The notes below the pieces were generated by a model. That model ran no database searches, was not told where the DNA came from, and saw only the letters and a list, made by a program, of their open reading frames with translations. Shown piece by piece: positions 1 through 64,000 of a stretch of 64,000 bases of DNA (position 1 is its first letter; each line of letters opens with the position of its first letter). Source of the stretch: Macrostomum lignano (lineage: Eukaryota). The stretch lies in NCBI GenBank assembly GCA_002269645.1, contig NIVC01001265.1, positions 1-64,000 on the forward strand. Direction: 5' to 3'. The position numbers and the translations under genes are program-made.

Positions 1-360
1 AGCATTCCTCAGATAGCAAGCCATCCCCAGATCGCAAGCATCCCAGATAGCAAGCATTCCCCAGACCCCAGATAGCAAGCGTCCCCCAGATAGCAAGCAT
101 CCCGCAGATAGCAAGCATCCCCCAGATAGCAAGCCATCCCGCAGATAGCAAAGCATCCCTAGATAGCAAGCATCCCCCCCCAGATAGCAAGCATCCCCCA
201 GACAGCAAGCAACCCCTGATAGCAAGCATAACCTGGATACAAAGATACCTTATAGATATCTAGCAACCCCCTCTCAGATAGCAAGTACTCTCCACCCCCA
301 AGAGCAAGCATCCCCCTGATAGCAAGTATCCATCCTTAAATAGCAAGCATCCACCAGAGA
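1..360. repeat. Degenerate ~18-20 bp tandem repeat (CAGATAGCAAGCATCCCC)
   Basis: About 18 imperfect units, running off the window start. The same family recurs at 8930-9135. Confidence 0.9.
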
Positions 361-414
361 ACAAGTAGCTAGTGCAACAATTTCCTTAGCTTTATAATGG
401 TTTCATTTTGTTTG

Positions 415-2215
415 GCATGACACTTCTTTTATGTTTGAAATGGTGTCTCTTTTTTGTTTAAAAAAGTGGCTTTTTAATGTTTGACATGGTAGCTCTTTTG
501 TGTTTGACATGATAGCTCTTTAATGTTGGACGTGGTGGCCCTTTTGTGTTTGACATGGTAGCTCTTTAATGTTTGACATGGTGGCTCTTCTATGTTTGCC
601 ATGGCGGCCCTTTTACGTTTGAAATGGTGTCTCTGTTATGTTTGACATGGTGGCTTAGTTGTTTGACATGGTGGCTCTTCTATGTTTGACATGGTGGCTC
701 TTCTATGTTTGACATGGCGGCCCTTTTACATTTGAAATTGTGTCTTTTTATATTGGGCATAATGGCTCAATAATGTTTTGACATGGTAGCTCTTTTATGT
801 TTGATATGGTGGCTCCTTATGTGTGACATGGTGTCTTTTTTATTTTTAATGTTTGACATGGAGTCATATATGTTTGACATGGAGTCATATATGTTTGACA
901 TGGAGTCATATATGTTTGACATGGTGGCTCTTTAATGTTTGACATGGAGTCACGTATATGTTTGACATGGTGGCTCTTTAATGTTTGACATTGAGTCACG
1001 TATATGTTTCACATGATGGCTCTTTTATGTTTGACATGATGGCTCTTTTATGTTTGACATGGTAGCTCTTTTATATTTTACATGGTGGCTCTTTTATGTT
1101 CGACATGGCTGATCTTGAATGTTTGACATGGTGGCTCTTTAATGTTTGACATGGTGGCTCTTTAATGTTTGACATGGTGGCTCTTTTATGTTCGACATGG
1201 TGGCTCTTTTATGCTCGACATGGTGGCTCTTTAATGTTTGACATGGTGGCTCTTTAATGTTCAACATGGTGGCTATTTTATGCTCGACATGGTGGCTCTT
1301 TTATGTTTGACATGGTGGCTCTTAAATGTTTGAAATGTTGTCTCTGTTATGTTCGACATGGTTTCTCTTGAATGTTTGACATGGTGGCTCTTTAATGTTT
1401 GACATGGTGGCTCTTTTATGTTCGACATGGTGGCTCTTTTATGCTCGACATGGTGGCTCTTTAATGTTTGACATGGTGGCTCTTTAATGTTCAACATGGT
1501 GGCTATTTTATGCTCGACATGGTGGCTCTTTTATGTTTGACATGGTGGCTCTTAAATGTTTGAAATGTTGTCTCTGTTATGTTCGACATGGTTTCTCTTG
1601 AATGTTTGACATGGTGGCTCTTTAATGTTTGACATGGTGGCTCTTTTATGTTTGACATGGTGGCTCTTTTATGCTCGACATGGTGGCTCTTTTATGTTTG
1701 ACATGGTGGCTCTTAAATGTTTGAAATGTTGTCTCTGTTATGTTCGACATGGTGGCTCTTTTATGTTTGACATGGTAGCTCTTTTATATTTTACTTGGTG
1801 GCTCTTTAATGTTTGACATGGTGGCTCTTCAATGTTCAACATGGTGGCTCTTTAATGTTCGACATGGTGGCTCTTTAATGTTTGACATGATGGCTCTTTT
1901 ATGTTTGAAATGTTGTCTCTGTTATGTTTGACATAGTGGCTCTTTAATGTTCGACATGGTGGCTCTTTTATGTTTGACATGATGGCTCTTTTATGTTTGA
2001 AATGTTGTCTCTGTTATGTTCGACATGGTGGCTCTTTAATGTTTGACATGGTGGCTCTTTAATGTTTGACATTGAGTCACGTATATGTTTCACATGGTGG
2101 CTCTTTTATGTTTGAAATGGTGGCTCTTTTATGTTTGACATGGTGTCTCTTCTGTGTTCTACATGGTGGCACTTTTTTTTTGTTTGGCATGGTGGCTCTT
2201 TTATATTTGACATTG
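415..2215. repeat. 23-24 bp minisatellite (ATGTTTGACATGGTGGCTCTTTTA)
   Basis: About 1.8 kb of head-to-tail units. It accounts for the ORFs at 817-1816. Confidence 0.95.
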
Positions 2216-2282
2216 CGCTTCTTTTATGTTTAGCATTTTGTGTTTTAAAGTGTTTTAATAAAAAAATGTTTTTGCACTACTA

Positions 2283-2340
2283 AGATTCGAACCCAGGTCG
2301 CTACATTAGCAGTCCAGTCTGTTCCCATCTTGGCTATCTC
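2283..2340 (-). pseudogene. tRNA-like / SINE-head sequence, copy 1 of 4
   Basis: Minus strand reads TAGCCAAGATGG (Pol III A box) ... CTGCTAA (anticodon-loop-like) ... GGTTCGAATC (B box). The stems do not form an intact cloverleaf. Confidence 0.7.
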
Positions 2341-2399
2341 TTTTCAATTGGAGAACATGTATTGTGGCCCTTATAATTCAATTCTTATAGCAAGTCAGT

Positions 2400-2850
2400 T
2401 AGAGTAAAAAGTTATGACATAATCAATTTCTCAGTCAGCCAGTATCAGTCTCAATTCAAGTTAGCAATATGGTTACGCAATTACAATCAAGTCTTGTGTG
2501 CATTTTTTCGACACTGTTTTCATCTTGTTGTGATGCAATCTTTATCACAATTGAAATTCAGTCAGTCAGTTTTTTCTTTCGCATTTTTACAATTCATTTC
2601 AGGTCGAAAGAGCTGCTTGACCTTTGCAAAAAAGCATGTTTTTCGAATATTTAATCCCTTTAAAATTGAGCAATTTCTTAGCCAAGATGCATGTACCGTC
2701 CCAGGAAAATTTCTGATCAAATGGTGCAAGTTTGAAGAAAATCGGTTGAGCCACTTTTTCTGAAATCTATCGCATAGCTAGATAGTTACAGACATTTCAT
2801 TTTTAGTATATATGACTAGCAATCTACGCCCCCGTTGGGGAGCTAAAGAA
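2400..2850 (+). mobile_element. Dispersed ~450-bp conserved block, Helitron/Helentron(HINE)-like, copy 1 of 3
   Basis: TTGACCTTTGCAAAAAAGCATGTTTTTCGAATATTTAAT...CAAGTTTGAAGAAAATCGG...TTTTAGTATAT is shared with 6070-6530 and 11445-11915. It ends in a GCCCCCGTTGGGGAGC stem-loop-like motif. The family assignment is inference. Confidence 0.6.
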
Positions 2851-3069
2851 ATGAATACACGTTTTTTAATAAGCTACATGTAGCCTTGAAATCCTAAAAA
2901 ATCTCCTGTCAAACTTCTAATAGCCCTAACCCCAACCCTAAATTTAATATTTTGTCCATGAGTTTTTGCATGATGCTTCTATGATTTTTTGAATGACGCT
3001 TCCATGATTTTTGCATGACGCTTCTATGCTAAACATTTTTAATAAGCTACATGAGCTAAGTTATAAGCT

Positions 3070-3155
3070 ACCCTAACCCTAGCACTAACCCGAATCTTAA
3101 CGCTATAACCCTAACCCTAACCATATACCCTAACACCAACGCTAACACTAACCCT
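3070..3155. repeat. Degenerate interstitial telomere-like repeat (TAACCC)n
   Basis: CCCTAACCCT...AACCCTAACCCTAA. A shorter tract lies at 2922-2940. Confidence 0.75.
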
Positions 3156-3457
3156 ACAGCCTTACATCTGTATAAGTTTGTGAAGCGCTAGTAGTATTTT
3201 TTTAGCTTAGTATCTTAGCGTTGGGGAGCCAAAAAATGCAGTACAAGTTTTGTAATAAACTACATGTAGCATCTCTTTGCAATATCTCTCTGCAATATTT
3301 GCATCTCTTTGCAATAATATACTGCTTTGAAAGCAGTCCCTTGTAAGCCTTGACATGTCAGTAATTCCCCCCCCACAGGCTTTAACATTTCAACTTCCCC
3401 TTGACATCTCAGCGATGCTCCCCATAAGCCATGAAATCTAAAAAAATCTGTCAACTT

Positions 3458-3495
3458 TCTAACCCTAACCCTAACCCTAACCTAACCTAACCCTA
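3458..3495. repeat. Interstitial telomere-like (TAACCC)n
   Basis: CTAACCCTAACCCTAACCCTAACCTAACCTAACCCTAAA. Its paralog is at 7079-7111. Confidence 0.85.
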
Positions 3496-4309
3496 AAGCA
3501 TTGACATTTCAGTAATTCTCTCTAAGAGTCATTATAGCACTACTACAGCATTATAGCGATTCCCTGCAAGCCTCGACATCGTAGGGATTCCAAATGAATC
3601 TCTTAACTTCGACATGAAGCTTCTTATTTTTTACATTACGCTTTTTCTATCAGCGATCCCTCCCGTGAGGAGCCAACAAATAATGAAAAAAAGTTTTCAA
3701 TAGACTACATGTAGCTTCTGACTTTAGCCTTGACATCTCATTTATTCCCCCATGAGCCTTGACATCTCAGCTATTCCCCTCGTAAGCCTTGAAATGTCAG
3801 CAATGCCCCCCATAAACCTTGATATCTGAAAAATCCCCTGTTAACCTTGAAACCCGCTAAAATCTAACCCTCAACCCACACCGGAACTAAACCTAACTTT
3901 AACCCAACCTAGAAAACCTTGAAATCTCAACAATTCTTCTCCCTTAAGCCTTGACATTTTAGTGATTCCTTCTTTAAGAATCACAGCACTATAACGATTT
4001 CCTCCAAGCCTTGACATCGTAGCAATTCCCAAATGAATATTTTAACTTCGATATGACTCTTCTTTTATGTATACATAGTGCTTCTTTTCTTTTTACATGA
4101 CTCTTCTTCTATCAGCGCCCCCCCCGTGGCGAGCCAACAAAGAAGGTAATAAAAAAAAAAAAATTGAGTAAACTACATGTACTTTGAAGTAGCTTCTGAC
4201 TTTTGCTTTGACATCTCAGAAACCCCCCCCCCCCCTAATCTCAGTTATTCTCCGTGAGCCTTGACATCTCAGTAATTCTCCCAGCACAGCACAATAGCTT
4301 CATTTAATT

Positions 4310-5880
4310 TTTACATGACACTTCTTTCATGTCTGACATGACGCTTCTTTTGATTTTTACATGACGCTTCTATGATTTCTAAAATGACACTTCCATTAGT
4401 TTTTATATAAGGCTTCTATGATTTTTTACATGACGCTTCTATGATTTCTTAAATGACACTTCCATTAGTTTTTATATAAGTTTTGTAATAAGTTTTGTAT
4501 AAGTTTTGTAATTTTTACATGACGCTTCTACGATTGTTTACATGACGTTTCTATGATGTTTTTACATGACGCTTCTATGATCTTTTACATGACGCTTCTA
4601 TGATTTTTTACATGACGCTTTTATGATTTTTACATGACGTTTCTATGACTTTTTTACATGACGCTTCTATGATTTTTTTAAATGACGCTTCTAGGTTTTT
4701 AAATGACGCTTCTAGGATTTTTACATGACGCTTCTATGATTGTTTACATGACGCTTCTATGATTTTTCTACATGACGTTTCTATGATTTTTTACATGACG
4801 CTTCTATGACTTTTTTACATGACGCTTCTATGATTGTTTACATGACGCTTCTATGATTTTTTAAATGACGCTTCTATGATTTTTATATGACGCTTCTACG
4901 ATTGTTTACATGACGCTTCTATGATTATTTACATGACGCTTCGATTTTTTTACATGACTCTTCTATGATTTTTTACATGACGCTTCTATGATTGTTTACA
5001 TGACGCTTCTATGATTGTTTACATGACGCTTCAATGATTCTTTAAATGACGCATTTATGATTTTTATATGACGCTTCTATGATTTTTTAAATGACGCTTT
5101 TATGATTTTTACATGACGCTTCTATGATTGTCTACATGACACTTCTATGATGGTTTACATGACGCTTCTATGATGGTTTACATGACGCTTCTATGATTTT
5201 TTACATGACGCTTCTATGATTGTTTACAGGACGCTTCTATGATTGTTTACATGACGCTTCTATGACTTTTTTACATGACGCTTCTATGATTTTTTTAAAT
5301 GACGCTTCTAGGTTTTTAAATGACGCTTCTACGATTTTTACATGACGCTTCTATGATTGTTTACATGACGCTTCTATGATTTTTCTACATGACGTTTCTA
5401 TGATTTTTTACATGACGCTTCTATGACTTTTTTACATGACGCTTCTATGATTGTTTACATGACGCTTCTATGATTTTTTAAATGACGCTTCTATGATTTT
5501 TATATGACGCTTCTACGATTGTTTACATGACGCTTTTATGATTGTTTACATGACGCTTCTATACTTTTTTACATGACGCTTGTATGATTTTTTTACATGA
5601 CGCTTCTATGATTTTTATATGACGCTTCTACGATTGTTTACATGACGCTTCTATGATTATTTACATGACGCTTCGATTTTTTTACATGACTCTTCTATGA
5701 TTTTTTACATGACGCTTCTATGATTGTTTACATGACGCTTCTATGATTGTTTACATGACGCTTCAATGATTCTTTAAATGACGCATTTATGATTTTTATA
5801 TGACGCTTCTATGATTTTTTAAATGACGCTTCTACGATTTTTTACATGACGCTTCTATGATTTTTACATGACGATTCTTT
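4310..5880. repeat. 21-22 bp minisatellite (TTTTTACATGACGCTTCTATGA)
   Basis: About 1.6 kb of tandem units. Confidence 0.95.
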
Positions 5881-5944
5881 TTAAAAAGTCTTTTAGTTTT
5901 CCTGACGTTGAAAAGCTTTAATTAAAAAAATTATACACTATGAA

Positions 5945-6004
5945 AATTCGCACCATCGTCGCTGCATTTAGCAGTTCAGTTTGTTCACCTCTAGGCTAGC
6001 TCTC
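5945..6004 (-). pseudogene. tRNA-like / SINE-head sequence, copy 2
   Basis: Minus strand GAGAGCTAGCCTAGAGG...ACTGCTAAATGCAGCGACGATGGTGCGAATT, homologous to copy 1, with a decayed B box. Confidence 0.6.
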
Positions 6005-6069
6005 ATCGTTTTGATATCATCAAATTTTTCACTTATATAATTCAACACTCTAAAATCCAAGCATAGAGT

Positions 6070-6530
6070 AAATCACACGAAGCAGTTATGACATAATCAG
6101 TTTCTCAGTCAGTCAGTATCAGTTAACAATATGGTTACGCAATTTAAATCAAGTCTGGTGCTACGCTTCCACACTGCATTTTCAATTCAAGTCGAAGTTA
6201 CAATTCAGTTATGATGCAATCTATTTCAGAGTCAGAATTCAACCAGTCAGTTTTTTTCTCTAGCATTCTTACGAGCTACAATACATTTCAAGTCGAAAAG
6301 TTTGCTTGACCTTTGCAAAAAAGCATGTTTTTCGAATATTTAATGCCTTTAGCATCGAGCAATTTCTTAGCCACGATGCATGTACAGTCACGGGAAAATT
6401 TCTGATCGAACAGTGCAAGTTCGAACAAAATCGGTCCAGCCATTTTTTCTCTAATCGATCACATAGACACAGACAGACCATTTTTAGTATATTGGACTAG
6501 CTAAAGTTTTGCCCCCCTTCGGGGAGCAGA
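6070..6530 (+). mobile_element. Helitron/Helentron-like conserved block, copy 2
   Basis: Homologous to 2400-2850. Has a GACA microsatellite remnant, then TTTTAGTATATTGGACTAGC and GCCCCCCTTCGGGGAGC. Confidence 0.6.
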
Positions 6531-6957
6531 AATAATTAATATTCGTCTAATATAATATACCTTTTAGCAGGAGTACTTTAAGTGTCTTTCTTAAGCTTAA
6601 GCTTAAAATAGGAATTTTTGGAGATCGTTAATAACGCATTTTAGGTAAAACAAAACTATCAACTTTTTACAGTTTTTTAGTTTAGGGCCCTGTATATGTC
6701 AACGTGTTTGATAAAAATTATTTTTATCATTTTTGATAAAAAATGGCCTTCGGGGTGGCCAATAAGCAAGGGACGAATCCTTTTAAATGAAAAAAAATTC
6801 TTAGGGAGGGGGCTAGGAATCGAATTCTCATTTTAATTCCAGGCTTATGTACCAATAAAACATGTTTGTGCAGAATTTTATAACAGACATTGAAATTCAA
6901 CCATACTTGCCTTCTTTCAGAGCTACTTCTACCAGTATGCTTCAGTACGCTACCAGT

Positions 6958-8888
6958 ACCCTTGTAAGCCTTGACATGTCAGCAATCCCACCCCACAAGC
7001 CTTAACATATCAACTCCCCCCTTGACATCTCAGCAATGCTCCCACAAGCCTTGAAATCTTAAAAAATCTGTCTATTTTCTAACCCTAACCCTAACCCTAA
7101 CCCTAACCCTAAAGCATTGAAATTTCAGTAATTCTCTCTAAGAGTCTATAGCACTACTACAGCATTATAGCGATTCCCTGCAAGCCTCGACATCGTAGGG
7201 ATTCCCAAATGAATCTCTTAACTTTGACATGAAGCTTCTTTTTTTTTACATTACGCTTTTTCTATCAGCGATCCCTCCCGTGAGGAGCCAACAAATAATG
7301 TAATAACTTTTTTCCAATAAACTACATGTAGCTTCTGACATTAGCCTTGACATCTCATTTATTCCCCCGTGAGCCTTGACATCTCAGCTATAGATAGATA
7401 GATAGATTCCCCTCGTAAGCCTTGACATGTCAGCGATGCCCCCATAAACCTTGAAATCTAAAAAATCCCCTGTTAACCTTGAAACGCGCTAAAATCTAAC
7501 CCTCAACCCAAACCTGACGTAAACCTAACTTTCACCCAACCTAAAGCCTTGAAATCACAGCAATTCTTCTTCCCTAAGCCTTGGCATTTAAGTGATTCCT
7601 TCTTTAAGAATCACAGCACTATAACGATTCCCTCCAAGCTTTGACATCGTAGCAATTCCCAAATGAATCTTTTAACTTTGACATGACTTTTATTTTATGT
7701 ATACATAGTGCTCCTTTTATTTTTACATGACTCTTCTTCTATCAGCGCCCCCCCCCACCGTGGCAAGCCAACAAAGAATGCAATAAAAAACTTAAGTAAA
7801 GTACATGTACTTTGAAGTAGCTTCTGACTTTTGCTTTAACATCTCAGAAACCCCCCTGTAATCTCAGTTATTCTCTGTGAGCCTTGACGTCTCAGTAATT
7901 CTCCCCAGCACAGCACTGTACTATAGCTTCATTTAATTTTTATATGACATTTCTTTCATGTCTGACATGACGCTTCTTTTGATTTTTACGTTACGCTTCT
8001 TTTATTCTTCCATGATGCTTCTTAATTTTTTAAATGACACACTTTCATTAGTTTTTATATGAGGCTTCTATAATTTTTTCATGACGCTTCTATGCTTGTT
8101 TACATGACGCTTGTATGATTTTTACATGACGCTTCTATGATTGTTTACATGACGCTTGTATGATTGTTTACATGACGCTTCTATGATTTTTTACATGACG
8201 CTTCTATGATTTTTACATGACGCTTCTATGATTTTTACATGACGCTTCTATGATTTTTACATGACGCTTCTATGATTTTTACATGACGCTTCTATGATTG
8301 TTTACATGACGCTTCTATGATTGTTTACATGACGCTTCTATGATTTTAACATGACGCTTCTATGATTTTTTTACATGACGCTTCTATGATTGTTTACATG
8401 ACGCTTGTATGATTGTTTACATGACGCTTGTATGATTTTAACATGACGCTTCTATGATTGTTTACATTACGCTTCTATGATTGCTTGCATGACGCTTCTA
8501 TGATTTTTTATGACGCTTTTATGATTTTAACATGACGCTTCTATGATTTTTTTACATGACGCTTCTATGATTGTTTACATGACGCTTGTATGATTGTTTA
8601 CATGACGCTTTTATGATTTTAACATGACGCTTCTATGATTGTTTACATTACGCTTCTATGATTTTTACATGACGCTTCTATGATTTTTACATGACGCTTC
8701 TATGATTGTTTACATGACGCTTCTATGATTGTTTACATGACGCTTGTATGATTGTTTACATGACGCTTCCATAATTTTTTTTGTCTTGGCGTTAAAAGGC
8801 TTTAATTAAAAAAACTCTACTCTCTAAAAATTCGAACCATCGTCCCTGCATTTAGCAGTTTAGTCTGTTTACCTCTAGGCTAGCTCTC
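6958..8888 (+). repeat. Local segmental duplicate, copy B
   Basis: Colinear with 3335-6005. Contains (TAACCC)n at 7079-7111, the 21-22 bp array at 8060-8770 and the tRNA-like head at 8828-8888. Confidence 0.9.
8828..8888 (-). pseudogene. tRNA-like / SINE-head sequence, copy 3
   Basis: Minus strand GAGAGCTAGCCTAGAGG...ACTGCTAAATGCAGGGACGATGGTTCGAATT. Confidence 0.6.
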
Positions 8889-8929
8889 ATGAATTTTAGT
8901 CATTACCCCTAAATAGAAAATATTCCCAA

Positions 8930-9135
8930 GACAGCAAGCATCCCCCAGTAGCAAGCATCCCCTAATACTCCTAGCAAGCATCCACCCAGATAGCAAGCAT
9001 CTGCAGATAGCAAGCATCTTGCAGTTAGCAAGCATCTTGCAGATAGCAAGCATACCCCAAATAATGTAGAAGCATCCTTCCAGATAGCAAGCATCCTGCA
9101 CATAGCAAGAATCCCTAAATAGCAAGCATCCCTGG
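8930..9135. repeat. ~19 bp repeat (CAGATAGCAAGCATC), same family as 1-360
   Basis: Direct sequence match to the repeat at the window start. Confidence 0.85.
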
Positions 9136-9176
9136 ATAGAAATAATCCTATACATGTAGCCAAGCTTATCAAGCGC

Positions 9177-11243
9177 AGTAATCCTTGGCTATCGAGTGCA
9201 GTAATCCTTGGTTTATTAATAGCAATAATCCATGGCTTATCGAGTGCAGTAATCCTTGGTTTATTAATAGCAATAATCCTTGGCTTATCGAGTGCAGTAA
9301 TTCATGGTTTATTAATAGCAATAATCCTTGGCTTATCGAGTGCAGTAATCCTTGGTTTATTAATAGCAATAATCCATGGCTTATCGAGTGCAGTAATCCT
9401 TGGTTTGCCAAGAGCAATAATCCTTGGCTTATCGAGTGCAGTAATCCTTGGTTTATTAATAGCAATAATCCATGGCTTATCGAGTGCAGTAATCCTTGGT
9501 TTGCCAAGAGCAATAGTCCTTGGCTTATCGAGTGCAGTAATCCTTGGTTTGCCAAGAGCAATAGTCCTTGGTTTATTGAGTGCAGTAATCCTTGGTTTAT
9601 TAATAGCAATAGTCCTTGGTTTATTGAGTGCAGTAATCCTTGGTTTATTAATAGCAATAATCCATGGCTTATCGAGTGCAGTAATCCTTGGTTTGCCAAG
9701 AGCAATAGTCCTTGGCTTATCGAGTGCAGTAATCCTTGGTTTGCCAAGAGCAATAGTCCTTGGCTTATCGAGTGCAGTAATCCTTGGTTTGCCAAGTGCA
9801 TAATCCTTGGTTTATTAATAGCAATAATCCTTGGCTTATCGAGTGCAGTAATCCTTGGTTTATTAATAGCAATAATCCTTGGTTTATCGAGTGCATTAAT
9901 CCTTGGTTTATTAATAGCAATAATCCTTGGCTTATCGAGTGCAGTAATCCTTGGTTTATTAATAGCAATAATCCATGGCTTATCGAGTGCAGTAATCCTT
10001 GGTTTATTAATAGCAATAATCCTTGGCTTATCGAGTGCAGTAATCCTTGGTTTATTAATAGCAATAATCCATGGCTTATCGAGTGCAGTAATCCTTGGTT
10101 TGCCAAGAGCAATAGTCCTTGGCTTATCGAGTGCAGTAATCCTTGGTTTGCCAAGAGCAATAGTCCTTGGTTTATTGAGTGCAGTAATCCTTGGTTTATT
10201 AATAGCAATAGTCCTTGGTTTATTGAGTGCAGTAATCCTTGGTTTATTAATAGCAATAATCCTTGGCTTATCGAGTGCAGTAATCCTTGGTTTGCCAAGT
10301 GCATAATCCTTGGTTTATCGAGTGCAGTAATCCTTGGTTTATTAATAGCAATAATCCTTGGCTTATCGAGTGCAGTAATCCTTGGTTTATTAATAGCAAT
10401 AATCCATGGCTTATCGAGTGCAGTAATCCTTGGTTTGCCAAGAGCAATAGTCCTTGGCTTATCGAGTGCAGTAATCCTTGGTTTGCCAAGAGCAATAGTC
10501 CTTGGTTTATTGAGTGCAGTAATCCTTGGTTTATTAATAGCAATAGTCCTTGGTTTATTGAGTGCAGTAATCCTTGGTTTATTAATAGCAATAATCCTTG
10601 GCTTATCGAGTGCAGTAATCCTTGGTTTGCCAAGTGCATAATCCTTGGTTTATTAATAGCAATAATCCTTGGCTTATCGAGTGCAGTAATCCTTGGTTTA
10701 TTAATAGCAATAATCCTTGGTTTATCGAGTGCATTAATCCTTGGTTTATTAATAGCAATAATCCTTGGCTTATCGAGTGCAGTAATCCTTGGTTTATTAA
10801 TAGCAATAATCCTTGGCTTATCGAGTGCAGTAATCCTTGGTTTGCCAAGAGCAATAGTCCTTGGTTTTTTTAGTGCAGTAATCCTTGGTTTATTAATAGC
10901 AATAGTCCTTGGTTTATTGAGTGCAGTAATGCTTGGTTTATTAATAGCAATAATCCTTGGCTTATCGATTGCAGTAATCCTTGGTTTGCCAAGTGCATAA
11001 TCCTTGGTTTATTAATAGCAATAATCCTTGGTTTATCGAGTGCAGTAATCCTTAGTTTATTAATAGCAATAATCCTTGGCTTATCGAGTGCAGTAATCCT
11101 TGGTTTATTAATAGCAATAATCCATGGCTTATCGAGTGCAGTAATCCTTGGTTTGCCAAGAGCAATAATCCTTGGCTTATCGAGTGCAGTATTCCTTGGT
11201 TTGCCAAGAGCAATAATCCTTAGCTTATCGAGTGCAGTAATCT
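9177..11243. repeat. 24/48 bp dimeric minisatellite (GCAGTAATCCTTGGTTTATTAATA-GCAATAATCCTTGGCTTATCGAGT)
   Basis: About 2 kb array of alternating 24-bp subunits. It produces all the overlapping ORFs at 9169-11000. Confidence 0.95.
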
Positions 11244-11315
11244 AAGTGTTTTTATTTAGTCCTTTAATAAAAGCTTTTAATAAAAAATTTTACACTACTA
11301 CTTTTAAACTACTTA

Positions 11316-11376
11316 GATTCGAACCCAGGTCGCTGCATTAGCAGTCTGGTCTGCTCAGCTCTAGGCTAGCTCTCAT
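11316..11376 (-). pseudogene. tRNA-like / SINE-head sequence, copy 4
   Basis: Minus strand GAGAGCTAGCCTAGAGCTG...GACTGCTAATGCAGCGACCTGGGTTCGAATC, with an intact B box. Confidence 0.7.
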
Positions 11377-11444
11377 CGAAGTTATCAGTGAATTTGTACC
11401 ACTTATATAATTAATTCAACACTCACACCAAGTCAGGTAGAGTA

Positions 11445-11915
11445 AAAAGTCACGCGAAGCAGTTATGACATAATCAATTTCTTAGGCAAGTCAGTACCAG
11501 TGTCTATGAAAGTTAACAATATGGTTACGTAATATAAATTCAGTACTGCACTATACTTTCACCCTCAAAGCTGTGACGCAATTCAATTGAGTGTCAAATT
11601 CAGCCAGTACACAGACGATAAATAAAGTGTATTGTGATGCAATCTATTTCAGAATCAGAATTCAACCAGTCAGATTTTTCTCTAGCATTCTTACAATGCA
11701 TTTCAGGTCGAAAGAGCTGCTTGACCTTTGCAAAAAAGCATGTTTTTCGAATATTTAATCCCTTTAACATTGAGCAATTTCTTAGCCAATATGCATGTAC
11801 CGTCCCGGGAAAATTTCTGATCGAATGGTGCAAGTTTGAAGAAAATCGGTTGAGCCGTTCGGGAGAAAATCAATTACAAGCAAGCAACCAAGCATTTCAT
11901 TTTTAGTATATTAGA
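11445..11915 (+). mobile_element. Helitron/Helentron-like conserved block, copy 3
   Basis: Homologous to 2400-2850 and 6070-6530. Ends CATTTTTAGTATATTAGAT. Confidence 0.6.
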
Positions 11916-12354
11916 TGTGCGCCAGTATAGACGATTTTCTCTTTTTCTCTTAGTTTAGTTTAACCAGCTGGTATTTCTCTGCAGTTCCTTGTTGAGGATT
12001 TCTATTTGCAATGGCATTAGTGCCGCACTTGAGTCATTCTCTGCTTGCGCTGTGGTCACTAAAATTCAGTCTAAAATTTTTAGTATTATTCAGTATAAAT
12101 TCTGCCAGTCAGACCGGAAATCACCGGCTTCAGCTAAACTGTCTGCCCGTTAAAACCTCAGTCAGTAAAAAAAGATTGGTGGCTGAGCGTGAAATTTGTG
12201 TGCAACTTAGATTAGTTGACTACACCATATAACCGTTCCTGCTTCCTGACATTTTCAGTATCCATCTCTCTATCTGCCTATCTATCTATCTATCTATCTA
12301 TCCATCCATCTCTCTATCTGCCTATCTATCCATCTATCTATCCATCTACCTATT

Positions 12355-12708
12355 TTTATTAGAGGCAGGGGGGTTGTGTGCACCCTGGCGCACTTTAAGC
12401 GACATGGGCACACAACCGGCGAGAGGCATTACTGCCCATTCCGCCGACTCCCCTGAGCAGGCATACAAGCGCGCGGATACGTACGCAGGCACACACACAC
12501 AGGAGTGTACTGCGGCCCTAACTTTATATTATCGTTAGGCATGTACACTTCACTGCGCCTTGGGGGGTTGGCTCTCAAGGCCGTTAATTGCACGAGCAGA
12601 GCCAAGCCGAGATTCCAATTCAGCCCCAAATTAATGTGACTGCACTTGGAATCGAGCCTGGGTCGCTGGCACACCAGAGCAGCTGCGCTACCGCTGGGCT
12701 ACGGCCCC
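12355..12708 (-). mobile_element. tRNA-derived SINE, copy 1 of 3
   Basis: Minus-strand head GGGGCCGTAGCCCAGCGGT (A box) ... GGCTCGATTCC (B box). The body CTGCCCATTCCGC..GAC..CTGAGC...TACAAGCGCG is shared with 25480-26150 and 58655-58912. It sits inside a (TCTA)n tract. Confidence 0.8.
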
Positions 12709-12717
12709 AAAAAAAAT

Positions 12718-12719
12718 CC

Positions 12720-12786
<67 letters not shown>

Positions 12787-12823
12787 CACCTATCCATCTC
12801 TTTATCTATCTATCTATCTATCC

Positions 12824-12854
<31 letters not shown>

Positions 12855-12901
12855 CATCTCTCTATCTATCTATCTATCTATCTATCCATCTCTCTATCTA
12901 T

Positions 12902-12938
<37 letters not shown>

Positions 12939-13087
12939 GATCGATCTATCCATCCATCTATCTATCTATCTATCCATCTCTCTATCTATCGATCGATCGA
13001 TCTATCCATCTATCTATCTATCTATCTATCCATCTCTCTATCTATTTATCTATCTATCTATCTATCTATCGATCTATCCATCCATCC

Positions 13088-13164
<77 letters not shown>

Positions 13165-13177
13165 CCTATCCATCTCT

Positions 13178-13238
<61 letters not shown>

Positions 13239-13433
13239 GATCTATCCATCCATCTATCTATCTATCTATCTATCCATCTCTCTATCTATTTATCTATCTA
13301 TCTATCTATCTATCCATCTATCTATCTATCTATCTATCGATCTATCCATCCATCTATCTATCTATGTATCTATCCATCTCTCTATCTTTTTATCTATCCA
13401 TCCATCTATCTATCTGCCTATCTATCTATCTGC

Positions 13434-13464
<31 letters not shown>

Positions 13465-13580
13465 ATCCATCTCTCTATTATCTATCTATCCGTCTATCTA
13501 CATGTATCTATCTACTTCTGCCTATCTGCCTATCTATCTATCTATTTATTTCTTAACCTCTCTATCTACATATATAGATA
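12718..13580. repeat. (TCTA)n / (TCCA) microsatellite
   Basis: About 860 bp. A short part also lies at 12260-12352. Source of the IYLS ORFs. Confidence 0.97.
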
Positions 13581-13908
13581 GATTAAGAATACCCACTCAT
13601 TCGATAAACTGATGCTTGAGTTCGGGCCCATGTGTATCGAAAATGTCCAAAGCAGGCGCGCAACACGTCATATCTACACTATAGTCAGGCCGGGCCCTTG
13701 ATGCTTTTAAAAGCCATTTCGGTGATAAGCGCCAGCTTTGGATTCAATTTTTCGTAAATCCACTTCAAGTATGAAGATTACAATGACCGCTAAATAATCA
13801 TTTTTATTGGTTTTTGATAAAGAAGTTACTATATAACTCCATTAATTTAAAACTGCTGTAGTCTGCTAGTTGGCCTCAGTAAGTTGCGCAACTCAAATTA
13901 TGCGCGCA

Positions 13909-14478
13909 CTACCACTGGCCGCCGAACCAAGCTGGATGCAGCAGGCCGTGCGGAGGCGGAGGCGGGGGCTGCCGGGGCTCCGCGAGCGAGTCGGCCAGGC
14001 CGGCCATGAAGCCCATCCGAAAGTCGGCGTCGCTGCCGCAGAGCCTGTCGCCGAGTCGCCGCTCGCCAACCGTAGCCGCTGTCGCCGTCGTTCGCGCCCT
14101 CGCCGACGTCCTGGCTTCGTTGTCGCCGAGCTGAGCGCCGAGGGCAATCGACCTAGCGAACAGCACGCCCTCCTGGAAGGCCGCGCTGCCTGCCAGCCGC
14201 TCACCCAAGGCCGTTGCGCCGGTGTCGACGGATTCAGCGCCGCCGTCGCCCTCGTCGCGATGCTCGAAGTCCCATGGCGAGTGAGTCGCCAGCGCCTGGC
14301 GCATCCGACCGGCCAGATAGCCTTCGAGATATTCAGCTGACTCGGCCGCTCTGACAGCGATGTCGCGGTGCAGCCGACGCTGCAGCTCGGGAAGCTGCGG
14401 CGGCCGCGGCGGTGGCGGCGGAGGCGGCGGAGGCGGCGGTGGCAGTCCCAGTGGAGTAGGCGGGTTGTGGTGAGGCAT
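13909..14478 (-). CDS. Intronless 189-aa proline-rich protein of unknown function (N-terminal P12 tract, three internal repeats, C-terminal P6)
   Basis: GC-rich, non-repetitive ORF from ATG to TAG in AT-rich flanks. The poly-Pro tract uses mixed CCA/CCG/CCT codons. A TATTTAA box lies 47 nt upstream. Confidence 0.65.
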   Translation of the reverse strand: MPHHNPPTPLGLPPPPPPPPPPPPRPPQLPELQRRLHRDIAVRAAESAEYLEGYLAGRMRQALATHSPWDFEHRDEGDGGAESVDTGATALGERLAGSAAFQEGVLFARSIALGAQLGDNEARTSARARTTATAATVGERRLGDRLCGSDADFRMGFMAGLADSLAEPRQPPPPPPHGLLHPAWFGGQW

Positions 14479-14518
14479 TTCCTATTTGACTCTGAACTGC
14501 GTTACTGAGCGCTGCTGC

Positions 14519-14530
14519 TTAAATACCTTT
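14519..14530 (-). promoter_or_regulatory. Candidate TATA box (AAAGGTATTTAA) for the 189-aa ORF
   Basis: TATTTAA starts at 14525, about 27-32 nt upstream of Inr-like GCAGTTCAGA. An identical 12-mer occurs at 49844-49855. Confidence 0.35.
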
Positions 14531-15170
14531 ACATAGTTAAATATATCGGCCGAGTTGCATAGGCGCTACTATTACAGTAGTATGAATAGCCTAAAAACGT
14601 TAAGATCAATCGCTAACGATAACAAATGAACTTTATAGTTTGTCATCCTTTTTAATTCGTAAGCAATGATCACATGGTACTGGCGACTGTATATTTGAAT
14701 GCACCAACATTAGTCATAACTGTTAGACAAAAAGCAGATTTAGAATTAATCTAGATATTGATTGAATGCGCACTGTTAGAATTGGGTGATGTGGTTGTGT
14801 CAAATACATGTACATCTAGTGCTTTAGATGAATGAATATGAAATGTAAAACTATAGTTAATAAAATATTTTCTGCCATATCGCCAACTGAAATGGAAAGA
14901 GTCTTCTGCTCTCGTAAAGGTTTCAAAATATTTTACCAACAACTGATGACACGGACTACATCGTCTACAGCTATGACAAACATAGCAAGCTTGGATAAGA
15001 AAGTTAGCAAAAAGCAAACAAAACTCTGTGAAACAAAAATGACAATTGTTGAGAGAATTGTTACCCCTAATTTGGTATAGAATCTGAAACCTAAAGCATT
15101 ATAAGTATTTACAGAGACACAGAGCCGCAGACGCCCATATTGCACCAACTCTCTCTCCCTGTATCCTGTC

Positions 15171-17373
15171 TCAATAAGAGTTCTCGTGCAGGTAGCAGGC
15201 AGCCCGTTGCACGACAGCCTCGCAGTACGGCGCCATCTCCAGCGTGCTGAAGCTCACGAGCAGCGCGGAGTTGACGGCCATCAGGCAGTACAGGTAGTCG
15301 TCATCGGCGACGCACCTGCCAAACAGCAGGCCGGGCTCCGCTCGCAACAGCCGGTAGCGACGTCCGTGCAACGACAGGCCGGCTGAGTAGGCTTCGTGTG
15401 GGTCCAGGAAGGCGAACAGGATTGCTCGGAGCTCTGACTCGGTTGGAGTTGAGTCCGGATCTGCCGTGCTGCCCCAGAGAACTGGCGCTGGTCTGGGTGC
15501 TCGTCTGCGCGATGTTTGAGTAGCTTTTGATGTTTTGGTGCTTGAGTAGCTATTGATGTTTGAGTAGCTACTGATGTTTGAGTAGCTATTGATGTTTGAG
15601 TAGCTATTGATGTTTGAGTAGCTACTGATGTTTGAGTAGCTATTGATGCTTGAGTAGCTATTGATGTTTGAGTAGCTATTGATGTTTGAGTATCTATTGA
15701 TGTTTGAGTAGCTATTGATGCTTGAGTAGCTATTGATGTTTGAGTAGCTATTGATGCTTGAGTAGCTATTGATGTTTGAGTAGCTATTGATGTTTGAGTA
15801 GCTATTGATGTTTGAGTAGCTATTGATGTTTGAGTAGCTATTGATGTTTGAGTAGCTATTGATGTTTGAGTAGCTACTGATGTTTGAGTAGCTATTGATG
15901 TTTGAGTAGCTATTGATGTTTGAGTAGCTACTGATGTTTGCGTAGCTATTGATGTTTGAGTAGCTATTGATGTTTGAGTAGCTATTGATGTTTGAGTATC
16001 TATTGATGTTTGAGTAGCTATTGATGCTTGAGTAGCTATTGATGTTTAAGTAGCTATTGATGCTTGAGTAGCTATTGATGTTTGAGTAGCTATTGATGTT
16101 TGAGTAGCTATTGATGTTTGAGTAGCTATTGATGTTTGAGTAGCTATTGATGCTTGAGTAGCTATTGATGTTTGAGTAGCTATTGATGTTTGAGTAGCTA
16201 TTGATGTTTGAGTAGCTATTGATGTTTGAGTAGCTATTGATGTTTGAGTAGCTATTGATGTTTGAGTGGCGATTGATGTTTGAGTAGCTATTGATGCTTG
16301 AGTAGCTATTGATGTTTGAGTAGCTATTGATGTTTGAGTAGCTATTGATGTTTGAGTAGCTATTGATGTTTGAGTAGCTATTGATGTTTGAGTAGCTATT
16401 GATGTTTGAGTAGCTATTGATGTTTGAGTAGCTATTGATGTTTGAGTAGCTATTGATGTTTGAGTAGCTATTGATGTTTGAGTAGCTATTGATTTTGAGT
16501 AGCTATTGATGTTTGAGTGGCGATTGATGTTTGAGTAGCTATTGATTTTGAGTAGCTATTGATGTTTGAGTAGCTATTGATGCTTGAGTAGCTATTGATG
16601 TTTGAGTAGCTATTGATGCTTGAGTAGCTATTGATGCTTGAGTAGCTATTGATGTTTGAGTAGCTATTGATGCTTGAGTAGCTATTGATGTTTGAGTAGC
16701 TATTGATGTTTGAGTAGCTATTGATGTTTGAGTAGCTATTGATGTTTGAGTAGCTATTGATGTTTGAGTAGCTATTGATGTTTGAGTAGCTATTGATGTT
16801 TGAGTAGCTATTGATGTTTGAGTAGCTATTGATGTTTGAGTAGCTATTGATGTTTGAGTAGCTATTGATGCTTGAGTAGCTATTGATGTTTGAGTAGCTA
16901 TTGATGTTTGAGTAGCTATTGATGTTTGAGTAGCTATTGATGTTTGAGTAGCTATTGATGTTTGAGTAGCTATTGATGTTTGAGTAGCTATTGATTTTGA
17001 GTAGCTATTGATGTTTGAGTGGCGATTGATGTTTGAGTAGCTATTGATGCTTGAGTAGCTATTGATGTTTGAGTAGCTATTGATGTTTGAGTAGCTATTG
17101 ATGTTTGAGTAGCTATTGATGTTTGAGTAGCTATTGATGTTTGAGTAGCTATTGATGTTTGAGTAGCTATTGATGCTTGAGTATCTATTGATGCTTGAGT
17201 AGCTATCAAGTAGAATCAACTCTGAGACAAATCCCGAATCTTATTCAATAAACTCAGCAGACAAAGGCGCACCTGGACACCACGCTGGCCACAATGTCCT
17301 CCCTTTCTGAGCAGATGTTGATCTTCAGCCATTCCTGCCACCGCTTCCTCCGCCAGTCCGAGGGCTCACTCAT
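15171..17373 (-). CDS. Divergent profilin-like protein, ~140-144 aa, 2 exons
   Basis: Exon 1 is 17373-17273 (MSEPSDWRRKRWQEWLKINICSEREDIVASVVS, donor AG|GTGCGC). Exon 2 is 15504 (or 15492) to 15171 (..PVLWGST..ELRAILFAFLDP..AGLSLHGRRYRLLRAE..EAVVQRAACYLHENSY*). Phases match, and the motifs parallel the profilin pattern WQxY / VWA / GLxLxGxKY / ADYLxxxGY. Confidence 0.8.
15511..17207. repeat. 18-bp minisatellite (GTAGCTATTGATGTTTGA) filling the profilin intron
   Basis: About 94 units. Source of the SIATQT and SNINSY ORFs. Confidence 0.97.
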
Positions 17374-19504
17374 TCTCTCCGACTAGAGCCAAATTGGTCT
17401 GGTCTGTTGAGCGTCTTTCTTTGCAAATTTAGTTTTTTTCTTCCGCAGCAGCGCGCGCATCCAACTTTCTCGTGGCTCGGGTTTTATGCTTGCCCCTCTC
17501 CACCGCTAGCGCAACTGCTCAAGCTAATTAGACCGGACCAGCAAACGACAGTCTACTTGTAGGTAAGACTCTTTATTGTCCTAGCCCCTTTGTGTCTCTA
17601 TGGCTCTTTTTTCGGCTATATTAAAAAAATAACCTGTCTAGAGCTTGAATCTTTTAGAAGCAACTCAGTGCAGTGCAAATGCAAATGGGCCCGAACTTCA
17701 ATGCTTTCTACTCTTTTCAATCTGTCTGCGTTAGATATTTTTGAGTCTGAGTTAAAGTTGAGTTTGAGTTTAATTCAAACGTTGAAAGCATACGCTCGTA
17801 AAAAAACTTACTCGTTCAATGAATAAAAGAACACTTGATTTAGAGTCTCAGCTATGCCATGTCTGTCCCCACTTGAAACTACAAGTACCCCAGTCACATT
17901 TGCAGCCTTCTAAATTCTTAATTAAATAGCTTTTTAAATACAATGAGCATTAGAGAGAATGAAGTATACGAGGACATTGCGCAATTACACTGACAATTCA
18001 TCTATAGAGCTCACCCTGCTTCCAGTACACATATATTAGCTGTTTGCGTATAAGGCCGTGTGAGTCCCTGCACATGCAACCAATAATTATTTGGCTGACT
18101 TGTTGCCCCGTGTCTGCACACCGCTCATGTACATTTTGTACATTCTGTACAAATTTACATCCTGTACAGAATGTATATTCTGTACATTCTGTACATCTGT
18201 ACATTCATGTACATGCACACCCCCGGAGATCTTGTCATGCCTTGCGTTGCCCGGGATGATTGTCCGAATCACATTTGTCTTGTGATCTCCGGCCAGAGAC
18301 TGCAAACACACGGAGATTGCAAAGCCTAACACCGGGATCACAATTTGAAAATGCCGGCATTAACCATCGAGATCCCGATCCAGCTTTGCAGTAATTCAAC
18401 CATTAATTCTCTAGTAGTAGTATCTGCAGCTGAGCTACTTGTCAGGTGAAAATCATAACCCAGTTGGCCTGCTGGCTAGAGAGTAGAAGGCTGGGCTGCA
18501 GGGGCAGGGAAACAGAAGCTGTTAGCAGATCGTAAGGAGGTTTTAAGGTGTAACAATGTACATGTTGTATGCCTATGAAACCTGTGCACAGAGCCTGAAG
18601 CAATAGAAGCCAATCCCTCATCGTTTGAGATCACAGCGCTTGCCAGACGGAAGTCAAATGATTGTTAATTTGGACTCTCCCTCTATCTCAAACCCAGATA
18701 AAATCAGGGGGTCTCGACCTTGCGCAGATCAGAAGCCCCCCCCCCCCCTATGCAAAAGACTTCATTCTCAGCACTGTCAGGACACCCTTTAGATGCCCAG
18801 CATAGGGCTGGTGGCAGAAGTACTTTAAAAAGTCCCTACCTTCAAAACTCCTTGGCCGTATTTAGTTGAGATTCGAACAGTGGGTGGGACCTTGCTATCG
18901 GAGCACAACCCCAAGCTACCAATTCTCTATCTAGGGCGGGTGCCTCTGGGGGGTACGCTTCATAAGCGCGCAGCGGCACAAGCGCGCACTGGCAGAGGCG
19001 CACACTTTTGACACGCTGTGGCATAAGCGCGCTGTCAGGCTTTGGCGCAAGAGCGCATTATTTACTCGCTAAGGCAGCAGCGCGCACTTCATTTGGCGAC
19101 TGACTTGATAGTGTAGAAAAATTTTAATCAAAGCTGTAGTACACAAGGGGTGGTGGGCTAGGGTGTAAACAGAGGTAGTTTAGGCACAGTTGGCACAATC
19201 GTAAGCATGTACACTGTCGATAGACACTGCGACTTAGATAAATAAAACAATCTCAGTCTCAGTCGCAGTTGGAGTGTTTGAAACGCAATGGAGCCAATCG
19301 AACGGAAAAGAATCGGCTCAGTAGTCTATACGCACGGCGTCTACATTTATCGGAAAGATGAGTTAGAAATGGGACAGTCAGCTATCGCTGGATATAACAC
19401 AGGATTCCCGCAGCTGCTCTTTTCCTTTTGACTGCTCTTTTTCTTTGACAGATGGTGTTACATCTTTGTTCTAACATACATGTAAAGCACTGGTCGAAAG
19501 GATT

Positions 19505-19845
19505 TTAATTTACAATCCCTTTACAATCCCTTTACAATCCTTTTACAATCCCTTTACAATCCCTTTATAATCCTTTTACAATCCCTTTATAATCCTTTTA
19601 CAATCCCTTTACAATCCCTTTATAATCCTTTTACAATCCTTTTACAATCCCTTTATAATCCCTTTACAATCCCTTTACAATCCCTTTACAATCCCTTTAC
19701 AATCGCTTTACAATCCCTTTACAATCCCTTTACAATCCCTTTATAATCCTTTTACAATCCCTTTACAATCCCTTTACAATCCTTTTACAATCCCTTTACA
19801 ATCCCTTTACAATCCCTTTAAAATCCCTTTACAATCCCCTTACAA
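19505..19845. repeat. 11-bp minisatellite (AATCCCTTTAC)
   Basis: About 30 tandem units. Confidence 0.95.
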
Positions 19846-20559
19846 TCATATTAGATGGCCTCGTAAATCAAAATCGCACCAACGAGGATGAGAAACATTT
19901 TCAATCCCGAGAATCCCGGGATTGGCAAAACTCGGGATTTTGTATTCCCAAATTTGGCTGGCAAAGTTCGTAGACCCATCATTTTTTCTCTAAAGTTGTT
20001 GCCGTTTGCTTGTTAATTTTGTTATTCTTTATTCTCCGTTATTAATATTGTCATTTTAACAATCGAGAACTTTATTACTTAAAAAGTAATACAAGTTTTA
20101 AAAAATGAAATTTATGATTATTTAACGATACTCGCATTGCTACAAACAGCACTAATTATCTTTGAAAGCTAAAAGATCACTTCCGATAAACTATTAAGAA
20201 CATTAGAATAAAAATCTAGATAAATATGCGACCGAATATAAGCATACACAACGAATTTCAAAACAGGAAATTTATACGGAATTTTTGTAGACAGAATCAA
20301 ATTACTAATTAACAATTGATTATGCTATAATAATGTGGTATAGTAATTGCATAATGCACTGCAAGACAAACATTATCAGGAGTAAAACATTTAGCACAAT
20401 ATATAACTGCTGCTTGCTCGGAGCGTCAGATTGACAGTTAAAGTTGGTGATAAGGGAAATGGCCGAGTGAAACAGGGTTAATTGTGAAGGGGAAGGATAG
20501 GTGAATAAGGTGTGGGTGAAATACGAGCTAGTGAAAGTTGCGTGAAGGTGGGGACGGTT

Positions 20560-20960
20560 GGGTGGGTGATGGAGTGGTGGGTGATGGAGGGGAGGGTGAT
20601 GGAGGGGAGGGTGATGGATGCTTGGGTGATGGAGGGGTGGGTGATGGAGGGTTGGGTGATGGAGGGGTGGGTGATGGAGGGCCGTGGGTGATGGAGGGTT
20701 GGGTGATGGAGGGTTGGGTGATGGAGGGGTGGGTGATGGAGGGGTGGGTGATGGAGGGTCGGGTGATGGAGGGGAGGGTGATGGAGGGGAGGGTGATGGA
20801 TGCTTGGGTGATGGAGGGGTGGGTGATGGAGGGGAGGGTGATGGAGGGTTGGGTGATGGAGGGGAGGGTGATGGAGGGTTGGGTGATGGAGGGGTGGGTG
20901 ATGGAGGAGTGGGTGGTGGAGGGTTGGGTGATGGTGGGGTGGATGATGGTGGGGTGTGTG
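20560..20960. repeat. 15-bp G-rich minisatellite (GGGTGATGGAGGGGT)
   Basis: About 26 units. Source of the Pro/His-rich and GDGG ORFs. Confidence 0.93.
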
Positions 20961-21524
20961 ATGGAGAAGTGCGTGAGGATTTATAGTTCTCCACACTAGA
21001 CACAATTTATTGCCTAAATTATATAGAGTGAACAATAGGTCGAGATATTTTTTACAATTTTGTAACGGTAAAACGAAAAATTGAAAAATATCTATAGACA
21101 TAGAACATTATAGACAGTTAATATGCAAGCGCTTATAGCTTATCCCGTGTCATTAGGTTTAGTTCACAGTTTCTCAAGAATCTAGCGATTATGCATTGGC
21201 TTTGACAAAGACAGCTCGCACAGAGACACAATTTATCAAAATCTTTATTAAATTGCGAAGCATCAATAAAATTGGGGCGTATTGATCAGTCAAGGAGTTC
21301 TGTTTGATTACGCAACACTTTCAAATTAAGAAAAAAATTTTTGAAGCTCAATATCCCTTTAAAAGTACACCTTGCCAGCTGGAAATTCTTTTCTAGTTTT
21401 TATACATTAAAAATAGACAAAACGGCTTCTGAAAAATTTAAATAATTTTTAAGTGATAACTCCTCCCCCTACTACTACTACTACTACTGGTCAGCGGTAG
21501 TAGCATTGGGAGAACGAGAATCTC

Positions 21525-22047
21525 CACTTTTGTAGCTGCGCCCCCTCCTCTGTAGCTGGCGCCATCCTCTGTAGCTGGCGCCCCTCCTCTGTAGCTGGCG
21601 CCCCCTCCTCTGTAGCTGGCGCCCCCTCCTCTGTAGCTGGCGCCATCCTCTGTAGCTGGCGTTCCCTCCTCTGTAGCTGGCGCCCCCTCCTCTGTAGCTG
21701 GCGCCCCCTCCTCTGTAGCTGGCGCCATCCTCTGTAGCTGGCACCCCTCCTCTGTAGCTGGCGCCCCCTCCTCTGTAGCTGGCGCCATCCTCTGTAGCTG
21801 GCACCCCTCCTCTGAAGCTGGCGCCATCCTCTGTAGCTGGCGCCCCCTCCTCTGTAGCTGGCGCCATCCTCTGTAGCTGGCGTCCCCTCCTCTGTAGCTG
21901 GCGCCCCCTCCTCTGTAGCTGGCGCCATCCTCTGTAGCTGGCGTCCCCTCCTCTGTAGCTGGCGCCCCCTCCTCTGTAGCTGGCGCCCCCTCCTCTGTAG
22001 CTGGCGCCCCTCCTCTGTAGCTGGAGCCCCCTCCTCTGTAGCTGGCG
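21525..22047. repeat. 19-22 bp minisatellite (CTGTAGCTGGCGCCCCCTCCT)
   Basis: Tandem units just downstream of the SLC38A11-like stop codon. Confidence 0.93.
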
Positions 22048-22156
22048 ATCCTCAGAAGATATAACAGGGCAAGTGGGGGGAATCTCTGCAATCCAATCGC
22101 CTAGGCCCATCAGTACCATGTTTAGGCACCGTATAAACGGTCAGTATAGAAGCAGT

Positions 22157-37745
<15,589 letters not shown>

Positions 37746-38504
37746 GGCGAATGGGCTGACCCCGCCGACAGCAGCCGAGTCCTCTGCTCGAATGGGGAAA
37801 TTTGAGGGAAAACACACAGGAATTATCCCTGTTCCTGCATGCAGATGTCTTTGAAAATCCTGTCTCCAGCTGAAACCCGCTGTCTATCCATCATTATCTC
37901 TCCCCCTGGCGCCCCAGCAGATTCCCTATTCGTGTCTCACCGTCTTTCAATCCGAGATCCTTGATTGATTGCCAAGATGGGATTCTGTTCGAATGCCAAT
38001 TCGAACTCCCCGGCAATTTGCTCTTCCGCCTCTGTCAGGCAAGTCGGCGATGCAGGAAAGCAGGGGAGAAGCTGGGGGGGGGGTGGAAGCTGCCAAATCG
38101 TATTGCCTGCCCCCTGGGTCTCCGATTCTCAGCTGTCTGTCTCACTGCGCCAGAAATTGCAGGAGACTGACGGGCGGTTTGAGGTCGGGAACGAAGGGAG
38201 AAAATGAGAGGAACGGCGACTTTTAAGGCCTCGGGGAGCTGCAACCCGCCCGCCTCACACCCACCCTCCCACTGTCCCGCGGTCTCCCCCATCTCTCAAT
38301 CCTCCGTTCTCAATGTTCTGAAATAGGACAGGAATAATTCCTCCTCAGCTCAGCCTCTGTACCCTCTCGCTCGCCCTCAGCCTCCCCCAGCCTCCCCTCC
38401 ATCCTGTGCCTTTGCAGTAAACCTGCTGATAAAAGAGTTGGTCCGAAGGAAACTTTTTTTAACTTATAAGGTAGGCACTTTTTGTATAGCTGCATGCTGG
38501 TGAA

Positions 38505-39059
<555 letters not shown>

Positions 39060-39561
39060 TGAACCGAGAAGACTGAAAGTATGATGGCCTAAACTCATCT
39101 GAATGGTCCGCGACGCCTCATCATTGCCTTGCTCAATCAATAATCTCGTTTTCTAGCCTATTCTAGCTAGTATTATCTCTGCACTTTTCATTGTAAATCC
39201 TACTATGGCTAAGCTAATGGACTAATATGCATGCAATTAGAGCGATTCCAATCCACCCAAGGCCTTAAATCATGCTGAACAGTACACGCCCCTGTGGCCC
39301 GAGCTTTGAGAAGGCTCTGGCAATTAGCGCAGGTACCTGTTGAAGAGCGGGAATCAGGCAGCTCACCTTTCCCATTCTTCTCCGAACAAGTTTGGCGACA
39401 GGGAATTTTCAATTTTGCAAGCCAGGCAGCTCAATAGGACGCAATGGAGAGAGGCTTGCCGGCTTTGGAGAAGTGGCTTTGAATGGCGGTTGAAGGAAAT
39501 CGGAGAAAGCAATATTCTCTCCTGCCACTGACTCCCGGTGGACAGACAGAGGAAAGACAGA

Positions 39562-40105
<544 letters not shown>

Positions 40106-40904
40106 ATGCAGACAGGAAAATTTCCTCTGCATAGCTCAGAGTGGATCAGCAATCCAATACATTCGCAGTGTGTGCATGCGAGAGTCATGCAACGTGACAT
40201 CGCATCACTTGTGCAGAGCGAGGGAGAGAGAAAGCTGAAAATTTGTCCTCAAAGCATCGCTCAAGTTCTCAGAACAGCCTCAATTATTTCTGTGTGTAGA
40301 CACAACTGGCAATTTGAGTGCGTGATTCAGTCGTGCAGTTCTCACGGCGCTGCCCACTTGCTTTCAGTGCGTGCATTGTTATGCTACTTCACTAAAACTT
40401 TTCCATCGTATTACTATTAGTAGGCTAGAAGTGCACAGTGCGGCGCACGATTAATTGCATGCATAAATAATGCAAAGTAAACGGAGCCGATCTGGGGGGG
40501 GGGGGGTGATTCCTATAGCTGGTATAGGGTGAGAAGAACCGGCTTAAGTTAATCTGCCTTTGTTTTTTTCTTACCCAAACTGGATCCTTTGAAACGCGTT
40601 TTTTCGCCTAATTAGCATAATTTATTTATAAAAATTCTCTGGTCGCAATGCTAAAACTGCATGGCTCCCGACTCGGTGGCCTGTAAAATTGCTTCTGAAA
40701 TCATTGCTTTCCATTTCTTGGTGTTAATATAGTTGGGTGAATATAGAGGAGACACCCAGCTACTTACAGAACCTCCGGTTCTTTCTGCACGCATTCAAAG
40801 TTCTCTCTCTCAAGTGAAGGTAAGTTTTTTCGATTTTTTCCTGCTTTGAAGGAGATCCAATTTATAAAATCGATTATTATGGTCGATGATCGTTCCATGT
40901 ATAG

Positions 40905-41135
40905 CAAAATGGATCCCGTGTACCAAACTAGATCCCATGTACTAAAGTAGATCCCATGTAGCAAAGTAGATCCCATGTACCAAAGTAGATCAAATGTAGT
41001 AAAGTAGATCCCATGTAGCAAAGTAGATCCCATGTACCAAAGTAGATCCCATGTAGCAAAGTAGATCCAATGTAGCAAAGTAGATCCCATGTACCAAAGT
41101 AGATCCCATGTAGCAAAGTAGATCCCATATAGCAA
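40905..41135. repeat. 19-bp minisatellite (AAAGTAGATCCCATGTAGC)
   Basis: About 12 units. Confidence 0.93.
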
Positions 41136-41301
41136 AGTGGATATTTTTAAGGCAGCTATGATTGTAATGATAGTGTTGATCTATCATATCACTCTATTTG
41201 TCGTTAAAGTACAAAATATTGTATCGTTTTTCGTTAGACAGTTCTGCTTAGCGTTAAATTTGCTTCCTTCTTCTTCTACAAAAGCACAGCAGAGTCAAGA
41301 G

Positions 41302-41559
41302 ATGCAGCGGCTGCTAATCTGTTTGGTTCTGGCAGCTGGCGGCCAGCTGGCGGCCCCAGCCGGAGCGGTCACCCTGCGAGAGGCCACTCTCGATGAAGAC
41401 GCATTGAAGCGGTTCGTGCACTACGATACTGCGGAGTTTAATCAGTGGTTTCACCTGGCCATTGCCTTGCCAGTGATGTACAGCATCCTGTTCTGCATCT
41501 GGGCCACGGTCACCTGCGTTATGAAAGTCACCGGCAGGAGCCGAAAGACCCGAGACTAG
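41302..41559 (+). CDS. 85-aa small single-pass membrane protein (signal peptide, short ectodomain, TM helix, basic tail)
   Basis: MQRLLICLVLAAGGQLAAPAGA-VTLREATLDEDALKRFVHYDTAEFNQWFH-LAIALPVMYSILFCIWATVTCVM-KVTGRSRKTRD*. GC-rich codons. A pyrimidine tract plus CAG acceptor lies just upstream of the ATG. Confidence 0.7.
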   Translation: MQRLLICLVLAAGGQLAAPAGAVTLREATLDEDALKRFVHYDTAEFNQWFHLAIALPVMYSILFCIWATVTCVMKVTGRSRKTRD

Positions 41560-41699
41560 ATATAACATTCGAGACCAGATTTTCGGAATGCGTTGGTAAT
41601 TCGTTTGAAAGATATAAGATTGGGAAAGATAATATCGGATTACACTAACTTGGATGATGTAACTATGTATATGCACCTTTTCAGGGGCCTACTTTATCG

Positions 41700-42290
41700 C
41701 TATATTATCTACTTCATCGCTACAGGATCTACTTCATCGCTATAGGATCTAAATCATCACTATAGGATCTACTTCATCGCTATAGGATCTACTTCATCGC
41801 TATAGGAACTACTTTATCGCTATAGGATCTAAACCATCACTATAGAATCTACTTCACCGTTACTAGGATCTACTTCATCGCTATAGAAACATTTCATCGC
41901 TATAGGATCTACTTCATCGCTATAGGATCTAAATCATCACTATAGGATCTACTTCATCGCTATAGGATCTACTTCATCGCTATAGAAACATTTCATCGCT
42001 ATAGGATCTACTTCATCGCTATAGGATCTACTTCATCGCTATAGAAACATTTCATCGCTACAGGATCTACTTCATCGCTATAGGATCTAAATCATCACTA
42101 TAGGATCTACTTCATCGCTATAGGATCTACTTCATCGCAATAGAAACATTTCATCGCTATAGGATCTAAATAATAGCTACAGGATCTGCTTCATCACTAT
42201 ATGATCTACTTCATCGCTATAGGATCTACTTCACCGTTACTAGGATCTACTTCATCGATATAGGATCTGCTTTATCGCTATAGGACTATA
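41700..42290. repeat. 20-bp minisatellite (GGATCTACTTCATCGCTATA)
   Basis: About 29 units. Confidence 0.93.
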
Positions 42291-43029
42291 GGACTACTGA
42301 ATAACAATTGATCTGCTTTCTAAATTAAGTTCTAAATCGTTCTGGAATTTATTGCAAACTATCTGTTTTCGATGACGGTATAGCGTAATTAATTGGCACT
42401 TGGTATTCTTTGGATTACGTCATTGAAGGATTAACAAACTTAACTTTACAGTTAGCTATCGTAGCAAGGCCTACTGATTTACGAGTATTAATAAAATAAT
42501 TAAATAACTCCGCAAATTGCTTATAGCTCTGAAGTTTTGGTCCAAATAAAAACTAATATCATGCGTTCACACGTCCAGCTTTTACGCTCGCAATATAATA
42601 GTAATAGTAATTATGAATACGCACTGCATTATGTGTACTTTAGGTTAAATGTTACCCACTAATTAGCTCTGACTACTTCTTATTAGTATTCTACCGATTT
42701 ATAAAACAAAACTGCCCAGTTGCTTTATTCTTGTAATTGTAATATAAATAAATCAGAACAGTACCAGTTATTTCGACCAGTGCTCAAATATTTACTCATC
42801 CAATTTTTTGTTGGATTTCATTGCTTTAGACAACACGTAAAACCATTGCATTTTGTCTGCTGGATTTGCATTGGGGAATGCAAGATAAGAGAGGCAATCG
42901 ATTTGAAGATAGGTTCTACACATAAATAAGCATTCTACGGGGATGTCTTATTCCCAATCCAACTCATTTAAGTGCCGATTCGAATAAACCGTACAACAGT
43001 TGGTGAAAGCTTCATAATAAATTACTGAA

Positions 43030-43612
43030 TAGGTTAGCGACGAGTTGGTGAATGGGTTAGCGATGAGTTGGTGAATGGGTTAGCGACGAGTTGGTGAATG
43101 GGTTAGCGATGAGTTGGTGAATGGGTTATCGATGAGTTGGTGAATAGGTTATCGATGATTTGGTGAATAAGTTAGCGATGAGTTGGTGAATGGGTTAGCG
43201 ATGAGTTGGTGAATGGGTTAGCGATGATTTGGTGAATAGGTTAGCGATGAATTGGTGAATGGGTTAGCGATGATTTGGTGAATAGGTTAGCGATGATTTG
43301 GTGAATAGGTTAGCGATGATTTGGTGAATGGGTTAGCGATGATTTGGTGAATGGGTTAGCGATGAGTTGGTGAATGGGTTAGCGATGAGTTGGTGAATGG
43401 GTTAGCGATGAGTTGGTGAATAGGTTAGTGATGAGTTGGTGAATGGGTTGGCGATGAGTTGGTGAATGGGTTAGCGATGAGTTGGTGAATAGGTTAGTGA
43501 TGAGTTGGTGAATGGGTTGGCGATGAGTTGGTGAATGGGTTAGTGATGAGTTGGTGAATGTGTTAGTGATGAGTTGGTGAATGGGTTGGCGATGAGTTGG
43601 TGAATGGTTGAT
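43030..43612. repeat. 23-bp minisatellite (GAGTTGGTGAATGGGTTAGCGAT)
   Basis: About 25 units. Confidence 0.95.
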
Positions 43613-43658
43613 GATCAATTGCTGAGTAGCTGTTGAATATCTGGCAGGTGCACAATTC

Positions 43659-48052
<4,394 letters not shown>

Positions 48053-49614
48053 ACTTCATTTAATTATTAGCACTATGTGTACTTTCTGCTGGATCAGCTC
48101 TGCGACAGAAGTTCAGATGAGATTTTGAAAAGAGTCTCACGGATATGCTCACTCTAAAAGCTAGAGTATTTATATTTTAAGTTGCCTCAGTCTCATTGGC
48201 TGCGCAATCAAAAACCTCTGCCAGTCGTTTCAGTAGTACGTGTAGGGTTTTTAGTCTTTATTTAGTATTAGTTAGTATGAAAAATTAAACTTCTAGCTGA
48301 ATAAAAACAAATAACAGGAAATTAATATCTCTGTCGATCCTTATTTAAAATTTAACTTTAACTTCTTGAATGAAAGAGTGTAAATCTTCAATCGATGTTC
48401 CCTTTCGGTCGTTAAATTTTATTCGGTACTTTTCTCCACTTTTTCACGGACGTTAGTAGCTAGCTGTACGTCAATGGACAATAAACTGAACAAATGATGA
48501 ACAGGTTTTTAATATCTTCCTAAATATGTAATATCGAATACCTACTACTGATATCTTTCTAAGGTACGACAAATTATCGAAATAATCTATTATAAATTCA
48601 AAATTCAATAATACTAATCCGTTGTTTAGGCCATAGACATAATTATTTGGCGGCTCAAGCTTAGTAAAGCAATTGCTGCCGTGAAAGAATCTTGTGTCCA
48701 TGTCGTTATTGTACCCTTTTGTCTATGGTTTTCAGTAGTAAGCCTTTCGGCAACAAAGGCTTACTGCTGTTTGCCGGCTGTTTTATATTGTTGCCAGAAA
48801 ATTACGAAAAATGACAACGACACCCGGCGGTTGACGGACGGGGATTCCAGGCGCCGTTGAATGGCCGCACGGAAACAAATGAGAGACTTCGGCGCGTAGT
48901 ATGTTCCACCCTGCTCTCGAAGAGACGAATAGAAAAGCCTCAGATAATCGTTCAGGAATCGATCCGGTAAACACGCTCAAATTCTGCCAGAGAGCCCCTT
49001 CTTATTCGTAGAGAATCATATAGCTCCTTTTTCTATTGGTATTTCGAATGCCGAATACCAAATACCAAATACCAAATACCAGACAGAATAGACTAGAAAT
49101 CTGGAAACAATCATATTTCATTACAAAAGGGTACAATACGGCTTGTGTTGTTGTAGTGACTTACACTCAACAATATTAAAAAGTCGCCATCTTTGAGACT
49201 GCCCAGTAAATTCTAGCTCAGTGTTGACTTTTGTGTGCGTACATTGGTGCATAGTGTGCGTGTACATACGATGAGAGAGAGTCAGGGCAGCTGTACCCTG
49301 CGTGTGTGCCTGTGTACGTTTGATACGTGTGCGTATCAGAGGAAGGTCTCGCGCGCATCCTTTCTTCTCTCTCTTTTCTCTCTGACACCCTTCCAAGCTT
49401 ATCTAGTGTACATTGATTGACAAGCATTTCGCGGGATGCGTGCTATTGTTCATATTTGCGTGTTATATTGTCCATAGACAAAAGCATTAGTTTAAGGAGT
49501 TAATTAGATGGCCAAATTATAAACAGCAACTAATTATAGCATGAACATGAGGGGGAAATGTCTAATGCCATAGTCTCTCTCTCTCGAAGAATTAGTCTTT
49601 TTGATAGATACGCC

Positions 49615-49740
49615 TTACTCAAACACAATGTTAATCAAATTGTTGTTGCCGTCAATGCTAACACGCATCTTCTTGGTCGGACAGGCCTCGATATGAACTG
49701 GCCGAGGAACCGGCTCGTCAATTGATAGTGGGGGTGGCAT
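49615..49740 (-). CDS. Candidate 41-aa micro-ORF MPPPLSIDEPVPRPVHIEACPTKKMRVSIDGNNNLINIVFE
   Basis: Translated by hand from ATG to TAA. It is below the 60-aa track cut-off, non-repetitive, and higher in GC than its flanks. It could instead be a terminal exon or a chance ORF. Confidence 0.4.
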   Translation of the reverse strand: MPPPLSIDEPVPRPVHIEACPTKKMRVSIDGNNNLINIVFE

Positions 49741-49944
49741 TGCAACTGGTGATCGTCATCACTTGCGAGCAGACAGTAGAAGAACTGATAGAGCCGCTCG
49801 CATTAGCAAGGAAAGACGCCTCGCGCCCGGTCCCGGCGCCTGGTTAAATACCTTTTGACCGTCTTCGCACACTCTAGTGACTCTGTGGGGGGAATTAAAG
49901 GTAATTAATTTTATGTGAACTAGTTCCCAGTGAGCTCCGCGAAA

Positions 49945-49993
49945 CCCACAAACCCAAGGACACGCGCGAAGCGCGTGTCCTTGGGTTTGTGGG
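49945..49993. other. Perfect 23-bp-arm inverted repeat with a GAA loop (GCGAAGC core)
   Basis: CCCACAAACCCAAGGACACGCGC-GAA-GCGCGTGTCCTTGGGTTTGTGGG. Confidence 0.95.
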
Positions 49994-52225
49994 GTGAGCG
50001 GAGCGAACGCGCGAGGCACAAAGTGCCGAGCATGAGGAACAAACAGCTGGTCTGGCTTGTGACGAATATAATAATATGAGACGTGTGCATCGAAAAAATG
50101 ACAAGAAAAATCTCACAAAAACTGCTGTAACTTCAAAACTACAAGTGCGAATTTCACAAGTGAGGTGTCATTTTAAAGAGAAGAATCTGATCTATTTAAC
50201 GAGTATAGTTTTGTATGGATTCACTGCGGAGAAAAGGAACAGGCTTCAGTTGAAATGTTTGTCTTAAGATTATGTCTTTACAAAAGTGCATTTCCTCATG
50301 CACATTAAAACTCGAGCTAAAAATGTTCGAGGGTTATAGGTGCACCTTACTAAGATGCATAACATTATTGGGTTGTTTTTTTCAATTGTATCAAAAAGTT
50401 GGCACTTTGGTTGCAAAAAATGCAAAAATTGAAAATGTACTTTTACAGTTTTTTGCATTTTTTTCTATACTGCTAATAGTTAAGCATACATACTATGCAC
50501 CAATTGATGCGCAATTCAAAGATACACAAGTGTGGAAGTTTTCAATTCTTAAACATTTGAAATCAGAAAGTTATCGACGAAAGACTAAAAATCATGATCT
50601 CAAACTGATTTGAGGAAAAGTGCTCATTATAATTTTTGGAATATGGAAGAAACAATTCAACGCCGTCATCTAATTCCAAACTAACTGTACTTTAAGGTAC
50701 TGCGATGATTTTTTTATTGAAAGAGCGAAACCTGTTTAAATATTTGAAAAAATGGAAAAAAAGTACCTTTTTTCATAGAAATACACTCTTTTGACTGCTT
50801 AATCCGATTTCCAACAACAAAATAGTTGCTTTCCTGCTGGTGCAAACCGTTATTAGGGTGAATTTTCAAAATTGCATACTGTGCCAAAAGTAAACTGAAG
50901 CTTAATATTTATAAACATTAGAAACGGGACCACTAATGGGTATTTTACTTTGGTTACTTACTATGGACTAAACTGGCACTGGCAGAGACAGATTTGAGAG
51001 AAACTAATTGCTCCATTGTATTTGTATTTGGCTCCAGCGTTACAAATTACAATAGCTATTTCGGGGTCTAACCGGCTAAGTTAGAAAAAGCTAGATACCA
51101 ATCACCAGTTTCATCATCAGCTATACCTACCACGATTTTATAGTCACATGCAACAGTAATACCCTCCTTTAAAAGTTTTCAATATCTAAAATGATGTGTT
51201 AAATTTTATAAAATTTCATAAACAGTGAAATTTTAGCTGTTTACGTGCTGGTGGTTTGAACGTAGCTACTTTGTGCGAAAATACACTGTCATTAATACCG
51301 TACCTATTATTGTATTTATTGTATTGAAAGTTGATGTGTAAATTGTACTTTTCTATTTTTTTGTCATTCGTTATCGCACTCGGGCCGGCCTGCCTGCCTT
51401 GTGGGGTGTGGTGGCCTTGGCCACTTTCTCCCCCTTCTGCTAGGATCCAAAGCAAGCTTTCAAGTGTACATTTAATATTATCGATCGATTATTTAAAACA
51501 AGCCTCTAGTGGCTGGTGTTGAGAGTGAGTGGCCTTGAGTGTACGCGAAAGCAAGAGGAAGCCCATGGGCGGACTATATGAACCTTCCTTTAGTGGAAAG
51601 TTGGGCCTTGTGCATTGGATAGTGTACGCTACACAAGACAGAAGGTAAAGAAAAAGAGAACGACAGGCTAGCCAATAGCGATAGCATGTGCTTCTTTCTC
51701 TCCAGTCCACTATGGTAGGGGGGGAGGGGGGTGTCAGACGGCCCAACTCTAACCCCCATACCCAAAACAGCGTACATGTAGAATAAGAAGGGATTGGGTC
51801 CAGATAAGTCTTCCCAAATGTACATGTATGTACAAAGACAAACACAGACAAGAAAAATGGCTCTAAAAACCATTGTTATTGTTACACTGTGTGTCTATTT
51901 TTATTAACTTGACTTTGACTTGTCTTTACTCTAGCATGGTCAAGGATAATTACTGTTACTTCATACCTAATTTACAATTAATTGCATAAGATTAAGAAGG
52001 AATAATACAATCGAGGTCGAACCCATTATCACTTGACCCACCCACCCATGATCACTTCTGATTCTGACCTACATGTATCTACTATATCCTGCCAGTTTCT
52101 CCAGTTTTATGGGTCTTGGTGTCGGTGATTCGAGCAATTCCATTACATTTTATCGGTGCAGTGCGTCTATTAATGCTTAGCTACTTGTATATGTGTTGCA
52201 GAACTTATGCTCGTAGTTTCCCTTC

Positions 52226-53009
52226 TAGGGATGTTGACCCCGGGAGTGCTCCCCGGGGAGCTTGTCGGGGAATACTCTCCGGGGAATTTAACCGGGGACC
52301 CTGGGGAGAAAAAATATGAAAAAATGCATTTGTAACTTAATTTTTGCCATTAAAATAAGAAACTGATTCACAGAAAGCTGATTGAAACTCTGTCTATGCT
52401 CTTTTACCGCATAATTGCTTATTTCAATGCATTACATGTATTTGAAACACAACACACGTTTGATTGTTTTTTCACTAATAAGTCATTCAATCAAGCAAAT
52501 TGCACGTAGAAAAGAAACCCGTCAGGAAAAAGAAGCCTTACTGACTAGTGACTGCTGTGTTGGTCTGCGTTGACGGCTTGACGCAGGCGCAGCGCTGCGT
52601 CATGCGTCAGGCACTGACGCATAGGGGGGTGTCATACATATACTCCCTATTAGACAAGGACAAAATGGTGATTTACATATATATGCAAGAAATAAAATTC
52701 CGATTATAAAAACAGTCTCATTCATTAATTATCCTCTCACGAGCGTAGCTGTTTAGCATGCATTCCAACAAATGCACTTTTCCGATAAAGGTGCGCGCAC
52801 GATTTCGTGATGCCACATTGTCAAATACAGTTTAAAAAAACATTGTTTAAAATTTTTACCCCTGCGCCTTGAACATGTAGTACAAAGCTTAAATCAAAGT
52901 TTAAAAAATTCCACTTACAATTTAAGTGATCCGCCGTTTTTACTTATTTTTTCTTTTCACCGGGGTCCCCGATAAGATAATTAATTCCCTGGGGAATCGA
53001 CATCCCTAA
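52226..53009. mobile_element. hAT-like MITE, ~780 bp
   Basis: Terminal inverted repeats TAGGGATGTTGA / TCGACATCCCTA (11 of 12 match). An 8-bp direct repeat TTCCCTTC lies at 52218-52225 and 53010-53017, offset by 1 nt on the right. Subterminal CCGGGG repeats are present at both ends. No transposase ORF. Confidence 0.75.
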
Positions 53010-53953
53010 TTCCCTTCCTATAAATCATTTGACGTTAGAGACATTTTACAACTCTCGCCCTACTTTATCTATTAGGCTAACTTTATGTATGACACGACGC
53101 AAAATATTAGGAGCATCAGCGTTAATAATGCCTTGAAAGTCTTTAAATAATCGATACAACACTAGGTATTATAAAATTCCAACCCCAAAGCTCACTGGGG
53201 CGAAAAGACTTTGTCTTCATTAACTAGTTAGAACTATTGATACACTATATAACGGAAAACGAAATTTACTTACCTAATACAGTGATTAGTTTAAGAACTT
53301 GCTTAGACCGGCTTTCGCGCTCAGATTCTTCATAAATTCTTGAAGGAATCGATATCTTCGAGCGGTATTTATAAAAACTAACAATTAAACACGCTAAATT
53401 GCAAACACGGTGAGATGAAAACAAAACGAACAGACAGAGGGGCGCAGGGCCTAAACGGGGTATATTTATTCGAATAAACAAGAAAGGGTGCAAGATGGGG
53501 TGGAGTGCGCGACTGAGGAAAGAGGCGAGAACTGAGAGCCAATCAGAAGGCAGCGAGGGAGAGAGATAAAAAATAACAAAATTGAACTAGACAGACTCTA
53601 GCTCGTACTGAGACTGCGTGTTATTGTCTTTCTAGATCACAAACAATGTGGAAACACAGTTAATGGTATAAATTGTAAAACACGCGAGCGCCTACCGGCG
53701 CAATGGTATCAAAGCAACTATACCATTGTTAATATATCGACGCTTTGATGCCTAAAACTTTTCAACCCTTCAAACTTTCTACCCTCTGATGTACTTTAAC
53801 ATTAGCATACACCTGATGGCCTGGCAATGTGTTTACGCCTAAAAAAGTCGATCATTTGATGCTAAACAATTTCCACTTTCTTGAAGAGTTACACTCTTTC
53901 TACCTAAGAATTCGGCTGAATATACTCGTAAAAAATCAAAGCAAGTCTTTAAA

Positions 53954-56900
53954 TCAAAGCGGCGTGATAGTTCTGCTGCCCAGAGCCAGTTTGGTAATAA
54001 TGAAGACTGCGGCGCCCACCAGGCCTACGCTAACAATTGGCACAACAACTACCACGGCAATGAAGGCTGGGTCCGAACCGTCAGGACCGATCGGTGGCCG
54101 GGTTTCCGTCGAAGACTCTGTCTCCGTTGAAGACTCAGTTGAGCTCGCTGTCGCTGTTGATAGGCCGGTTGTTACCGTTGCCTCCGCGGTTGTTGTGCTC
54201 GAAGTTGTTACCACTGTTGTTGCTGTTGAGGATGATGTTGACTCTGTTGATTGGGTCGATTTAGTTGTAGTTGTAGTTACCGTTGATCTAGCTGTAGTTT
54301 CCGTGGATGTAGTCGTAGTTCCCGTCAGTTCCGCAGTGCTTTCCGTTTTATCTGGCGTTGTTTCCGTTGCCCTGTCCGTCAATCCGCTTGTCGATTCTGT
54401 TGACCCTGGTTCGGCACTCGTCGTCAATTTTGTCGCCGCATCAGTCGAAGAAGTTTCGGTACCCGGTTTCTCAGTTGTTCCACCTGCTGTTGTTGCAGTT
54501 GTTGCTTCCAACGTAGTTTCCGCCGTCGTTTCCATCGTAGTTTCCATCGTAGTTTCCATCGTAGTTCCCGGTGTCGTTTCCGGAGGGGGGAATCGTTTGC
54601 CTACGTTGGGCAGCACCCGATCCCAGAAGTTGCACTCCCGGTCCATAAAAATGTCGGTCGCTAGCTGCTGCTGCTCAGCTCGCATCACCAAGCTGACTGG
54701 CGCATCCGGCTTGTAGCGAGGCCAGCCTGTCGGCGGCCAGCTTGGCACTCCCGAGCTGGCAAAGTTCGCCAGGCTTCGAATTAGCACCCGAGACAGATTA
54801 GCTCGCTCCGGCGACTGCGCCTCCGCGGAGGCCGTCGGGAAGCCAAACGCATAAGACGCGTCGTGAACTAAAATTTTGCATTTTAATAGGGCTAAAGTAT
54901 ATATAAAAAATTCAAACCGGTCGCATTACGATAGTGTCATAAAAAATCGTGTTAAAAGAGGGGTGCAGTGTCGTGAGAATGCATCTCGAAAAGGATGGCT
55001 GTACCCTTGAGTCCTTGAGTGATGTCAAAGATCAAAGAGAGTTATAGTACCGTGTGAGATTGTGTCAAAAAGAGTGATGCAGAACTGCTAGAGCATGTTG
55101 AAGAGATTGACAGGCTTGACGCAAGCATGAGCTGTGATAGAGACCGGTTCATGTGGATCCAGACTCACACAAGGTCGCCTCTGGTAGCGATGTGCCAATC
55201 GAACGGAATGGCTCCTCAAATCGGAATTTGTACACGGCTCTGCTGTTTTCAGCGGACACTGCGCCCAAAAACAGCTGATTGCTGCAGGTGAACATTCGAT
55301 TGCTGATGGCATTGGCCAGAGCACGCTCGTCTCGAGTGTAGTTGTCTCGGCTGAAGTAATCCGTAAAGTGCAACACTAGCGCCGTCTTGATGTCACTCCG
55401 TGGTTCAGTTGGGAATCTAGGGAAGTGCGCTATGACCTCAAGAAGTTCCTGCGGGCGCGAGTAAGCAGAAATTCCTTGGCAACTTTGTTTAATCAGTCAG
55501 TCAGTCAGTCAGTCAGTCAGTCAGTCAGTCAGTCAGTCAGTCAGTCAGTCAGTCAGTCAGTCAGTCAGTCAGTCAGTCAGTCAGTCAGTCAGTCAGTCAG
55601 TCAGTCAGTCAGTCAGTCAGTCAGTCAGTCAGTCAGTCAGTCAGTCAGTCAGTCAGTCACCTTCAGAAACTCAGCATGTGTGAAGTTCTCGCCGATCCGC
55701 ATGCGCTGAACTAGAATGTTCCCAGGCCCGTCAACGCCGCCAACCAGCAGAGGCACGGAGGCCAGGTCGGCCCCGCCCATGGCAAGCGGGTCGGACCGAA
55801 TGAAATCGCCATCGATGACTGGCGGAAACTCGATCCCGGTGTACAGCCGGTTGAAGTCGCGCTGTCTCTCGTTGATGAAAGTGGCATTAAGCGCTCTGAG
55901 CCCGGCTAGGCAGGCCGGTATGTCGTCTGAGCCGCAGTTGAGCACGTTCTGAGCAAACACTCGGTTGATGAGCCGGACGCTGGCCGTATCGTTGGACACT
56001 GGGTAGGGCATGTACGGCGACCCGGTGAGCAGCACGGCTCGTTGGAACAGCACCGGCGACCGCGCCAAGTGGTAGCCAATCGACGCCGCTCCCGCCTCCA
56101 CCCCCATCAGCGTGACTTTAGTCCGACTGCCGCCGAATTTTTCAATGTTGTACCTGATCCACTTTAACGCCTCTTCCTGATCGCGCAGGCCGAAATTCCC
56201 CGACACCGTGCTGTTGTCCAGCGACAGGAAGCCGAAGGCGCCAATGCGGTAAGCGACGGTCACCAGTAGCAGCTTGGCACTGTCCAGCACTCGATGCCCG
56301 CGCCAATCCGAGACGGCGCCGAACTGAAAGAAGCCACCGTGCAGGAAGACAATGACGGGAAGATCATCCTCCGACAGGTCGCTGTGCACCGGAGTCCAGA
56401 TGTTCAGGTAGAGGCAGTCCTCAGACATGCTCGACACGAACTCGTCCCGCTGCATGCACGGCGGAGGCATGCTTAGCGCCAGGATGCGATTGTCTTGAAG
56501 AATTTCCATGGGGGGAAGTGAAACTGCGTTAGGATTCGGCCTCTACTGATGTAGGTTGTTTGTAAAGTTGTTTTTTTTGCAAAAAACCGCCGAGTTTGAT
56601 AAATTAGATTTTTTCGCTTAGTAAAGTCGACATGCATTTGCTAACGAGTCGTTTAAAATAGTGAAATATTTTTATAAAGATTTACGAAATGTTCTGCGAG
56701 CAAATTTTTTTATTTTTTTAATCCGGACGTAGAACGCTGTCCGTTGCATCTGATCCTACGAGATCCTTTTTATGCCCACCCTACATGCATGTCTCGTGTC
56801 CCTTCCATATCTCCCAATATCCCGTCCATGTCTTTACAATGTTCCTTCCATGTCTGTAAATTGTCCCTTCCATGTCTTCTTCTATGTCTTTGCAATGTTC

Positions 56901-59900
56901 CTTCCATGTCTGTCTATTTTCCTTCCATGCGTTTACAATATCCCTTTCATGTCTTTACAATGCCATTTCAATGTCTTTACAACGTCGGTTCCAGGTCCCT
57001 TTTATTTCATGGGCCACATTCTTTTCCTGTCTTCCACTGACGCGCGATGCACTTTCTAGCATGATCCAGAGATCACAAGTACCGATAGCATAACTTAAAG
57101 CTAACACCAGAGCAGATCATCAGCTTACTGGTCCCAGAAAGCGGTTTCGGATTAGCAAATCTGAGTTCTCCGACGGGCGGCTCAGCGTACGGCACGCCCA
57201 GAAACTGGGTCAGGGTGGTGCCGGCCTCGGTTCGTATCGTCTCGCCAAGCACTGAACCGTAGCCCACCACAGTAATGCTGTAATTCCTCAGGACCAAGTA
57301 ATCCACTCTTCTGACTCTGTTCGACTCCGGGACTTCTTGCGCCTGTTTCGGCTCGGCGGCCATCGAATTGTCAAACTGAGCAGTCAGTAGGCCAGCGTCC
57401 GGTCCGCATAGCCTGTTATGAAACGGCATCTCGTGCTTCCACACTGGGCAGCGGCCGGGCTCGAGGCTGAAGCCGTCTGGCAGAGAATCCGCGCTCGACG
57501 AGTCGTTGGCGGCGCGGTAGTTCATGAACTCTGTGCCGTTCAGCCCCGTCCGAGGCCACGCATTGTCGAGATCTGAGTAGGGGTAGGTGGGTGTCATTTC
57601 GTCTGCTGAAACATCTGCTGTTGAGGCATCTGCTAGACCATCTGCTGTTGAGGCATCTGCTAGACCATCTGCTGTTGAGGCATCTGCTAGACCATCTGCT
57701 GTTGAGGCATCTGCTGGAGCATCTGCTGTGTGAAGCATCTGCTGGAGCATCTGCTGTGTGAAACATCTGCTGGAGCATCTGCTGGAGCATCTGCTGGAGC
57801 ATCTGCTGGAGCATCTACTGTTGAGGCATCTGCTGGAGCATCTGCTGTTGAAGCATCTGCTGGAGCATCTGCTGTTGAAGCATCTGCTGGAGCATCTGCT
57901 GGAGCATCTGCTGTGTGAAGCATCTGCTGGAGCATCTGCTGGAGCATCTGCTGTGTGAAGCATCTGCTGGAGCATCTGCTGGAGCATCTGCTGTGTAAAG
58001 CATCTGCTGGAGCATCTGCTGGAGCATCTGCTGGAGCATCTGCTGGAGCATCTGCTGGAGCATCTGCTGGAGCATCTGCTGTGTGAAGCATCTGCTGGAG
58101 CAGAGCCCCCTGCTCTCGCAAACTGGCTCCTATTCTCCCTCCTACATTCCCAAATTGCACCAAAGATGTCGCCAACCTTCCAGCCTGACGAAGCGGCCAA
58201 GGTGGTCCATCATGGTGCTGGCCAGGCTCTCGTGTCCGGCGGGATATCCGGCTCGCACCAGCGGCTCGCCCAAGAAGTAGCGCACGTCAACGCTGTGATC
58301 CCCGCGTGAATCGATGGGATCCGTGACGTTCATCTGGTAGACGTAAACGGGCTCCGTCGACGGCGCCTGCAGAAGGTCGCCGGCCGCCTCCCAGACCGGA
58401 CAGGCGTAGCGAAAGTCGCCGATAGCTTGGGCCAGCAGCGGCCGGACGGCCTCGCCGAATTTCTTGGTCGGCCAGTCGGCCAGCGACAATCGAAGGAAGT
58501 TTTGGCCGCACGGACTGGTCTGGGTGTGCACTCGGGGGAAGTGGAGGAACTCCTGGCTGACAATCTGCGGGGGGACGATTAGAGATTAGTCACGCGCTCT
58601 GAGTCCATAGGGTGTCGTTGTTACAGGCGGTGGTTGCCTATAAAACTCGAAATATTCGCAGGAGGGCTGCGGGCTCGCTGATGCAGCTCCTCAACCAGCT
58701 CTGAAGGCAATTCTGCCCATTCCGCTGACTGCTGAGCGCATACAAGCGCGCCAATACTGTACGCAGGCACCACTCGTACACACGCTCACGCAGGGTGTAC
58801 ACAGCGACCCTGACTTTGTAATCGCCAGGCATGCAGCTCGTACACTGGCTGGCTTTGAACGGAATCGAACCAAGGCTCGAGGCTAGAGAGACAGATGCGT
58901 TCTCTGCTGGGCTGCTCTGCCCCCCCCCCACACACCATCCTGATTCACAATGCCGAGACTTAGGCGCTAATGGAATCGCTCGAACAGCTCGGGGTATGCT
59001 CTCTATCGCCGTCCAAGTGACCTATACGCGCCGAGCCGAACATGCACTGCCCACTGCTTAAGATAGAGTTTGAGTCTCAGTTAGGGTGTAAGAATTAGGA
59101 TTATGGATAAGACTTAAGTTATGTTGTTAGATTCCTGGCAGTTAATTTTCGTAGACCCAGCCAGCCCAGCAACCACGGACAACTGAAGCAGAAGGACCAC
59201 TATACTCGAGTTTCTTAAAAATGAGCCAGAGGCCCGTAAGGAAGGCATGTCTGTCGGATTTCGTCATAAATACAGATTTCTCGAGACCATACTGAATTCT
59301 CAAGCCTCCTTGCGCCCTTCTAGATCAGTTGCCCATGAGTTCAACATGCCAGCAAGCTTTTCGCACCACACTCGATACATTCTAATTGTCAGTAGACGAT
59401 CTCTTCTACAGTTCATCTCGATTCAAACTCGCACCTGGTTGAAGACGCTCTCAGTGACGTCGGGCCACTGCCCACCCTCAAGCGCCGCGTCAGCTCTCGG
59501 TCCACCAGAGTTGACGGCCGCTCCGGTCAGCACCGAGAAGTTTGAACCCTGCCGCCAGAGGTCCAGCGGGCCGCCGCTGCCATTGGGGAACATCTCCCCT
59601 GAGCCCAGCGGCACAAAGCCGTCCGGCGACACCGAGGCGGCCGCCAGCAGAAGCTGCTCGACACTGACCGCGACCAGGCAGTTTAACGATTCCTCGGGGC
59701 TGGACAAGTTGCAGGCAAGCTGGTTGGCCAGTTGCCAGCCCAGCTTCTGCGCTTCATCCGGCGAGTCAGACCAGGCTAGCGGCGAGGCAATCGATCCGCC
59801 CAGCATGGCGACCCGCTGGAACAGCGAGCCGTCAGAGCCGTCCGCCACCGCCAGGAGTCCCGCGGCGGCTGCGGCGTTGCCGTGGCCGGCCAGCGACACC

Positions 59901-60496
59901 CGAGCGGCGTCGCCGCCGAAGCTGCCGACGGCCTCCTCAAGGAACTGAATTGCCAGCAGTTGATCGCGCAGGCCCAGATTATCTGGAACTCCGTCGAAGC
60001 TCAGGTAACCAAGGACGCCCTGGCGAGACTGGACCGTTGCTAGGACAACGCCGTGGATGGCGCTGAAAACGTCGCCAAGCTCGACGCCGACCTCCTGGCT
60101 GGCGAGCAGGATCAGCACCGGCTGCCTGCCGGCCAGGTCTCTAGACCGGACGCTGAGGTGCAGGCAGTCCTCGGACTGGCCGGCCGAGTTGTTGAAGTCG
60201 CCAAACGGGCAGGCAGGCGGCGGCAGAGTGGCGTTGATGCTCAGCGTCTCCGAGAACGGCTCCGCCTGCTGGAATCGCAGCGGCGGCTGCGCGTAGCCGA
60301 CGGAGAGAAAGCGGGACACCCGGTGGTCCGTGTTGTTGTGGTAGGTCAGGCGGATCTCCTGCCCGATGATTGTTGCATTCTGGTGCTGCACCTGCACCTC
60401 CCCGACCACCGAGGTGCTGAGCAGCTGCCCGTTGCTCCGTAGAGTTGCCGCTAGTAGCAGCAAAAGCAGCGAAAGCCGCGATACTTCAGTTAGCAT
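53954..60496 (-). CDS. Type I membrane protein with two tandem non-catalytic carboxylesterase/cholinesterase-like domains, a Thr/Ser mucin stalk, TM and short tail; ~1,316 aa, 6 exons
   Basis: Phase-consistent exons: 60496-59435, 58564-58177, 57572 (or 57602)-57129, 56523-55661, 55448-55169, 54867-53954. The hallmarks EDCLxL and NxGLRDQ each occur twice, along with FLGVPYAEPPVGELRF and CxFW/CPVW domain ends. Nucleophile elbows are GHGNA and GVEAG, neither with Ser. Confidence 0.88.
55493..55658. repeat. (CAGT)n microsatellite filling most of a 212-nt intron
   Basis: About 41 units, contiguous with the GTGACT donor site. Confidence 0.97.
57603..58100. repeat. 12-bp-based intronic repeat (GAGCATCTGCTG) with variants
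   Basis: Source of the ADAPAD, MLQQ and SRCS ORFs. Confidence 0.93.
58655..58912 (-). mobile_element. tRNA-derived SINE, copy 3 (intronic)
   Basis: Perfect B box GGTTCGATTCC on the minus strand at 58871-58861. The body is homologous to copies 1 and 2. Confidence 0.78.
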
Positions 60497-61439
60497 CACG
60501 GACGGTCGATTTCTATGCTCGACACGGTTAGCCAAGAGCGAATCTGCCAGTAAGTCGCATTTTAAACTCGTGCCTTATCTACTCACATTTCTTTGCTTTG
60601 AAATAGGTTTCCATGGCAACCAGAGTCGCAGTTTAGAAGCTTGCACTAATGAATAGCAAGCATACTTTGCTTTTTTCGAGTCAGAGTTTCTCTGTCCATC
60701 CTTATCGGGTAGCCATATGGCTTGCTTGTTGGGCCTCTTATCTCCCAGCAAGACTGCCCCCCTGCCCTCCGCTCGGTGGCTTTGATGAAGGCAATCTCTG
60801 CCTCTGGTAGATATTTTTTCATTACTTTAAAATTGCATGCCAAGTTATTAACCATTTCTAGAATAATTTTTATTCCACTTCACGCTGAGCGTGCTATTTA
60901 CGATCTAGTAGATTATATACTGACATTGCACGCGATTTAAATTCGTTTGTACTACTTGCAGTAGGTAAAAAAAATCAGCGTCGCAGAATTATGACGAAAT
61001 AATTAACAAACAACAGCAATTTTCCCATCGAAAATGATGAGGTTTATTGCATTTTTGGGGCCTGTTGATTTCAAATGAATAAAGGTGTATTTTAAATAAA
61101 TCGGTATAGATTATTTAAAAACTATACCAAACTATACTAAAAAATATACTACTAAAATCGATTAGTTTGACGGTTTTAGGGAAATACTACGTGTCATAAG
61201 ACAAAGCCTGGGCAGGTGAGGGGAGTGATTAATCATGCATAATAGGAGATGCTGATGCTGATTGGACAACAAGCGGGTAAGTTGAGTGAAAGTTGAGATT
61301 AAGAAGATGAATCACTTAGATAGTGAGATTGCGAGTCTGTTTCTCTGTCTGTCACTCCCTAGCCTCTGACGGCTGTCACTCTCAATGCTCCTAGTCTGTA
61401 TATGTCACTCCTACATTGTATAGTCTGTCACTCCTTACG

Positions 61440-61858
61440 CTCCTAGTCTGTATGGCCTGTCACTCCTAGTCTATATAGCCTGTCACTCCTAGTCTATATA
61501 GCCTGTCACTCCTAGTCTATATAGCCTGTCACTCCTAGTCTATACAGCCTTACACTCCTAGTCTATATAGCGTGTCACTCCTAGTCTATATGGCCTGTCA
61601 CTCCTAGTCTATATAGCCTGTCACTCCTAGTCTATATAGCCTGTCACTCCTAGTCTATACAGCCTTACACTCCTAGTCTATATAGCGTGTCACTCCTAGT
61701 CTATATGGCCTGTCACTCCTAGTCTATATAGCCTGTCACTCCTAGTCTATATAGCCTGTCACTCCTAGTCTATATAGTCTGTCACTCCTAGTCTATATAG
61801 CCTGTCACTCCTACTCTATATAGCGTGTCACTCCTAGTCTATATAGCCTGTCACTCCT
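61440..61858. repeat. 23-bp minisatellite (CTGTCACTCCTAGTCTATATAGC)
   Basis: About 18 units immediately 3' of the SLC35F-like stop codon. Confidence 0.93.
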
Positions 61859-61886
61859 CAGTCCAAGCCTGTCACGCAGCGGCCGT

Positions 61887-63442
61887 TCACTTGACCACCC
61901 GCCTGACTTTGCGCGAATCCGCAGTGTACTGATCCAGGTGGCACAGCCGAGCCAGCCGCCGCTGCCAGCCCTCTGGCACGAAGGTTAGCAGGAAGGCCAC
62001 GGCGACGGCCGCAATGCCGGCGACTCGCATCGGCGGAAAGTCGCCATAGTCGCCGTTGACGAAGGTGCCAAAGCGGAGTGTCTTCAGCCAGAATACGTGC
62101 AGGACTGCGGGGTGCGACGGGGAATCTTTGGTTAATTATCCTGTTCTGTCAATGCCAGTCTACATGCTAACAGTCTGTCACTCTCCGCCTTCTGTTCTGT
62201 CACTCTGACACTGTAGCAGTCTGTCACTCTCCGTCTTCTAGTCTGTCACTCTCCGTCTTCTAGTCTGTCACTCTGACACTGAAGCAGTCTGTCACTCTCC
62301 GCCTTCTGTTCTGTCACTCTAACATTGTAGCAGTCTGTCACTCTCCGCCTTCTGTTCTGTCACTCTGACACTGTAGCAGTCTGTCACTCTCCGTCTTCTA
62401 GTCTGTCACTCTGAATTGAAGCAGTCTGTCACTCTCCGCCTTCTGTTCTGTCACTCTGACACTGTAGCAGTCTGTCACTCTCAGTCGTGTGTTTTTAGGT
62501 TAAATATTTTTTCGCAATTTTTGTCACAATTCGCACATCCCAGCTTAATGGCACTTTGGCTAGAATTTTCCCTTCCTCATTAATAATTAACGAGCTTAGG
62601 CATCGGAGCCAGGACATGAAGAAGACTCAGCGAAAATCATAATTGAATTTTTATGCAGCTGACAAAGCTATATTTCTGGTTAAGCTGGTTGTCTGATGCA
62701 TTTATCAGTCTACTGCCTGATCGTCAGATTCGAACCAAATTTGACATCTGATCGGATTAAAGAGATTTATATAAGGGTAAAATTTCAATATTTCAGGATA
62801 GCAACAGGGTTGAATTATAAATCCGCGTGTCAGCGCATTCCGGATCCCACAGACTAAGTGGATTAACCGGCTTATTTGATTTCAAGGCTCAGAAATTTCC
62901 GTCTGTCTCAAGATGCGATTCGTTGCTGCTTTTAAGCCCTCAAAAGTGCTGGGAAACGCCCGGTAAATTTCCCGAAGTTGAAGGGTAGAGGAGGGAGGAA
63001 GGGAGAAGGGGAAGAGAGAGGAAGGAAGAAAATAGAGGGGGAGAAACAGATTGGAGGTATGGAGATAAGGAGAGAGGAAGGGAGGATAGAAAGGTGGGAG
63101 AAGAAGTGAAGAGAAGAAGGGAAGAGAAGAAGGGAAGAGAGGAAAGGTGGAGAGGAAGGGAAAAGAGAAAGGGGGGAGAGAGGGAGAGAGGGAGGAGAAG
63201 AAGGGCAAGAGCAGCGGAGCACTCACGCAGCTCGACCACAATAGCCAGCAGCAGTCCGAAGCTGACCAGCAGGTGGTAGGTGAAGAAGTTGCCCAGGTGC
63301 AGCAGGAGGAACAGGATGCAGTTGGAGCCGGCGGCGCCGAACACGAACTGCCAGGGCGTGGCGACCGACAGCCCCGGCTCCAGGCGGAACCAGACCGACA
63401 GCAGCAGCACTCCGGGCCACAGGACCACCAGGGTGCAGACAC
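61887..63442 (-). CDS. SLC35F3/F4-like (EamA/DMT, putative thiamine transporter family) protein, last two exons; 5' part lies beyond the window
   Basis: Exon 63442-63227 reads VCTLVVLWPGVLLL..LEP..PWQFVFG..LLLHLGNFFTYHLLVSFGLLLAIVVEL. Exon 62104-61887 reads LHVFW..MRVAGIAAVAVAFLLTFVPEGW..*. Phase is 1-1. It resembles the SLC35F3/4 C-terminal pattern PW..L..LNFGIAVTYPTLMSLG..VRV..GFLLLLLPEEW. Confidence 0.75.
62170..62487. repeat. Composite intronic minisatellite (CTGTCACTCTCCGCCTTCTGTT / CTGTCACTCTGACACTGTAGCAGT)
   Basis: Alternating 22- and 24-bp units. Confidence 0.9.
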
Positions 63443-63491
63443 CTACGGCCATGCGGTGACCCGTTCTTTAGAGATTCCCAAACTATTGGCT

Positions 63492-64000
63492 CCAGCAACC
63501 ACCTCACTCCACATGTACACACCTGACTCCCCGCCCCAGCAACCACCTCACTCCACATGTACACACCCGACTTCCCGCTCCGGCACCTCCTCACTCCACA
63601 TGTACACACCCGACTTCCCGCTCTAGCAACCACCTCACTCCACATGTACACACCCGACTTCCCGCTCCGGCAACCACCTCACTCCACATGTACACACCCG
63701 ACTTCCCGCTCTAGCAACCACCTCACTCCACATGTACACACCCGACTTCCCGCTCCGGCAACCACCTCACTCCACATGTACACACTCGACTTCCCGCTCT
63801 AGCAACCACCTCACTCCACATGTACACACCCGATTTCCCGCTCCGGCAACCACCTCACTCCACATGTACACACCCGACTTCCCGCTCTAGCAACCACCTC
63901 ACTCTACATGTACACTCCCGACTTCCCGCTCCGGCAACCACCTCACTCCACATGTGCACACCCGACTTCCCGCTAAAGTAACCACCTCACTCCACATGTA
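63492..64000. repeat. 44-bp intronic minisatellite (CAACCACCTCACTCCACATGTACACACCCGACTTCCCGCTCTAG)
   Basis: About 11.5 units, running off the window end. Confidence 0.95.

Follow-up and report, generated by a model that had tools for sequence, protein, structure and literature searches.

Neuroligins, gliotactin, and the cholinesterase-like (ChEL) domain of thyroglobulin are textbook examples of an enzyme fold that has been reused for binding and dimerization. To our knowledge, all described non-catalytic proteins with the cholinesterase (ChE) fold carry a single such domain, and pairing takes place between chains. Neuroligins are type I proteins whose ectodomain has the ChE fold but is non-catalytic; an O-glycosylated stalk and one transmembrane (TM) helix follow it, and the C terminus is a PDZ-binding motif (PMC8526735). 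The protein predicted here from the flatworm Macrostomum lignano shares with neuroligins and gliotactin the type I layout, the dead ChE-fold ectodomain, the stalk, and the single TM helix. Those proteins have one ChE-like domain, unlike the one described here, and form their dimers between chains, and neuroligins also have a far longer cytoplasmic domain in which gephyrin and PDZ motifs are conserved across isoforms. The feature that marks cholinesterase-like adhesion molecules (neuroligin, gliotactin, neurotactin), a non-catalytic extracellular ChE domain on a membrane protein, is thus present, with two domains in place of one.

The best sequence and fold matches of both domains (here D1 and D2) are acetylcholinesterase (AChE) and butyrylcholinesterase (BChE), with a TM-score of ~0.80. 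The M. lignano protein shares with them three disulfide positions and a C-terminal C-x-F/V-W helix but has no catalytic triad, has the Cys loop of the choline-binding Trp cut to 13-14 residues, and is anchored by its own TM helix. Thyroglobulin ChEL, a PDB match of D1 (E = 4e-25), is likewise a dead ChE-like domain reused for structure or dimerization, but it is the one C-terminal domain of a large, secreted, vertebrate-only protein with no TM helix.

Gene structure

The window analyzed is a 64,000-nucleotide (nt) stretch of contig NIVC01001265.1. Six coding exons on its minus strand, from 60496 to 53954, were rebuilt from the sequence into one open reading frame (ORF) of 3,951 nt (1,316 aa plus the stop codon); the phases agree across the six exons, and all introns have AG acceptors and GT donors. 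An earlier note on this DNA had described six phase-consistent exons and one ORF of ~1,316 aa, and the rebuilt model bears this out, with 1,306 aa if an alternative acceptor is used. This second in-frame acceptor of exon 4, at 56493, shortens the exon by 30 nt and drops a 10-aa insertion that is absent from every paralog aligned; the UniProt model P0001 splices there. The choice between 56523 and 56493 is ambiguous, with 56493 appearing to match paralog lengths better.

Exon 1 (59435-60496; aa 1-354; ATG at 60496) encodes the predicted signal peptide MLTEVSRLSLLLLLLAATLRSNG (~60425-60496) and the N-terminal two-thirds or so of D1, as assigned by tblastn, the exon-to-residue map, Pfam, and PDB alignment, the last of which also places the dead elbow of D1 LAGHGNAAAAAG. 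Exon 2 (58177-58564; aa 355-483) ends in phase 1 and carries the C-terminal half of D1 with its retained His GDHSVDVRYFLGEP. Both the end of D1 (GRCPVWKHEMP) and the start of D2 (an NYS sequon and FLGVPYAEPPVGELRF) lie in exon 3 (57129-57572; aa 484-631), separated by a linker of ~45 aa. The core of D2, with EDCLYLNIWTP, HGG, the dead elbow MGVEAGAAS, and VDGPGN, falls in exon 4 (55661-56523) and is followed by exon 5 (55169-55448; aa 920-1012), which ends in phase 1. Exon 6 (53954-54867) encodes the C terminus of D2 (ATLFHDASYAFG, with Leu at the His position, and DRECNFWDRV), the stalk, the TM helix, and the tail, with the stop codon at 53954-53956. The introns before exons 2 and 5 are both in phase 0 and lie 7 aa ahead of the HFP motif of D1 and of D2, respectively, the same relative position in the two domains; the D1 position is shared by the paralog genes.

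Two of the introns are rich in repeats. A non-coding minisatellite in intron 2 (57602-58102) has a 12/24-27-nt unit in ~19-38 copies and produces spurious ORFs of considerable length on both strands, and a (TCAG)42 microsatellite (55493-55659) occupies most of intron 4 and adjoins the donor site of exon 4. Apart from this gene, the ten longest ORFs in the window, which are tandem-repeat read-through, gave only low-complexity Pfam matches, and scans of the window for bacterial promoters and terminators and for tRNAs gave nothing relevant to a eukaryotic gene. The protein of this locus was not among the GenBank Mlig_3_7 proteins that were located.

Stalk, membrane anchor, and integrity of the chain

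Downstream of D2 lies a mucin-like stalk of 170 aa (54080-54589), composed of 39% Thr, 14% Ser, and 12% Glu, with short in-frame tandem repeats (TTME three times). It is followed by a single 23-residue TM helix FIAVVVVVPIVSVGLVGAAVFII (53996-54064), which is the only hydrophobic 19-mer outside the signal peptide with a Kyte-Doolittle mean above 1.8, and by a cytoplasmic tail of 13 aa TKLALGSRTITPL (53957-53995) that ends in T-P-L. The stalk and the T-P-L ending are thus as the earlier note had described them, though the lengths it gave, ~150 and ~12 aa, need correction. Its further description of the tail as PDZ-type holds insofar as T-P-L conforms to the ligand pattern of class I PDZ domains, but no paralog shares this ending; paralog C termini read GGYTG, RQRHE, NSLG, and PKRK. 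The predicted topology is that of a type I single-pass membrane glycoprotein consisting of signal peptide, D1, linker, D2, stalk, TM helix, and tail.

Two features of this layout could be read otherwise. Older M. lignano predictions do fuse neighboring genes, as in P0003 (3,380 aa), which comprises three to four D1-D2 units in series, and the double domain might likewise be a gene-merging artifact in which two adjacent ChE-like genes merely appear joined. We regard this as extremely improbable. A single uninterrupted exon runs from the last part of D1 through the linker into D2, so that the fusion does not reflect a merge, as the earlier note had argued; no stop codon or TM helix follows D1, and no signal peptide precedes D2. 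Two transcript-derived paralog models, P0004 (aa 476-615) and P0151 (aa 479-614), have a matching junction exon, and the near-identical copy P0001 retains the D1-D2 junction, with 6 mismatches over ~990 aligned aa. These comparisons of gene models confirm the locus as one gene, predicted to specify one chain with two ChE-like domains. As to the anchor, invertebrates have GPI-anchored cholinesterases, and small residues (GPDGSD) lie ahead of the C-terminal hydrophobic segment, with just 13 residues after it, so that the segment might be a GPI signal and the tail, once cleaved off, unable to bind anything. Yet 13 residues with Lys/Arg beyond a 23-residue hydrophobic helix would make an atypical GPI signal, and the cytoplasmic tails of the paralogs span 28-75 aa; a GPI anchor is unlikely, and we retain the TM helix.

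Both domains lack a catalytic triad

The earlier note had suggested a domain search for two COesterase domains and a TM helix. Pfam indeed gives two COesterase (PF00135) matches, D1 at aa 35-504 (E = 8.8e-55, 187 bits) and D2 at aa 586-1094 (whole protein, E = 1.9e-147, 492.8 bits; cutoff, 27 bits in each case), in a protein with one TM helix. The two domains are ~25% identical to each other and together carry 17 N-glycosylation sequons.

Alignments show that the Ser-Glu-His triad of active AChE and BChE is absent from both domains. The corresponding residues of D1 are Gly/Ser/His, with Ser replaced by Gly in the elbow (GHGNA), the acid replaced by Ser, and the His kept; the HGG loop is deleted. 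Those of D2 are Glu/Pro/Leu, with Ser replaced by Glu in the elbow (GVEAG), the acid by Pro, and the His by Leu; here HGG is kept. The elbows, the loss and retention of HGG, and the residues at the His position all agree with what had been read from the letters. The C-terminal helix motif of D1 aligns with the C terminus of AChE, and three ChE disulfide positions are kept in each domain (predicted bonds Cys 96/111, 262/273, and 409/525 in D1 and Cys 654/668, 828/836, and 974/1091 in D2). The first Cys loop of AChE has 26 residues between its cysteines, the choline-binding Trp among them; the equivalent loops have 14 residues in D1 (C96-C111) and 13 in D2 (C654-C668), with no Trp in either. Both domains are, as judged from sequence, catalytically dead. 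Because no usable Ser-acid-His triad is present and the choline-Trp loop is shortened, the predicted protein cannot be a conventional esterase.

A Macrostomum-only family

An exhaustive HMMER search for homologs identified at least three further M. lignano loci with the same architecture. Two of these paralogs, PAA79323.1 (Mlig025559.g3) and PAA79327.1 (Mlig007046.g1), are entries of the Mlig_3_7 annotation in GenBank, for which RNA-seq-guided transcript assemblies served as the basis (PMC5730564). Like the window protein, they and the units of UniProt A0A1I8G704 consist of a signal peptide, D1 with a G-H-G elbow, D2, a Thr/Pro-rich stalk, and a TM helix; the D2 of the paralogs likewise has a G-x-Glu/Asp-A-G elbow, VDxPGN, and Leu in place of the His, and their genes share the junction exon and intron positions with the window gene. 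They differ in being only ~42% identical to it and in having longer cytoplasmic tails with other endings, and D1 of PAA79323.1 has lost the His and the first disulfide as well. The D1-type (G-H-G) and D2-type features are thus conserved across two-domain paralogs of only ~42% identity. These proteins are annotated just as hypothetical or "COesterase domain-containing," and a literature search with the paralog gene identifiers found nothing relevant.

Between one paralog pair, dN/dS was 0.20 for D1, 0.50 for D2, and 0.35 overall, values that describe this pair rather than the window gene and derive from only 74 substitutions. On this estimate, the pair is under purifying selection. Taken together, the comparisons show, at the level of predicted proteins, that non-catalytic ChE-like proteins anchored in the membrane form a family confined to Macrostomum, with one- and two-domain members.

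In a neighbor-joining (NJ) tree that sampled no bona fide neuroligin sequence, M. lignano D1 and D2 together were monophyletic with 95% bootstrap support and formed D1 and D2 clades with 81% and 82%. The joint clade contained M. lignano sequences only, and widening the set to every domain of the 150 best matches did not change this; its nearest named neighbors were an acoel "AChE3" and a priapulid cholinesterase-like protein. D1 and D2 therefore appear as mutual closest relatives adjoining the cholinesterases, although long-branch attraction may inflate the grouping, both being fast-evolving. In the PDB ranking, AChE and BChE stood above neuroligin (best E, 2e-61 for D2 and 5e-27 for D1), and a less degenerate D1 of the family matched AChE at 205 bits with zero neuroligins among its top 60. 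A neuroligin origin of D1, which its G-H-G elbow had suggested, was rejected on the PDB ranking and the tree. The proposal of a neuroligin-like receptor in the earlier note consequently survives for the type I topology and the dead ChE ectodomain and fails for descent, the tree placing both domains in the Macrostomum-only clade near cholinesterases.

Tandem ChE-domain proteins in other phyla

Tandem ChE domains followed by a C-terminal TM helix also occur in unnamed RefSeq/GenBank proteins of other animals, among them sea urchins, hemichordates, a nemertean, and molluscs; most of these stem from separate duplications. Examples are Lytechinus XP_054767789, Diadema XP_071500051, Lineus XP_064622620, Saccoglossus XP_006825066, Acanthaster XP_022100211, and Ostrea XP_048759521. 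These proteins, of ~1,130-1,350 aa, match the window protein in having a signal peptide, paired ChE domains, and a TM helix near the C terminus; in the sea urchin and Lineus proteins both domains are dead. Their domains group by lineage and not with flatworm D1 or D2, which points to different duplications; the mollusc versions, in contrast to the window protein, have Ser/Glu/His intact, and most of these proteins are without a long mucin stalk. Literature searches for the phrases tandem or double cholinesterase or esterase domains found nothing relevant. The earlier note, which knew of no named protein with this architecture, is borne out in that none named or described was found with these phrases, but the architecture is not unique, given the at least three further M. 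lignano loci and the proteins of other phyla.

Predicted fold and domain packing

We obtained an AlphaFold model of P0001, which is near identical to the window protein but N-terminally truncated, lacks two short segments, and is partly mis-spliced. With a 47-sequence alignment, the 1,013-aa two-domain chain with its disordered linker reached a pLDDT of 76 and a pTM of 0.72; a single-sequence prediction (pLDDT 32, pTM 0.24) was discarded. The model matches BChE, AChE, and CES2 in the PDB with TM-scores of 0.78-0.82 (normalized to target), and the long helix and the C-terminal helix are present in both modeled domains. The model shows both domains as keeping the alpha/beta-hydrolase ChE fold. 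A pTM of 0.72 also suggests a fixed arrangement of D1 and D2, as an indirect measure that is silent on which surfaces touch.

It is possible, though we hold this only tentatively, that D1 and D2 fold back onto each other to form the two-fold dimer of cholinesterases and neuroligins within one chain, as the earlier note had proposed, with contact through the four-helix bundle of helices alpha7,8 and alpha10, and that flatworms, nemerteans, echinoderms/hemichordates, molluscs, and tunicates arrived at such covalent linkage independently of one another. If so, the halves of a single-chain dimer would be free to diverge, as D1 and D2 have at ~25% identity, and the scattered proteins would indicate a general functional class of tandem ChE-domain surface receptors, so far undescribed.

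Proposed function and alternatives

The reading that we favor, and consider probable, is that the protein is a type I glycoprotein of a Macrostomum-only family, made tandem by duplication within the lineage, that serves as a non-enzymatic surface binding or adhesion module. The tandem would have arisen in this lineage when a ChE-like gene segment, introns included, was duplicated, and the two-domain gene would then have multiplied. From its architecture, the product may act in binding or adhesion at the cell surface, as cholinesterase-like adhesion molecules do. The O-glycosylated stalk would hold the module tens of nanometers off the membrane, with D1 and D2 packed in a fixed arrangement that possibly mimics the ChE/neuroligin homodimer in one chain, and the tail is probably too short for more than anchoring or one short-motif contact.

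Other functional readings start from the same residues. Neuroligins have the same type I layout, in which a ChE-like ectodomain is carried on an O-glycosylated stalk and a TM helix (PMC8526735). They also have Gly in place of the nucleophile, like D1, and T-P-L matches S/T-x-hydrophobic. The protein could on these grounds be a flatworm neuroligin, acting in synaptic adhesion with neurexin bound outside and PDZ scaffolds held through T-P-L. Tandem-ChE membrane proteins unrelated to this family can also end in S/T-x-hydrophobic (Glandiceps ...TKL, Styela ...SAL). We consider this quite unlikely, given the position of both domains inside the clade beside cholinesterases, the rank of AChE/BChE first in the PDB and the top 60 matches of the less degenerate D1, a 13-aa tail too small for a gephyrin-binding region, and an ending that no paralog shares. 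Somewhat less improbable, on the sequence, is a non-covalent ligand trap or decoy in which D2 would capture a small molecule, perhaps a cationic one, on the exposed face of an epithelium. All D2 copies have Glu/Asp at the nucleophile position and keep HGG, the acoel "AChE3" adjoining the clade also has Asp there, and the long mucin stalk, lineage-specific expansion, and fast divergence would suit an environment-facing protein; the deletion of the choline-binding Trp loop, read directly from the sequence, argues against a trap. Some other alpha/beta-hydrolase families use Asp as the nucleophile, and with an acidic residue at its elbow and the oxyanion HGG retained, D2 might still be a hydrolase that uses Glu/Asp in this way. 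Leu at the His position leaves it no general base, however, and Pro occupies the acid position, both family-wide, which makes residual hydrolysis highly improbable. A non-enzymatic binding or adhesion module thus remains our preferred reading.

This family is a real, lineage-specific, and hitherto uncharacterized variant of the non-catalytic cholinesterase-like surface proteins. The window gene, whose role is predicted, is of limited importance: it is a paralog specific to this lineage, and the genome that carries it is highly duplicated. Since RNA interference, in situ hybridization, and transgenesis are established in M. lignano (PMC5730564), the function of the gene is testable. Tandem ChE-domain membrane proteins are scattered, unnamed, over many invertebrate phyla; we see in this a gap in how the alpha/beta-hydrolase superfamily is classified, and no isolated curiosity. 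A family whose members join two diverged, dead domains in one chain would be a natural experiment on the ChE dimer and would show whether its halves specialize once they are covalently linked.

A minus-strand gene encodes two cholinesterase-like domains in one reading frame

Reading the minus strand of 53800-60700, we joined the six exons proposed in the earlier note, all assembled from the sequence on that strand: 60496-59435, 58564-58177, 57572-57129, 56523-55661, 55448-55169, and 54867-53954. The exons are consistent in phase, as had been claimed; every intron is GT...AG, and the open reading frame (ORF) is 1,316 aa long. Exon 4 has two in-frame AG acceptors 30 nt apart; use of the one first chosen, at 56523, adds 10 residues (ISLPPMEILQ), whereas the downstream one at 56493 yields a protein of 1,306 aa. 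The insertion is present in none of the paralogs, all of which match the 56493 length here (family alignment A1), and 56493 is also the site used by P0001, a near-identical Macrostomum lignano UniProt model that is N-terminally truncated and partly mis-spliced. These comparisons suggest that 56493 is likely the preferred acceptor, or an alternative one. In all essentials, the first description of this feature was accurate.

The window from 1 to 53 kb is almost wholly micro- and minisatellite arrays, dozens of them and unrelated to one another, with periods of 4-48 nt and lengths of 0.2-2 kb (for example, 425-2231, 9166-11242, 15542-17206, 27606-29370, and 43944-44838). Pfam searches of the long ORFs in this region returned no matches beyond low-complexity ones on a single ORF, and these ORFs were rejected as genes and ascribed to repeat read-through. 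Within the gene, a perfect (TCAG)42 microsatellite (55493-55659) begins right at the exon 4 donor, and a 12/24-nt minisatellite of ~500 bp (57602-58102) fills intron 2. Read-through of this intronic minisatellite yields spurious ORFs as long as 375 aa and accounts for the long ORFs at 57.6-58.2 kb on either strand, which were rejected as coding.

Pfam places COesterase domains at aa 35-504 (D1; E = 8.8e-55) and aa 586-1094 (D2), with a whole-protein E value of 1.9e-147. The two are 25.8% identical to each other, and their best matches among solved structures are acetyl- and butyrylcholinesterases (5e-27 for D1 and 2e-61 for D2). The claim that both domains meet inside one exon holds: exon 3 (aa 484-631) encodes, uninterrupted, the C-terminal helix of D1 (GRCPVWKHEMP, which aligns to the C-x-F-W C-terminal helix of acetylcholinesterase [AChE]), a linker of ~45 residues, and the first strands of D2, FLGVPYAEPPVGELRF. 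The window protein has no hydrophobic segment between D1 and D2 and a single one after D2. Two extra cysteines, at aa 373 in D1 (TSPCGQ, exon 2) and aa 539 in the linker (NRLCGPD, exon 3), are not conserved among paralogs; they may be free, or may form an additional disulfide that ties the linker to D1.

An AlphaFold model of P0001, built from a 47-sequence alignment of two-domain proteins, had a pLDDT of 76 and a pTM of 0.72. Each modeled domain matches butyrylcholinesterase or AChE with a TM-score of about 0.8, and the interdomain linker (P0001 residues 438-484) is disordered. With two roughly equal domains, this pTM suggests that their mutual arrangement is confidently predicted. As a single-chain version of the usual dimer, which the earlier note proposed, the two might meet through the four-helix-bundle surface used by ChE and neuroligin dimers.

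Both domains have lost the catalytic machinery

Catalytic positions were taken from pairwise PDB alignments, the family alignment, and a 114-domain alignment. The nucleophile elbow reads G-H-G-N-A in D1 (Ser to Gly) and G-V-E-A-G in D2 (Ser to Glu), and the acid position is Ser in D1 and Pro in D2 (VDGPGN). The catalytic His is kept in D1 and replaced by Leu in D2; the HGG loop is lost from D1 via a 7-residue deletion and kept in D2. The elbow, HGG, and His assignments made from the sequence alone are thus borne out. Both domains retain Cys pairs at all three cholinesterase (ChE) disulfide positions. In AChE, the first Cys loop has 26 residues between its cysteines and holds the choline-binding Trp, whereas the loops of D1 and D2 have 13-14 residues and no Trp. 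Judged by these residues, conventional esterase activity and choline binding can be excluded for both domains.

A two-domain family in M. lignano

The closest database proteins to the window protein are two M. lignano UniProt models; P0001 spans both domains, with 6 differences over ~990 aligned residues. Further M. lignano relatives came from using P0001 as the query for an exhaustive HMMER search, which covered 1.84 billion representative proteins. Two paralogs, PAA79323.1 (1,232 aa) and PAA79327.1 (1,326 aa), have a signal peptide, D1, D2, a Thr/Pro-rich stalk, and a transmembrane (TM) helix in the order seen in the window. Since Mlig_3_7 GenBank proteins are translated from RNA-seq-guided transcript assemblies (StringTie/TACO/TBONE, then TransDecoder; PMC5730564), the two-domain ORF of these paralogs has mRNA backing. 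Mapping the proteins onto their loci revealed an equivalent of the junction exon in each (aa 476-615 and aa 479-614, respectively), and a phase-0 intron seven residues before [H/Q]FP in both D1 and D2 is common to the paralogs and the window gene. The dead-site signatures are also kept among ~42%-identical paralogs: G-H-G in D1, and G-x-Glu/Asp-A-G, VDxPGN, and Leu for His in D2.

The two paralog loci lie ~18 kb apart in opposite orientation (NIVC01000640.1, 207-264 kb). Their ectodomains are >90% identical, their stalks differ greatly in length, and their cytoplasmic tails are unrelated. The copies differ by 37 synonymous and 37 nonsynonymous changes, and dN/dS (0.20 for D1, 0.50 for D2, and 0.35 overall) indicates purifying selection, measured over few sites and on this pair rather than on the window gene. 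UniProt A0A1I8G704 (3,380 aa) alternates D1-type and D2-type domains in three to four D1-D2 units without TM helices between them. From this arrangement, it is almost certainly a tandem array of neighboring two-domain paralogs fused by an older predictor, and the genes of the family therefore probably lie in a cluster. M. lignano also has single-domain, membrane-anchored, noncatalytic relatives (PAA59329.1, A0A1I8GLC4, and P0044).

The domains derive from cholinesterases rather than neuroligins

The earlier note had read the protein as a neuroligin-like adhesion or scavenger receptor. We aligned 114 ChE domains over 509 columns and built a neighbor-joining tree with 100 bootstraps (bona fide neuroligins not included). 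Every D1 and D2 from M. lignano falls in a single clade (95%), divided into a D2 subclade (82%) and a D1 subclade (81%) that also takes in two of the species' single-domain proteins. When the tree was rebuilt from all domains found in the 150 best hits, the smallest clade holding the whole family contained M. lignano sequences alone. Against solved structures, a less degenerate family D1 scored 205 bits with AChE, and the top 60 contained no neuroligin. Taken together, the tree and this ranking argue that the ancestry of D1 and D2 is cholinesterase, not neuroligin, neighbor joining of fast-evolving sequences being open to long-branch attraction. A duplication within the M. lignano lineage, preceding the multiplication of the gene, is the most likely source of the tandem.

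Among named proteins, the clade lies nearest to an acoel "acetylcholinesterase 3" and to a cholinesterase-like protein from a priapulid. The former, from Hofstenia miamia (QNG40887.1, P0073), is the nearest non-flatworm neighbor and is annotated as an AChE; its elbow reads G-N-D-A-G, with Asp for Ser, and its Glu and His are kept. It, too, probably lacks cholinesterase activity.

Stalk, membrane anchor, and tail

The predicted Thr/Ser stalk, TM helix, and short tail are all present, with a stalk of 170 aa (54080-54589, minus strand) rather than ~150. Thr makes up 39% of it, Ser 14%, and Glu 12%, and it contains short in-frame repeats. A single hydrophobic helix of 23 residues follows, and then the tail TKLALGSRTITPL. 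The whole protein has 17 N-glycosylation sequons. A juxtamembrane motif after D2, T-R-P-P-I-G-P-D/E-G (54080-54105, aa ~1267-1275), recurs in several A0A1I8G704 units; it may be conserved as a site of cleavage or shedding, or for a role in anchoring.

Because the tail is so short, a GPI anchor in place of the TM helix is a minor alternative. On the TM-helix reading, the terminal T-P-L does fit the class I PDZ pattern S/T-x-hydrophobic, as first noted; a three-residue pattern with a chance probability of roughly a few per cent, estimated from residue frequencies, is weak evidence for such a tail. A PDZ-binding tail, though conceivable, is unsupported for the family: M. lignano relatives end in GGYTG, RQRHE, NSLG, or PKRK, and none shares T-P-L. 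S/T-x-hydrophobic ends also occur in several unrelated tandem-ChE membrane proteins (STKL in Glandiceps, VSAL in Styela, and STSM in Saccoglossus), and among about a dozen such sequences they appear commoner than we would expect by chance.

Tandem ChE-domain membrane proteins in other phyla

Many hits of the same HMMER search, 1,000-2,400 aa long, carry between two and four ChE domains. "Uncharacterized" RefSeq/GenBank entries with a signal peptide and C-terminal TM helix occur in several phyla: they come from the sea urchins Lytechinus and Diadema, the starfish Acanthaster, the hemichordates Saccoglossus and Glandiceps, the nemertean Lineus, the bivalves Ostrea, Mactra, Solemya, and Saccostrea, and, with four domains, the tunicate Styela. 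The sea urchin and Lineus proteins have two dead domains. In most domains of the Styela and bivalve proteins the Ser/acid/His triad looks intact (Ser/Glu/His in molluscs), and those of Styela, Ostrea, and Mactra have a C-terminal hydrophobic anchor; they look like multiheaded membrane esterases. Domains of tandem proteins group by lineage (Ostrea d1 and d2, 100%; Tigriopus, 87%), with none joining the flatworm D1 or D2, which points to repeated independent duplications. The earlier statement that no named protein has this architecture stands in that full-text literature searches on cholinesterase or carboxylesterase domains in tandem or double form gave no results, and is qualified by these unnamed proteins; the architecture appears to be present in databases and undescribed in the literature.

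The analysis establishes the structure of the window gene, the fold of its product, the loss of catalysis, conservation across the family, and, for the paralog pair, purifying selection. The gene is lineage specific and uncharacterized. Its product is most likely a nonenzymatic cell-surface module for binding or adhesion, in which two covalently linked, diverged ChE-like domains, perhaps packed against each other, would be held far off the membrane by a mucin-type stalk. The neuroligin-like adhesion reading was thus partly right: the architecture is that of cholinesterase-like adhesion molecules, for which neuroligin is taken as the model (PMC8526735), but the domains appear to derive from cholinesterases. 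The mode of action may be similar, whereas the window protein differs in having two linked domains and almost no cytoplasmic part. Its significance lies mainly in showing that tandem ChE-domain membrane proteins are recurrent yet undescribed.
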